The notes under the pieces are model-generated. The model saw only the letters and a list, made by a program, of their open reading frames with translations. It made no database searches and had not been told where the DNA came from. The position numbers and the translations under genes are program-made. This document shows positions 1-64,000 of a DNA stretch of 64,000 nucleotides, one piece after another (the stretch's first letter is position 1; every line of letters begins with the position of its first letter). Origin of the DNA: Alphaproteobacteria bacterium (GTDB lineage: Bacteria > Pseudomonadota > Alphaproteobacteria > UBA828); contig CAXXVO010000004.1 of NCBI GenBank assembly GCA_963422645.2, forward strand, positions 602,539-666,538, written 5' to 3'.

Positions 1-17
1 CACTCGGCTCCGCGCCG

Positions 18-455
18 CTAGTCCTCGTCGGTAAACGCCGGCTCATCGGCCGCGCCGATGGATTCGACGGACCACATCTTCTCGAGGTTGTAGAGGGCGC
101 GGACTTCGGGCCGGAAGACGTGCACGATGATGTCGCCGGCATCGATCAGCACCCAGTCCGAGTTTTCGCGGCCCTCCGCCGCGAGCGCGGGCGTGCCGTC
201 GTCCTTGAGCTGTTTCAGGAGCCGTGCCGCCACCGCACCGACATGGCGCTTCGACCGTCCGCTGGCGATAACCATGAAGTCGGCGATCGTGGTCTTGCCG
301 TCGAGGTCGATGGTGACGATGTCCTCCGCCTTGGCGTCTGCAAGAGCGCCGGCGACGAAGCGCTGAAGCGCCTCAGCGCCGGCTTTGCCCGATTCCCGGC
401 GACTGGGCCTAACAGGTTGATTCGGTGCTTCTATGGTGTTCCTCCAGCCTCCCAT
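18..455 (-). CDS. rsfS: Ribosome silencing factor RsfS (Iojap); true start probably downstream of ORF start
   Basis: KAEDIVTIDL...IADFMVIASGRSKRHV...WVLIDAGDIIVHVFRPEVRALYNLEKMW; usual position after nadD. Confidence 0.95.
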   Translation of the reverse strand: MGGWRNTIEAPNQPVRPSRRESGKAGAEALQRFVAGALADAKAEDIVTIDLDGKTTIADFMVIASGRSKRHVGAVAARLLKQLKDDGTPALAAEGRENSDWVLIDAGDIIVHVFRPEVRALYNLEKMWSVESIGAADEPAFTDED

Positions 456-1090
456 TGTCGGTCCGGTGCACCGGTCGCGGCGCGCAACGCAGTCGCCGAC
501 GCGGGGTGCAGCGGTCCATGGATTACCATCCAGGCGGGCGGCTTGCTGCGCACGAGCCCTGGCGCTCGGCGTTCCGCCAATCTTTGGCGTGCAAATCGTT
601 TCGCAGGCTTAACCACACTAGCGTAGCGAGAGTAAGGCCAGCGGTCGATGACCGCAACGGGTAGTGCCTGGAAGAGCGCGGGCCAGCGCCGCCACGCCGC
701 GAGCGTCGGCAGGTTGTCGGCGCCGACGATCCAGACCAGCCGGTGCCGCGGAAAGCGCCGTTTGAGCCGGGCGACCGTGTCCACCGAGTAGCAGCTGCCG
801 AGGCGGCGCTCGATATCGCTTACCCGGAGACGTCGGTCCCCCGCCGCTGTCCTCGCGGCGGCGAAGCGCTCGTCAAACGCCGCCATCCCGGCGCGGGGCT
901 TGAGCGGGTTCTGGGGCGAGACCAGCCACCAGATCTCGTGCAGGCCCAGGCGCTTGAGCGCCAGCAGGCTGATGTGGCGGTGGCCCTCATGGGCCGGATT
1001 GAAGGAGCCGCCGATCAGGCCGATTTTGCGCCCCGGCGGACGGGCGCGCGGAGCGCCGCCCGGCACAGGCCGCGACCGCCGCCGGCGCAT
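431..1090 (-). CDS. nadD: Nicotinate-nucleotide adenylyltransferase
   Basis: C-terminal part of ORF 431..2056: IGLIGGSFNPAHEGH, WWLVSPQNPLK, WIVGADN; ATG at 1090 just after proA stop. Confidence 0.92.
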   Translation of the reverse strand: MRRRRSRPVPGGAPRARPPGRKIGLIGGSFNPAHEGHRHISLLALKRLGLHEIWWLVSPQNPLKPRAGMAAFDERFAAARTAAGDRRLRVSDIERRLGSCYSVDTVARLKRRFPRHRLVWIVGADNLPTLAAWRRWPALFQALPVAVIDRWPYSRYASVVKPAKRFARQRLAERRAPGLVRSKPPAWMVIHGPLHPASATALRAATGAPDRQWEAGGTP

Positions 1091-1104
1091 GGGCACGAGC
1101 GCGG

Positions 1105-2393
1105 TCAGGGGCGAACCTGCCCGTTGCCGTAGACCTTGTACTTGTAGGTGGTGAGCTGCTCGACGCCCACCGGCCCACGGGCGTGCAGTTTGCCGGTGGA
1201 GATGCCGATCTCGGCCCCCATGCCGAACTCGCCGCCGTCGGCGAACTGGGTGGAGGCGTTGTGCAGAACGATCCCGCTGTCGACGCCTTCCATGAAGCGT
1301 TCGGCGGCGGCGGCGTCCTCGGTAATGATGCTGTCGGTATGGTGGGAGCCATGCTCGTTGACGTGGGAAATCGCCGCGTCGAGCCCATCCACCACGCCGA
1401 CCGAGATGATCGCGTCGAGATATTCGGTTCCCCAATCGGCGTCGGCCACCGGCACCACGCGCGAGTCCATCGCCTGCACGCGGGCATCGCCGCGCACCTC
1501 GCAGCCGGCCTCGAACAGCGGCTCGAGGATCTCGGGCAGCGTCTCCGCCGCAGCGGCATCGACCAACAACGTCTCCGCCGCGCCGCAGATACCGGTCCGC
1601 CGCATCTTGGCGTTGAAGGTCACGTCGCGAGCCTTCTCGGGATCGGCGGCCGCATGCACGTAGACGTGGCAGTTGCCGTCCAGGTGGGCCATCACCGGCA
1701 CCCGGCTCTCCGCGAGCACCCGCTCGATCAGCGAGCGGCCGCCGCGCGGCACGATCAGGTCGAGCGCATCGTCCATGCCGAGCAGAATGCCGACCGCAGC
1801 CCGGTCGGTCGTCGGCACCAGCTGGATGCACCCCGCCGGCAGCCCGGTCTCGGCGAGCGCCGCGCGCAGCACCGATGCAATGGCACGCGAGGAGTGCCAG
1901 CTCTCGGAGCCGCCGCGCAGGATCGCCGCATTCCCCGACATGAGGCAAAGCGCGCCGGCATCGACGGTCACGTTGGGCCGCGATTCGTAGATGATCCCGA
2001 TGACGCCGATCGGCACCGACACCCGGCGAATGCGAAGCCCGTTGGGCCGCTCCCACTCACCCAGAAGGCGGCCAAGCGGGTCGTCGAGGGCGGCCACTTG
2101 CTCGACACCAACCGCCATCGCCTCGACCCGGCCGGGATCAAGGGCAAGGCGGTCGAGAAGCGCGCTGCTCAGGCCGGACGCCTCAGCGGCCGCCATGTCC
2201 CTGCCGTTCGCCTCCAGGATTGCAGCCTCGTCGCAGCGGATCGCCGCGGCGGCTGCCTCGAGCGCACGTCGCCTGGCCTCGGCCGAGCTTGCCGCGAGCA
2301 TCCGCGCCGCCGCGCGCGCCTCGGCGCCGAGCGCGGCCATCTCGGCGGCGATGTCCTGTTCCGTCTCGCGGCTCCGCGCCGCCTCGGCCATGC

Positions 2394-2397
<4 letters not shown>
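1105..2397 (-). CDS. proA: Gamma-glutamyl phosphate reductase
   Basis: [54 protein letters not shown]. Confidence 0.97.
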
Positions 2398-4588
<2,191 letters not shown>

Positions 4589-4846
4589 TTACGCGCTCGG
4601 CTCGACCGAGACGACCGTCTTGCCGCCGCTGCGCCGCGCGAACTTCACATGGCCGCCAGAAAGCGCAAAGAGCGTGTGATCGCGCCCGATCCCGACGTTC
4701 TCACCGGGGTGCCACTTGGTGCCCCGCTGGCGCGCGATGATGTTGCCAGGGATCACCGTCTCGCCGCCGTACTTCTTGATGCCGAGGCGTCTGCCCGCCG
4801 TGTCCCGGCCGTTTCGCGAACTGCCGCCTGCCTTCTTGTGCGCCAT
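4589..4846 (-). CDS. rpmA: 50S ribosomal protein L27
   Basis: [15 protein letters not shown]...[10 protein letters not shown]. Confidence 0.98.
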
Positions 4847-5511
4847 CAGCTCTTCTCCTCCGCCGGCTCGTCCGCAGCAGACTCCGCAGTCTCCTCGGCC
4901 GGCGTGTCGGTCGTCTCGTCTGCCGGGGACTTGGCCGCCTCGGCTGCCGCATCGGCCGTCTCATCCGAAGGCGGAGCGGCGGCCTCTTCTACCGGCGCCT
5001 CGGCCGGCTCCGGGGTTGCCGTCTCGGCGGGCGCGGGTGCGGTCTCCTCGGCCGTCTCGACCTTGGCGGCCGGCTTCTTCCGGGTCTTCGGCTTGGCAGC
5101 GGTCTTCGCTTTCGTCGACCTCTTGGCCTTGGTGCCGGCTGCCTCTTCGCCTTCCGCCGTCGCGGCCTTCTTCTTCCGGCGTGCGCGCCGCTTCTGGCCC
5201 GCCGCCAGAATCTCGTCGATGCGAAGCACGGTGAGCTCCTGCCGGTGCCCGCGTTTGCGCCGATGGTTCTTCCGCCGCTTCTTGCGGAAAATGATGATCT
5301 TTTCGCCGCGCGTGTGCTCGACGACCGTGGCCGCTACGCGCGCGCCCTCGACCAGCGGCTGCCCGAGAGAGACGGTCTCGCCGTCGCTCATCGCCAGCAC
5401 TTCGCCGAGCTCGATCGCCTCACCGGCCTCGGCCTTGAGCCGTTCCACCCGGATAACGTCCTCGGGCGCGACGCGGTATTGCTTCCCGCCAGAGCGAACC
5501 ACAGCGAACAT
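4846..5511 (-). CDS. rplU: 50S ribosomal protein L21 with long low-complexity C-terminal extension
   Basis: [14 protein letters not shown]...[15 protein letters not shown]; upstream of rpmA. Confidence 0.96.
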
Positions 5512-5728
5512 GACAACCATCCGTATTGGGAGGAGCGGGGTGCACCCCGCAGCGGGCGCACTATAGGCCGGGCGTCTCCCGTGTCAATTGCCGGTGCCCA
5601 TTTGTATCCCTCAAACGCCGGGCGCGAGCTCCGCTCGCTTGGCTTTCGCGCCAAAGGCGCGGCGCGCAGTCGCGCGCTCTGGGCCTGACGGCCCGGCTCA
5701 CTTCATCCACCGCAAGCTCCCGTGATCC

Positions 5729-6619
5729 TCAGTCTGGCCAGCGCCGGTGCAGCCAGAGCCATTGTTCGGGCCGCTCACGGATCCAGTCCTCGAAGATGCG
5801 GTTGATGGCGATCGTGGTCGCACGGATGCGCTCCTCCCGCGTGCCCTCCTCGGGCATGGCGAGCTTGGGATATACGGTGACCCGGAACGCCGCACCGCTG
5901 AGCCGTTCCACCCGGACCGGCCAGATCGGGCAGTCGTAGCGCAGCGCGAATGTTGCCACGGAAGGTGCAGTCATGGCATCGCGGCCGAAGAAGGGGACCG
6001 GAATGCCGGTGTTGAGCTTCTGATCCACCAGGAGGGCGACGTGCCTGCCGGCGCCGAGCGTGCGCATCAACTCGCGGGTGCCGTCGCGGCCTTTGGGCAC
6101 GCGGTGTTGCATGACCGCGCTCCTGAACCGCGAGATCATGCGGTCGACGATCGGGTTGTTCGCCGCCCTGTAGATGGCGGTTACCGGGATCCCGCTCCGC
6201 TCCAGCGGCAGCACGGTGAGCTCCCAATTGCCGATATGGCCTGAGACGAAGATTCCGCCGGTGGCGGAGCGCTTCGCCTCGTCCAGATGGGCGCGACCGA
6301 CGAGCTCGATCCGCCCGCCGGGCGCGTCGACGGAGAAACGATGGAGATGCGGGTATTCCGCAGCGACGCGGCCGAGATGACACCACATGCGCCGCGCACA
6401 GCGCCGAACTTCGGCCGGCGATAGCTCCGGCAGCGCACGGGCGAGGTTGTCGAGACCCTGGCGGTGCACCGGGAGCAACGGGCCGATGGAGCCGCCCAGT
6501 GCGGCGCCGACGGCCGACGCCCATCCCATGGGCAGCGAGCCCAGCAGCCCGAAAAGGACTTGGGCGGCGACGGCCTCGCAGACGTGCCGCGCCGCGCGTG
6601 CCGGCCCCCTCTTAGCCAC
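5729..6619 (-). CDS. Lipid A late acyltransferase (LpxL/HtrB family); start estimated at GTG 6619
   Basis: SGHIGNWE, LLVDQ, VPFFG, PEQWLWLHRRW; follows lpxK. Confidence 0.88.
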   Translation of the reverse strand: MAKRGPARAARHVCEAVAAQVLFGLLGSLPMGWASAVGAALGGSIGPLLPVHRQGLDNLARALPELSPAEVRRCARRMWCHLGRVAAEYPHLHRFSVDAPGGRIELVGRAHLDEAKRSATGGIFVSGHIGNWELTVLPLERSGIPVTAIYRAANNPIVDRMISRFRSAVMQHRVPKGRDGTRELMRTLGAGRHVALLVDQKLNTGIPVPFFGRDAMTAPSVATFALRYDCPIWPVRVERLSGAAFRVTVYPKLAMPEEGTREERIRATTIAINRIFEDWIRERPEQWLWLHRRWPD

Positions 6620-7604
6620 GGCGGCAGCGCGCCACGAGGGGCGCCAGCAGCTCGCGAGGCTCTTGCGGCGCGCGCCAGGCAAGGGTCACGGGCAGCGTGC
6701 GAACCATTTCTCTCGTGTCCATCGGCAGCCGCACATGGTCCTTCTCGGTGGTGACCGGCACGGCCCCCCGCTCCCTCGCTTCGTCGACGATGGCCGCGAT
6801 CTCTCTCGGCTTATAGCGGTGGTGATCAGCAAAGGCATAGCGCGCGATCACAGTGCAGCCATTCTCTGCCAACGTCTCGAAGAACTTATCCGGCCGCCCG
6901 ATCCCGGCGAAGGCAATCACCGGCCGCTCGCGCAATTCACGGACCTCGTCGTTGGGCACCAGATCGGCCTCGATGACCGGCATGTCGTGTTGCCCGAGGG
7001 CTGCTCGCGCACCCCGACGGTCGTCCCCGACGAGAACCAGCGCCTGCACCCGGCGCAGGCCTCTGGCGAGCGGTTCGCGCAATGGCCCGGCAGGCAACAC
7101 GCAGCCATTGCCGATTCCGGCACCGCCGTCCACCACCGCAAGACAGAGATCCTTCGCTAGTCCGGGCGACTGCATGCCGTCGTCCATGAGCAGCATTTCT
7201 GCGCCGGCGGACTGGGCAGCGTCGGCGCCTGCTGCCCGGTCGCGGGAGAGCCAGGTCGGCGCTGCCCGGGCGAGCAGCAGCGCTTCGTCGCCGACCGCGT
7301 GCGCGTCATGGCGGGCGGGATCGACCCGGATCGGGCCTCGCATACTTCCGCCGTAACCGCGCGTCAGGACATGGGGGCGGATGCCCTCTTCCGCCAGCAG
7401 CGCGACGAGGGCGAGAACGGTGGGGGTCTTGCCCGCGCCGCCCACGGTGAAATTGCCGACGCAGATCACGGGTAGTCCCGCCTCAGCCGGCTGCACCAGA
7501 GATTCGCGGCTCCGCGCGCCGAAGCGATAGAGCCAGGAGAGCGGCGTCAGCGCGGCGGCAGCGAGACCGCCGCGCTCAGCCGCCCAGAATGCCGGCGCGC
7601 GCAT
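6612..7604 (-). CDS. lpxK: Tetraacyldisaccharide 4'-kinase
   Basis: VICVGNFTVGGAGKTP, LTRGYGG, VGDEALLL, DDGMQ, LPAGPLRE, TTEKD. Confidence 0.96.
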   Translation of the reverse strand: MRAPAFWAAERGGLAAAALTPLSWLYRFGARSRESLVQPAEAGLPVICVGNFTVGGAGKTPTVLALVALLAEEGIRPHVLTRGYGGSMRGPIRVDPARHDAHAVGDEALLLARAAPTWLSRDRAAGADAAQSAGAEMLLMDDGMQSPGLAKDLCLAVVDGGAGIGNGCVLPAGPLREPLARGLRRVQALVLVGDDRRGARAALGQHDMPVIEADLVPNDEVRELRERPVIAFAGIGRPDKFFETLAENGCTVIARYAFADHHRYKPREIAAIVDEARERGAVPVTTEKDHVRLPMDTREMVRTLPVTLAWRAPQEPRELLAPLVARCRRG

Positions 7605-8889
7605 CGCGGCCGCAGGGCGCGAGATGGTCGCGTATTAGGCCGAGTGCCGCCTCGACCGCACCGCCGAGGCCGCTTGCGGCCTCGTGCGCGGCAGCGGCAC
7701 GGGCGAGCCGCGCGATCTCGTCGTCGAGCAAGGCGCGCACGGCGCCGGCGAACGCACCCGCGTCGCTCACCCGGCTGAGCGCATCGGCGCCCTCCAGCGC
7801 GGCGTACGCCTCGGCGAAGTTCTCCGTGTGCGGGCCGGCCACAATCGCACAATCGAGCCGCGCCGGCTCCAATGGATTGTGCCCGCCGTGGGGCTTGAGC
7901 GAGCCACCGACGAAAGCGATATCGGCGAGGCGATAGACCAGGCCGAGCTCGCCCAGCGTGTCCACGAGATAGATGGCGGTGGACGGTGCGATCGCTCCGT
8001 TCGCCGAGCGCCGGGCGGTGACGAGACCGCGTCGCTCCATCGTCTCGGCGATGGCAGAGCCCCGCTCCGGGTGCCGCGGCGCGAGGATCGTGAGCAGATC
8101 GGGGAAGCGTCGACGCAACGCGGAGACCGCCTCGCCTACAGCTTCCTCCTCGCCCTCGTGGGTGCTCGCTGCAGCCCAGCAAGGCCGGCCACCGATGGCT
8201 TGTCTGAGGGCCGTCACATCTTGCCCATCCGCCGACAGCGGCGGGGCGTCGTTCTTGAGGTTGCCGCGGACCCCGACGTTATGCGCGCCGAGCCCGCGAA
8301 ATCGCGCCGCGTCCGCCTCAGTCTGCGCCAGGACTCCGGCGAAGGCCGCGAGCAAGGGCCGGCTCAGGTGCGGCGCCCGCCGCCAGCGCGCGGCGGAGCG
8401 CTCTGACATGCGCGCGTTGACCAGCAACATGGGGACACCGTGCGCGGCGGTCTCCAGGATCAGGTTTGGCCACAGCTCCGATTCCACCCAGACCGCAAGG
8501 TCCGGTCGCCAGTGCTGGGCGAAGCGCCGGACCGCGCCCGGCCGGTCGACCGGTGCGAACTGGTGACAGACGCCGTCCGGCACGCGCTCCCGCAGCAGCC
8601 GCTCCGAGCTAACGGTGCCGGACGTGATCAACACGCCGACGTCCGGGAGCGTTTCGCGCAACCGCTCGACCAGCGGCAGCAGGGAGAGGCTCTCGCCGAC
8701 GCTCACCGCGTGCATCCAGACCAGTCGGCCCTCGGGCCGGGGCAGGGTGGGCTTCCCGAGCCGCTCGCCGTAACGGACGCGGTCTTCCTTGCCCCGGCGC
8801 CGCCGGTGGGCGAGCCAGACATCGACCACCGGCGTGGCCAGCAGGCTGGCGCAGCGGTAGCTGCGCGGCGTGATCAGCGCTTCGATCAT
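7576..8889 (-). CDS. waaA: Kdo transferase
   Basis: WMHAVSVGE, ESELWPN, AASTHEGEE, APRHPER, GGHNPLEPA. Confidence 0.96.
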   Translation of the reverse strand: MIEALITPRSYRCASLLATPVVDVWLAHRRRRGKEDRVRYGERLGKPTLPRPEGRLVWMHAVSVGESLSLLPLVERLRETLPDVGVLITSGTVSSERLLRERVPDGVCHQFAPVDRPGAVRRFAQHWRPDLAVWVESELWPNLILETAAHGVPMLLVNARMSERSAARWRRAPHLSRPLLAAFAGVLAQTEADAARFRGLGAHNVGVRGNLKNDAPPLSADGQDVTALRQAIGGRPCWAAASTHEGEEEAVGEAVSALRRRFPDLLTILAPRHPERGSAIAETMERRGLVTARRSANGAIAPSTAIYLVDTLGELGLVYRLADIAFVGGSLKPHGGHNPLEPARLDCAIVAGPHTENFAEAYAALEGADALSRVSDAGAFAGAVRALLDDEIARLARAAAAHEAASGLGGAVEAALGLIRDHLAPCGRDARAGILGG

Positions 8890-9638
8890 GGGCGCGCAGC
8901 GGCGGCCGCCGCGCCCGAGCGCTCGCCCTTCGCCCGAGCGGCTTCCCCGGCCGGCTCGACCGGCTCCGTGCCGACCATGCGGTCGGCTTCGGCGGTGAGC
9001 GCGTTGAGCCGCTCCTCCAGAGTCTGGCGAGCCTCCTCCAGCGCGGCCTTGTCTGCGTCAGCAGCGACATAGAACGGGGGTCCCCACAGAACGACGCCGC
9101 GGCCGAAGGGCAGTGCGATGACGAAACGATCCCAACTGTTCGCGACCTTGCGCCGCGAGACCGCAAAGGTGATCGGCACGATCGGCGCCCCGGAGAGACG
9201 TGCCAGTGCGATGATCCCGGGCTGCGCCCGCATGCGGGGTCCGCGCGGACCGTCCGGCGTGATGCCGAGATAGCCGCCCTTCTTCAACAAACGGAGAGAG
9301 GAGCGGATCGCTGCGGTACCGCCCCGCGTGGTCGAGCCGCGAATTGCCGCCACGCCCAGGTGCCGCACGGCGCGCGCGATGTTCTCGCCGTCGCGGTGGC
9401 GGGAGATGATGACGTGTATCGTGGCCTCTGCCTGCCAGCAATGCGGCGCCATCATCAGCCGCCCGTGCCAGAAAGCGGCGATGAAGGGCTGGCCCACGCC
9501 CAGCATTGCATCGGCGTCTTCACGTCCGACGGTCTGCCAGCGGTTCGTTGCGAAGACCAGACGCACGAAGCGAACGAAGAGCCAGATGAGCACGGCACGC
9601 CCGAGCCGGCTCCGCGCGACGCGCTTGCCGAGCGCCAT
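8886..9638 (-). CDS. DUF374 / lysophospholipid acyltransferase-like protein
   Basis: AFWHGR, ISRHRDGE, RGSTTRGG, ITPDGPRGP; typical waaA neighbour. Confidence 0.85.
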   Translation of the reverse strand: MALGKRVARSRLGRAVLIWLFVRFVRLVFATNRWQTVGREDADAMLGVGQPFIAAFWHGRLMMAPHCWQAEATIHVIISRHRDGENIARAVRHLGVAAIRGSTTRGGTAAIRSSLRLLKKGGYLGITPDGPRGPRMRAQPGIIALARLSGAPIVPITFAVSRRKVANSWDRFVIALPFGRGVVLWGPPFYVAADADKAALEEARQTLEERLNALTAEADRMVGTEPVEPAGEAARAKGERSGAAAAAARP

Positions 9639-9640
9639 GC

Positions 9641-11419
9641 CTATTCGGCAGCCATGCCTGCGGAAAACTGCACGGCGTGAAGCCGCGCGTACACGCCATT
9701 CGCCGCCAAGAGCGATCGATGCGTGCCCGATTCCGCGAGCCTGCCGTCTTCCAGCACGTAGATCCGGTTGGCCTCCCGGACCGTGGAGAGGCGGTGGGCG
9801 ATGACGAGGGTGGTGCGGCCCTGCATCAGGCTCCGCAAGGCGTCCTGCACTTGCCGCTCTGACTCAGCGTCGAGCGCGCTGGTCGCCTCGTCGAGCAGCA
9901 GGATCGGGGCATCCTTGAGCATGGCGCGGGCGATGGAGAGTCGCTGCCGCTGGCCGCCCGAGAGCTTGACTCCGTGCTCGCCGATGATCGTGTCGTATCC
10001 GTCGGGGAGCTCCTCGATGAAGCGCCCGGCGCCGGCCGCGCGCGACGCGGCTTCGATGTCATCGTCGCTTGCACCGATCCGCCCGTAGGCGATGTTGGCG
10101 CGGACGCTTTCGTCGAAGAGCACTGCTTCCTGGCTCACCAGTGCCAGAGCGTCGCGCACGCTTTCGATCGTCGCCTCGCGCACGTCGGTCCCGTCGATGC
10201 TGACCCTTCCTTCGTCCACGTCATAGAGCCGGGGGATCAGGTTGAGCACCGTGGACTTGCCGGCGCCGGAGGGCCCGACCAGGGCGACCGTCTCACCCGC
10301 CGGGATGTCCAGGGTTACGTCGAGGAGCGCCGGTGCGCCATTCGGATAGGAGAAGCTGACGCGATGGAGCGCGACGGCGCCGCCCGCGACCTTCAGGGGC
10401 CGCGCATCCGGGGCCTCTCCGATGCGGGGTTCCGTGTCCAGCAGATCGAACACGCGCTGGCTCGCGGCGAGGCCCTCCTGCAGGCTGGCGTTGAGATTGG
10501 CGAGCGCCTTGAGCGGCCGATAGGCAAGCAGCATGGCGGTCACGAAGGCGAAGAAAGCGCCTGGCGTCAGCGCACCCTGGATTACCTGCCAGCCGCCATA
10601 GAGGATCAGCACGGCAATGAAGATGCCGCCGAGCGTTTCCATGATCGGCGTCGCGGCGGCACGGATGCGCTGCTGTTTGAAGATCAGGCGGAAAACGCTC
10701 TCGATCAGGCGGTCGGTGCGCTCGGATTCGAAGCGTTCCCGGTTGTACGCCTTGACGTGGCGCGCGCCCTGAAAGGTCTCGTTGAGCCGCGCGGTGAAGA
10801 GGCCCAGCTCGTGCAGCGCCGAGGTCGAGACCCTGCGCATGCGCCGGCCGATTTTCGAAATCGGGTAGATCGCAATGGGGAAGACGACACAGGCGATCAA
10901 CGCAAGCTTCCAGTCCTTCTCGAACATTACGCCGACCAGGAACAGCAAGGTCAGGACGTCCTTGACCACGCCTGTGAGCGCGTTGGAGACCGCGTTGCGC
11001 ATCATGTTGACGTCGTTGGTCAGCCGCGAGACCAGCCTGCCGGACGCCGTGTCCTGGAAGAACGCGAGGTCGAAACGCAGGATGTGGGCGAAGATTCGGC
11101 TCTGGAGGTCGGCAATGACGCGCTGCCCGACGAAGGCCATCAGCACCGCCTGCCCGTAGGTGGCGGCGCCTCGGATCAGCGTGATTCCGATCACCGCGAT
11201 GGGGACCACGATGAGGAGCGTACGGTCCTTCTCCAGGAAGATCTGGTCCAGCACCGGCTCCATGAGATAGGCCAGCGCCGCCGTGGAGCCGGCGGCAAGC
11301 GTCATGCAAAGCACAGCGAGCGCGAGCCGGCCCAAATGGGGGCGCACATGATCGCGCACGAGGCGGATCAGCAGGTGCCTCGTCAAGCCTGGTCGAGGGG
11401 ACGGGTCGGGTCGCTCCAC
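9641..11419 (-). CDS. msbA: Lipid A export ABC transporter (MsbA-like)
   Basis: TMD plus GPSGAGKST, LSGGQRQR, LLLDEATSALD; in lipid A cluster. Confidence 0.88.
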   Translation of the reverse strand: MERPDPSPRPGLTRHLLIRLVRDHVRPHLGRLALAVLCMTLAAGSTAALAYLMEPVLDQIFLEKDRTLLIVVPIAVIGITLIRGAATYGQAVLMAFVGQRVIADLQSRIFAHILRFDLAFFQDTASGRLVSRLTNDVNMMRNAVSNALTGVVKDVLTLLFLVGVMFEKDWKLALIACVVFPIAIYPISKIGRRMRRVSTSALHELGLFTARLNETFQGARHVKAYNRERFESERTDRLIESVFRLIFKQQRIRAAATPIMETLGGIFIAVLILYGGWQVIQGALTPGAFFAFVTAMLLAYRPLKALANLNASLQEGLAASQRVFDLLDTEPRIGEAPDARPLKVAGGAVALHRVSFSYPNGAPALLDVTLDIPAGETVALVGPSGAGKSTVLNLIPRLYDVDEGRVSIDGTDVREATIESVRDALALVSQEAVLFDESVRANIAYGRIGASDDDIEAASRAAGAGRFIEELPDGYDTIIGEHGVKLSGGQRQRLSIARAMLKDAPILLLDEATSALDAESERQVQDALRSLMQGRTTLVIAHRLSTVREANRIYVLEDGRLAESGTHRSLLAANGVYARLHAVQFSAGMAAE

Positions 11420-11531
11420 GGCTTTCGCCCGGTTCAGGCGCCAACGCCTAAACGCTTGAAATCAACCCCATAGCATGGCCGGGGCATGGGCTCCAACCGT
11501 AGCATACCCCGTGAAGAATTGCCGTCGGCGC

Positions 11532-12881
11532 TTAGCGGCCCGCCACCGTCATGCCGTCGATGCGCACGGTGGGGCTATTGACCCCATAGAGGAACTCGAG
11601 ATCGCTGGCCGGCGTCAGGTGGCGGAACATCTCCTTGAGACTGCCGGCGACGGTGACCTCGCTCACCGGATAGGCGATTTCGCCCTGCTCGATCCAGAAG
11701 CCCGCCGCGCCCCGGCTGTAGTCGCCGGTCACCATGTTCACGCCCATGCCCATCAGCTCGGTGACATAGAGGCCGCTTTCCGCGCCGCCGATCAGAGCCT
11801 CTGCGCTCTCGGCGCCGGGTTCCAGCCATAAATTGGTGCAAGAGGGCGAGGGCGGTGCGCTGGCGCCCCGCGAGGCATGGCCGGTGCTAACGAGCTCCAG
11901 CTGGCGGGCCGAGCGGGAGTCGAGCAGCCAGGTCTGCAGCACGCCATCGGCGATGATGGCGCGCCGCTCCGACGCAACCCCCTCGCCGTCGAAGGGGCGT
12001 GAGCGCAGTCCCCGCGCCCGGTGCGGGTCATCCATGACGGTGATGCCGGTCGCGAACAGCTGGGTTTCCAGCGAGTCCTTCAGAAAGCTCGTTCCGCGCG
12101 CGATCGATGGGCCGGTGATGGCACCGGCGAGGTGGGAGAGCAGCCCGCCCGCGATCCGAGGGTCGTAGACCACCGGCACCTGCCCCGATTGCGCCTTGCG
12201 GGCGCCTAGCCGGCGCACCGCGCGCTCGCCGGCGCGGCGGCCGATCGTCGCGGGGTCGTCCAGATCGGCCTCGTGCACCGTCGCCGACCAGTCGTAGTCG
12301 CGCTCCATCGCCGTGCCCTCGCCGGCCAGCGCCGCAGCGCTCACCGAGAACCGGCTCGTGGCGTAGCCGCCGGCGAAGCCGCCGCTGGTCGCGAGCGTCA
12401 CCTCGGACCGGCCCCAGCTCGCGCTCGCGCCATCAGAATTGGTGACGCCGGTGACGGCGCGGGCGGCGTCCTCCGCCTCTGCCGCGCGGGCCATCAGGCT
12501 CTCGGCGTCGGGCTCGCTCGCATCGGCGAGATCGAAGGAGGGCCAGTCTCGGGCGAGGAGGGCCGGATCGGCGAGGCCCGCATAGGGGTCCTCCGGCACC
12601 GAGCGCGCCATGGCGATCGCCCGCTCGGCGAGCGGCCCGAGCGTGCTTTCCGAGAGGTCCGTGGTGGAGACGATGGCCTGGCGCGCACCAACGAAGACGC
12701 GGAGACCCAGGGTGCGGCCTTCCGCCCGCACGAGCTCCTCCGGCTCCCCGAGCCGGTAGCCGGCATCGAGCGCACTGCCGTGGACGTAGAGCGCGTCGGC
12801 GGCATCGGCGCCGAGCCGACGCGCGCGCGCAATCAGCCCTTCCAGCAGGGTGGCGGACTCACCCGCCTCGGCGGTTCCCAT
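11532..12881 (-). CDS. pmbA: PmbA/TldE family metalloprotease subunit
   Basis: MERDYDWS, RSRPFDGEG, GVNMVTGDYSRGAAGFWIE; ATG 12881. Confidence 0.9.
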   Translation of the reverse strand: MGTAEAGESATLLEGLIARARRLGADAADALYVHGSALDAGYRLGEPEELVRAEGRTLGLRVFVGARQAIVSTTDLSESTLGPLAERAIAMARSVPEDPYAGLADPALLARDWPSFDLADASEPDAESLMARAAEAEDAARAVTGVTNSDGASASWGRSEVTLATSGGFAGGYATSRFSVSAAALAGEGTAMERDYDWSATVHEADLDDPATIGRRAGERAVRRLGARKAQSGQVPVVYDPRIAGGLLSHLAGAITGPSIARGTSFLKDSLETQLFATGITVMDDPHRARGLRSRPFDGEGVASERRAIIADGVLQTWLLDSRSARQLELVSTGHASRGASAPPSPSCTNLWLEPGAESAEALIGGAESGLYVTELMGMGVNMVTGDYSRGAAGFWIEQGEIAYPVSEVTVAGSLKEMFRHLTPASDLEFLYGVNSPTVRIDGMTVAGR

Positions 12882-12931
12882 GATCGGAGAGGCGCAGCCT
12901 TGGTCGTTGCGTAGCGGCCGGGCGCGGCCGG

Positions 12932-13405
12932 TCAGAGGCCGAAAAGGCCGGAGCGAATGCGCCGGTTCTTCTCGAGATACTGCTGGTGGTAGTCCTCGGC
13001 CATCCAGAACTCCGCAGCCGGCTCGATCAGGGTCGCGATGGGGTGCCCCGCCGCCACGAGCTTCGCCTTGCTTGCCTCCGCGGCCTCCTTCTGCCCCTCC
13101 GAGCCGCAGAAGATGACCGAGCGATACTGGGTGCCGACGTCGGGCCCCTGGCGGTTGACCTGGGTCGGATCGTGGACCTGCCAGAAGAGCTCCAGCAGCG
13201 TCTCGTAGCTCACCCTGGCGGGGTCGAAGACCACCCGCACCACCTCCGCATGGCCGGTCTGGCCGCTGCACACGTCGTAATAGCCAGGCTCGGCCGTGTG
13301 GCCGCCTGCGTATCCGACCGCAGTCTCGACGACGCCGTCGACCCGGCGAAACGCGGCCTCGACGCCCCAGAAGCAGCCCGCTCCGAAAATTGCCGTCTCA
13401 GTCAT
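12932..13405 (-). CDS. msrA: Peptide methionine sulfoxide reductase A
   Basis: [34 protein letters not shown]. Confidence 0.97.
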
Positions 13406-13488
13406 CTCGCCCTCACACCCGTCTCTTCCTTGTGTGTTAGATAGCACCTCGCGGAGATGCGGCAAACAAAAGCGGCAGGAGTCACGGC

Positions 13489-14751
13489 ATGGCGAACGGA
13501 GTTGAAACGCAGAGCGACTACGAGGCCTACCGCAAGAGGGTCTTCGACTTCCTCTGGCGGGAGGTCGAACCCAGGGCGAGCGAGATGGAGCGCACGGGCA
13601 CGTTCCCGCAGGACGCGCTCTTCCCGCAATTCCGCGATCACGGCCTCTTCGGCGCGGTCATCCCCGAGGAATACGGCGGAATCGCGTTGAACTGCTCCCA
13701 GTATCTGCCGCTGCTCGCCGAGTTCTCGAAGGTCTCAGGCGTCGTCCGGGTGCTGCTGCACGTCCACAACACCAGCGCGCGGGCGATCGTCGCCTACGGC
13801 ACCGAGGCGCAGAAGAAGACGCTGCTGCCGGCGTTAGCCACCGGCGAGCAGTCGCTCACCTTCGCCATCACCGAGCCGAATTCCGGGAGCGGCATGGATG
13901 TCGGCACGTATGCGAGACGCGAGGGCGACCGCTGGATCGTCAACGGCGCGAAGCACTACATCACCAATGCCGACTTCGCGACGGGCCACCTGATCTGCTG
14001 CCGCACCGGCGCGCGCGGCGATCGCCGCGGGCTCAGCGCGCTGGTGGTGCCCACCGGCGCGCCCGGGTTCACCATCGAGCCCATGCCCGACATGATGGGC
14101 AACAACGGCCCGCCCCACGGCATCCTGCACTTCAAGGACACGCCGGTGCCGGTGGACAGCATGGTGGGCGCCGAGGGCGACGGCCTCGACGTCTTCCTCG
14201 GTGAGCTGGAGCCGAGCCGCGTTTTCGTTGCCGCGAGCTCGCTGGGCACCGCCGAGCGGGCGCTGGAGATCGCCCTCCACTTCGCCGGCGAGCGCGTCAC
14301 ATTCGGCAAGCCCATCGCCGCGCGTCCCTCCGTCCAGTCCGAGCTCGCCGACATGGCCCGCGACGTCTACGCGCTCCGCCTCATTCTGGAAGACGTGGCC
14401 GCCAAGATCGACCGCGAGCAGCCGTGCGCGGTGGAGGCCTCCATCGCCAAGCTCTTCGGGCTCGAGACCGTGATGCGGGTGACCGACAAGGCGATGGACG
14501 TGGTGGGCGGGCGCGCCTACTTCACCGACTACCCCTATCCGCTGGAGCGGCTCTACCGCGAGTGCCGGATCAACATGCTGGAGGAAGGCACGCCCTCGAT
14601 CCAGCGGCTGGTCATCGCGCGCAGCCTGCTCCGTCAGCCGGTGCCGCTCGACATCGGCACGCTGGGGGAGCCCTATCAGCCGGCGGGCACCGATCCCGCC
14701 CTCGGCGACCGGCGGCCACATGACCTCACCTACGCCCACGCGGAGGAGTGA
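13489..14751 (+). CDS. Acyl-CoA dehydrogenase family protein
   Basis: [43 protein letters not shown]. Confidence 0.92.
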
Positions 14752-14775
14752 CGGCGTAGCACCGCTCCGCAGGGT

Positions 14776-15399
14776 TCAAAGTGCGGGGCCGTGCTCCGCG
14801 ATCAGGCGCTCGGCCTCGGTCAGGTCGTCCGCGCGGTTGGCGTTGAAGAAGGGGTCCACCGGATCGCAGGGGAAGGCGACTTCCACCAGCCTGTGCCTTG
14901 CGGTCCAGCGATCGATCTTACGCTCGCCCTGTTTGACCAGAGCGTCGCGCAAGTCGGCGCGGAGCGCCACCGGCCAGAGCCCGAACACCGGATGCGCCCG
15001 CCCGCCCGAGGCGGCGCAGGCAAGATCGGCGCCCGCAAGGTCGCGGGCCTCCACCATCGTCTCGACCAGATCACGCGGCAGGAAGGGCGCATCTGTGGCA
15101 AAGCTCGCCACCAATGGGTGGTGGGGCGCATTCTCTGCCGCCCAGTCGAGCGCGGTCAGGATTCCGGCGAGCGGCCCGGCGTAACCCTCCACCACATCGG
15201 CCACCACCGGCAGGCCGAATGACGCGAAACGCGCGGGATCGCCGTTCGCGTTCAGGATCAGCGGGCCGACCTGGGGTGCGATGCGCGCAATCACCCGTGC
15301 GAGCAGGGTCTCGCCGGCGAGCGGCCGCAAGCATTTGTCGCCGCCCCCCATGCGCCGCGCCAAGCCGCCTGCGAGGAGTACGCCTGCGACTGGCGTCAT
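14776..15399 (-). CDS. mobA: Molybdenum cofactor guanylyltransferase
   Basis: [40 protein letters not shown]. Confidence 0.95.
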
Positions 15400-15849
15400 G
15401 GGTTGCGCCCTTCCCTCTGCCGTCGTCTCGTGTGTTCTGGCATTCGCCGATGGTGTCTGGTTTATTCATATCCCTCAAGCTTGGCATAGCCAGTCACGAC
15501 AGCCTGATGAGACCCCATAACCTACTGGAAGAACGTGAACATTTCACTTTCATCGCAGCGTGGCACGAGAGCATCTTCGTAACGCCCGTAAGCGTATCGC
15601 TAGCGAATTCATTATAACTGCAGCGTATCAAACCGCGCAGGTGTCAAATTATTGGTAACCATTCCGCCAAACCGTGGAACCGGCTGACCCGTCGCTGCGT
15701 TCGATGTGCAGTGACGACGGATCTCTACGCATCGCGGCCATCGACCGCCTCCGTTCGTCCGGGCCAGCACGGCTTCGCGGAACGGTTACAATTATTGCGA
15801 CACCACCGCGGGAGAGCGCCCCGTCCAAGCCGGCACGGGAAGCGGCCGC

Positions 15850-16115
15850 GCATAGAAGTCGTCGACTTCTTGCATGCATGCGAAAATCTCCGAACGGCAT
15901 CCGACCATGCGGCGGCCTCCGACTGGTTCGAGAGGTACCGCGAGGTTCTGCGTCACAACCCCTGTAACGCCGACAAGGTGATCCGAGCGTTGCGCCATCT
16001 TGATGATAGCGCAAAGCCGGATCGGGCCGAGATCGAACGGGAACTTGCCTTCTTGCGCAAGCACCACCAGCGCATGTGGTACCACGCCCTGAAGGCAGAG
16101 AGCGTCGCCATCGGC
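15850..16115 (+). pseudogene. Transposase remnant, ISKra4/ISLre2-like
   Basis: VVDFLHACENL...LAFLRKHHQRMWYHALKAESVAIG resembles the DFxHA / RMxY...IGSG motifs; truncated on both sides. Confidence 0.55.
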
Positions 16116-16370
16116 TATCTTGACCTGGTAGTCGGCGAGGTCGCCGATAGCGAGATCGCAAACGATGGTGTGGGACGGAGTTTGGTAGGCAGCGGTGGCA
16201 CGTGCCTTGAACTCCGGCCAGAGGTCCGCCAGCACCTTGGCTGCCAAGTTTCTGAGGCGACAAGCGAAGCAGCGCTGAAGCGTCAATCGCGGGAAGCAGG
16301 TCTCGATCACCTTCATGATGCCCGCCGCACCGTCCGAGACCACAAGCAGGGGATCGCCGAAGCCGTCCTG
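16116..16370 (-). pseudogene. IS256-family transposase remnant
   Basis: LLVVSDGAAGIMKVIETCFPRLTLQRCFACRLRNL matches the IS256 SDG...FP...QRC...RN signature, with the conserved His lost. Confidence 0.65.
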
Positions 16371-16690
16371 GAGTGAGGCGGGACCGTGGCTTCGGCGGAG
16401 CAGGGTAGCCCAGCCTCGAACTGTCGGGTTCGCAGTTGTCACCGGTCATTGGGTGGACTCGGTCTGTCAGCGCGGCGAAGGTGCCGGGGATGACCTTCCG
16501 ATTCTCTTCGATCAGCAGTGAGCGCGGCGGTTCGCCGGACGGAGCGGGAAGCCCTCTCCCCAGTACGAGGCCCATCGCATCGCTCGAGACCCGCAGAACC
16601 TCAAACGAATCACTTCCGACGGTATGCCGGTGCCGTGTGCCCGCTGATTAACCCTATGCTAGAAGTCTACAACTAAACGGATTTCCCTTA

Positions 16691-19600
16691 ATGGCACGCA
16701 CGGATAACTTTCCGACGCTTCGCGAGCGCACCCTTGTGCTGCTTATCAACGTCGCAATTTTCTACGCAGTCTTTGTCGCCACTACCGGTCGCTTGCTGCC
16801 AACGGGCGGGATCGAAAGCGTCTGGCTTGTGAGTGCTTTCGCGCTTTGGTTTCTCAGCCTGTTGTCGGCACCGTGGTTCATCCCGCCACGAGACGTTCTG
16901 GTCAACGGCATTGCCGCCGCCGCCATTCTCACTGCGATCGATCTCTCGCCTGCCCCGCAATTTCGGGCGGAACTCGAAATCATCCGTTGGACTGCGATCG
17001 TCTACTGCGCCGCAGTCTCTGTACTCGCTTTTGTCGCGCTGTTTCTTCATGACCGTAATCAGAGAGGAAGCGGCGGTCGCCTTGTATTCCGCCTGACGGG
17101 CATCTTCGGCAGAGGCGAAATCCTGTATACGCCCGCTGCCATCATCAGCATTGTCGGAGCATACCAGGATAGCTTCGCCATTATCGCGTGGCTCGCCATC
17201 CTGTGGATACTCTTCACCGTTGCTCGTCCAATCGAGCTCATCGCCGCGGCATGGCGCCAATGGGGTCGAGACACACTCGACTATGGTGTTGCGCCCTCCG
17301 TGGGGACCATTGACCGAATAGACCATCCCAATATCGTCCGCGTGCGCCTTATCTCGGGCAGCACGTGGAAACCACATACGCTGCATGTCGCCGCTATGCC
17401 GGATGGACACCAGCAATACGTACTCTCACTATTCTCGCAGGTTCAGACTTCCTGACCTCGTGATGCTGGCTGTTCTGGGCAGCGTGCCGGGAACTCCTTG
17501 AATTCTGATACATTTCGGTTGTTTCAGGCGGTTTTTCGCTGGGTGTCGCGCCCGAGGTCTGATATTATAATTTGATACCAATTGCACGGGGTCTCAACCA
17601 TGCCCAGTACCCTCCCAATGTGCCCTCCAGAGGCGGTCTCGATCGGCAACAGCTGCTTCGCCGTCCTGATCTCGGACGACACCTTCACCTACTTTTCCAA
17701 CCTCATTCCCTTTGACAGCCACGCCGCCGATGACCGCACGGCCATGCTCTTGCGGATCGGCCGCCTCGCGGCGATCAGCGCGGTCTCGCCGCAGGAACTG
17801 GCTGACGCTTTCGCTGTCTCGCGCGCGACGGTGCAGCGCGCACGACGGCGCTACCTGGCCGAGGGCGAAGCGGGGTTCATGAAGCCCCGGCGCGGTCGCG
17901 GGCCGTCGGTGTTCACTCCGGAGTTGGCGGAGAAGGCGACGGCGTTGCTGGCATCGGGCCTGAGCGGCTCTGCGGCGGCCCGGGTTCTCGGCGTGTCAGC
18001 GCCATCGGTCAACAAGTGGCGCCGTCAGGGACTGATCGGCAACACGGAGGCGGATGGGGAGCCCGGACGCTCAGCGCTGGCTGCGCCGCCTGACGCGGGT
18101 GCGGCTCCTGAAGGCCGTGTCGATGAAGAGAGTACCGGTGCCCCGGGGCCGGAGACGGCGCCGGGGCTGGAAGCGCAGCCGCAAACGGATCGCAGCGCGC
18201 GCGATCGGCGGGACCGGCAGGCGCCGATGGGGCGTGCGACTTGCGATGTTCCGGCTCGGGTTCTGGCCAGTTGTGGACAGGCGGGGCCGGTCGAACCGCA
18301 GTTCGCCGCCGCCGCCCGCGGTGTCCGCTTCGGCGGCGTGCTCGCCGCCCTGCCGGCCCTGCTGAAGGAAGGTCTTCTCTCCGAGACCGGTCTCCTGCCA
18401 TTGCTGCCGAAGGGCTATTACGGCTTGCCTACGATCCTGCTCTTCCTGGCCTTCATGACCTTGGCGCGGGTGCGCAACCCCGAGAGCCTGCGCTACCAGG
18501 CGCCGGGCGAATGGGGCGCCATTCTCGGCCTCGATCGCTGCCCCGAGGTCAAGACGCTGCGCCGCAAGATCGCTCTCATCGCCGACGACGAGGCCGGCGT
18601 GCGGGCGTGGCAGCTCGCCCTTGCCAGGCGCTGGCAAGGCCGACGAGCCGGAGCTCTGGGCGACGCTGGCCATCGACGGGCACGTCAAGGTCTACTCCGG
18701 CCGCAAGGGGCGCTTGCCCAAGCACTTCGTCTCGCGCGAGAAGCTGTGCCTGCCGGCACGCGCCAGCTACTGGATCAACGCTCTGGGCGGCAAGCCGCTG
18801 CTCTGTCTGCACAAGCCGCTGGACCCGAAGATGGTCGCGGCCATCGAAGCCGACGTGGTGCCGGCGCTGCAGGAGCTTGGGATCGTTGGCGCCGGGGCGC
18901 CGGACCTGACCGCCGAGCATCCCGGCCAGCCGGCGCTCACCCTGGTCTTCGACCGCGAGGGCTGGAGCCCGGATCTGTTCCGCCGGCTGGCGAGGCGCGG
19001 CGTCGCCTGCCTGACCTGGCACAAGAACTTCAGGGGCGAGGACTGGCCGGCCGAGGACTTCGGCGCGATGACCGTTCCCATTCACGGACCGGCGGCGGAC
19101 GGCAGCGCCACCATGCGGCTGGCTGAGAAGCCGGTGACGTTGCCGAACGGCTTCAGGGTGCGCCAGATCCGCCGCCTGCTCGACAACGGCCGTCAGGTGC
19201 CGCTGATCACCACCGATCCGCACAAGCCGATGGCTGAGGTTGCGGGCGCCATGTTCTCGCGCTGGTCGCAGGAGAACTTCTTCAAGTACATGCGTGACGA
19301 GTTCAATCTCGACGCCCTGCCGACCCACGAGCTCGAGCCTCTCGATCCCGCCGCCATGGTCGTCAACCCGCTGCGGCGGGCCTATGACAAGGCAATCCAT
19401 CGCCTCGACCGCCAGCTTGGCCGCCTGCGCAACCGCATCGCCGACACGGCCCGGAAGAAGCAGCCGACGGCGGAACTCAGGAGGGAAGTCAGGGACCTCC
19501 AGGATGTCCGCGACATCGTCAGGGCCAGCCGCAGGGAGACGCCCAAGCACTGCCGGGCCGGCGACCTCGACGAAGCCGAGCAGCTCGATGCCTTGCCCGC

Positions 19601-21158
19601 GCGCGAGCGCCTCCTCCTCGACGTCATCCGGATGATCGCCTACCGCGCCGAAACCCGCATGATGCTTCCCGTCATGCAGGCGCAGGGCCACAAGCCCCAT
19701 CCCCGGAAACTGCTTCAAGCGCTGCTCACCGCCGATGCCGACATCCTGCCGGATCCTGGCAATGGCCTCCTGCGGGTCCACATTCTTGGCCTCGCAAACG
19801 ACGCCTGCGACCGTTGGATCGATGCGGTTCTGAGCGACCTGAACGCCACCGAAACGGTCTTCCCCGGCACCCGTCTGCGCATAGTCTACGACATCGACGG
19901 GGCCTCGGAATCCGCGCGGCTCGTGTCACCTAAAATCAGCAGAGGTCAGGAAGTCTGAGGTTCAGTGCGCGGAAGTGATCGGCACCGGCCTGTGCGTCGC
20001 TGGGGTCTCCGATAAGTTGCAACTGCCAAATGGCCACGTCTGTGCTTCCCACGACGAGGAAAGAACCGCGGACTTCATTGAAAGTCTCAGCGGTACGAAG
20101 GGGGCCAAGCTTGTCGGTTTCACTGTCGAGAACTCGACGATCGGGACCCTCAGCTTCGAGGTCGCCGCATCCTCAGGACTTGCCGAAGGCAATGTCGTGT
20201 TTGCCAGAATTGGCGAAGCCGAAGTATTCTACCAAATCCTCGATGCCCAAACGGCCGAAGAAAGCTTCGACCGCAATCCCCGCGGCACCCATATTGTCCA
20301 GGCGGCACAACTCGGTTGCTATGCCGTGGACCAGGGCTTCACGAAGTACCCGTGGCTTCCAGTCATGAATACGCCGCTATTTGCCGCCCGCGACCGCGAG
20401 TTCCCCGCCGCACGCATCGGTGATTGGGAGTTCGAGATCGGCAAGGTGCCGTCCACAAACATTGGCGTCATCGCCAGCATGGACGATCTTGTCGAGTACC
20501 ACGCCGCCGTACTGGGCGTGACTGGTACTGGGAAGACCGAGCTGGCGCTCGATATCGTGCGCGAAGCCGTCCGGCGGAGCGTCAAGGTTTTTTGCGTGGA
20601 TTTCACTGGCGATTACCGTCAACGCCTCGCCGATCTTGATCCGGCGTTTCCGGCGCCGACCGCCGAGCAGGGCAGCGATCTTGAGGCCAATCTATTCGCG
20701 GTCGAAGCGGGCAAGTATGGCGGTCAGGCTGAGAAGCCGGTCCTCAAGGAAACCGTTGACGCACTGCGCGCACAAACCGAAGGCCAAGTTGATGAGTTCC
20801 TGAGGAACGAAGCCAACAACCTCGCCATCTTCGAGCTTGCTGAAATCGCCAACACCAAGGCTACATTGCGACTGACAGAGTTCTATTTGTCCTCGATCAT
20901 GAGTTGGGCACGGCAGCATCGCCGCGCACGTCAGATCATGCTGGTGCTCGAAGAGGCGCACACCATCGTTCCAGAAACCCATGGGGCTGGATTCGACTAC
21001 GACACGCAATGGGTGGTCAGTCGTATCGGGCAGATCGCGCTTCAGGGCCGCAAATACGGGGTCGGGCTACTTGTCATCACCCAACGGACTGCTCTTGTCA
21101 GTAAAACGATCCTTTCCCAGTGCAATTCCCAGTGCAATACCTTTTTCACGCATAGTTT
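16691..21158 (+). pseudogene. Membrane-anchored HerA/DUF87-like ATPase, interrupted by an IS at 17444-19957 and truncated by a mini-IS at 21159
   Basis: Removing the IS and one AGGTT gives in-frame ...LFSQVQCAEVIGTGLC...; hydrophobic N-terminus, Walker A GVTGTGKT, Walker B LVLEEAH, GRKYGVGLLVITQR. Confidence 0.88.
17444..19957 (+). mobile_element. Unclassified 2514-bp IS (copy 1), large DDE-like transposase with a 1-nt frameshift near 18637
   Basis: Perfect IRs CAGACTTCCTGACCTC / GAGGTCAGGAAGTCTG, AGGTT duplication; N-terminal HTH, IDGH, VFDREG, RWSQENFFK; CTGGCAAGGCC here versus CTGGCAGGCC in copy 2. Confidence 0.93.
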
Positions 21159-22181
21159 CAGACTTCCTGATCTCTGCTGATTTTAGGTGACACGAGCCGC
21201 GCGGATTCCGAGGCCCCGTCGATGTCGTAGACTATGCGCAGACGGGTGCCGGGGAAGACCGTTTCGGTGGCGTTCAGGTCGCTCAGAACCGCATCGATCC
21301 AACGGTCGCAGGCGTCGTTTGCGAGGCCAAGAATGTGGACCCGCAGGAGGCCACAACTGGCCAGAACCCGAGCCGGAACATCGCAAGTCGCACGCCCCAT
21401 CGGCGCCTGCCGGTCCCGCCGATCGCGCGCGCTGCGATCCGTTTGCGGCTGCGCTTCCAGCCCCGGCGCCGTCTCCGGCCCCGGGGCACCGGTACTCTCT
21501 TCATCGACACGGCCTTCAGGAGCCGCACCCGCGTCAGGCGGCGCAGCCAGCGCTGAGCGTCCGGGCTCCCCATCCGCCTCCGTGTTGCCGATCAGTCCCT
21601 GACGGCGCCACTTGTTGACCGATGGCGCTGACACGCCGAGAACCCGGGCCGCCGCAGAGCCGCTCAGGCCCGATGCCAGCAACGCCGTCGCCTTCTCCGC
21701 CAACTCCGGAGTGAACACCGACGGCCCGCGACCGCGCCGGGGCTTCATGAACCCCGCTTCGCCCTCGGCCAGGTAGCGCCGTCGTGCGCGCTGCACCGTC
21801 GCGCGCGAGACAGCGAAAGCGTCAGCCAGTTCCTGCGGCGAGACCGCGCTGATCGCCGCGAGGCGGCCGATCCGCAAGAGCATGGCCGTGCGGTCATCGG
21901 CGGCGTGGCTGTCAAAGGGAATGAGGTTGGAAAAGTAGGTGAAGGTGTCGTCCGAGATCAGGACGGCGAAGCAGCTGTTGCCGATCGAGACCGCCTCTGG
22001 AGGGCACATTGGGAGGGTACTGGGCATGGTTGAGACCGTGCAATTGGTATCAAATTATACTATCAGACCTCGGGCGCGACACCCAGCGAAAAACCGCCTG
22101 AAACAACCGAAATGTATCAGAATTCAAGGAGTTCCCGGCACGCTGCCCAGAACAGCCAGCATCACGAGGTCAGGAAGTCTG
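21159..22181 (-). mobile_element. 1023-bp internally deleted derivative of the unclassified IS (289-aa ORF)
   Basis: Same ends; junction CCAGTTGTGG|CCTCCTGCGG; flanks AGTTT/AATTT do not match. Confidence 0.92.
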
Positions 22182-22505
22182 AATTTGTCCCTCTGAAACA
22201 CACGGATTATTTTTCATCTGTGACCCCAATAACGAATTCGTATGCATAACCAATCGCAACATTATTCTTTCGATACTTCCGAATTTATATTGACGAATGT
22301 ATCCAGATTTGCGACTCTTGATACGGAACGAATTCAGTTGATTGGAACGAAGGGCAGGTGCGTTCCAAGCACCAACGAAGGGGCGGAAACGCAAAATCGA
22401 TATGCGGCGGCGGCTGTGGAGGAGACGCATTGGGCGGTTGGCGATGATAGAGAGCCGAGGGCGGAACCCCATGCCGTTGGCTGACGCGGTCGCGCGGAGC
22501 TAGCG

Positions 22506-23381
22506 GTGCGCGTGGAATTCGGCAAAGGGGCCGATCTCCTGACTCGGGAGTATCCGGGGCTCAGCAAACAGCTCAAGAAGTGCGCCGCCTACATTCTGGA
22601 ACATCCGAGCGAGGTCGCCACGCTCTCCATGCGCCAGTTGGCGGCAAGGGCAGGGGTGCCCGCCAGCACCATGAACCGGCTCGCCAAGGCGGTTGAGTTC
22701 GCTACTTACGACGAGTTTCGTGCGCTCTATCGCGATAGTATCAACCAACAAGCGACAGGTTATTCGCTGGAGGCCGGCCAAGTACACGTGGTCGCCCGAG
22801 AAAACAAATTCGACCACGATCTCAGTGCCTTTCAACAGGCGGCAGTCACCAATATTAACACTCTGTTTGACCACATAGACCGCGTTGCGCTGGAGCGCGC
22901 CGTGCAGGCGTTGGCGGACGCGCGCACCGTCCTCGTGGTCGGCGTGTTCGCGTCCGAGGCCTTCGCCAACTACCTGCATCACGTGGCGGCCATGGGATTC
23001 AGCAACTGGCACCAGCTGGTACCCAACAGCGGCGACTTCTCTCGTCTGTTGGAGGGCTTGGTGCCCGGCGATGTCGTCGTCTGTATCGCCGTCGAGCCCT
23101 GCGCCACCGAATCAATCAGGGTCGCGCGACGTGCTCAGGAGGCGGGCGCACGCGTTATCGGCATCACCGATCGGCGGACGTCGCCCTTGGCCGCCTGCTC
23201 GGACGACATTCTGCTTATTTCGGTTCACAGCCCGAGCCTCTTTCCCTCACGCATTGGCGCCACCGCGCTGGTGGAAGTGCTCGTGGGTATGGTCGCGGCG
23301 CGCAGCGAACGGTCGGTCGCCGAAAGCGTAGAAAACTTGAACCGTTCGCGCCGAAGCTTGGGTCATTATTGGCACGAATGA
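22506..23381 (+). CDS. MurR/RpiR family transcriptional regulator (HTH + SIS)
   Basis: AAYILEHPSEVATLSMRQLAARAGVPASTMNRLAK; IGITDRRTSPLA. Confidence 0.92.
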   Translation: MRVEFGKGADLLTREYPGLSKQLKKCAAYILEHPSEVATLSMRQLAARAGVPASTMNRLAKAVEFATYDEFRALYRDSINQQATGYSLEAGQVHVVARENKFDHDLSAFQQAAVTNINTLFDHIDRVALERAVQALADARTVLVVGVFASEAFANYLHHVAAMGFSNWHQLVPNSGDFSRLLEGLVPGDVVVCIAVEPCATESIRVARRAQEAGARVIGITDRRTSPLAACSDDILLISVHSPSLFPSRIGATALVEVLVGMVAARSERSVAESVENLNRSRRSLGHYWHE

Positions 23382-23632
23382 TCCGTTATTTGGTCGGCTT
23401 TTCCGAATCACGCCACTAAAATGGGTGCCTTGTTCCACGGATTTTTTTGCTTGGGACGAATGGTTCCCCCACCCGCTAACCGGAATTATTCGTTGCCTTC
23501 GTTCGAGTGATTAAGTGGGCGGGCGGAAGGTCCCGAGACTCAGTTTCAACGCATCAGGCAAACCATGGCTGGCAGGGAATGCCGGCTCGTGACACATTGG
23601 CGCCGCAACCCATTCGGACGAGAGGCGCCGCC

Positions 23633-24520
23633 ATGACCCCGGAGCAGGTGCTGGCCCATCCCCCCAAGGTGCTGACAAGAGCGCAGCGGGAGGCGTACTT
23701 CCGTGACGGCTACCTACTGCTCGAGCGCTTCGTGCCGGAGGACTGGCTCGCGACATTGCGGGCGCTCAGCGAGCACTTTATCGGCGAGAGCCGGAGCGCG
23801 AGCGCTGACGACGAGCAGTTCGACCTGGAACCCGATCATTGCGCAACAGCGCCCCGACTCAGGCGCCTGAACCAGCCGGTGGCGCGGCACCCCGACTATT
23901 GGCGCTTCGCGAGCGATTCCTGCATCACCGACCTGGCCGAGGACCTGCTCGGGCCCAACGTGATGTTCCACCACTCCAAGCTCAACTTCAAATGGTCGGG
24001 CGGCGGCGAGGAGGTGAAGTGGCACCAGGACATCCAGTACTGGCCGCACACCAACTACAGCGTGCTCACCATCGGCGTCTATCTTGAGGACGTCGACGAG
24101 GGCATGGGCCCCATGGGCGTGATCCCCGGCGCGCACGAGGGCGAGCTCTTCGACCTCTATGACGGGAACGACTGCTGGGCCGGCGCCATCGACGATAGCG
24201 ACCTCGCGCGGGTGCCGGTGGAGAAGGCGGTCTATCTGAAGGGCCCTGCGGGCTCAGTGACGGTGCACCATTGCCGCATGATCCACGGCTCCAAGCCCAA
24301 CACCAGCCCCGCGCGCTCGCGCCCGCTCCTGCTCAACGCCTTCTCCTCCGCCGACGCGTTGCCGGTGACGGCCTACAACTATCCCTCGACCCACAATGGG
24401 GAGATCGTGCGGGGCGAGCGCCCGCGCTGGATCCACTTCGACCCGAGGCCCTGCCTTCTGCCGCCGGACTGGTCGGGCGGCTACACCTCGATCTTTGCGC
24501 TGCAGCAGGGAGAGGAGTAG
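23633..24520 (+). CDS. Phytanoyl-CoA dioxygenase (PhyH) family Fe/2OG dioxygenase
   Basis: YFRDGYL, SKLNFK, WHQD, GSVTVHHCRMIHGSKPN. Confidence 0.9.
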   Translation: MTPEQVLAHPPKVLTRAQREAYFRDGYLLLERFVPEDWLATLRALSEHFIGESRSASADDEQFDLEPDHCATAPRLRRLNQPVARHPDYWRFASDSCITDLAEDLLGPNVMFHHSKLNFKWSGGGEEVKWHQDIQYWPHTNYSVLTIGVYLEDVDEGMGPMGVIPGAHEGELFDLYDGNDCWAGAIDDSDLARVPVEKAVYLKGPAGSVTVHHCRMIHGSKPNTSPARSRPLLLNAFSSADALPVTAYNYPSTHNGEIVRGERPRWIHFDPRPCLLPPDWSGGYTSIFALQQGEE

Positions 24521-24547
24521 GAACCCCAGGCCGCAGCTGCAGGTGGT

Positions 24548-24688
24548 TAGAGCGAGTCTGTCTTTGACGGGCTCGCGACAGGCCGCGACTGCGGCCCGCC
24601 GCTAACGCGGCGCGCCGGCGTCGGCCACGGGCCGGCTGCCGTGAGCGACAAAGGCGAAAGCGTTTCCGTGTGAGACGGAAACGCTCTA
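24548..24688 (-). repeat. Palindromic RIME/MITE-like repeat, copy A
   Basis: Termini TAGAGCG...CGCTCTA, hairpin AGCGTTTCCGT-N5-ACGGAAACGCT; homologous to 30177, 47671, 58642. Confidence 0.85.
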
Positions 24689-25768
24689 AGCTCCGTCGTC
24701 CGGCGCTAGGCAGTCCCTGAAGGACGCTGCCATGTTGCGGAGGAGCGTGAAGTAGAGCTCCGGCCCGTTCTCGATTGTGGCGCCGATGGGATCCACGGTG
24801 GCGGCCCTCACGTCGCTGCCTTCGATGACGGTTCTGACGAGGCGCTCGTCGAACTGGGGCTCGTCGAACACGCAGACCACGCCCAGCTCACCCACCTTCT
24901 CGCGCAGCTCGGAGATGCGCCGGGCACCGGGCGCGCGATCGGGACTGATGACGACCGAGCCTGCGGTGGTCAGCCCGAAGCGGTCCTCGAAATAGCGGTA
25001 GCCGTCGTGGAAGACGATGAAGGGCACGCCGCGGGCCGGTGCGACCTCCTGGGCGATCTCCTCCGTCAGGTGATCGAGGCGATGGAGCAGGGCGTCGACG
25101 TTGGCCTCGTAGGTGGCGGCGTTGGCGGGATCGATCTCGGCCAGGGCGCCGGCAATGGTGCGCGCCAAGGTCCAACCGTTGATCGGGTCGAGCCAGACGT
25201 GCATGTCGAAGGGGCCGTGATCGTCTTGGTCGTCATGCGCGTGCCCGTGGCCGTCATCGTCGGCGTGATCGTCATCGTCGGCATGGTCGTCATCGTCGGC
25301 GTGGTCCGCATGATCATCGTGGTCGTCGTCTTCGTCCATGCCCTCGTGGCCGTGGCTGTCGTGGTCGTGCTCCTCGAAGGCGCCGCCCTCGCGCACCGGC
25401 CTAAGCACCAGGCCTGTTGCATCAACGAGCCTGACCACCCGGGCGTTTCTGGCGAGCGCGTCGACCGGCCCGGCGAGCGCGGTTTCCATCGTGTCGCCGA
25501 TCATGAAGACGATGTCGGCATCCTCCAGTGCTGCTGCGTCGGAAGGGCGCATGGTGAAGGTGTGCGGCGACGAGTGGCCCCGGATGACCAGGTGAGGCTC
25601 GCCCACGCCGGCCATCACCGCGCTCACCAGCGAATGCACCGGCTTGATCGAGGCGACGACCTGCAGTTCGTCGTCCGCCGTTGCGGGGCCTGCGGCTGCA
25701 CCGCCGAGCAGCGCCGCTGCGGCGAGTGCCAGGGGGAAGCGTCGTGGTACGATGCGTGGACAATCCAT
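24686..25768 (-). CDS. znuA: Zinc ABC transporter substrate-binding protein with His/Asp-rich loop
   Basis: VVASIKPVHSLV, SPHTF, DMHVWLDP, IVFHDGYRYFE. Confidence 0.93.
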   Translation of the reverse strand: MDCPRIVPRRFPLALAAAALLGGAAAGPATADDELQVVASIKPVHSLVSAVMAGVGEPHLVIRGHSSPHTFTMRPSDAAALEDADIVFMIGDTMETALAGPVDALARNARVVRLVDATGLVLRPVREGGAFEEHDHDSHGHEGMDEDDDHDDHADHADDDDHADDDDHADDDGHGHAHDDQDDHGPFDMHVWLDPINGWTLARTIAGALAEIDPANAATYEANVDALLHRLDHLTEEIAQEVAPARGVPFIVFHDGYRYFEDRFGLTTAGSVVISPDRAPGARRISELREKVGELGVVCVFDEPQFDERLVRTVIEGSDVRAATVDPIGATIENGPELYFTLLRNMAASFRDCLAPDDGA

Positions 25769-25803
25769 GGTCGCGTCTCCGTCAATCAGTCGGGCATGGT
25801 CGA

Positions 25804-25826
25804 GAAGATGTTATAATATAATGCTT
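25804..25826. promoter_or_regulatory. Putative Zur box in the divergent znuA/znuCB promoter
   Basis: ATGTTATAATATAATG, close to the TGTTATAnTATAACA Zur consensus. Confidence 0.75.
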
Positions 25827-25888
25827 GCCCTGTACACCGGCTCTTGGAAGCCGGGCGTCAGAGGCAAGCGCCTGTAGAGGCGGAGGAC

Positions 25889-26560
25889 ATGACGACAGGG
25901 AGCATGTCGCCCGCCGGGTCAGCACCGCTCGTCAGCGCCCGCGACATCGGCGTCAGGCGGAGCGAGCGCTGGATCATCCGGCACGTCGACGTCCAGGTGC
26001 CGCGCGGCGCGCTGGTCTACGTGATCGGCGCCAACGGTGCCGGCAAGTCGACCTGCGCCAAGGCGGTGCTCGGCTTGATCGAAATCGACGAGGGGGCGGT
26101 CGAGAGGGCGCCGGGTGTGGCGGTGGGCTATGTGCCCCAGCGCCTGGCCATAAGCCCGACGCTGCCGCTCACGCTCCGCCGCCTGATGACGTTGACGCGG
26201 CGTTTTCCCCGCCGGGAGATCGAGGCCGCGCTCGACGCGGTCGGTCTGGAGCGGCTCGGCAATCCGCCCATCTTGACGCTCTCCGGCGGCGAATTCCAGC
26301 GGCTGCTGCTGGCGCGGGCGCTGATCGAAAAGCCCGACCTGCTGGTTCTCGACGAGCCGGCCCAGGGCGTCGACGTGAGCGGAGCGGACGTCTTCCACGA
26401 GTTGATCGGGGAGATTCGCCGCACCCTCGGCTGCGGCATCCTGATTATCTCCCACGACATCGAGCGCGCGGCGCGAAGCGGCGACGATGTCGTCGTCCTC
26501 GTGCCCCACGAGCATGACGCGAAGCCAGCCGGCGACGACGCCGGTGCGCCGGGGACCTGA
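25889..26560 (+). CDS. znuC: Zinc ABC transporter ATPase
   Basis: GANGAGKST, GYVPQ, LSGGEFQR, LDEPAQGVD; GGAGG RBS. Confidence 0.9.
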   Translation: MTTGSMSPAGSAPLVSARDIGVRRSERWIIRHVDVQVPRGALVYVIGANGAGKSTCAKAVLGLIEIDEGAVERAPGVAVGYVPQRLAISPTLPLTLRRLMTLTRRFPRREIEAALDAVGLERLGNPPILTLSGGEFQRLLLARALIEKPDLLVLDEPAQGVDVSGADVFHELIGEIRRTLGCGILIISHDIERAARSGDDVVVLVPHEHDAKPAGDDAGAPGT

Positions 26561-26563
26561 GCG

Positions 26564-27382
26564 ATGCTCGACGACTTCTTCATGCGCGCTCTCATCGCGG
26601 GCATCGGGCTCGCGCTCGTCGCCGGGCCGGCAGGGTGCTTCGTGGTCTGGCGCAGACTGGCCTACTTCGGCGAGACCATCGCGCACTCCTCGCTGCTCGG
26701 CGTCGCGCTCGCCATCGTGCTGCAGTTCAACCTGGTGATCGGCATCCTGATCAGCGCCGCGCTGGTGGCCTTCATCATGTTCTATCTCGACCGGCGCGGC
26801 ACTCTGCCGACCGACACCCTGCTGGGCCTGCTCGCCCACGGTGGGCTCGCCCTCGGCTTGGTGATCCTCTCTTTCTTCCCGGCCATGCGGATCGACCTGC
26901 ACAGTCTGCTCTTCGGCGACACCCTGGCCGTCCAGCGGATCGACCTGGCGGTAATCTGGGGCGGCGGCGCGGTCGTGTTGGGCGTGCTCGCGTGGCTCTG
27001 GCGTCCGTTGCTGGCGGCGACCGTCAACCCGGACCTTGCCGCGGTGGCGGGCCTCAAACCGGAGCGGGCGCGGCTGATCTTCGGGCTGCTGGTGGCGGCG
27101 ATCATCGCCGTCGCCATCAAGATCGTGGGCATCCTGCTGATCGTGGCGCTTCTGATCATTCCGGCGGCGACGGCCAGGCGCTTCGCACCGAGTCCCGAAT
27201 GGATGGCCGTGGGCGCCGCGGCGGTGGGCGCCTCCGCGACCGTGGGCGGGCTCTACGCGTCCGCCACCTGGGATACGCCCTCCGGCCCCTCCATCGTCGT
27301 CACCGCGTTGGTGCTCTTCATCGTGACCCGCGCCGACGGCCTGCGGAAGCTGGGGCAATTTGTGGTCAGCCGGAGACGGTGA
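26564..27382 (+). CDS. znuB: Zinc ABC transporter permease
   Basis: GCFVVWRRLAYFGETIAH, LLFGD, ALLIIPAATA, DTPSGPSIV. Confidence 0.93.
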   Translation: MLDDFFMRALIAGIGLALVAGPAGCFVVWRRLAYFGETIAHSSLLGVALAIVLQFNLVIGILISAALVAFIMFYLDRRGTLPTDTLLGLLAHGGLALGLVILSFFPAMRIDLHSLLFGDTLAVQRIDLAVIWGGGAVVLGVLAWLWRPLLAATVNPDLAAVAGLKPERARLIFGLLVAAIIAVAIKIVGILLIVALLIIPAATARRFAPSPEWMAVGAAAVGASATVGGLYASATWDTPSGPSIVVTALVLFIVTRADGLRKLGQFVVSRRR

Positions 27383-28292
27383 CGGTCTCGTCGGCGCAGC
27401 CCTCCAACTCGATCTGCACCGTGACATGGCGGATGTCGAAGCGGTCCGCGAGGCGCTCCTGAATCGCGGCGACGGCCGAATCCGGATTGGTGCCCTCGGT
27501 GACGCGGGCGTGGAGCGTGAGCAGCGAGCGCTCCTGCGAGAGCGACCAGGCGTGGACGTGATGCACGTCTTCGACGACGGTGACGTGGGAGACCAGATCG
27601 CGGCCGATGTCGCGAACGTCCAGCGCGGCAGGCACCCCTTCGAGCAGGACGTGCGCCGCATCCTTCACCAGGAACCAGGCGCTCCGCAGCACCAGCAGGC
27701 CGACCAGGATTGAGAGGATCGGGTCGATCGGCATCCAGCCGGTGGTCATGATGACCAGCGCTGCGCCGATCGCCGCCACCGAGCCGAGCATGTCGCCCCA
27801 CACGTGGAGGAGCGCGCCCCGCACGTTGAGGTTGTTGCGGTCGGCACCATGGAGCACGGCGAAGGCCGCAATGTTGATGGCCAACCCCAGCCCCGCCACC
27901 GCCAGCATGGGGCCGGCCAGCACCTCCGTCGGGTTCAGCAGCCGGTCGGCGGCTTCGCTGAAGATCCAGATGATGATGAAGACGAGGCTGATGCCGTTGG
28001 TGAAGGCGGCGAGGACGGGGAAGCGGTGATAGCCGTAGGTGCGTGCCGCGTCGGCGGGGCGCCGGCTCAGCCTGAAGGCGAGCCAGGCGAAGAGCAGGGA
28101 GACCGAGTCGGTCAGCATGTGCGCGGCATCGGCCAGCAGCGCGAGCGAGCCCGAGAGCACGCCGCCGATCACCTCGGCGATCATGAAGCCCGCGGTCAGC
28201 AGCAGCGCCCAGAAGATGCGGGTGGCGTTGTTGCCGTGCGTGTGGTGGACGTGCGCGTGGCCGGCGTGGTCGTGGTGAGAGCCGGTCATCAC
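27366..28292 (-). CDS. Cation diffusion facilitator (ZitB/CzcD-like)
   Basis: His-rich N-terminus, SLALLADAAHMLTD, LHVWGD, VHHVHAW. Confidence 0.92.
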   Translation of the reverse strand: MMTGSHHDHAGHAHVHHTHGNNATRIFWALLLTAGFMIAEVIGGVLSGSLALLADAAHMLTDSVSLLFAWLAFRLSRRPADAARTYGYHRFPVLAAFTNGISLVFIIIWIFSEAADRLLNPTEVLAGPMLAVAGLGLAINIAAFAVLHGADRNNLNVRGALLHVWGDMLGSVAAIGAALVIMTTGWMPIDPILSILVGLLVLRSAWFLVKDAAHVLLEGVPAALDVRDIGRDLVSHVTVVEDVHHVHAWSLSQERSLLTLHARVTEGTNPDSAVAAIQERLADRFDIRHVTVQIELEGCADETVTVSG

Positions 28293-28421
28293 TGCGAAAC
28301 CAGCAAATGGTCTGCCGAAGGCACCTGACGATCTCCTTTCGTCAGAACTGGGACAGTCTATTGCAAAGGGGGCGTGACGGGCCGCGCATTCCCGCGATCT
28401 GCCGCTGCCGTTGCGGGCAAC

Positions 28422-29471
28422 TCAGCCGAGCGGTGTGTTGAGAAAAGCGATGAACGACACCAACCCTACGAGGGTGACCAGGGCGGCGCCCGCGTAGTTC
28501 ATGCCGTGGCGCAGCACGTTCGTTCCTCCACCGCCCGAGCGCTCCATGACTCTCATCGCGGCTTGTCTGGCGAGGATGGCGCCGACCCCCAGCACGCAGA
28601 TGGTCGAGCCAATGCCGAGCGACATCGCCGCGACCAGCAGGGAGCCGGGAACGATCATGTCGTTGGCCACTGCGTAGAGCATGATCAGCACGGCGCCAGG
28701 GCAGGGGACCATGCCGGCCGCGAGCGCCAGAATGCCGCCTTCCGCCTTGGCGCCGTGGCTGTGGCCATGGTGATGGCCGTGGTCGTGATGGTGGGGGTGG
28801 CTGTGATGGTGAGGCGGGCTGTGCCCGTGGCTGTGATCATGACTGTGCCCGTGCCCTTGGCCGCGTGCGCCGCCTGAGCGCGCCCTCAGCGAGGCACGAA
28901 CGGCCCGGTAGAGCATGTGGAGGCCGATGCCGACGATGATGAGGAAGCTCGCGGCGCGCACGCCCGGCACGTCCGATAGCCCGAGGCCGAAGCCGCCGCG
29001 CAGCACGAGGTCGGCGAGCCAGACGATGACGACGGCGGCGATGACGTGGACGATGGCGATCTGCACGGCCATGACCACGCCGCGCATGACCCGTGCCTCC
29101 CGCCCGAGGAAGTAGGAGACGACCACGAACTTCCCGTGCCCTGGCCCGAACGCATGGACGGCGCCGTAGGCGAACGCGACCGCAAGGGCCAGAAGGAAGG
29201 TGCCGAGGTTCTCGCCCCGCTCGATGGCGTTCATGTGGAGGGCCACCTCGGCATTGGCGCGGCGCTGGAAGTCCATCAGGAAGTCGGTCAAACCCTCGAA
29301 CAGGCCGCCGTCTTCCTCGACGATCTCGACCTCGACCGGGGCAGGCGCTGCGGCGTCGGTCTGCGAGAGCGCGAGCGGTGCCGTGAACAGGGTCGTCAGG
29401 AGCAGCACGCACACCAGGCCCAGCAGCGCGATGGGTCTGCGGAGACGGCGTCTGCGGGGCCAATGCCTCAT
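28422..29471 (-). CDS. RcnA/NiCoT-like (ZevB-like) metal transporter
   Basis: YGAVHAFGPGHGK, His-rich loop, GMVPCPGA. Confidence 0.88.
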   Translation of the reverse strand: MRHWPRRRRLRRPIALLGLVCVLLLTTLFTAPLALSQTDAAAPAPVEVEIVEEDGGLFEGLTDFLMDFQRRANAEVALHMNAIERGENLGTFLLALAVAFAYGAVHAFGPGHGKFVVVSYFLGREARVMRGVVMAVQIAIVHVIAAVVIVWLADLVLRGGFGLGLSDVPGVRAASFLIIVGIGLHMLYRAVRASLRARSGGARGQGHGHSHDHSHGHSPPHHHSHPHHHDHGHHHGHSHGAKAEGGILALAAGMVPCPGAVLIMLYAVANDMIVPGSLLVAAMSLGIGSTICVLGVGAILARQAAMRVMERSGGGGTNVLRHGMNYAGAALVTLVGLVSFIAFLNTPLG

Positions 29472-29477
29472 CGCGCT

Positions 29478-30068
29478 TTACCCCTCGCACGCCAGCGTGA
29501 CCGGCTGGGGATGGCCGGATTGCGCGCCCTTGCCGCGTGCGATGCGGAACTTGCATCCCGGCGTCATCTCGCCGCTAACCAGCAGGAAGGGCGCATCGGA
29601 AAAGCTGAAGTCCACAAAATTCTCGCGATCGAAGAGGCTGACGCTCACCGGCTCTACCTTCGGATCGAGGGTCGGCGTAACGCCTACGGAAAACTCGTAG
29701 ACGAGTTGCGCCTGCTCGATCCGCGCCGCAAAGCGATCCACGTTGTGGACCTGCTGTTTTTCCTCCCCCAACCAGATGTGAACGAAATAGTCGGCGGGCG
29801 AGAGCGGGTCGAAGGTCTCGGCGCGCAGGTGCCTGACTTCAAGAGAATTGAGCGTTCCATCCCCGTCCAGATCGTAGGTTTGGATGGTATGGGCGCTGTA
29901 GAAGTCGTCGAACGCCCAAGAAAACGCCAAGCCGCTGACACGCTGATCGTCGAACGCGACGGTGAGCGTGGTCTCGACCCACACATCCGGATTTGCGCGC
30001 GCCTCGGCTGCTGCCAGCAGTGGGATCAGCGCGAGAGCCAACGCCCATGGCCTGACGATCGCCGTCAT
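29478..30068 (-). CDS. DUF1007 family periplasmic protein (ZevA-like)
   Basis: Signal peptide, NPDVWV (family has HPHVW), WAFDDFYS, DLDGDG; adjacent to the RcnA-like gene. Confidence 0.78.
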   Translation of the reverse strand: MTAIVRPWALALALIPLLAAAEARANPDVWVETTLTVAFDDQRVSGLAFSWAFDDFYSAHTIQTYDLDGDGTLNSLEVRHLRAETFDPLSPADYFVHIWLGEEKQQVHNVDRFAARIEQAQLVYEFSVGVTPTLDPKVEPVSVSLFDRENFVDFSFSDAPFLLVSGEMTPGCKFRIARGKGAQSGHPQPVTLACEG

Positions 30069-30176
30069 GGTCGAAATTTATGACATGTCGTTTGACATGT
30101 CAATGAGACTGCGCGCAGGGAATGCGCTGCCGCGCTGCCCTCCTGCGGCTGAAGGGAAGAGGTGCCCAGTGTGCGT

Positions 30177-30323
30177 TAGAGCGTTTCCGTTCAAACGGAA
30201 ACGCTCTCGCATTGTATCGCTCACGGCGGCCGGCCTGCGGCCGGGGCCTCCGCGAGGGCGCCGCTGACGCGGCGGGCCGCGGTCGCGGCCTAACGCGCGT
30301 CCGTCAAAAACGGACGCGCGTTA
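30177..30323 (+). repeat. Palindromic RIME/MITE-like repeat, copy B
   Basis: AGAGCGTTTCCGTT-CA-AACGGAAACGCTCT and TAACGCGCGTCCGT-N5-ACGGACGCGCGTTA hairpins. Confidence 0.85.
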
Positions 30324-31067
30324 GGAGCTGAGGTCCACAGGCCCGAGGGAGATCTGCGCGGGCGAGTCGGTCAGTGCCTCCATCACCTTCCTCTGGCTGC
30401 CGCGCAGCGCGTGCTCGGTCAGCTCCGCAGCCCGCTCACCGTCGCCCTCGATCAGCGCCTCGACCAGGTCGTCGTGGAAGTGGTGGAACTCGTGCTCCCG
30501 CCGCTGCAAGGCGAGGCCCAGGTGCACGATGCGCTCGTGCTGTTCCATGAGGCCGACGACCAGGGTGACCAGGCGCTGGTTGCCGGAGCTCTCCGCAACA
30601 TAGCGATGGAACTCGCGATTGGCCCGCAGGTAGGCCGCCTGGCCGGCCTTGTCGCCTTCCGGATAGGTCGCGTGCGCGGCCTCGTTCAGCGCGCGCAGGC
30701 GCTCGGCATCCACCTTGCCGGCGGCGAGCCTCACGGCAGTGACGTCGAGCACGAGGCGGAGCTGGAAGATCTCCTGAATGTCGCGCAGCGTGACCGGGGA
30801 AACCGCGTTGCCCTGCCGCCCGCGCGAGACGATCAGCCCTTCCTGACGCAGGCGCATCATGGCGCTGCGGATGGGCGCCTTGCTCATGCCGTAGCGGGCG
30901 ACGAGCAAGCCCTCGGAAATCTCCTCGCCCGGCTGCAGGGCGCAGGAGATGATCTCGTCCTTGATGGTCGCGTAGGCGATATCGTTCAGGTTCGGCTCGG
31001 CCCTTCGCGTGCTTTCGTTCAGCGGTTCAGAAGGTTGCGGGGCGGCACGATGCTTGGTGGATGGCAT
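30321..31067 (-). CDS. GntR (FCD) family transcriptional regulator
   Basis: AYATIKDEIISCALQPGEEISE...MSKAPIRSAMMRL; NREFH...SGNQRL. Confidence 0.92.
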   Translation of the reverse strand: MPSTKHRAAPQPSEPLNESTRRAEPNLNDIAYATIKDEIISCALQPGEEISEGLLVARYGMSKAPIRSAMMRLRQEGLIVSRGRQGNAVSPVTLRDIQEIFQLRLVLDVTAVRLAAGKVDAERLRALNEAAHATYPEGDKAGQAAYLRANREFHRYVAESSGNQRLVTLVVGLMEQHERIVHLGLALQRREHEFHHFHDDLVEALIEGDGERAAELTEHALRGSQRKVMEALTDSPAQISLGPVDLSS

Positions 31068-31359
31068 GGATCGTCGGGTCCTTGCCGGCTCCTGCCGGCG
31101 GAGGCGGCCGTGCGGCGCGCCGCTGCTGCCCGAACCTAGCGCAAGTGTCTGCCGCTCGCGAGGGCCGGTACAATTGGGCGCGTGCGCCGCGGCGAATCGA
31201 CGAGGGACGAGCGTGTCGCCACCGCTTCGCGCACGCAAATGCTGCAAGCATATCTGTTTAGATATGTATAATACAGTATAGAATCAGACTTCCTGACCTC
31301 TGCTGATTTTAGGTGACACGAGCCGCGCGGATTCCGAGGCCCCGTCGATGTCGTAGACT

Positions 31360-32382
31360 CAGACTTCCTGACCTCGTGATGCTGGCTGTTCTGGGCAGCG
31401 TGCCGGGAACTCCTTGAATTCTGATACATTTCGGTTGTTTCAGGCGGTTTTTCGCTGGGTGTCGCGCCCGAGGTCTGATATTATAATTTGATACCAATTG
31501 CACGGTCTCAACCATGCCCAGTACCCTCCCAATGTGCCCTCCAGAGGCGGTCTCGATCGGCAACAGCTGCTTCGCCGTCCTGATCTCGGACGACACCTTC
31601 ACCTACTTTTCCAACCTCATTCCCTTTGACAGCCACGCCGCCGATGACCGCACGGCCATGCTCTTGCGGATCGGCCGCCTCGCGGCGATCAGCGCGGTCT
31701 CGCCGCAGGAACTGGCTGACGCTTTCGCTGTCTCGCGCGCGACGGTGCAGCGCGCACGACGGCGCTACCTGGCCGAGGGCGAAGCGGGGTTCATGAAGCC
31801 CCGGCGCGGTCGCGGGCCGTCGGTGTTCACTCCGGAGTTGGCGGAGAAGGCGACGGCGTTGCTGGCATCGGGCCTGAGCGGCTCTGCGGCGGCCCGGGTT
31901 CTCGGCGTGTCAGCGCCATCGGTCAACAAGTGGCGCCGTCAGGGACTGATCGGCAACACGGAGGCGGATGGGGAGCCCGGACGCTCAGCGCTGGCTGCGC
32001 CGCCTGACGCGGGTGCGGCTCCTGAAGGCCGTGTCGATGAAGAGAGTACCGGTGCCCCGGGGCCGGAGACGGCGCCGGGGCTGGAAGCGCAGCCGCAAAC
32101 GGATCGCAGCGCGCGCGATCGGCGGGACCGGCAGGCGCCGATGGGGCGTGCGACTTGCGATGTTCCGGCTCGGGTTCTGGCCAGTTGTGGCCTCCTGCGG
32201 GTCCACATTCTTGGCCTCGCAAACGACGCCTGCGACCGTTGGATCGATGCGGTTCTGAGCGACCTGAACGCCACCGAAACGGTCTTCCCCGGCACCCGTC
32301 TGCGCATAGTCTACGACATCGACGGGGCCTCGGAATCCGCGCGGCTCGTGTCACCTAAAATCAGCAGAGGTCAGGAAGTCTG
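31360..32382 (+). mobile_element. 1023-bp mini-IS nested in its own parent element
   Basis: AGACT duplication (31355-59 / 32383-87); same deletion junction as the 21159 copy. Confidence 0.94.
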
Positions 32383-33605
32383 AGACTATGCGCAGACGGG
32401 TGCCGGGGAAGACCGTTTCGGTGGCGTTCAGGTCGCTCAGAACCGCATCGATCCAACGGTCGCAGGCGTCGTTTGCGAGGCCAAGAATGTGGACCCGCAG
32501 GAGGCCATTGCCAGGATCCGGCAGGATGTCGGCATCGGCGGTGAGCAGCGCTTGAAGCAGTTTCCGGGGATGGGGCTTGTGGCCCTGCGCCTGCATGACG
32601 GGAAGCATCATGCGGGTTTCGGCGCGGTAGGCGATCATCCGGATGACGTCGAGGAGGAGGCGCTCGCGCGCGGGCAAGGCATCGAGCTGCTCGGCTTCGT
32701 CGAGGTCGCCGGCCCGGCAGTGCTTGGGCGTCTCCCTGCGGCTGGCCCTGACGATGTCGCGGACATCCTGGAGGTCCCTGACTTCCCTCCTGAGTTCCGC
32801 CGTCGGCTGCTTCTTCCGGGCCGTGTCGGCGATGCGGTTGCGCAGGCGGCCAAGCTGGCGGTCGAGGCGATGGATTGCCTTGTCATAGGCCCGCCGCAGC
32901 GGGTTGACGACCATGGCGGCGGGATCGAGAGGCTCGAGCTCGTGGGTCGGCAGGGCGTCGAGATTGAACTCGTCACGCATGTACTTGAAGAAGTTCTCCT
33001 GCGACCAGCGCGAGAACATGGCGCCCGCAACCTCAGCCATCGGCTTGTGCGGATCGGTGGTGATCAGCGGCACCTGACGGCCGTTGTCGAGCAGGCGGCG
33101 GATCTGGCGCACCCTGAAGCCGTTCGGCAACGTCACCGGCTTCTCAGCCAGCCGCATGGTGGCGCTGCCGTCCGCCGCCGGTCCGTGAATGGGAACGGTC
33201 ATCGCGCCGAAGTCCTCGGCCGGCCAGTCCTCGCCCCTGAAGTTCTTGTGCCAGGTCAGGCAGGCGACGCCGCGCCTCGCCAGCCGGCGGAACAGATCCG
33301 GGCTCCAGCCCTCGCGGTCGAAGACCAGGGTGAGCGCCGGCTGGCCGGGATGCTCGGCGGTCAGGTCCGGCGCCCCGGCGCCAACGATCCCAAGCTCCTG
33401 CAGTGTCAATCGGCTTTCAATACTGACCCCCGATCGGCGTGCAAAATTGACCCCCCTGAGTGGCACGGCGGAGGTTGTCCCGGTAGCCAATAGGGGGGAC
33501 CCGCGCGGCTTCGTGTGGCGCCCTGCGCTACGCGGAGCGAAGCCGCGTGGGGGGTCCCTGTTGGCCCACCGGGGCAACCGGGCCGCAAGGGAGGCCGGCG
33601 GCGGG

Positions 33606-34334
33606 TCAGGAGCGGTTCTTGAAGCGCCAGCTCTCGTTGCCGGTCTCGATGATCTCGCAATGATGGGTGAGGCGATCGAGCAGCGCTGTGGTCATCTTGG
33701 GGTCGCCGAAGACGGATGGCCATTCGCCGAAGGCGAGGTTTGTGGTGATGACGATCGAGGTGCGCTCGTAGAGCCGGCTCATCAGATGGAAGAGCAGCTG
33801 CCCACCGGCCTGGGCGAAGGGCAGGTAGCCGAGCTCGTCGAGGATGACGAAGTCGCGGCGGACGAGCTGGTCTGCAGTGCGGCCCTGGCGTCCGGCGCGA
33901 AGCTCGGCCTCGAGGAGGTTGACCAGGTCGACGACGTTGTAGCACCGGCCGCGCGCGCCCTTGCGGATGCAGGACCGCGCGATGGCGACGGCGAGATGGG
34001 TCTTGCCGGTACCGGTGCCGCCGACCAGCACGATGTTGCGTTTGCCCTCGAGGAAGCCGCCGCCGGCGAGCTCCTGGATCAGGGGCTCGTTGACCGGCGA
34101 GGCGGCGAAGTCGAAGTCGGCCAGCTCCTTGACCGTCGGCAGCTTGGCGGAGGCCATCTGGTACTTGATCGAGCGGGCCCTCTTGTCGGCGATCTCGACC
34201 TGCAGCAGCGTACCGATGATCTGTTGCACCGGATGGCGGCGCTTGAGCCCGTCGGCAAGGATGTCGTCGTAAGCGGCGCGCATACCTGCGAGCTTCAGCT
34301 GGGTCATCATCTCCAGCACATCATGACGCTCCAT
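33606..34334 (-). CDS. istB: IS21 helper ATPase
   Basis: [34 protein letters not shown]. Confidence 0.96.
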
Positions 34335-35835
34335 GACCGGCCTCCCTCAGGCTGTCGTAGCGCTGACAGTCGGCTACCGGCTTGTGGCGAAGCTGCAGGC
34401 CCTCGGGCGTCGGGATGATTGCCGGCGGTGCCGGCTGGCGCTGCCGGGCGAGGATGTTGAGCACCACGTCGGCGCTGCAGGCACCGCAGTCGAGCGTCTC
34501 GGCACAGGCCGCCTCAACCGCCTCCAGTCCGTCCTCCAGCACCGCCGCGAGCACCTTGACGAACTGCCGGTCGCCGTCGTCGTGGCCCGCGAGCCGGGTT
34601 CGCAGGCGGCCGAGCGCGTTGGGCAACTGCCAGTCCTTGAAGGGCGCGCCATTGCGTAGCGCGCCGGGCTTCCGCGTCAGGATCGGCACGTAATGCCACG
34701 GATCGTAGACGAACCGGCCGCGCCCGAAGCTGCGGGGGTGCTCGGCAACGGTCTCGCCGTCCTGGCGGATGACGATCCGATCGGCATAGGCCCGCACGTC
34801 CACCGGCCGGCCGACGGCGCGGGCCGCGACGCTGTACTGGTTGTTGTCGAAGCGCACCAGACAGGTCTTCGAGACCGACACCTCGCTGGCATGGAAGCCG
34901 TCGAAGGGGCCGCGATACGCCATCAGGAAGGGCTGCTCCTCCTCGAACACCTGCCACACCGTCTTGCCCGGGATTGTCGGATGCGGATGCTTCTTGGCGT
35001 CCTCGATGCACCGATCCATCAGCCACTCGTTGATCTCGGCGTAGGAGCGGCCCCGCGGGATGGGCACGAACAGGCGGCCGCGAAGGTCACCCACCTGCTT
35101 CTCGACCTGCCCCTTCTCCCAGCCAGCCCCTGGCGTGCACGCCACAGGCTCCACCAGATGGTGCGAGCACAGCTCCTGGAAGCGGCGGTTGTAGTCCCGC
35201 TTCTTGCCCACGAAGATCGTGCTCACCGCCGTCTTCATGTTGTCGTAGATGCCCCGCCGGCAGACCCCGCCGAAGAAGCGGAAGGCACGCTCGTGCGCCT
35301 CGAAGACCATCTCCTGGCTCTCGCGGGGAAAGATCTGGACCAGATACATCCGGCTGTGGCACAGCCGCATGTGCGCCGCCTTCACCCTGGTCGTCGCGCC
35401 CGACAGACGCGCGTACTCGTGGCTCCAGTCGAACTGGTAGGCCTCGCCGGGATCGAAGATCAGCGGCACATAGGCCTGCGCCGGCGACAACAGCCGCCAC
35501 CGGCGCCGCCAGGCCCTGGCATAGCGGCGAACCGCGTCATAGCCGCCCTTGTAGCCCAGCGACACAAGGTCTTCATGAATCCGCAGAAGAGACAGCCGAT
35601 CCTTGCGTGCCTTCTTCTCGTTGGCCTTCAGCTGGCGCTCAAGCTCCTCCACCCACAGCCCAAGCTTCGGCATCGGCTGGATCTTGCGCTCGTAGCTGTG
35701 CGAGGTCGCATCGCCCCGCACCACCTTGCGTATCGTGTTCTTGGAAACCCTCAAATCCCGGGCGAGCTTCTTGATCGGAACGCCCTTCACCAGATGATCC
35801 CGACGGATCTTCGCGATCGTTTCCACAACCAGCAT
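34321..35835 (-). CDS. istA: IS21 transposase
   Basis: [26 protein letters not shown]. Confidence 0.96.
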
Positions 35836-36684
35836 CTCCCCCACCACCCCGTCCGTCCAAACGACGAGGTGTGTTCATGGACACAAATCCAAGGGGGTCA
35901 ATTTTGGACGCCGATCACCCCCAATAGGGGGTCACTTTTCCACGCTTAACAACACTCCTGCAGCGCCGGCACCACGTCGGCTTCGATGGCCGCGACCATC
36001 TTCGGGTCCAGCGGCTTGTGCAGACAGAGCAGCGGCTTGCCGCCCAGAGCGTTGATCCAGTAGCTGGCGCTCGCCGGCAGGCACAGCTTCTCGCGCGAGA
36101 CGAAGTGCTTGGGCAAGCGCCCCTTGCGGCCGGAGTAGACCTTGACGTGCCCGTCGATGGCCAGCGTCGCCCAGAGCTCCGGCTCGTCGGCCTGCCAGCG
36201 CCTGGCAAGGGCGAGCTGCCACGCCCGCACGCCGGCCTCGTCGTCGGCGATGAGAGCGATCTTGCGGCGCAGCGTCTTGACCTCGGGGCAGCGATCGAGG
36301 CCGAGAATGGCGCCCCATTCGCCCGGCGCCTGGTAGCGCAGGCTCTCGGGGTTGCGCACCCGCGCCAAGGTCATGAAGGCCAGGAAGAGCAGGATCGTAG
36401 GCAAGCCGTAATAGCCCTTCGGCAGCAATGGCAGGAGACCGGTCTCGGAGAGAAGACCTTCCTTCAGCAGGGCCGGCAGGGCGGCGAGCACGCCGCCGAA
36501 GCGGACACCGCGGGCGGCGGCGGCGAACTGCGGTTCGACCGGCCCCGCCTGTCCACAACTGGCCAGAACCCGAGCCGGAACATCGCAAGTCGCACGCCCC
36601 ATCGGCGCCTGCCGGTCCCGCCGATCGCGCGCGCTGCGATCCGTTTGCGGCTGCGCTTCCAGCCCCGGCGCCGTCTCCGGCCCC

Positions 36685-39158
36685 CAATGGCATTCACTTA
36701 GCGGTTTTCGACTGTTCACTTAAGGAGTCGTGTTCTTGCGCTGTCGGTTGCGTGCGTTTCTGTCGTTCAGGTGTTCAGGCGACGGCCCGCTTTGCGCGTG
36801 CCCACTTGCCGCGGGGTTTGCGCGACCTGCGTTCGCAGGACCGGCCGGGGCGCGGGCGCTGACGCGCCTGGTTGATGCAGGAGAGGACATGGCTGAGGGT
36901 TTCGGCGACCATCGCCGTATGGCGCAGCAGCAGCGCTTCGAGGTTGCGCGCGACGGTGGCGAGGCCGTTGCTGAAGTTGGCTTTCATCGCCGGCTTGCCG
37001 TCGGCAGGGCGCTCGGCGTCGAGGCTTGCGTTGCTGCGGTTGGTGAAGAGCCGGGTCATGGCGATGAGGTTGAAGTGGGCGAAGAGCTCCTGGCGGACGC
37101 CGCGCTCGGTCTGGCTGTGGAAGGCCTCGACGGCCATGGCCTGTTTCGAGGTCTTGTAGAGTTCCTCGATTCCCCAGCGCGCGTGATAGAGCTCGGCCAG
37201 TTCCGCGACGCTCCAGGCCTTGGGGTCGAGGAGGGTGGTGGCGAGGATGAAGACCGTGCTGCCGATGCGGTAGCGGACCAGTCGCAGGCGCAGCGGGGTG
37301 GCGTCGACGTGCGGCGTCTTGCGGCGCAGCTTTCTCAGGGTGTCCTTTCCGGGAGCGACGGTGATCGGCGCGTCCGTGCGGCCGTCGGCGATGAAGGCGT
37401 CGAGGGCGGCGCCTGCCTTCTTCTTGATCCGGAACACGGGGTGCAGGCCGCGGGCGACATGGGCGTGCAGCATCTCCCAAGAGTAGTAGCCGCGGTCATA
37501 GACCACGATGTCGTTGGCCGAGAGCGCCTTGAGGTGGGCGAGGGCGGCCCTTCTTTCGTCGCCGTGCGCGACCAGGTCGAAGTCCACCGGGATGTTCGCG
37601 TGCAGCCGGTAGAGGCAACTCAGCAGGCCCTGCGGGTAGTGGGCCGCCTCGGAGGGCGTGCGGTAGCCGGCCTTGAGCAGCGGCCGCGGCAGGTTGAGCT
37701 TGGAGCCGTCGACCGCGAACACGCGGTGGCCCTTCCAGGCCGGGCCGTCGGCGCGCTTGAGGATCTCGGCGTGCAGCGTCTTGAACACCGCCTCGTCGAC
37801 CTTGGCCCGCGCCATGCACATCGCCGAGGCCGAGACCGGCGCCGGCTGCGGCAGTGCGACGCCCAGGACCCGGCACTGCTCCCACAGCCCGGCCAGCGTC
37901 GTGGCGTAGCCCGCGCGGCCGTTCGAGAACGCCAGCCGGAAGATGAAGAGCATGACGAGAAGGGTGTCGAGGACCCGCCGGCGGCTCTGCCACACCCGGT
38001 CGTGATCGGCGGCCACCGCCGCCAGTGCGCCGATCAGGTCCTGCCACAGCGCCACGAAGGGATCGTCCGGCGCCAGCGCTGCCGGCCGTGTCCTGTTCCC
38101 GCGCCGCGCCGGCCGCGGGCCTTCGAGCAGGATCGAGCGGAAGTCCGGCGTCAGCGGGTAGACGTAGACGCTTTTGCGGGTCTTGCCCTTGCCGCCCCCG
38201 GTCTCGCCGAGACAGCGCCAGTTGGCCGCGCGGTAGCAGGCGCCGTCGAAGAGGCTGGGGTCCACGAAGGTCTCCACCAGAACCGGGCGCGCTCCGAAGC
38301 GCGCCTCCCAGTCGCCGGGCAGCTGGCGCAGCGCCATCGACAGCGCTTTCGACGCCAGGTTGTCGACCCGGACCCAGGGAAAGATCAGGAAACGCGTGTG
38401 ACCCACGACCAGATCGAGGTGCTTGCGGAAGCCTTCCGCCGGCCACCCGATCCACTCGTCGCGGCAGGGCAGCGTGCGCGACGCCCGGGCAAACAGAAGG
38501 CAGCCCAGAGGCCGCCCGTGGCGGTCCAGGAGAAAATAGCGCAGATGCGCGCCGACCAGACGATGCAGCCCGAGATAGTGGTGGCGCGCGACGAACTCGT
38601 TCCACAGCCCGCCCTCCTCCTTGCCCGCCGCAATCGACAGGCGCAGCGGCATCAGCGCGGCCAGGTCCTCCGCGATCGCCGCGGCCGGCGCCGTCCGCTC
38701 GCTCCGGGCCATCGCCTCCTGCGGCCCCCGCACCTGCGCCTCGTCCCGCGCCGGCAGGGTCAGGATGCCCAGCCGCTCCAACTCCTCCAGCATCCGCAGG
38801 CAGACCGCGACACGGTTCCGCCCGCTCGGCGCGCGCCAGTTCAAATGCTCGCAGATCGTGTGCCCGAGCTCGTTGCGGCTGATCGCCGGAAACAGCGCCA
38901 CCGTCTCCTGGATGTCGGCAATCTGCCGGCGGGTCAGACGTCTGCCGAAAAAGGTCGTCGACTTCAGCGCGGTGATGCGGGGGTCCATGGGCCGGCTCCA
39001 CTGACAGGGGGACAGCCACAGTGTGCCAAAGCACACGCCGCCGGTCAATCCCCCTCGTGCGGGAAACGCCGAGACCGACAATCCACACAAGAAATCAACT
39101 CGTTACGACACCACCAAAAAAACCCCGGAACAATCTTCGCGCCAAATGAATGCCATTG
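36685..39158 (-). mobile_element. IS4-family element
   Basis: IRs CAATGGCATTCACTTAGCG / CGCCAAATGAATGCCATTG (17/19). Confidence 0.88.
36775..38988 (-). CDS. DUF4338 (DruA-like) domain fused to an IS4 DDE transposase
   Basis: HHYLG...RDEWIGW...RFLIFPWV...NLAS...VETFVD...YRAANW, then VDGSK, YDRGY, YHARWGIEELYK. Confidence 0.85.
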   Translation of the reverse strand: MDPRITALKSTTFFGRRLTRRQIADIQETVALFPAISRNELGHTICEHLNWRAPSGRNRVAVCLRMLEELERLGILTLPARDEAQVRGPQEAMARSERTAPAAAIAEDLAALMPLRLSIAAGKEEGGLWNEFVARHHYLGLHRLVGAHLRYFLLDRHGRPLGCLLFARASRTLPCRDEWIGWPAEGFRKHLDLVVGHTRFLIFPWVRVDNLASKALSMALRQLPGDWEARFGARPVLVETFVDPSLFDGACYRAANWRCLGETGGGKGKTRKSVYVYPLTPDFRSILLEGPRPARRGNRTRPAALAPDDPFVALWQDLIGALAAVAADHDRVWQSRRRVLDTLLVMLFIFRLAFSNGRAGYATTLAGLWEQCRVLGVALPQPAPVSASAMCMARAKVDEAVFKTLHAEILKRADGPAWKGHRVFAVDGSKLNLPRPLLKAGYRTPSEAAHYPQGLLSCLYRLHANIPVDFDLVAHGDERRAALAHLKALSANDIVVYDRGYYSWEMLHAHVARGLHPVFRIKKKAGAALDAFIADGRTDAPITVAPGKDTLRKLRRKTPHVDATPLRLRLVRYRIGSTVFILATTLLDPKAWSVAELAELYHARWGIEELYKTSKQAMAVEAFHSQTERGVRQELFAHFNLIAMTRLFTNRSNASLDAERPADGKPAMKANFSNGLATVARNLEALLLRHTAMVAETLSHVLSCINQARQRPRPGRSCERRSRKPRGKWARAKRAVA

Positions 39159-39928
39159 CGCCGCGGCGGGGCACCGGTACTCTCTTCATCGACACGGCCT
39201 TCAGGAGCCGCACCCGCGTCAGGCGGCGCAGCCAGCGCTGAGCGTCCGGGCTCCCCATCCGCCTCCGTGTTGCCGATCAGTCCCTGACGGCGCCACTTGT
39301 TGACCGATGGCGCTGACACGCCGAGAACCCGGGCCGCCGCAGAGCCGCTCAGGCCCGATGCCAGCAACGCCGTCGCCTTCTCCGCCAACTCCGGAGTGAA
39401 CACCGACGGCCCGCGACCGCGCCGGGGCTTCATGAACCCCGCTTCGCCCTCGGCCAGGTAGCGCCGTCGTGCGCGCTGCACCGTCGCGCGCGAGACAGCG
39501 AAAGCGTCAGCCAGTTCCTGCGGCGAGACCGCGCTGATCGCCGCGAGGCGGCCGATCCGCAAGAGCATGGCCGTGCGGTCATCGGCGGCGTGGCTGTCAA
39601 AGGGAATGAGGTTGGAAAAGTAGGTGAAGGTGTCGTCCGAGATCAGGACGGCGAAGCAGCTGTTGCCGATCGAGACCGCCTCTGGAGGGCACATTGGGAG
39701 GGTACTGGGCATGGTTGAGACCCCGTGCAATTGGTATCAAATTATAATATCAGACCTCGGGCGCGACACCCAGCGAAAAACCGCCTGAAACAACCGAAAT
39801 GTATCAGAATTCAAGGAGTTCCCGGCACGCTGCCCAGAACAGCCAGCATCACGAGGTCAGGAAGTCTGAGAATATACTAAGAACTGCATACCACATCTAG
39901 GGCAAAACTCTATATATAGAGGGATATG

Positions 39929-40207
39929 ATATACTTACCAGCGACTCGAGATAGCTCGGATGCATTCGTGAACGCTAACGCCCACGAACGCTGGCCTTCC
40001 TCTGGTGCCCCGAACCGCTAAATTCGCTAACCGAAGCATGCTGTCGTCGGCCCGCGGGGTAGGACGCTTCTGCCTGCGCTGGCCGGGTCTCGTCGTCTTC
40101 GCTGTCGTCATCGCGTTCTCAGCGCTTCTTTCTACCCTCGTCGGGCCTCAGTCCCATGCCCAGAGCCAAGACACGAATGCTACCGATATTTGGGTCGACG
40201 ACGGTGG
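39929..40207 (+). repeat. 279-bp direct repeat (identical to 42131-42409), long target duplication of IS1634
   Basis: ATATACTTACC...CGACGGTGG abuts both IS ends. Confidence 0.92.
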
Positions 40208-42130
40208 CCTGACTTCGACGGTTGATTCGCGTAAGTATTTGAAATTGGCCGGTTCTCATTTCCGGCCAGGCACTACATCCGGCGGCGCTGCGAGACCGGG
40301 CCGGGTTTCGTCGGCGGTCAGTCGAGCTGGTACGGGGTGATCGTCAGGGGCAGCCCCATGGTCGCATAGATCTGTTCCGCCGCCGGTGTCGGCTTGGAGG
40401 GGATGACGTAGCGGTTGCCTGATTGGCGGCAGCGCAGGACCGAGCATTGGCGGTGGACGAGGGCGGAGCGGATGACTTCCGGGGACATCCGCCGCTTCTG
40501 GATGGCGACGCGGTAGGCGAGGTGGCGGACGCAGGCGAAGGCCATGAAGGCGATGGCGATGTGGGCGCGGATCCGGTCCGGGTTCCAGTGCCAGATGGGG
40601 CGCACCCGCAGGTCGTGCTTGGTGATCCGGAAGCTCTCCTCGACCTGCCAGAGCCCGTGGTAGTGAGACATCACTTCGGTGACGCTGGCGTCGCGCAGAT
40701 TGGTGATGACGCCGGCGAGCCCGTCCCATCGCTCGGCCTCGGCGATCTTCTCCGGGTTCACCGTGAGCCGGGCTTCGCCCTCGACGGCGATGAAGCGCTT
40801 CGCCCCGTGATTGGAGAGCAGCTCCTTCGGATTGTCGCTGCGGGCCAGCCTGTCGAGCAGGCGCTCCACCTGCTTGCGGCGCTCGTGTGCGTCCGTGCGC
40901 GCGCGCACGGGGCAGAAGACGACGATCAGGCGCCGGCCCTTGTGCTCCCATTCGCCGACCCGGCGCTTCTCCGGGCCCTCCAGCGGGGCATAGGTGCCCG
41001 GGTCGAGAATCTGCTTCCGCAGCGCGAGCGGCAGCTTGCGCAGCCGCGCGCCGACGACGTACTCGCCGCCGATCGTGTCCATGGCGTCGAGGTTGTCGGC
41101 GCTCAGCATGCCCCGGTCGGCCACGCACACCGTGCGCTCCACCTGGTGGCGGCGCTGCATGTCCTGCAAGACCGGGACCAGGCTGTGCCCCTCGTAGGTG
41201 GCGCCGGGAAAGACCTCGTAGCCGATCGGCAGCCCTTCGCGCGTCACCATCAATGCCAGCAGGACCTGCGAGTCCTTGTGCTTGCCGTCCTTGCTGAAGC
41301 CGTGCTGGCGAAGCTCGTCCTCAACCGCGGTCTCGAAGTAGAGCGTGGTGCAATCGAAGAAGAGGAGCGCGACCGGCTCCGGCAGCAGCGATCGGCTCGC
41401 CTCGCCCACCTGCGTGCGCAGACGCTCGATCACGGTCGCGCCGAGTTGGTCCATCATGCGGTAGACCTTCTCAAGGGGAAGGCTCACGCCGAAGTCCTCC
41501 TCGAGCCGGCGCACGCTGCCCCGCTTGCTGTCGGGGTTGGCGATGCGTGCCATCACCACGTGGAACAGCGCGTCGTGCGAGGCCCGGTAGCGCGATCGCG
41601 GCAGCAGCGCATCGAGGCCCAGCAGGCGGTACATCTCGCCGTAGACCTCGTGGACGCCAGTGATCAGGCGCTGCTCCTCTTCGAGTTGCTTGAGATCGAC
41701 CGGGAGTTCCTGCTTGCCGTCGCCCTGGCGTCCGACGCGGATCACCTGGTCTGCGATCTTCTCGGGCGCAAACAGCAAAGGCTGGCGCTGGTCCTCCAGC
41801 TTCGCCTTGACGTACTCGCCGAGCTGCCTCAGGCGCTCGAGCTCGTCCTCGTCCATGGCCACGCCGATGTGGCGAACGATGCGCTGTCGGACCTTGCCGC
41901 CGTCGCGCACGGCCTCGACGAGCTGGACCGAGCGTCGCGGGCTGTTGGGCGTGGTCTTGATGCGAACGAACACGGGGAAAGTGTAGCGCGCGGCGGGGGT
42001 ATCGACAACCACATATACCTACTAGGCACTACAAAGCGGCTTGACCGCACCGCAACTTCTAAGTCATTGTCTTTGCAGAAAACTCCAGACGGGAGATCAG
42101 CCAAAATCCGGCCCAACCGTCGAAGTCAGG
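40208..42130 (-). mobile_element. IS1634-family element
   Basis: 17-bp perfect IR CCTGACTTCGACGGTTG. Confidence 0.92.
40318..41973 (-). CDS. IS1634-family transposase
   Basis: LVEAVRDGGKVRQR, FFDCTTLYFE, GFSKDGK, VADRGM, YHGLWQVEESFRITK..LRVRPIWH. Confidence 0.93.
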   Translation of the reverse strand: MFVRIKTTPNSPRRSVQLVEAVRDGGKVRQRIVRHIGVAMDEDELERLRQLGEYVKAKLEDQRQPLLFAPEKIADQVIRVGRQGDGKQELPVDLKQLEEEQRLITGVHEVYGEMYRLLGLDALLPRSRYRASHDALFHVVMARIANPDSKRGSVRRLEEDFGVSLPLEKVYRMMDQLGATVIERLRTQVGEASRSLLPEPVALLFFDCTTLYFETAVEDELRQHGFSKDGKHKDSQVLLALMVTREGLPIGYEVFPGATYEGHSLVPVLQDMQRRHQVERTVCVADRGMLSADNLDAMDTIGGEYVVGARLRKLPLALRKQILDPGTYAPLEGPEKRRVGEWEHKGRRLIVVFCPVRARTDAHERRKQVERLLDRLARSDNPKELLSNHGAKRFIAVEGEARLTVNPEKIAEAERWDGLAGVITNLRDASVTEVMSHYHGLWQVEESFRITKHDLRVRPIWHWNPDRIRAHIAIAFMAFACVRHLAYRVAIQKRRMSPEVIRSALVHRQCSVLRCRQSGNRYVIPSKPTPAAEQIYATMGLPLTITPYQLD

Positions 42131-43957
42131 ATATACTTACCAGCGACTCGAGATAGCTCGGATGCATTCGTGAACGCTAACGCCCACGAACGCTGGCCTT
42201 CCTCTGGTGCCCCGAACCGCTAAATTCGCTAACCGAAGCATGCTGTCGTCGGCCCGCGGGGTAGGACGCTTCTGCCTGCGCTGGCCGGGTCTCGTCGTCT
42301 TCGCTGTCGTCATCGCGTTCTCAGCGCTTCTTTCTACCCTCGTCGGGCCTCAGTCCCATGCCCAGAGCCAAGACACGAATGCTACCGATATTTGGGTCGA
42401 CGACGGTGGGAATGTAGAGGCAAGCACGTCCACACTGACGATCAACGAAGGAGAGACCAAGAGCTACAGCGTGCGGCTTACGAAGCAACCACACGAGGGA
42501 GCCGATCAAGACTGGTGGGTCATGATCGTGGTCGACGGCCATCGGCGCCCCGCCAGCCACTATCCTGATGAGAAGAATCCGATCGTCAGCTGGTCACCAT
42601 CGATCGGCAGAACATTCGACAAGGGCGACTGGGACCGATGGAAAGACATTTCAATAACGGCGCACCAGGATGACGATGATGATGATCACACAATAATCTT
42701 TTCCTCCGAACTGTGGGATCACGACGCCTACTGTCCTCCAGACTTGCATGGGGGTGGCACACCCCTGGCGATGGTGACCGTCCACATTATTGACGACGAT
42801 GGCGACTTGCCGAGCCTGTCTATCGATGACACGTCGGTCGACGAGGGAGAGGAGGCAGAATTCGTCGTAAAGCTGAGCAAGGTGAGTGACGAAACCGTCA
42901 CGGTGAGGTACGCGACGTCGGGAGGAACCGCCACCGAGGGCACGGACTACACCCGTGAAACCGGCTCACTCACCTTCGACCCTGGCCAAACACAAAAGTC
43001 CGTCGAAGTGCAGACGAGGGAGGACGAGCGCGACGAACCGAACGAGGAGTTCTCCCTAACCCTGAGCAACCCCGACCGCGCTGCGCTGAGCAGGGGCACG
43101 GGAACCGGGACGATCACCGACGACGACGATCCGACTCTCTCCATCGCGGATGCGACACCGGTGGTCGAGGGCGGGACGGCACAATTCGTCGTGACGATGA
43201 GCATAGAGAGCACGCAAAGCGTGACGGTTACCTACGGGACGAGGAGCGGGACGGCAGTCGCGGGACAGGATTTCGAAACGACGTCAGAGACACTGACTTT
43301 CGGCGGGATCAACTCATCGCTAACCCAGACCATCTTCGTGCCCACAATCGACGACCTGATCGACGAGGAGGACGGGAAGGAGTTCACGGTAACGCTGAGC
43401 AGCCCGAGTGGCGGGACGATCAAGTCGGGCGAAGGCACCGCGACAGGGACCATCAACGACAACGACGATGCGGCTCTTTCCATCGCGGACCTCGTGACGG
43501 TGGGGGAGGGAACGACCGCGCGGTTCGACGTGACGCTAGACCCGACAAGCGACCGGATCGTGACAGTGGCTTACCAGACGATGGGCGTAACGGCCACAGA
43601 AGACGTGGACTACACCGGGGCGAACGGCACTCTCACATTCTCGCCCGGCGAATCAATCGAGACCATCGACGTGTCGACCACACTTGACGAGATTGCTGAG
43701 TCGGATGAGACGTTCACGGTGACCTTGAGCAGCCCCAACGGCGCCACCCTCTCGAACAGCAGCGGAACGGGGACGATCACCGATACTGACGTGCCGGAGA
43801 TCTCAATCGCAGACGCGGCGCCGGTGGTGGAAGGAGGCACAGCCGAGTTTACCGTGACGTTGAGCATGCAGAGCACGCGAGAGGTGACGGTCGGTTTCCA
43901 GACGGTGGACGAAACAGGGGCTGGAAAGGCCACACCGATCGCGGACTACAACAAAAT

Positions 43958-45837
43958 GTAACTGCCCAGGTTCTTGCTGTGAAAATTCTCTGGGATTCGG
44001 CACAACGCTACCCACGCGACGCCCGTGTGCTCCTCTGGGGTCGCCGGGTTTCACAGCTCACGATGCCCCTCTTGCGGACTGCGACCGGTAAGCTACCCCG
44101 ATGTGGCCCGAAGTCCGCCCGCGCGACGGGCACCGATTTTCATTCTATGGGGTGGTCCAGCACGGCGTCGACCATGATCGTTTATGAGAATGGCTCCGCT
44201 GTTGGAGAACCCGTGCCAGGTGAGCTTACGCGCACTTGACGGTGGCGATGAGCCGATCCGATGGGCTGGTCAGGGCTTCGATGATATTCCAGCCCTGCTT
44301 TCTGGCGGTGGTGATGACGCTGCGCAGGATGGCGAAGTTCTCGGCCCCCTGCGCGGACCGGAAGCCCCCGGAGATCTTCTGGCGCAGCTTCATCATCCGA
44401 AGGTCGCGCTCGGCCTCGTTGTTCGTGAACCCGACCTCGAGGTCGATCAGGAACCGGAGCACCGCGCATTTGTGGTCGCGCAGCCTCAAGGCCGGATTGT
44501 GACCGATCCTTCGCTTCCGGCGCTTCTTCCTCTTGCCAGGCGAGAACGGTGGTTGGCTCTCGTGAAAGGCCAGCGCATCGGCGATGATCTCGTCGTATCG
44601 GCGCTCGATCAGCGCCACAAGCCTCGCCGGAACGGCGATATCCTTGTCCAGCGCGATGCGGGCGGCGCGATTGGCTCGGCGCAGGAGCTGCTGCATCCGC
44701 CGGGCCCAAGCCTCCCCTTCGATGTCCACCAGCGCCTGCAACTCCCGCAGGTGATGGGCGTTGCACAGGCCGTGCTCCACCCCTTCCATCGCGAAGTACG
44801 GCTTCCAGTGATCGTGCACGACGATGCCGGAGACACCCGAGAGCAGGGCGCCGCGCTTGCCGCTGACCCGGTACGCCGCCAGCAGCGGCGTGCAGATCAC
44901 ATGAAGCCACTGCGTCTGACCGCCGATCCGCAAGCCGGTCTCGTCCATGTGTTTCACCCGCGCCGTGCCCGCCGCCAGGTCCTGTATGTGCAAGGCCGCG
45001 TCCCGCAAGCCGCTCGGCCGCCCTCTCGCTCATCGTCGCCAACGTCGCAGCCGTCACCGGCGCGCCGAAGAGCTCGGCCATCACCTGCGACAGCCGATCC
45101 TCCGGCAGGAAGTGAGCGTGCTGAAGGTAGACCGCCACCCCGGCAATGCGCGGGCCGTACTGCACCGGCGCCGACACCCCGTCGGGGAACGCCGCCCGGG
45201 TCACCGTCCCGCAATGCCCGCAGCACTTGGCATGCGCCCGGTGCTCGGTCACCTCCAGGGGGCTCGGCTCGGGCAGATCGAACACCTGGCGGGCGACGGG
45301 CGTTCCCGCCCTGGCCGCGTCCGAAAGCGGCGAACCGCATCCCTTGCAGGAAGCCGGGACGTGATCCTTCACCCGATCCGGGTGATCGGCGCGGCGCAGC
45401 GTCTTGCCCTTGTGGCCGGGCTGGCCACCGGGCTTGCGGCCCGATTTGCCGCGCAGGCTTCGGGTTCGCCGCTTCGAATTCGGCTTCCTCAGCCCATCGC
45501 TCGAAGGCGGCTTGCCGCTGTTGAGGCCGAGACGGCGCTCCAACTCCTCGATGCGCTCGACGAGACGCGCGACTTGCTCTTCCAGCCGCGCGTTCTGCTG
45601 CCGAAGCCAGGCATTTTCCTCCCGAAGCCGGGCGTTCTCCTCCTCCAGGCGGGCGATCTTCTGCGCGGGCGTTTCGGGCGCTGCTCCCGTCGAAGGGCCG
45701 CGCGGCGACTCGGGATTGCTCATGTCGTTGTTGAGTCATTTCCCGAAATTCCCGTCAAGCCCTTTCCACCAACTCCGAACGAGAAACGCCTCAATCCACT
45801 GGCCCAAAATGACAAATCAGACGACCTGGGCAGTTAC
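43958..45837 (-). mobile_element. IS66-family element (single tnpC, ISBst12-like), frameshifted, copy 1
   Basis: GTAACTGCCCAGGT IRs, AACAAAAT 8-bp duplication; KPPSSD, GGQPGHKG, DETG, CNAHHLREL, TNNEAERDLR. Confidence 0.94.
43974..44183 (-). mobile_element. Non-autonomous IS110-derived mini-element nested in the IS66 3' end
   Basis: First 46 nt match the IS110 left end at 58452-58497 (35/46 by manual alignment); internal 18-mer 17/18 identical to 56838-56855; ends TTTCACAGCAA versus TTTCACGGCAA. Confidence 0.78.
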
Positions 45838-47670
45838 AACAAAATTGCGTCGGGATCACTGACCTTTCTCGCGAACACTGCGCAACTAACCATGACGATC
45901 CAGGTAAATACGATCGACGATACGGAAGGCGAGCCGCCCGAGACTTTCAAGGTGAGGCTGGTCAGCTCAAGCAATGGGGAGTTAAGCAACAGTAGTAGGG
46001 AGGGCACCGGGACCATCAACGATAAGGACGGCGGCAACGGTGGGAACGGAGGCGGCGACGGCAACGGAGGGAACGGAGGCGGCGACGGCAACGGAGGGAA
46101 CGGCGATAACGGCGGCGACGGCGACGGCAACGGTGGCGGTGACGGTGACGGAACAGACGGTAGCGGCGGCGGCGATGGCGGAACCGACGGGAATGGCGGT
46201 GGCTCCGGCGGCGGTGACGGTGACGGCGGCGGTACCGGGACACCGACGGATGGCGGGACGACCGAACAAGATGCGCAACGGCGCTTCGAGGCGGCCAACC
46301 AGACAGTCCTTCCGGGGCTCGGGAAGGCGCTGGCGTTCACCGCCGTGCGCTGCCGCATCGAGCAAGCGTTCTCCGATATGTCTCGCGGCTGGGCGAACCC
46401 GTCCATCAGCTCGGCGTTTGGGCCCGCACTGCCACCTCGAAATTACACACCGATCCCCAACGAGTGGGCCGATACGCACGGCGACTCGCTCACGCCGGAG
46501 CAAGTGCTCGGCAACACCTCGTTCCTGCTGCCCCTGATCGGAGGTGACGGCAGTACGCTTCGCTTCGCGACATGGGGTTGCGGCGACTACCGCAGTCTGG
46601 CCGGCGACGGCGGGGTTGATGCCGGGGCCTGGGACGGCGAGGCCTTCAGCATGCAGGTGGGGGCCGACGCGATCGTCGACGATAACCTGCTCGCCGGCGT
46701 GTCTCTCTCCCAGTCGCAGGGCTCGTTGGACTTCGACGGGGTGGCAAGCGGCAGCGGGCCGGCCGGCGGCGGCTACGATCTGCAGATGACCGGGGTCAAC
46801 CCTTACTTCGGGCTGTGGCTGTCGCCCGATATCGAAATCTGGGGGACCCTCGGTCTCGCCAGCGGAGAGCTCCAGGTTGCGGATGACGCCGCCGACTCTT
46901 CACAGACGAGCAAGGCGACGCTGGCCTCAGGTACGGTGGGCGTCAACGGGCGGCTATTGCAGCTTGGAGGGACGTCGCTTCGACTCAAGGGTGAGTTGGG
47001 CCTCGCGAACTTCGATGTTTCGAGCACGGCTGCGTTGCTCCGGGGCGCAGACCTGAACCTGCAGCGGTTGCGCGTTGCAGCTGAGATCGAGCACGAAGAG
47101 ATCGTCGAGAATGTCGGCGTGCTCGTCCCCTGGGGGGAGCTGGGTCTGCGCCACGACGGCGGCGATGGAGAGAACGGCTCCAGCGTGGAGCTCGGCGCCG
47201 GCCTGCACTTCCGAAATATTGAGCAGGGCTGGAACGCGGAGCTCTATGGCCGCTGGGTCCTGGCGCAGGACGATGCGCTGCCGGAAGAGCAGGGGTTCGG
47301 CCTGCGCTTCCGCTACAGCCCGGAGGCGCCCAACTTCGGCCCGTGGGTGAGCCTGTCGCAAACCTGGGGCGAGCCGGCGAGCGGCTTGCAGCAGCTGTGG
47401 GAGGACGGGCTGCGCGCCTCGGCTACGGACGACCCGCTGGCAGGGCGCCTGGACCTGGAGATTGGCTACGGCTTCCCGGCGTTCAGGGAACAGGGCGCGC
47501 TGGTACCCTTTGGCGCGTTGAGCTTGGGGAACGACGGTGAGCGGAGCTACAGAGTGGGCAGCCGCCTGGTGCTGGGATCGCTAGGCGTCCTGAGCCTCGA
47601 GGCGGAGCGCCGCGAATACGCCTCCACGCCGACCCACCACGCGGTCATGCTGCGGGGTATCCTCCGCTAC

Positions 47671-47748
47671 TAGAGCGTATCCGTTTCACACGGAGACGCT
47701 CTGAATTCTTTGTCGCTCACGGCAGCCGTCAAAGACGGACGCGCTCTA
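47671..47748 (+). repeat. Palindromic RIME/MITE-like repeat, copy C (internally deleted)
   Basis: TAGAGCGTATCCGT...TGTCGCTCACGGCAGCCGTCAAAGACGGACGCGCTCTA. Confidence 0.83.
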
Positions 47749-47859
47749 GCCCGGAATTCCCGCCAGAGGTCACGGCCTGCGCGTCGCCGGACACTCGGCG
47801 CTGCTTGCGCAGGCGCGCCGATCGGATAGGCTCGGGCCGCCACCCCAAGGGAGAGCCCG

Positions 47860-48378
47860 ATGAGCCAAGCCACCGCCTCCGTTACCCGCATCTCGGCGCC
47901 GAGCGCCCATCCCTTCTCGCCCCCCGATATCGTGCTTCAGACCGACCCGGAGGACGAGCGGATCTGGGTGCCGCTGAAGGAAGGCGTCTGGCTGCGCCCA
48001 CTGATGTACAACACCGTGCAGGGCGGCTGGTGCGAGGTGGTGAAGGTTAGGGGCGGCGGCTTCGTCTCGCGCCACCGGCACCCGGCGCCGGTCCACGGCC
48101 TCGTGCTCAAGGGCGCCTTCCGCTATCTGGAGCACGACTGGATCGCCGATCGGGGCACCTACATCTACGAGCCGCCGGGCGAGGTCCACACTCTCGTGGT
48201 CGATGACGACTGCCCCGAGATGCACTGCTTCTTCGCGATCTCCGGCTCGGTCAACTACGTGGACGAGGATGGCCGGGACGTCCGCGCCGAGGACGTCTTC
48301 CACCGCCTCGACCGCGCCCAGCAGCACTACGAGGAAGTCGGCCTCGGCGCCGACTACGTCAAGAACTTCGTGCGCTAG
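47860..48378 (+). CDS. Cupin, 2,4'-dihydroxyacetophenone dioxygenase / ChrR-like family
   Basis: RHRHPAPVHGLVLKG.FRYLEHDWIA..G.YIYEPPGEVHTL. Confidence 0.85.
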   Translation: MSQATASVTRISAPSAHPFSPPDIVLQTDPEDERIWVPLKEGVWLRPLMYNTVQGGWCEVVKVRGGGFVSRHRHPAPVHGLVLKGAFRYLEHDWIADRGTYIYEPPGEVHTLVVDDDCPEMHCFFAISGSVNYVDEDGRDVRAEDVFHRLDRAQQHYEEVGLGADYVKNFVR

Positions 48379-48442
48379 GCAATGCCGGCGATCGTGCGAC
48401 GGGAATCGGGTCCTTAGGCAGTCAAAGCGGGAGTGGATCACC

Positions 48443-48655
48443 ATGCGGGACGGGTTTACGGCTGTCGTGAAGCAATCCGGTCCCTGGTGGATCGGCTGGA
48501 TCGAGGAGATTCCCGGCGTCAATTGCCAGGAGCACACCAGGGAGGAACTGCTGGAAACGCTCCGGGTGACCCTGCGGGAAGCGCTGGAGCTCAATCGCCG
48601 CGAGGCCATCGAGGCCGCAGGGCAGGACTATGAGGAAGCCACCGTCGTCGTATGA
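48443..48655 (+). CDS. hicB: HicB family antitoxin (short form)
   Basis: FTAVVKQSGPWWIGWIEEIPGVNCQEHTREELLETL. Confidence 0.85.
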   Translation: MRDGFTAVVKQSGPWWIGWIEEIPGVNCQEHTREELLETLRVTLREALELNRREAIEAAGQDYEEATVVV

Positions 48656-48840
48656 AACGACGCAAGCTCCTGCGGCACCTGCGCAAGCATGGTTGCGCGC
48701 TGCTGCGTGAGGGCGGGCGGCATTCCTGGTGGAACAACCCTGCGTCGAACAGGCGGTCGGCTGTTCCGCGTCACGCGGAGATCGACGACCGCCTGGCGCG
48801 CAAGATCTGCAAGGACCTCGACGTTCCCTTTGTTGAATGA
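48652..48840 (+). CDS. hicA: HicA family toxin
   Basis: MKRRKLLRHL..HGC.LLREGGRHSWW.NP....SAVPRH.EI; ATGA overlap with hicB. Confidence 0.9.
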   Translation: MKRRKLLRHLRKHGCALLREGGRHSWWNNPASNRRSAVPRHAEIDDRLARKICKDLDVPFVE

Positions 48841-48959
48841 TCGAACGAGCCGGGGCCCAGGCGAGCGGGGCACTGGGGGCCCGCACGTCAAACTACCGTG
48901 CATGGGCGTGCCTGCGGCTCCTATAATGGCGCGCCGGTGAGCGAGGGGGAGCAGCCACC

Positions 48960-49838
48960 ATGTATCCAGCACCGATTGACGAGTACGTGCGGCCGGCGAC
49001 GGTCGCGGATGCGCTCGCCGCACTCGGCCGCTACGACGAAGGCGACGCGGTCTTCGTGGCTGGCGGCCAGAGCCTCATGCAGGCTGTCAAGGCGCGCCTC
49101 GTGCGCCCGCGCTGCCTGATCGACCTTCAGGCGGTGGACGGGCTTTCCGGCATCGATGTCGGCGCGGACGGGGTCCGCATCGGGCCCATGACGCGTTATG
49201 CAGAGATTGCCCGCGACGAGCGGCTCAGCGGTGCCTACGGCGCGCTCCGCGACGCGGCAGAGCGTGTCGGCGATCGGCAGGTCCGCAACCGGGGCACCAT
49301 CGGCGGAAGCCTTTGCTGGAACTATGTCGCCGCCTGCACGCCGCCCACGGCGATCGGGCTGGGCGCTGAGCTGGAGCTGAAGGCGGCCGACGGCGCCACG
49401 CGCACCCTGGCTGCGGAGGACTTCATCGGCGGCCCCCTGGAGACGGCGCGGGAGGACAACGAGATCCTCACCGCCATCACCATCCCGGCTGCGTCGGGTA
49501 ATGCCGGCAGCGCGTACAAGAAGTGGGGCCTGGTGACCGACGCGCTGCCGGTAATCGGCGTTTGCGTCGCGCTGGAGGTGGCGGACGGGCGCTGCACCAG
49601 CGCGCGCGTCGCGGTCGGCGGCCTCGCGACCGGCCCCACGCGCTCGGGCGCCGCCGAGGAGGCGCTGGCCGGCGTCGCCGCCGGCGATGCCGACGGCATC
49701 GCGGCCGCACTCGACAAGGCCGCAGACGAGATCGAGACCCAGGAGGACCTCTGGGCCGACAGCGACTATCGCAAGCAGCTCATCCGCTCGCTCGGCGCCG
49801 AGGTCACGGCCACGGCGTTTGCGCGAGCGGCCGGCTAA
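48960..49838 (+). CDS. Molybdenum hydroxylase FAD subunit (CoxM/CutM-like)
   Basis: AGGQSL, QVRNRGTIGGSL. Confidence 0.92.
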   Translation: MYPAPIDEYVRPATVADALAALGRYDEGDAVFVAGGQSLMQAVKARLVRPRCLIDLQAVDGLSGIDVGADGVRIGPMTRYAEIARDERLSGAYGALRDAAERVGDRQVRNRGTIGGSLCWNYVAACTPPTAIGLGAELELKAADGATRTLAAEDFIGGPLETAREDNEILTAITIPAASGNAGSAYKKWGLVTDALPVIGVCVALEVADGRCTSARVAVGGLATGPTRSGAAEEALAGVAAGDADGIAAALDKAADEIETQEDLWADSDYRKQLIRSLGAEVTATAFARAAG

Positions 49839-49860
49839 GGGCGGAAAAGGAGGCCCGGCA

Positions 49861-50334
49861 ATGAGCACGACCACGATCACGGTGACGATCAACGGCGAGG
49901 TCTTCGAGGAGACCGTGCCGGTCCGCATGCTGCTGGTCGACTTCATCCGCGAGCGCGCGGTGCTCACCGGCACCCACATCGGCTGCACCTACGAGGGCGT
50001 CTGCGGCGCCTGCACGGTTCAGCTCGATGGCGAGGCGGTGAAGTCCTGCCTAATGGTGGCCGCCCAGGCCGACGGGCACGAGATCACCACCGTCGAGGGC
50101 CTGGCCCAGCGCGGCGAGCTCTCGCCCCTGCAGCGGGCCTTCAACGAGCAGCACGCCCTGCAGTGCGGCTTCTGCACGCCGGGCATCCTGATGAACATGG
50201 AAGAATTCCTGCGCGAGAACCCGGACCCGACGGATGACGAGATTCGCCGCGGGCTGGTGGGCAATCTCTGCCGCTGCACCGGGTATGCGCACATCGTCGA
50301 TGCGGTCCGCCAGGCCGCGAAAGAGACCAGGTGA
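49861..50334 (+). CDS. Molybdenum hydroxylase 2Fe-2S subunit (CoxS-like)
   Basis: GCTYEGVCGACTV, QCGFCTPG, NLCRCTGY. Confidence 0.94.
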   Translation: MSTTTITVTINGEVFEETVPVRMLLVDFIRERAVLTGTHIGCTYEGVCGACTVQLDGEAVKSCLMVAAQADGHEITTVEGLAQRGELSPLQRAFNEQHALQCGFCTPGILMNMEEFLRENPDPTDDEIRRGLVGNLCRCTGYAHIVDAVRQAAKETR

Positions 50335-52748
50335 CGGAGGCGACGCGGATGACCGGGACAAGCGAAGGCTGGGTCGGCAGACACTTCCACCGCAAGGAAG
50401 ACCATCGCCTCATCACGGGGAAGGGCCGGTTCCTGGCCGATCTCGCGAAGCCGGGCGCACTCCACATCGTGTTCAGGCGCAGCGACCACGCGCATGCCAT
50501 GATCGAAAGCATCGACGTGAGCGCGGCCAAGGCGATGCCAGGCGTCATCGCGGTGGTCACCGGCGACGACATCAAGGACGAGATCCTGCCGATGCCGCAG
50601 CCGGTGGTGCAGCCGGCGCTGCCCGCCACCTATCCCAAGCACTGGCCGCTCGCGGTCGGCAGGGTGAAGTGGCACGGCGAGCCGGTGGCGGCGGTGATCG
50701 CCCGCGACCCCTACATTGCCGCGGACGCGGCCGAGGCCATCGAGGTCGAGTACGACCCGCTCCCCTATGTCGGCGATCCGGAGAGTGCACTCGCAGACGG
50801 TGCCACCATCGTCCACGAGGGCTGGCCCGACAACATCATCTTCCAGATGGATTTCACCGGCGGCGCCGACGAGGAGAGCCAGAGGGCGCACGAGGCCAAG
50901 GTCCAGGAGGTCTTCGACAGCGCCGATATCGTGATCAAGCAGCGCTTCACCTGCCACCGCTGCGGCGTGACGCCGATGGAGACCAGAGGCGCGCTCTTCG
51001 AGTGGGACGAGTCCGACGGCCTGACCGGCTGGCTCACCACCCAGCGCCCGCACATCGATCGTCTTGCGCTCTCGGACATTCTCGATATCCCGGCGGAAAA
51101 GGTCCGCATCATCGCCCCGCGCGACCAGGGCGGCGGCTTCGGCGTCAAGGCGCCCTTCTACCGCGAACCCATTCTGATCGCTTACATGGCGAAGAAGCTC
51201 GGCCGCCCGATCCGCTGGATCGAGACCCGCCAGGAGCACCTGATGGCGGTGAGCCAGGAGCGCGACCAGATTCACGATCTCGAAGTCGCTGCGGCGAGCG
51301 ACGGCAAGCTGCTTGCGATCCGCGATCGCGGCCTCGCCGATTGCGGTGATGGCTGCGAGGGGGTCTACTGGGGCTTCCTGATGCCCTTCCTCGGCGCGGT
51401 CGAGCTGCCCAACGCCTACGACTGGCCGATCGGCGACATCAAGGTAAAGGTCGCCATCACCAACAAGTCCGCGCTCTCGCCGGCCCGCGCCTTCGGCGAG
51501 CTGCCCACCCGCTTCGCCATGGAGCGCGCCATCGACATGGTGGCCAAGCGCTGCGGCATGGAGCCGGCGGACATGCGCCGCAAGAACCTGGTCGCCTCGC
51601 TCCCCTACACCTCGATCACCAACGAGTATTTCGACAGCGGTGACTTCATCAAGGTGTGGGACAACCTGATGGCGGAGGCCGATCTTCCCGCTTTCCGCGC
51701 GCGTCAGGCTGAGGCGCGGGCCGAGGGCCGCTATCTCGGCATCGGCTTCGGCCTCGGCGTCGAGCTTTCGGGCGTCGCCTCCGAGCTCTTCGTGCCGATG
51801 GAGAACCAGCCGGGCTACGGTGCGGCGACCGTGCGGCTGGACCCGCGCGGCAAGGTGCTGGTCTTCGAGGGCGACGCGCCCGGCGGGCAGGGGCATGAGA
51901 CCACGGTGGCCCAGGCCGTCGCCCAGAGCTTCGGCATCCATCCCAACGACGTGGTGGTGACCACGGGGGATACGGGCACGACGCCCTTCGGTTCCGGCAC
52001 TGTTGGCGCCCGCGCCGGCTCCTACTTCGTCAGCGCTGCGGTCCAGGCCTGCGATTTCCTGAAGGACAAGATCGGGCGCATCATGGCCCACGACCTGGCC
52101 CTTGGAGATACGACGCCGGCCGACTTCTCCTTCGAGGACGGCTTCGTGACCTACCAGAAGGACACGAATATCAAGAAGACCTTCCGCGAGGCGGTGGAGC
52201 GCATCATCATGGCGCCGATCAATCTGCCGGAAGGCGAATCCGGGGGCCTCGAGCACACCGCCTTCTTCGAGGCCGAGAAGCCGATGATCGCCTTCAACGC
52301 CGATGTCTGCACGGTCGAGGTCGATATCGAGACCGGCCAGTTCAAGATCCTGACCTGGACCACCTCGGAGGACGTGGGGCAGATCATCAACCCCCAGATC
52401 GTCGAGGGGCAGATGCAGGGCGCCATCGTCCAGGGGCTGTCGAACACCATGTTCGAGGAGTTCGTCTACGACGAGAACGGCCAGCAGCTCACCGCCGACT
52501 TCGAGAACTACAAGCTTGCGACGGCGGCGGACGTGCCGGACATCAAGGTGACCCATGCGCCGACGCCCTGCCCCTACACGCCGCTCGGCAGTCGGGGCAT
52601 CGGCGAGGGGCGGCCCTCGGACGTGCCGGGGACGCTCTGCAACGCGATCTGCGACGCGCTCGGTCCCTTCGACATCGAGATCACCGACCTTCCGCTGAGG
52701 CCGGATTCGCTCTGGCGCAAGATCCAGGCGGCACGCGGGGCTTCCTGA
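50331..52748 (+). CDS. Xanthine dehydrogenase-family molybdopterin subunit
   Basis: GGGFGVK, GQGHETT, GSRGIGE; active-site loop PARAFG. Confidence 0.93.
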   Translation: MTEATRMTGTSEGWVGRHFHRKEDHRLITGKGRFLADLAKPGALHIVFRRSDHAHAMIESIDVSAAKAMPGVIAVVTGDDIKDEILPMPQPVVQPALPATYPKHWPLAVGRVKWHGEPVAAVIARDPYIAADAAEAIEVEYDPLPYVGDPESALADGATIVHEGWPDNIIFQMDFTGGADEESQRAHEAKVQEVFDSADIVIKQRFTCHRCGVTPMETRGALFEWDESDGLTGWLTTQRPHIDRLALSDILDIPAEKVRIIAPRDQGGGFGVKAPFYREPILIAYMAKKLGRPIRWIETRQEHLMAVSQERDQIHDLEVAAASDGKLLAIRDRGLADCGDGCEGVYWGFLMPFLGAVELPNAYDWPIGDIKVKVAITNKSALSPARAFGELPTRFAMERAIDMVAKRCGMEPADMRRKNLVASLPYTSITNEYFDSGDFIKVWDNLMAEADLPAFRARQAEARAEGRYLGIGFGLGVELSGVASELFVPMENQPGYGAATVRLDPRGKVLVFEGDAPGGQGHETTVAQAVAQSFGIHPNDVVVTTGDTGTTPFGSGTVGARAGSYFVSAAVQACDFLKDKIGRIMAHDLALGDTTPADFSFEDGFVTYQKDTNIKKTFREAVERIIMAPINLPEGESGGLEHTAFFEAEKPMIAFNADVCTVEVDIETGQFKILTWTTSEDVGQIINPQIVEGQMQGAIVQGLSNTMFEEFVYDENGQQLTADFENYKLATAADVPDIKVTHAPTPCPYTPLGSRGIGEGRPSDVPGTLCNAICDALGPFDIEITDLPLRPDSLWRKIQAARGAS

Positions 52749-52783
52749 ACCGGACTCCCGCCATGCCACACCGGTAGGGGGCG

Positions 52784-54130
52784 ATGGCGGCGAAGAGCGT
52801 GCGCATCGGCTCCGGCGCGGGCTTCGCCGGCGACCGCTGGGAGCCGGCGGTCGAGCTGGTCGAAGAGGGCGGCCTCGACTACATCGCCTTCGAGTGCCTG
52901 GCCGAGCGCACCATCGCGCGCGAGACGCTCGCGCTGAGGCGGGGGCAGGGGAGCGGCTACAACCCCCAGCTTGAGGAGCGCATGCGCGCGGTGTTGCCGG
53001 CAGCCGCCGCGCAGGACGTGCGGGTACTCAGCAACATGGGCGCCGCCGACCCGCTGGCGGCGGGCCGCAAGACCTCGGAAATCGCGGCCGAGCTCGGGCT
53101 CGCCGACCGGCGCTGCGCCGTGCTGCGGGGTGACGACGTGCAGGAGACCGTCGCCGCCCGCCCGGGCCTCTCCCTGATGGAAACCGGCGCGCCGCTGGAG
53201 AGCATCCTGCCGCGCATGGCGTCCGCGAACGCCTATCTCGGCGCGGACGCGGTGGCGGCTGCGCTCTCGACCGGTGCGCCGGTGGTAGTGACCGGCCGGG
53301 TCGCCGACCCCTCGCTCTTCGTCGGCCCCATCGTCCACGCCCTCGGCTGGGGCTACGACGACTGCGTCCGCCTTGCCCAGGCCACGGCGGCGGGCCATCT
53401 GCTGGAGTGCGCGGGCCAGGTGACCGGCGGCTACTTCGCCGACCCCGGCGTCAAGGACGTGCCCGGCCTGGCCCGCCTCGGCTTCCCCTTCGCCGACGTG
53501 ACCGATGCGGGCGCCGTGACCATCGGCAAGTGCGACGGCTCAGGCGGGCGCATCGACGCCGCCACCTGCACCGAGCAGCTCCTCTACGAGGTCGACGATC
53601 CTGCGGCCTACGTCACACCCGACTGCGTGCTCGACATGACCGGCATCGCCTTCCGCGAGGTTGGGCCCGACCGGGTGGTGCTCGGCGGCGCACGAGCACA
53701 CCCGCGCACCGATACCTACAAGGTGAGCATCGGCTATTTCGACGGTTACCTGGGCGAGGGGCAGCTTTCCTACGGCGGGCCCAACGCAGTCGCACGTGCC
53801 CGGCTCGCCGGCGAGATCGTGGCGGAGAGGCTGCGCCTGCGCGGCTTCGCCTACGACGCGCTCGATGCCCGCCTGATCGGGATCGACAGCCTGCACGGGC
53901 CGGGCGCGGGCCGGCCCGAGCCCTACGAGGTCAGGCTCCGCGTCACCGGCCGCACGCAGGATGAGAAGGCGGCTCAAGCGGTGGGCTTCGAGGTCGCGGC
54001 GCTCTACACCAACGGGCCGGCGGGCGGGGCAGGGGACGCGGTGAGCGTGCGCGAGATCCTCGCCGTGCAGTCGGTGCTGCTGCCGCGCGATCTGGTCATG
54101 CCCCGCGTCGAGGTGGTGGACGCCGGCTGA
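52784..54130 (+). CDS. AtuA family (DUF1446) protein
   Basis: RIGSGAGFAGDR, FECLAERT, NAYLGA, TGRVADP, GHLLEC.GQVTGG. Confidence 0.9.
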   Translation: MAAKSVRIGSGAGFAGDRWEPAVELVEEGGLDYIAFECLAERTIARETLALRRGQGSGYNPQLEERMRAVLPAAAAQDVRVLSNMGAADPLAAGRKTSEIAAELGLADRRCAVLRGDDVQETVAARPGLSLMETGAPLESILPRMASANAYLGADAVAAALSTGAPVVVTGRVADPSLFVGPIVHALGWGYDDCVRLAQATAAGHLLECAGQVTGGYFADPGVKDVPGLARLGFPFADVTDAGAVTIGKCDGSGGRIDAATCTEQLLYEVDDPAAYVTPDCVLDMTGIAFREVGPDRVVLGGARAHPRTDTYKVSIGYFDGYLGEGQLSYGGPNAVARARLAGEIVAERLRLRGFAYDALDARLIGIDSLHGPGAGRPEPYEVRLRVTGRTQDEKAAQAVGFEVAALYTNGPAGGAGDAVSVREILAVQSVLLPRDLVMPRVEVVDAG

Positions 54131-54453
54131 TGCTCACCGTGCGCGATCTCGCCCACGCCCGCGCCGGCGACAAGGGACACAGCGTCAACGTCTCGGTCAT
54201 CGCCTACGACGAGGCGGGCTACGAGCGGCTCAAGCGGGAGCTGACCGAGGCGCGGGTGGCGGCAGCCTTCGCGCCGCTAGCCGACGGCCCCGTGCGCCGC
54301 TACGCCCTGCCGGGGCTCGGGGCCTTCAACTTCGTCATCGAGCGGGTGCAGGGCGGCGGCGTCACCGCGACCGGCGCGCTCGACATCCACGGCAAGAGCC
54401 TGTCCTCGCTCATGCTCACGATCCCGCTGCCCGGCAACGAGCCGGAGGATTAG
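54130..54453 (+). CDS. AtuA-related small ferredoxin-fold protein
   Basis: LAHARAGDKG, RYALPGLGAFNFV, DIHGKSLS. Confidence 0.85.
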   Translation: MLTVRDLAHARAGDKGHSVNVSVIAYDEAGYERLKRELTEARVAAAFAPLADGPVRRYALPGLGAFNFVIERVQGGGVTATGALDIHGKSLSSLMLTIPLPGNEPED

Positions 54454-54462
54454 TCGAGGCGT

Positions 54463-54906
54463 TCAGGCCGCCGTATCGATCCAGATCGTGACCGGGCCGT
54501 TGTTGACGAGGTGGACCTGCATCTCGTGGCCGAAGTGCCCGGTCTGGACCGGTACCCCGTGCTCGGCGAGGGAGGCGGTGAAGAGCTCGTAGAGCCTCCG
54601 GCCCTCGTCCGGCGGAGCGGCGTAGGAGAAGCCCGGCCGGTTGCCGCGGCTCGTGTCGGCGGCGAGCGTGAACTGGCTCACCACGAGGGCGCTGCCTTCG
54701 CTCGCCAGCACCGAGAGGTTCATCTTGCCGGGCTCGCTCTCGAAGATGCGCAGGTTGGCGACTTTGCGTGCGAGGAACTGCGCCTGCTCGTCGCCGTCGC
54801 CCTGCATCGCGCAGACCAGAACCAGCATGCCGTTACCGATCTTGCCGACGGTCTCGCCGGCGATATCGACGCGGGCCTCGGAGACCCGCTGGATCAGCGC
54901 CCTCAT
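54463..54906 (-). CDS. dtd: D-aminoacyl-tRNA deacylase
   Basis: [23 protein letters not shown]. Confidence 0.96.
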
Positions 54907-55196
54907 GAGCCGAGCGGCGCGTAGTAGGTGCGCACGGGTGCTCCGGCGAGCAGCGCCAGGAAGTCGTCCAGCGCGCCCGCCTCCTCGAGGGCGGCGAGGC
55001 TCGCCTTGTGCGCCTCCACCGAGGTCCATTCCTCGATGATGATCAGCTCGTCCGGCGCGACGGCATCCACCACGAGCTCGACGCGGGAGCAGCCCTCCAA
55101 GCCGGGGTTCTCGCCCACGAAGGGGGCGAGCATCTCGACCACCTCCTGTCCCTTCCCGGGCTTCGCGGTCGCGCGCACCAACACCAGCACGCTCAT
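54903..55196 (-). CDS. ABM (antibiotic biosynthesis monooxygenase-like) domain protein
   Basis: AKPGKG...GC...[13 protein letters not shown]; ATGA overlap with dtd. Confidence 0.8.
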
Positions 55197-55298
55197 CGTC
55201 CTCTCCCTCGCACAAAGGGCGGGCGCCGGGACGCCGGGGCAGTGCGCCCCGGCCCCACGACGCGGCTATATGGCTATATAGAGCGCCGGTTCAACACG

Positions 55299-56693
55299 CT
55301 AGCCGTAATAGCCGCCGTCCTCCATCAGCCGCCTGGTGCGGTCGTCCATGGCCTTGAGCGCCGCATCGATATCCTTCTCGCCGTTGACGAAATCGGCGCA
55401 CTCCTCACCCATGAGCGCCTGGATGGCGTTGGCCTCCGGGATCTGCATCAGATAGGGCACGGTGTACGGGAAGGCGCGATAGAGGCCCGCAAGGAAGTTG
55501 TGGCTCTGGTAGCGCGACAGGATGGAGGCGCGCGCCGGCTGCGCGCCCGCCGCAACCTTGGCGTCGCCGATCGCGGGATCGGTGTAGTCGCCCGAATTGA
55601 AGTACTGCATCCAGGCGAAGGCGGCCTCCTTGTTCTCCCCGCCGGAATTGATGAACTGCCCGAGCCCGCCCATCTGCGGCTTGTGGCCGCTGCCCGGGCT
55701 CTTACCCTTGGGCGGCAGATCGACGTACATCACATCGTGGAATTCGGTGAAGCTCGGGTCGTTCAGCACCGCGGTGCCCCAGTTCAGCGGGCCGTAGACT
55801 GCGGTGCCATTGGCCATGGCCTTGTTCACTTCGTCCTCGGTGGCGTTGAAGCTCACCGGATGCGCGTACTGCATGAGTTGTTCGATGACGCGCATCGCCT
55901 CGTACCCCGCCTCGCTCGCGAAGATCGGGTTCCACCCGCCCGGCTCCATCTTGTCGAACCACCAGCCGCCGCAGGTCGCATGCACGCCCCAGAACACGGT
56001 GCCTGCCCAGGCGCCGCGCTGGAAGCAGGAGACGAAGCCGAACTGGTCCTGATCCGGCGCGTTCAGCTCCTTCGCGGCGTTGATCGCGTCGTCCCAGCTC
56101 ATCGGTAAAGCGATGCCCGCCGCGTCGAAGACGTCCTTGCGATAGAAGGTCGTCATAACGTTACCGTCGTCGGTCAGCCCATGCAGCTCGCCGTCACCCG
56201 ACGGGATGCGATAGAGATCGCTGACCTGCTTTGGTACATCGGTGAGGTAATCGTCGCGCCAGCCGGGATCGCCGGCGAGGTGGTCCTCGATCGAGTCCAT
56301 AGCACCGGTGGTGTGGATGGCGGGGAAACGCCCCCAGTCGATATAGGTGCAGTCGAAGTCTGCCGACTTGACCGCCATGCGGGCGATCACGGTCTGGAAG
56401 AAGTCCGAGATCGGCTGGCCGGCGAAGTTCACCTCGACATTGGGGTAGACCTTGTTGAAGAGCGGGTGCACCGCCCGCTGGGTGTCGCCCCAGCGCTTGC
56501 CCTCGGCGAAATAGAGGGTGATCTGGCCGCCGACGTCGGCGAAGACCTCCTTCGGCTGATAGGTCGCCGCGATGGCGCCTACCGTCGCCGCAGTGGTCGC
56601 TTGCAGGAACCGGCGCCGTGTCAGCCAGTTCTTTCGATCGGCCGCAACCTGCGCTTCGATCGATTGACGCGCCTCAAAATCACGATCGTTCAT
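55299..56693 (-). CDS. Tat-exported carbohydrate-type ABC substrate-binding protein
   Basis: TRRRFLQ Tat motif, FYRKDVF...PMSWDD, KEAAFAWMQY. Confidence 0.85.
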   Translation of the reverse strand: MNDRDFEARQSIEAQVAADRKNWLTRRRFLQATTAATVGAIAATYQPKEVFADVGGQITLYFAEGKRWGDTQRAVHPLFNKVYPNVEVNFAGQPISDFFQTVIARMAVKSADFDCTYIDWGRFPAIHTTGAMDSIEDHLAGDPGWRDDYLTDVPKQVSDLYRIPSGDGELHGLTDDGNVMTTFYRKDVFDAAGIALPMSWDDAINAAKELNAPDQDQFGFVSCFQRGAWAGTVFWGVHATCGGWWFDKMEPGGWNPIFASEAGYEAMRVIEQLMQYAHPVSFNATEDEVNKAMANGTAVYGPLNWGTAVLNDPSFTEFHDVMYVDLPPKGKSPGSGHKPQMGGLGQFINSGGENKEAAFAWMQYFNSGDYTDPAIGDAKVAAGAQPARASILSRYQSHNFLAGLYRAFPYTVPYLMQIPEANAIQALMGEECADFVNGEKDIDAALKAMDDRTRRLMEDGGYYG

Positions 56694-56891
56694 GATCCGC
56701 ACTCCCTGGTTATCGGTTATCGATTTTTTGCCGTGAAACAGATTCTGGCGAGGGACGCGCGGTGACGCTCCAACCCCGAGGTCACGGCGTTGGCTGAGAC
56801 CGCCAGGGTCGGCGCGGCGGAGACGAGCGGTGGACTTCCCCGATGTGGTCCGAAGCGGTCCCGCGTAGCCGGCTGACGAGATGCGGGCCGC

Positions 56892-58142
56892 TCAGGCGGC
56901 CTTGAGTTCCGCGCCTACGGGCTCGATGTAGCCGTAGCGGCGGAGCATGCGGATCCACCGAGGAGCGTTGCGCTTGACCATCAGAGCGTCGTAGTCGGCC
57001 GTGCGGTCGTAGTAGGGCCTGCCGGTCTTGAGCACCACATAGATGATGCGCAGCATCTTGTGAGCGCCGGCGACGATGGCGCGCTTGTAGCCGCGCCGGG
57101 CGGCGAGGGCGCGGTGATGAGCCTCGAACTGGCACCCCTTGGTTCGGGCCGCGCCGTGGGCACACTCGACGAGGCAGGCGCGCAGGGTCTTGGAGCCCAT
57201 GCGGGTGCGTGCGTTGCGGCGCTTGCCCCCGCTCTCGTTGTTGCCGGGGCAGAGCCCGGCCCAGGCGGCGAAGTGCTCCTTGGAGGCGAACACGCCGATG
57301 TCGGGGCCGATCTCGATGAGGATGGTCGAGGCGGCGGTGCGGTCGATGCCGGGGATGGTGGTCAGCAGACGGAGCTGCTCCTCCCACGGTGTCATCTGCC
57401 CGTCGATCTTCCTGGTGTAGGACGCGATGCGCGCCTCAAGCGCGTCATGCTCCTCCAGCAGGTCGTTGAGCATGAAGCGGTCGTTGTCGCCCAGGCTCAG
57501 GGTGAGCGCCTCGCCGAGCCCCTCCAGCTTGTTCGCAACGTGGCTGGTGAGCGAGGCGAGGATGACCTCGCGCGCCGTCCCCTGCGCCAGGCCGTCGAGG
57601 ATCTTCCGGCCGTTGACGCCGAAGACGTCGGAGAGGATGCCGCCGATGCGCGCACCGGCGCGGTCGATGATCTTCTGCACGCGGTTGCGCACGGCGGAGC
57701 GCTGCCTGACCAGGACGCGGCGCTGGCGGCTCAGTGCGCGCAGCTCCCGGAACGGCTCAGGCGGAACGTGGGAAGGCGTGCAGAGCCCGAACTGGCACAC
57801 GCAGGCCAGCCACACGCTGTCCGCCACGTCGGTCTTGCGCCCCTTCAACTGCTTCACCTGACGCGCATGCACCAGGATCGCCTCGAGCCCGGCCGCCTCC
57901 AGGGCCGCGAAGGGCGCCTGCCAGTAGACCCCGGTCCCTTCCATCACCGCAGCCTCGACGCCGTGACCGGTCAGCCACGCGACCATCTCCTCCAGACCGC
58001 TCGGCAGCGTGCCGAAGCAGCGCGTCTCCACCACCGGCTCACCCTCGCCCTCACAGAGGCGAACCGTCGCGGTGATCTCCATCTTGTGCACGTCCAGACC
58101 CGCCGCGCGCGGCCGGACGACGTGCAAGCCTTCCGTCTTCAT
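56892..58142 (-). CDS. IS110 DEDD transposase/recombinase
   Basis: GLDVHK, MEGTGVYW, KTDVADS, TIPGI, WAGLCPGNNESGG; GAGGAGG RBS. Confidence 0.96.
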   Translation of the reverse strand: MKTEGLHVVRPRAAGLDVHKMEITATVRLCEGEGEPVVETRCFGTLPSGLEEMVAWLTGHGVEAAVMEGTGVYWQAPFAALEAAGLEAILVHARQVKQLKGRKTDVADSVWLACVCQFGLCTPSHVPPEPFRELRALSRQRRVLVRQRSAVRNRVQKIIDRAGARIGGILSDVFGVNGRKILDGLAQGTAREVILASLTSHVANKLEGLGEALTLSLGDNDRFMLNDLLEEHDALEARIASYTRKIDGQMTPWEEQLRLLTTIPGIDRTAASTILIEIGPDIGVFASKEHFAAWAGLCPGNNESGGKRRNARTRMGSKTLRACLVECAHGAARTKGCQFEAHHRALAARRGYKRAIVAGAHKMLRIIYVVLKTGRPYYDRTADYDALMVKRNAPRWIRMLRRYGYIEPVGAELKAA

Positions 58143-58167
58143 CGCCTTCCTCCTCATTTGCGCTCTC

Positions 58168-58450
58168 GCCACGGCGGCGTACGATCACGCCGTGGCATCG
58201 CCACGGTGGAGGCGGGGACAGCGGTCGGAAGAACACGCATCCGACGAGCGGGTGCGGTGCAATTTGCCGCGCGTCCACGGCCACGGGCCGGGTACAATAC
58301 GGGGTGCGGAGCCGGCCGCCGGAAGCAGTTTTGTCATCGGGAACTACGTCACCGATATAACGACGCTCACACGTCCCCACCTCCGCCAATACCCATCCTG
58401 ACACGGCAAATGGGTGCAAGCGCAAGGAAAACGTCAGCCGAACCGCTCCT
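58168..58450 (-). ncRNA. Candidate bridge/seek RNA in the IS110 left end
   Basis: 15-bp long-range stem 58205-19/58373-87 plus inner hairpins; position matches described IS110 RNAs; expression not shown. Confidence 0.5.
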
Positions 58451-58641
58451 GTTTCATGCCACGGGGTGGCTCAGAACCGCGGGGACCATGACTGTTTTGT
58501 GCCGGGAGGCGCTCGCGGCGTCTTTCGCGACGCCGCTCAACCGGACTGTCCTAAAATGGCTCTCCCGGCTTTATGGTCCGAACCGTAGCACGGGGGCGGG
58601 CGAGTGGCGAGCGCACAGACTCCCTTCCCGATTGCGACGGC

Positions 58642-58788
58642 TGGAGCATTTCCGTTGCAGACGGAAACGCTCCAGCAATTTGTCGCTTACGGCAGCCAGC
58701 CTGCGGCCGGCGCCTGCGCGGGCGCGCCGCTAAGCGGCGGGCCACGGTCGCAGCCTGTCGCGCGTCCTTGAAAGACGGGCGCGCTCTG
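58642..58788 (+). repeat. Palindromic RIME/MITE-like repeat, copy D
   Basis: TGGAGCATTTCCGT-N5-ACGGAAACGCTCCA...TGTCGCTTACGGCAGCC...GCGGCGGGCC...CGCGCTCTG. Confidence 0.83.
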
Positions 58789-58835
58789 AGCCACGGTGTA
58801 CTATCGGCGCAACCGAGGAAACGCGGAGGGAGAGA

Positions 58836-60257
58836 ATGACGAGCCGGCCCACTCAGGCGGAAAGCGCGAGCGGCGCCACGCTCAGGCTCGGGCGCTGGGT
58901 TGCCGAGACGCCCCGCGCGTGGAGCGAGGAAGCAGAGCGCCGGGCCGCGAGCGCCTTCGTGGACACGGCCGCCTGCATGCTGGCGGGCGCGGACGATCCG
59001 GCCGCGCGCACGACCTATGCCGGCGTCGCGCGCTGGGGTGCCGGCGGCAGCGCCGGCGCCATCGTCGCCGGCACGCCGCACCGGCTCGCAGCACCATGGG
59101 CCGCGCTGGTCAACGGCACGGCGGCCCATGCGCTCGACTACGACGACATCCTGGAGATCAGCAACGCCCACGTCAGTGCCCTACTGGCGCCCGCCCTGCT
59201 CGCGCTCGGCGAAGAGCGGGACGCCGACGGCGCGGCCTGCGTGGACGCCTACATCGTCGGCGTCGAGGTCATGGCCCGGCTCGGCGAGGCGCTCAACATG
59301 ACCCACTACTTCAAGGGCTGGCACACCACGTCGACCCTGGGCGCGCCCGCCGCTGCCGCCGCCTGTGCCCGGCTGCTCGGGCTCGATGCCGCGAAGTCCA
59401 CGGCCGCGCTCAGCCTCGCCACCAGCCTCGCCTCGGGCGCCAAGCGCCAGTTCGGCACCATGGCGAAGCCGCTCCACGCCGGGCTTGCGGCCAAGAACGG
59501 GATCATGGCGGCGGCGCTGGCGGAGTCCGGCGTCACCGCCGCAGCGGACGCCTACGAGGGTGAGCGCGGCTTCGTTGACCTCTTCGCCGGCGTGCCGCGC
59601 GAGCGGCTCGAGGCGGCGGTCGCGGATTTCGGCGGGCCGCCCGCGATCGAGCGCTACGGGCTCTGGCAGAAGGTCTACCCCTGTTGCGGCAGCGTGCATC
59701 GTCCCCTCGATGCCCTGCTCGCCCTCCAAGCCGAACGCGGCGTGGCGCCGGAATCGGTGACCGATATTGACGCGCTGCTGCCCGAGGTCTCGGTGCAGAA
59801 CCTGCCCTACCGCGACCCGTCCGATGCCATGCAGGCGCGCTTCAGCCTGCCCTACACGCTGGCGAGCGCGCTCGTTGACGGCCGGCTTGCGCTGGACGCC
59901 TTCACCGGCGAGGCACTTGAGCGGCCAGACGTGCGCGCGCTGATCCCCAGGATCCGCATGCGCCCGGACCCAACGCAGCCCGGCGATACGAACGTCGACG
60001 AGGCGCCGCTGCGGGCGACGGTCACGCTTAAACTCGCGGGCGGCGAAACGCGCTCGCGCACTGTGCAGGAGCCGAGGGGCCATCCGTGTTCGCCGATGGG
60101 CCGCGACGCGCTCCACGCCAAGTTCGTGGACTGCGCCGTGCGCGCCTTGCCCGCGGTCGCGCACGACGCCGCCTTCGCGGCCCTCGACGAACTCGCCCGT
60201 GCACCGGATCTTGGCGCCGTCGCGGCGCACCTCGGGGGAGGCCATGGCCGGGGCTGA
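58836..60257 (+). CDS. MmgE/PrpD family protein
   Basis: NGTAAHALDYDD, GWHTTST, FGTMAKPLHAG, KVYPCC, ARFSLPY. Confidence 0.93.
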   Translation: MTSRPTQAESASGATLRLGRWVAETPRAWSEEAERRAASAFVDTAACMLAGADDPAARTTYAGVARWGAGGSAGAIVAGTPHRLAAPWAALVNGTAAHALDYDDILEISNAHVSALLAPALLALGEERDADGAACVDAYIVGVEVMARLGEALNMTHYFKGWHTTSTLGAPAAAAACARLLGLDAAKSTAALSLATSLASGAKRQFGTMAKPLHAGLAAKNGIMAAALAESGVTAAADAYEGERGFVDLFAGVPRERLEAAVADFGGPPAIERYGLWQKVYPCCGSVHRPLDALLALQAERGVAPESVTDIDALLPEVSVQNLPYRDPSDAMQARFSLPYTLASALVDGRLALDAFTGEALERPDVRALIPRIRMRPDPTQPGDTNVDEAPLRATVTLKLAGGETRSRTVQEPRGHPCSPMGRDALHAKFVDCAVRALPAVAHDAAFAALDELARAPDLGAVAAHLGGGHGRG

Positions 60258-61257
60258 AATGGGGACGCCCGACGCCGCCGCCTTCACCCGGGCGGCCACG
60301 GTGTTCGACTGCCTCGGGCTCTTCTATGTGCTCGACGAGCCCTATGCGACACGCTGCCTGGAGGCAGGCGTCAACATCTGCAACGTGACCTTCGCGCTGG
60401 AGAGCACCTGGGACCAGACCACGCGTGCTGTGGACGAGGGCTTCGCCAAGATCGAGGACAGTCCTGTGCTCGCGCTCGCCCGCAACCGGGCGGAGATCGA
60501 GGCGGCGCTTGCGACCGGCCGGCTCGCCGTGGTCCCCGGCACGCAAGGGTCGAGCATGATCGACAAGGAGCTCGCGCGCGTCGGCGTCCTTGCCCGGCTC
60601 GGCTTCCGCTTCTTCGGCCTCGCCTACACCGGCGCCACCCTCTTCGCCGACGGCTGCGGCGAGAAGCGCGATGCGGGCCTCAGCTTCCTCGGCGAGGAGC
60701 TGATCGCGGCGGTGAACGAGACGCCGATGATCCTAGACCTCTCCCACGCCGGCCACCGCTCCCGCGCCGAGGCGGTGCCCCTCGCCCGCGCGCCGGTCTG
60801 CACCCATTCCAACGCCTGGCACCACGTGCCCAACGAGCGCAACACCAGGGACGAGACCGTGCGCGCCATCTGCGCCAAGGGCGGCATGATGGGTGCCTGC
60901 TGCCTGCCCCTCTCGGTGAGCCCGGCGGACCAGACCCTCGACCACCTGGTCGACCACATCGACCACTTCAAGGCGCTGGTCGGCACGGAGCACATCGGCA
61001 TCGGGCTCGACTTCACCGAGGCCTATCAGGAGTCCAAGACCGTGCTGCCGGAATCGGTCCGCTGGCGCACGCTCCGCCCCGACATCTTCGGGCCGGTCGA
61101 GGCCTTCGTGACCCAGCGCTACCCGGCGGGTCTCAGCGGCATCGCCGAGCTCCCCAACCTCACCCGACGGCTCTTGGAGCGCGGCTACGGCGAGGACGAG
61201 GTCGCCGGCATCCTCGGGCAGAACTGGCTCCGCACCTTCACGACATTTGTCGGCTGA
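60244..61257 (+). CDS. Membrane dipeptidase (M19) family protein
   Basis: DGCGE..D.GLS, DLSHAG, THSN, HIGIGLDF, ILGQNWLR. Confidence 0.9.
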   Translation: MAGAEMGTPDAAAFTRAATVFDCLGLFYVLDEPYATRCLEAGVNICNVTFALESTWDQTTRAVDEGFAKIEDSPVLALARNRAEIEAALATGRLAVVPGTQGSSMIDKELARVGVLARLGFRFFGLAYTGATLFADGCGEKRDAGLSFLGEELIAAVNETPMILDLSHAGHRSRAEAVPLARAPVCTHSNAWHHVPNERNTRDETVRAICAKGGMMGACCLPLSVSPADQTLDHLVDHIDHFKALVGTEHIGIGLDFTEAYQESKTVLPESVRWRTLRPDIFGPVEAFVTQRYPAGLSGIAELPNLTRRLLERGYGEDEVAGILGQNWLRTFTTFVG

Positions 61258-61394
61258 GCCCCGCGCACCAGCGCCGGCAGTGGACCCTCTCACGGATCTT
61301 CTGCGGGCCGGAGCGCGAGCTCTTGGAGAAGCTCCGGATCTCTCCCCGCCACCCCATGGCCGACCTCAACGGGGCCTGTCGCAAGAATTGATTG

Positions 61395-61967
61395 CTACCT
61401 CGTCCCGTCCGGGTCGGCGGTTGCTTCCAGCCAGCGGGGGGCGAAGGCGAGGACCGGGATGTCGGGCGGGAGCTGCGGGTTGAAGAGCGCGTTGTGCCAC
61501 CAGGTCTCGTCGCGGCGCGGGTCGTCGGACATGAGCCGGGCCACCGAGCAAGGTAGCGTGTAGCGCTGGTTGTCCTTGGCGAAGGCCAGGGTGCCGCGCC
61601 GCTGGCGCTCCAGGTCGGCGGCAAGCGCCGAGCCGGGCGCGAAGGTCGCCGTGAGATGGTCGCTGAAAGCGCGCGCGTGCTGGTAGTAGCGCTCCGCCAG
61701 CAGGGCGAGCGCCGCCTCGCGCCGATCGCGCGGGTCGTGGGTGCGCCGCGCCAGGTGGCGGAACTCGGGCGCGAAGGACTCGGCCTCCCGCCGAACCAGG
61801 AGCGTGGTCACCGCCGGCGCAAGCTCTTCGCCAGCAGCGCTCAGCACCTGCGGGCGCATCCCGGGCGACGGCTGACCGGCGCGGCGGCGCATGGCGTCGG
61901 CGCGGATGCGGCACTGCCAGCCGACGAAGTGATCGCGCAGGCGCTCGGCCCGTGGCGCGGCAGTCAC
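61395..61967 (-). CDS. Conserved hypothetical protein
   Basis: Globular composition (HFVGWQCRIR, WWHNALFNP), GGGG RBS before GTG. Confidence 0.6.
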   Translation of the reverse strand: MTAAPRAERLRDHFVGWQCRIRADAMRRRAGQPSPGMRPQVLSAAGEELAPAVTTLLVRREAESFAPEFRHLARRTHDPRDRREAALALLAERYYQHARAFSDHLTATFAPGSALAADLERQRRGTLAFAKDNQRYTLPCSVARLMSDDPRRDETWWHNALFNPQLPPDIPVLAFAPRWLEATADPDGTR

Positions 61968-62179
61968 GGCCCCTCAACCCCTGTTTGCAAGGTTCGCGTG
62001 CATGGTGCGCCGGCGATGGTAGCCGCAGCCTCCGCTTCGGGCCATCGGGTTCGGCGGCCCCTGTGTGCGGTGCTCTCACAGTACTATCGAGGGCGGCTGC
62101 CGCTTGTCGCACGGCGGCTCAATCATCGCACTCGTCCCGCCTGTCCCGCTTAATCCCGGCAAATCCCGCATTAATTTTC

Positions 62180-64000
62180 GTAACTGCCCAGGTCGTCTGA
62201 TTTGTCATTTTGGGCCAGTGGATTGAGGCGTTTCTCGTTCGGAGTTGGTGGAAAGGGCTTGACGGGAATTTCGGGAAATGACTCAACAACGACATGAGCA
62301 ATCCCGAGTCGCCGCGCGGCCCTTCGACGGGAGCAGCGCCCGAAACGCCCGCGCAGAAGATCGCCCGCCTGGAGGAGGAGAACGCCCGGCTTCGGGAGGA
62401 AAATGCCTGGCTTCGGCAGCAGAACGCGCGGCTGGAAGAGCAAGTCGCGCGTCTCGTCGAGCGCATCGAGGAGTTGGAGCGCCGTCTCGGCCTCAACAGC
62501 GGCAACAGCGGCAAGCCGCCTTCGAGCGATGGGCTGAGGAAGCCGAATTCGAAGCGGCGAACCCGAAGCCTGCGCGGCAAATCGGGCCGCAAGCCCGGTG
62601 GCCAGCCCGGCCACAAGGGCAAGACGCTGCGCCGCGCCGATCACCCGGATCGGGTGAAGGATCACGTCCCGGCTTCCTGCAAGGGATGCGGTTCGCCGCT
62701 TTCGGACGCGGCCAGGGCGGGAACGCCCGTCGCCCGCCAGGTGTTCGATCTGCCCGAGCCGAGCCCCCTGGAGGTGACCGAGCACCGGGCGCATGCCAAG
62801 TGCTGCGGGCATTGCGGGACGGTGACCCGGGCGGCGTTCCCCGACGGGGTGTCGGCGCCGGTGCAGTACGGCCCGCGCATTGCCGGGGTGGCGGTCTACC
62901 TTCAGCACGCTCACTTCCTGCCGGAGGATCGGCTGTCGCAGGTGATGGCCGAGCTCTTCGGCGCGCCGGTGACGGCTGCGACGTTGGCGACGATGAGCGA
63001 GAGGGCGGCCGAGCGGCTTGCGGGACGCGGCCTTGCACATACAGGACCTGGCGGCGGGCACGGCGCGGGTGAAACACATGGACGAGACCGGCTTGCGGAT
63101 CGGCGGTCAGACGCAGTGGCTTCATGTGATCTGCACGCCGCTGCTGGCGGCGTACCGGGTCAGCGGCAAGCGCGGCGCCCTGCTCTCGGGTGTCTCCGGC
63201 ATCGTCGTGCACGATCACTGGAAGCCGTACTTCGCGATGGAAGGGGTGGAGCACGGCCTGTGCAACGCCCATCACCTGCGGGAGTTGCAGGCGCTGGTGG
63301 ACATCGAAGGGGAGGCTTGGGCCCGGCGGATGCAGCAGCTCCTGCGCCGAGCCAATCGCGCCGCCCGCATCGCGCTGGACAAGGATATCGCCGTTCCGGC
63401 GAGGCTTGTGGCGCTGATCGAGCGCCGATACGACGAGATCATCGCCGATGCGCTGGCCTTTCACGAGAGCCAACCACCGTTCTCGCCTGGCAAGAGGAAG
63501 AAGCGCCGGAAGCGAAGGATCGGTCACAATCTGGCCTTGAGGCTGCGCGACCACAAATGCGCGGTGCTCCGGTTCCTGATCGACCTCGAGGTCGGGTTCA
63601 CGAACAACGAGGCCGAGCGCGACCTTCGGATGATGAAGCTGCGCCAGAAGATCTCCGGGGGCTTCCGGTCCGCGCAGGGGGCCGAGAACTTCGCCATCCT
63701 GCGCAGCGTCATCACCACCGCCAGAAAGCAGGGCTGGAATATCATCGAAGCCCTGACCAGCCCATCGGATCGGCTCATCGCCACCGTCAAGTGCGCGTAA
63801 GCTCACCTGGCACGGGTTCTCCAACAGCGGAGCCATTCTCATAAACGATCATGGTCGACGCCGTGCTGGACCACCCCATAGAATGAAAATCGGTGCCCGT
63901 CGCGCGGGCGGACTTCGGGCCACATCGGGGTAGCTTACCGGTCGCAGTCCGCAAGAGGGGCATCGTGAGCTGTGAAACCCGGCGACCCCAGAGGAGCACA
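62180..64000 (+). mobile_element. IS66 copy 2 (runs off window); frameshifted tnpC 62294-63800; IS110-derived mini-element from 63843
   Basis: Near-identical to 43958-45837 in inverted orientation. Confidence 0.94.

Follow-up and report, generated by a model that had tools for sequence, protein, structure and literature searches.

The locus raises the question of why the 3' non-coding tail of an IS66-family insertion sequence should carry some 210 bp that resemble both ends of an element from a different family, IS110, present elsewhere in the same window (by which we mean the whole 64,000-nucleotide stretch of DNA that was analysed). The explanation that we favour, with a probability of about 0.85, is that this segment arose by deletion from an IS110-group insertion sequence as a non-autonomous, MITE-like element, which was inserted once into IS66 and was then copied passively with it.

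The host element and its longer tail

The host is a single-ORF IS66-family element of 1,880 bp (43958..45837, minus strand; hereafter type A) which lies within a Calx-beta-type gene, is bounded by 14-bp perfect terminal inverted repeats (GTAACTGCCCAGGT) and is flanked by an 8 bp target duplication (AACAAAAT, at 43950-43957 and 45838-45845). Two details needed slight correction: the element spans 43958-45837, and the true stop codon of its transposase frame (TAA) is at 44226..44228 (minus strand) and not at 44182, the 513-aa open-reading frame being a frameshift artefact. One extra T near 45007 splits the gene in this copy, and the DDE_Tnp_IS66 domain is split by a +1 T in both copies of the window. 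In an intact copy (L047) the domain matches PF03050 at 3.5e-39 over profile positions 3-283 of 284, accompanied by PF13005 and PF20042; a catalytic domain with zf-IS66, the terminal repeats and the 8-bp duplication place the host in the IS66 family. We take its group to be that of the single-ORF ISBst12/ISGst1-like elements: like single-ORF IS66 elements, intact host copies carry DUF6444, zf-IS66 and a full DDE_Tnp_IS66 domain, and the host has the 8-bp duplication and termini in GTAA, while neither tnpA nor tnpB would fit in it. It differs from its IS66 relatives, however, in a 3' non-coding tail which is 210 bp longer because of the nested segment.

The segment itself, a transposase-less mini-element of 210 bp (43974..44183, minus strand), is situated 16 nt inside the IS66 tip, upstream of the 14-bp inverted repeat, which leaves the 16 nt GAACCTGGGCAGTTAC (43958..43973, minus strand) as the right end of IS66 outside it. 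Its boundaries are ambiguous by the AA at either edge, which may be assigned to element or target. A second type-A copy (62180..64000, plus strand) also contains the mini-element where it had been reported, starting at 63843, although this copy is cut by the end of the window.

Relatives of the host without the insert terminate in ...CATGAACAACCTGGGCAGTTAC, and such empty ends were found at six loci. One is an IS66 on contig C17 of the G000 assembly, 94.5% identical, which ends ...CATCCCCATGAACAACCTGGGCAGTTAC; the others are in three congeneric genomes (G005, G011 and G014), where 5/5 of the loci read were empty. Empty alleles had been expected by the original prediction and, judged by these ends, the segment at 43974-44183 is an insertion and not native IS66 sequence.

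Ends shared with IS110 and copies at other sites

The window contains an autonomous IS110-group element of 1,770 bp (IS110-A; 56728..58497, minus strand), which encodes a 416-aa recombinase at 56895-58142 and is present in 48 copies, 100% identical, in the assembly. It is assigned to the IS110 group by a DEDD/RuvC-like N-terminal domain and a Transposase_20 C-terminal domain (PF01548 at 1.8e-23, PF02371 at 4.5e-21; NF033542 at 270 bits, the cut-off being 140). ACA ends 28 of its 33 distinct left flanks and CACGGC-AA is found at 32/33 right ends; the target consensus is short ([G/A/C]AC-AA-A), and insertion is site-specific at the core dinucleotide without a long target duplication. A second autonomous relative, IS110-B, shares 68% amino acid identity with IS110-A and has flanks which end TCAA.

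The reverse complement of 43974-44183 was aligned locally to the ends of IS110, with 300 dinucleotide shuffles as control. Against the left-end 360 nt the score was 37 (shuffles 19.0 +/- 2.7; z = 6.8), in an alignment which starts at base 1 of both the mini-element and IS110, with 35/46 positions identical to IS110 bases 1-46 (44138..44183, minus strand, 46 nt). Against the right-end 170 nt the score was again 37 (shuffles 17.5 +/- 2.1; z = 9.2), here from a 43-column block around CTTCGGRCCACATCGGGG. The observed scores were reached by 0/300 shuffles at either end, and the opposite strand of IS110 gave nothing above shuffles (z = -0.26). The homology of ~210 bp to both ends of the IS110 at 56728-58497 which the original prediction had claimed is therefore confirmed, as are its coordinates and quoted strings, and it is significant against shuffled controls. 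When the whole 5.9-Mb G000 assembly was searched with a profile of five mini-elements, the only matches outside IS66 tails were to the ends of IS110, with 48 hits on its right-end block (E about 3e-4) and 48 on its left end (E 0.15), and to three further sites that scored weakly (E > 1). The link to IS110 was not detected by blastn at E 1e-3, local alignment with shuffles and the profile being needed to see it, which might suggest that the segment is ordinary IS66 3' non-coding DNA with a coincidental likeness to IS110; this is refuted, however, by the shuffle controls, the profile search, the empty alleles and the solo copies described below, and its probability is practically negligible.

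Of the left end the mini-element retains ~46-60 nt and of the right end, terminus included, ~150 nt, together with both arms (7-9 bp) of a subterminal inverted repeat; the recombinase gene is absent, and 210 bp leaves no room for one. Its left-end homology contains AAAC-NN-TCATGG, a short hairpin (TGGTC...GACCA) and CCACCCC. The conserved right-end block (..CGCGGG..CTTCGGGCCACATCGGGGTAGCTTACCGGTCG; 44082..44123, minus strand) recurs in all solo mini-elements and in IS110-A, where it lies in the 3' non-coding region, and is looser in IS110-B. The right terminus, TTTCACAGCAA (43974..43984, minus strand), is TTTCACGGCAA in IS110-A, IS110-B and the mini-elements of the congener G011; the G000 mini-element differs by a G-to-A, reading CACAGC, whereas the G011 mini-elements have in common the short donor core CACGGC-AA-AAC. 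The arms of the subterminal repeat (left TGAAAAT at 44136..44142, minus strand; right ATTTTCA at 43980-43986) covary between elements, being TGAAACAG/CTGTTTCA in IS110-A, TGAAAGT/ACTTTCA in IS110-B and TGAAAAT/ATTTTCA in the mini-elements. RNAalifold, run on five sequences from two subfamilies, predicted GC-rich helices for either strand (-51.7 and -55.5), of which we interpret the left-end hairpin alone.

Independent copies outside IS66 had also been anticipated, and four were found in G011 (L002, L007, L018 and L020; 207-213 bp). Their flanks differ, they possess the same left-end and right-end architecture as the G000 copy, and they are 69-87% identical to it, with one at 87% identity along its full length; in one case the insertion is within a DDE_Tnp_1 transposase gene. 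These copies are few in number and old, and the family is present in only two genomes among the 61 and 21 searched. Both termini homologous to an autonomous element, no transposase gene, copies at unrelated sites in G011 and empty sites together make the segment MITE-like, and by the distribution of its copies the mini-element is a mobile family with unrelated sites in G011.

A full-length IS110 in the IS66 tail could alternatively have lost its middle in situ, in which case the segment would be a relic that was never mobile as a mini-element. IS elements commonly give deletion derivatives, and G000 has neither a solo mini-element nor a close parent, as such a relic would have it; however, four unrelated loci in G011 exhibit the same collinear architecture, one of them 87% identical over its whole length, and independent deletions with identical breakpoints are unlikely. 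The G011 copies might still be segmental duplicates of one locus, but this is countered by their differing flanks, and we consider a relic quite unlikely in comparison with a mini-element which moved as such.

The parent with near-identical ends which the original prediction called for did not emerge from our searches. No autonomous partner with matching ends was found in G000, the left end of the mini-element being ~75% identical to IS110-A and to IS110-B alike. A 28-mer pattern searched over genome contigs matched G011 alone, a 20-mer left-end pattern over metagenome contigs gave six chance hits, all in unrelated AT-rich DNA, and tblastn with the IS110-B recombinase in G000 returned only IS110-A (68% identity) and relatives at 26-33%.

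A putative bridge RNA and comparison with known systems

IS110-A possesses a left-end non-coding region of 355 nt, which aligns with that of IS110-B at left-end positions ~110-290; of 61 pairs in their shared fold, 41 are invariant, 5 compensatory and 11 broken. In both lineages an 8-mer in a predicted loop is identical to the left junction of its own element (GACAAAAC in IS110-A, TCAAAAAC in IS110-B), and the same region also contains CGGCAAA, which is identical to the right end with its core. From these short matches in two lineages we infer that a bridge RNA is encoded at about positions 110-290 of IS110-A (58208..58388, minus strand), with GACAAAAC at 58328-58335 as a candidate left target guide and CGGCAAAT at 58262-58269 as a candidate left donor guide (both minus strand). 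The mini-elements contain no homologue of this region. The original prediction, that the element lacks the recombinase as well as most of the left-end RNA region, is supported, in that the gene is absent and so is the region that would encode the bridge RNA.

The right-end-derived part might instead encode a bridge or seek RNA of its own, as in IS1111 elements, so that the recombinase alone would be borrowed. A sigma-70-like promoter match (TCGACG-18-TAGAAT; 44142..44171, minus strand; a consensus match only) in the left end reads into the block conserved across the clade, and the mini-element has two promoter-like sites in comparison with a mean of 0.1 in shuffles. The 7-9-bp subterminal inverted repeat also recalls IS1111 elements as described in Durrant 2024 (PMC11208160), and a long non-coding region lies downstream in some IS110-type elements, according to Siddiquee 2024. 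We nevertheless regard such a self-guided element as very unlikely: no 7-mer matching its own junctions is present in any of the five mini-elements, save one 8-mer in L007 which is within chance (20 tests give one about half the time), and the 8-mers which track the junctions of IS110-A and IS110-B are in the left-end region absent from the mini-elements. Rfam matched no family across 40000-64000, the one hit (P10 sRNA, within the IS110 ORF) being weak and below threshold, and the guide-like matches are in the upstream region, not in a downstream guide RNA of IS1111 type.

In the reading which we prefer, the mini-elements would have moved as mini-elements, with a related autonomous IS110 presumably providing the recombinase and bridge RNA in trans, and that RNA would pair, through its donor-binding loop, with the conserved CACGGC-AA-AAC junction. 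One mini-element would have inserted a single time in the 3' non-coding tail of a single-ORF IS66, 16 nt from the tip, and would later have been copied passively at each IS66 transposition, giving rise to about 100 copies in the assembly. The G000 mini-element is now probably a passenger and not an active element: its G-to-A is within the stretch matched by the putative left donor guide, and neither a solo copy nor an excised IS66 allele was seen there.

IS4321 and IS5075, which show IS1111-group behaviour, target the inverted repeats of other transposons, and an insertion of this type had been suggested for the present locus. The mini-element is like them in being a DEDD-family element that adjoins the terminal inverted repeat of another element, and in possessing subterminal inverted repeats. 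The comparison fails, however, as only one of five independent insertions is at an IS66 end and the four solo copies (4/5) are not; in addition, IS110-A sites show no inverted-repeat preference, and its recombinase is of IS110-group size (416 aa), with a long non-coding region upstream.

A published counterpart is MITEPpu9 of Pseudomonas putida KT2440, an IS110-family MITE-like element reported in 2025 which corresponds to the ssr9 A'-B' module of ISPpu9 (PMC12288879). MITEPpu9 carries ssr9, an sRNA gene with complementarity to a parental antisense RNA, and its circles were demonstrated experimentally (PMC12288879). Both elements are transposase-less and bounded by IS110-group-like left and right ends, both occur at sites away from a parent, and for both the use of a transposase in trans, as a hitch-hiking selfish element, is proposed; the boxes described for MITEPpu9 are a 43-bp A (left) and a 16-bp B (right) (PMC12288879), to be compared with 46 nt for the conserved stretch at the left end here. 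Our mini-element differs in that it shows no significant complementarity to IS110 (reverse strand z = -0.26), unlike the MITEPpu9 sRNA. MITEPpu9 is mostly directly downstream of its parent, with near-identical boxes (PMC12288879), whereas no close parent accompanies the mini-element, which was amplified through a different IS family and of which no circle was seen in the contigs described below. The mini-element is a neat natural case of an element type described recently, and not a new type.

For IS621 and other bridge-RNA elements (PMC11208160; Hiraizumi 2026, PMC13626964), the likeness is to IS110-A: DEDD and Transposase_20 domains, a long 5' non-coding region, insertion at a short AA core that leaves no long target duplication, and loop 8-mers which are identical to the left target plus core and the left donor plus core, as in the IS621 LTG and LDG. 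IS110-A is unlike these elements in its short target consensus, in a 7-9-bp subterminal repeat set 40 nt in from the left end and in a conserved block in the right-end non-coding region, whilst the mini-element has neither the RNA nor the recombinase.

Passive copying within IS66

In G000 the mini-element follows 103/103 type-A IS66 3' junctions and is found in 99 intact type-A tails with 93 distinct 8-mer flanks, these being counts from an assembly with 8.5% estimated contamination in which some loci are on two or three contigs. The profile search of the 5.9-Mb assembly found no solo mini-element outside IS66. With every junction occupied and no solo copy, the mini-element has therefore spread in G000 via IS66 transposition, which supports the hitch-hiking originally proposed. 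The combination of IS66 plus mini-element is also present in the contigs of three further runs with 0 differences (X7, X9 and, in two pieces, X6), and in X8 with 2 differences on a 1,782-nt contig. Neither an excised form nor a mini-element circle junction was seen in the assembled (Logan) contigs of runs X6-X9, although such contigs drop rare forms and so do not bear on excision; likewise, no excised type-A IS66 allele (...CTCAT-AA-GAACCTGG...) was seen, and no contig joint skips 43974-44183.

High copy number could also mean that the segment was retained because it is useful to IS66, whether as a promoter that reads outward, as a terminator or in some other way. Type A with the mini-element is present in ~100 copies in comparison with one short-ended relative in G000, and a -35-like TTCACA is located 17 nt from a TAC at the IS66 tip. 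However, the -10-like hexamer is completed by only 10/99 flanks, on which ground a hybrid outward promoter (mini-element -35, IS66 tip and flank) was rejected, a terminator-like site was not found, and a chance founder effect explains the copy number equally well; a recruited module is thus highly improbable. Passive copying of a single insertion, which we prefer, would represent a second route to high copy number, by which a dead-end passenger reaches ~100 copies when nested in an active IS to which it is unrelated.

There is very little in print on derivatives of RNA-guided IS110 elements that lack genes, and the mini-element family is a second natural case. It opens no new mechanism, the steps of its mobility being deduced from DNA sequence, but the comparison of five diverged mini-elements with two autonomous relatives can show what selection preserves at the ends when recombinase and guide RNA act in trans, and this bears on minimal-donor design for bridge recombinases. 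The mini-elements, IS110-A and IS110-B all keep the left-end hairpin, the covarying 7-9-bp subterminal repeat (40 nt in from the left end and 6 nt in from the right), the ~40-nt right-end block and the junction CACGGC-AA-AAC. As a speculation which we hold to be doubtful, the mini-elements might amount to a series of natural deletions from which cis-acting donor determinants additional to those read by the bridge RNA can be defined, and the IS66-borne copies could be decoy donors. Were this the case, this IS110 clade would depend on sites at both ends which are recognised by protein or through their structure, a trait of IS1111 elements in one of IS110 type, and the resident IS110-A with its 48 copies could have its recombinase and bridge RNA titrated by the ~100 IS66-borne mini-elements.

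A composite of a second kind of IS66 (type B) with the last 184 bp of type A was also considered as a mobile unit, and this idea was dropped because the composites other than that on C11 are truncated or rearranged; on C11 the nested insertion is clean, and TGAAAATC is duplicated.

Likeness to IS110 and insertion into the IS66 tail

The mini-element (43974–44183, minus strand) is 210 bp long, begins AAACGATCATGG and terminates TTTTCACAGCAA, and the autonomous element IS110-A (56728–58497, minus strand) begins AAACAGTCATGG and terminates GTTTCACGGCAA. In local alignments controlled by 300 dinucleotide shuffles, the mini-element matched the IS110-A left end at 35/46 positions, base 1 on base 1 (z = 6.8), and the right end in a block of 43 columns around CTTCGGRCCACATCGGGG (z = 9.2); neither score was reached by any shuffle (0/300), and the opposite strand of IS110 showed no excess likeness in the same comparison (z = −0.26). 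A profile of five mini family members, run against the whole 5.9-Mb source assembly (G000), gave 213 matches in total: 103 in IS66 tails (88 of these full-length), another 11 in tail fragments broken by nested insertions, 48 in the IS110 right-end block (E about 3e-4), 48 in the IS110 left end (E 0.15) and 3 weak remaining matches (E > 1). Given the shuffle controls and the outcome of the profile search, the likeness to both IS110 ends, noticed originally, is real and specific to those ends. The segment also recurs in the second IS66 copy, beginning at 63843 and continuing past the window end.

The first copy of the host element, IS66 type A (43958–45837, minus strand; 1,880 bp), is bounded by perfect terminal repeats of 14 bp, GTAACTGCCCAGGT, and lies in a Calx-beta-type ORF with an 8-bp duplication AACAAAAT. 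Its 3′ non-coding tail measures 268 nt, 210 of them the mini-element. A 513-aa ORF which seemingly ends at the mini-element proved to be an artefact: its N-terminal half holds DUF6444 and zf-IS66, and DDE_Tnp_IS66 sits in a different frame with its stop at 44226–44228. Of 66 full-length copies, 48 lack a T near 45007 and encode an intact 501-aa transposase with complete PF03050; 17 carry the extra T, including both window copies (copy 2 at 62180–64000, plus strand), in which it splits the transposase gene. The host is therefore a single-ORF IS66-family element. High GC leaves the wrong IS66 frames open, so that ORF lists give a misleading 513/516-aa ORF. By sequence reading, the interrupted gene (42207–43957 and 45838 onward) is a long ORF of repeated Calx-beta-like units, which resumes after the 8-bp duplication with a glycine-rich region and an autotransporter-like C-terminal part.

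Empty IS66 ends exist, as anticipated. Within the source assembly, contig C17 has an IS66 of 94.5% identity that terminates ...GGAATCATCCCCATGAACAACCTGGGCAGTTAC without the insert, and a search of 61 related genomes found IS66 relatives in three congeneric genomes (G005, G011 and G014), where the coding ends match the query and the match ceases at, or 12–15 nt before, the mini boundary. The five loci read there all end ...CAT(G/C)AAC(A/C)ACCTGGGCAGT(T/C)AC, in one case ...CAGAAACAACCTGGGCAGTTAC, followed directly by unrelated flanks. A short end is thus normal for the family, the 210 bp being an insertion 16 nt from the IS66 tip.

Solo copies and autonomous relatives

Independent copies outside IS66, which the original prediction called for, are present in G011, where the segment stands alone in four copies of 207–213 bp (L002, L007, L018 and L020), each opening (A)AAC-NN-TCATGG and closing TTTTCACGGCAA, with flanks that differ among all four. 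L002 shares 87% identity with the G000 mini-element, whilst L007, L018 and L020 make up a second subfamily, 69–73% identical to the G000 copy and 88–93% among themselves. The L007 copy disrupts a DDE_Tnp_1-type transposase gene, and the L020 copy has a gene for an LRR protein on one side and a recombinase fragment on the other. This common architecture at five unrelated sites argues that the deletion derivative itself has moved. None of the four solo sites in G011 is an IS66 end. In the interrupted gene at L007 (G011:C3:3033038–3036246; ORFs 1721–2785 and 749–1555, minus strand), DDE_Tnp_1_assoc and DDE_Tnp_1 are fused, on their upstream side, to a DruA-like (Druantia) match.

IS110-A is present in G000 as 48 copies with intact ends, all 100% identical, and in G011 at 94% nucleotide identity; G011 also holds three copies of a second autonomous element, IS110-B, with 68% amino-acid identity to IS110-A. 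The expected parent with near-identical ends was not among them: the mini-elements are roughly equidistant from IS110-A and IS110-B, with left-end identities of about 75%, and represent a third IS110 lineage, of which no autonomous form was found in the genome contigs, the metagenome contigs or a recombinase search of G000. In sequencing run X8, a 151-nt contig shows six differences over 50 nt of the mini left end, diverges on both sides of this match, and may belong to another relative.

In G000, IS110-A is also found in tandem arrays, head to tail and with five copies at most (C11:48113–56956, C16:27177–32482, C10:44759–50065, C8:169702–173239, C8:727928–731466 and C5:476527–480065), and the left flank is another IS110-A in 11 of the 48 copies. 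Tandem junctions read CACGGC-AAACAG (six cases) or CACGGCA-AAACAG (five), which suggests that the element targets its own right junction or that donors recombine with each other. One locus with identical outer flanks holds one, two and three copies on C19, C8 and C10, pointing to copy-number variation or assembly redundancy.

Spread within the source genome

In G000 the mini-element follows the type-A IS66 3′ junction in 103/103 occurrences, 93 distinct 8-mer flanks occur among 99 intact IS66 tails, and the profile search of the whole assembly found no solo copy. These flanks are AT-rich at positions 2–7, the IS66 target preference. The assembly behind these counts has an estimated contamination of 8.5%, and some of its loci lie on two or three contigs. 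Amplification was therefore passive, entirely via IS66 transposition, bearing out the predicted hitch-hiking; with this route of spread, and no solo copy at an IS66 end, the suggested analogy to the targeting of inverted repeats by IS4321/IS5075 fails. IS66 with the mini-element recurs in contigs of four further runs, with no differences in X7, X9 and X6 (two pieces) and two in a 1,782-nt contig of X8; no contig skipping the mini-element was found among the assembled contigs of X6–X9, which drop rare forms. A separate X8 contig (window 43800–45950) runs from IS66 position 45837 through eight other letters back into position 43958, and represents either two IS66 copies with a common duplication or an IS66 circle junction.

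Other IS66-family elements, sharing ~68% identity with type A, lie nested within the mini-element at an AT-rich 8-mer, TGAAAATC (C11:31913–34618, with a clean duplication of the 8-mer; also C9:511248, C19:46419, C15:4195 and C16:40849), two different IS66 types having inserted at the identical 8-mer; the final 184 bp of the type-A tail stays attached. A type-A tip has an IS110-A copy close by in two places (C21:59019–59022 and C8:776646–776652), at distances of 1 and 4 nt. The IS load of G000 is very heavy, with ~100 type-A IS66, 48 IS110-A and numerous copies of two or more additional IS66 types (65–68% identical), and the near-identity of copies within each type indicates recent bursts.

Retained features, putative guide RNA and precedent

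The five mini-elements, IS110-A and IS110-B have in common a CACGGC-AA-AAC junction (CACAGC in the G000 mini-element being the exception), TCATGG followed by a short hairpin, CCACCCC, and a subterminal inverted repeat with covarying arms. The left and right arms are TGAAACAG and CTGTTTCA in IS110-A, TGAAAGT and ACTTTCA in IS110-B, TGAAAAT and ATTTTCA in the G000 mini-element and L002, and TGAAAATGT and ACATTTTCA in L007 and L020, with one mismatch in L018. The right-end block is shared by the mini-elements and IS110-A, with a looser form in IS110-B (GGGCCACAATCCAGGG), and left-end positions 5–6 vary freely (AG, GA, TT, GG). Such conservation suggests cis requirements beyond the 8–9 plus 4–7 nt read by the donor loop.

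IS110-A encodes a 416-aa recombinase downstream of a 355-nt non-coding left end, both traits of the IS110 group as described in two published accounts (PMC11187229; PMC11208160). IS110-A and IS110-B align well at left-end positions about 110–290, and their common predicted fold there has 61 pairs (41 invariant, 4 one-sided, 5 compensatory and 11 broken). A predicted loop carries the 8-mer GACAAAAC in IS110-A and TCAAAAAC in IS110-B. Left junctions of IS110-A read [G/A/C]AC-AA-AAC, its distinct left flanks ending in ACA in 28/33 cases and GACA in 15/33, and both readable IS110-B junctions are TCAA-AA-AC. Under the rule set out in PMC11208160, the target guide pairs with the bottom strand. As the two lineages differ alike in loop and left junctions, the loop 8-mer appears to shift with the target, as a left target guide and its adjacent bases should. 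A second loop of both contains CGGCAAA, the common right end plus core, as would be expected of a left donor guide. The mini-elements have no homologue of this region, and none of the five contains a 7-mer that equals or complements its own junctions, bar one 8-mer in L007 explained by chance; they thus lack the recombinase and probably the guide as well, in keeping with the original prediction.

We infer that a related IS110 recombinase–bridge RNA complex mobilised the mini-elements in trans via their conserved junction, and that one would have entered an IS66 tail ahead of the IS66 burst. Two features suggest that the G000 mini-element is now inert: a G-to-A change within its match to the putative donor guide, and the lack of solo copies in G000 despite 48 resident IS110-A. 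Among published cases MITEPpu9 of ISPpu9 comes closest; PMC12288879 describes it as a transposase-less module between A′/B′ boxes (43 and 16 bp) which circularises with its parent's transposase, and calls it a hitch-hiking selfish element. By that description MITEPpu9 has a complementary sRNA gene, which is absent from the mini-element, and its circles are experimental, whereas the mini-element is known here from sequence, has no close parent at hand and is carried inside an unrelated IS family, IS66. In the literature on IS110 with MITE or non-autonomous elements, the ISPpu9 paper was the only specific precedent found; one survey names the ISfinder entry ISNme5_IS110 among MITE-like sequences.
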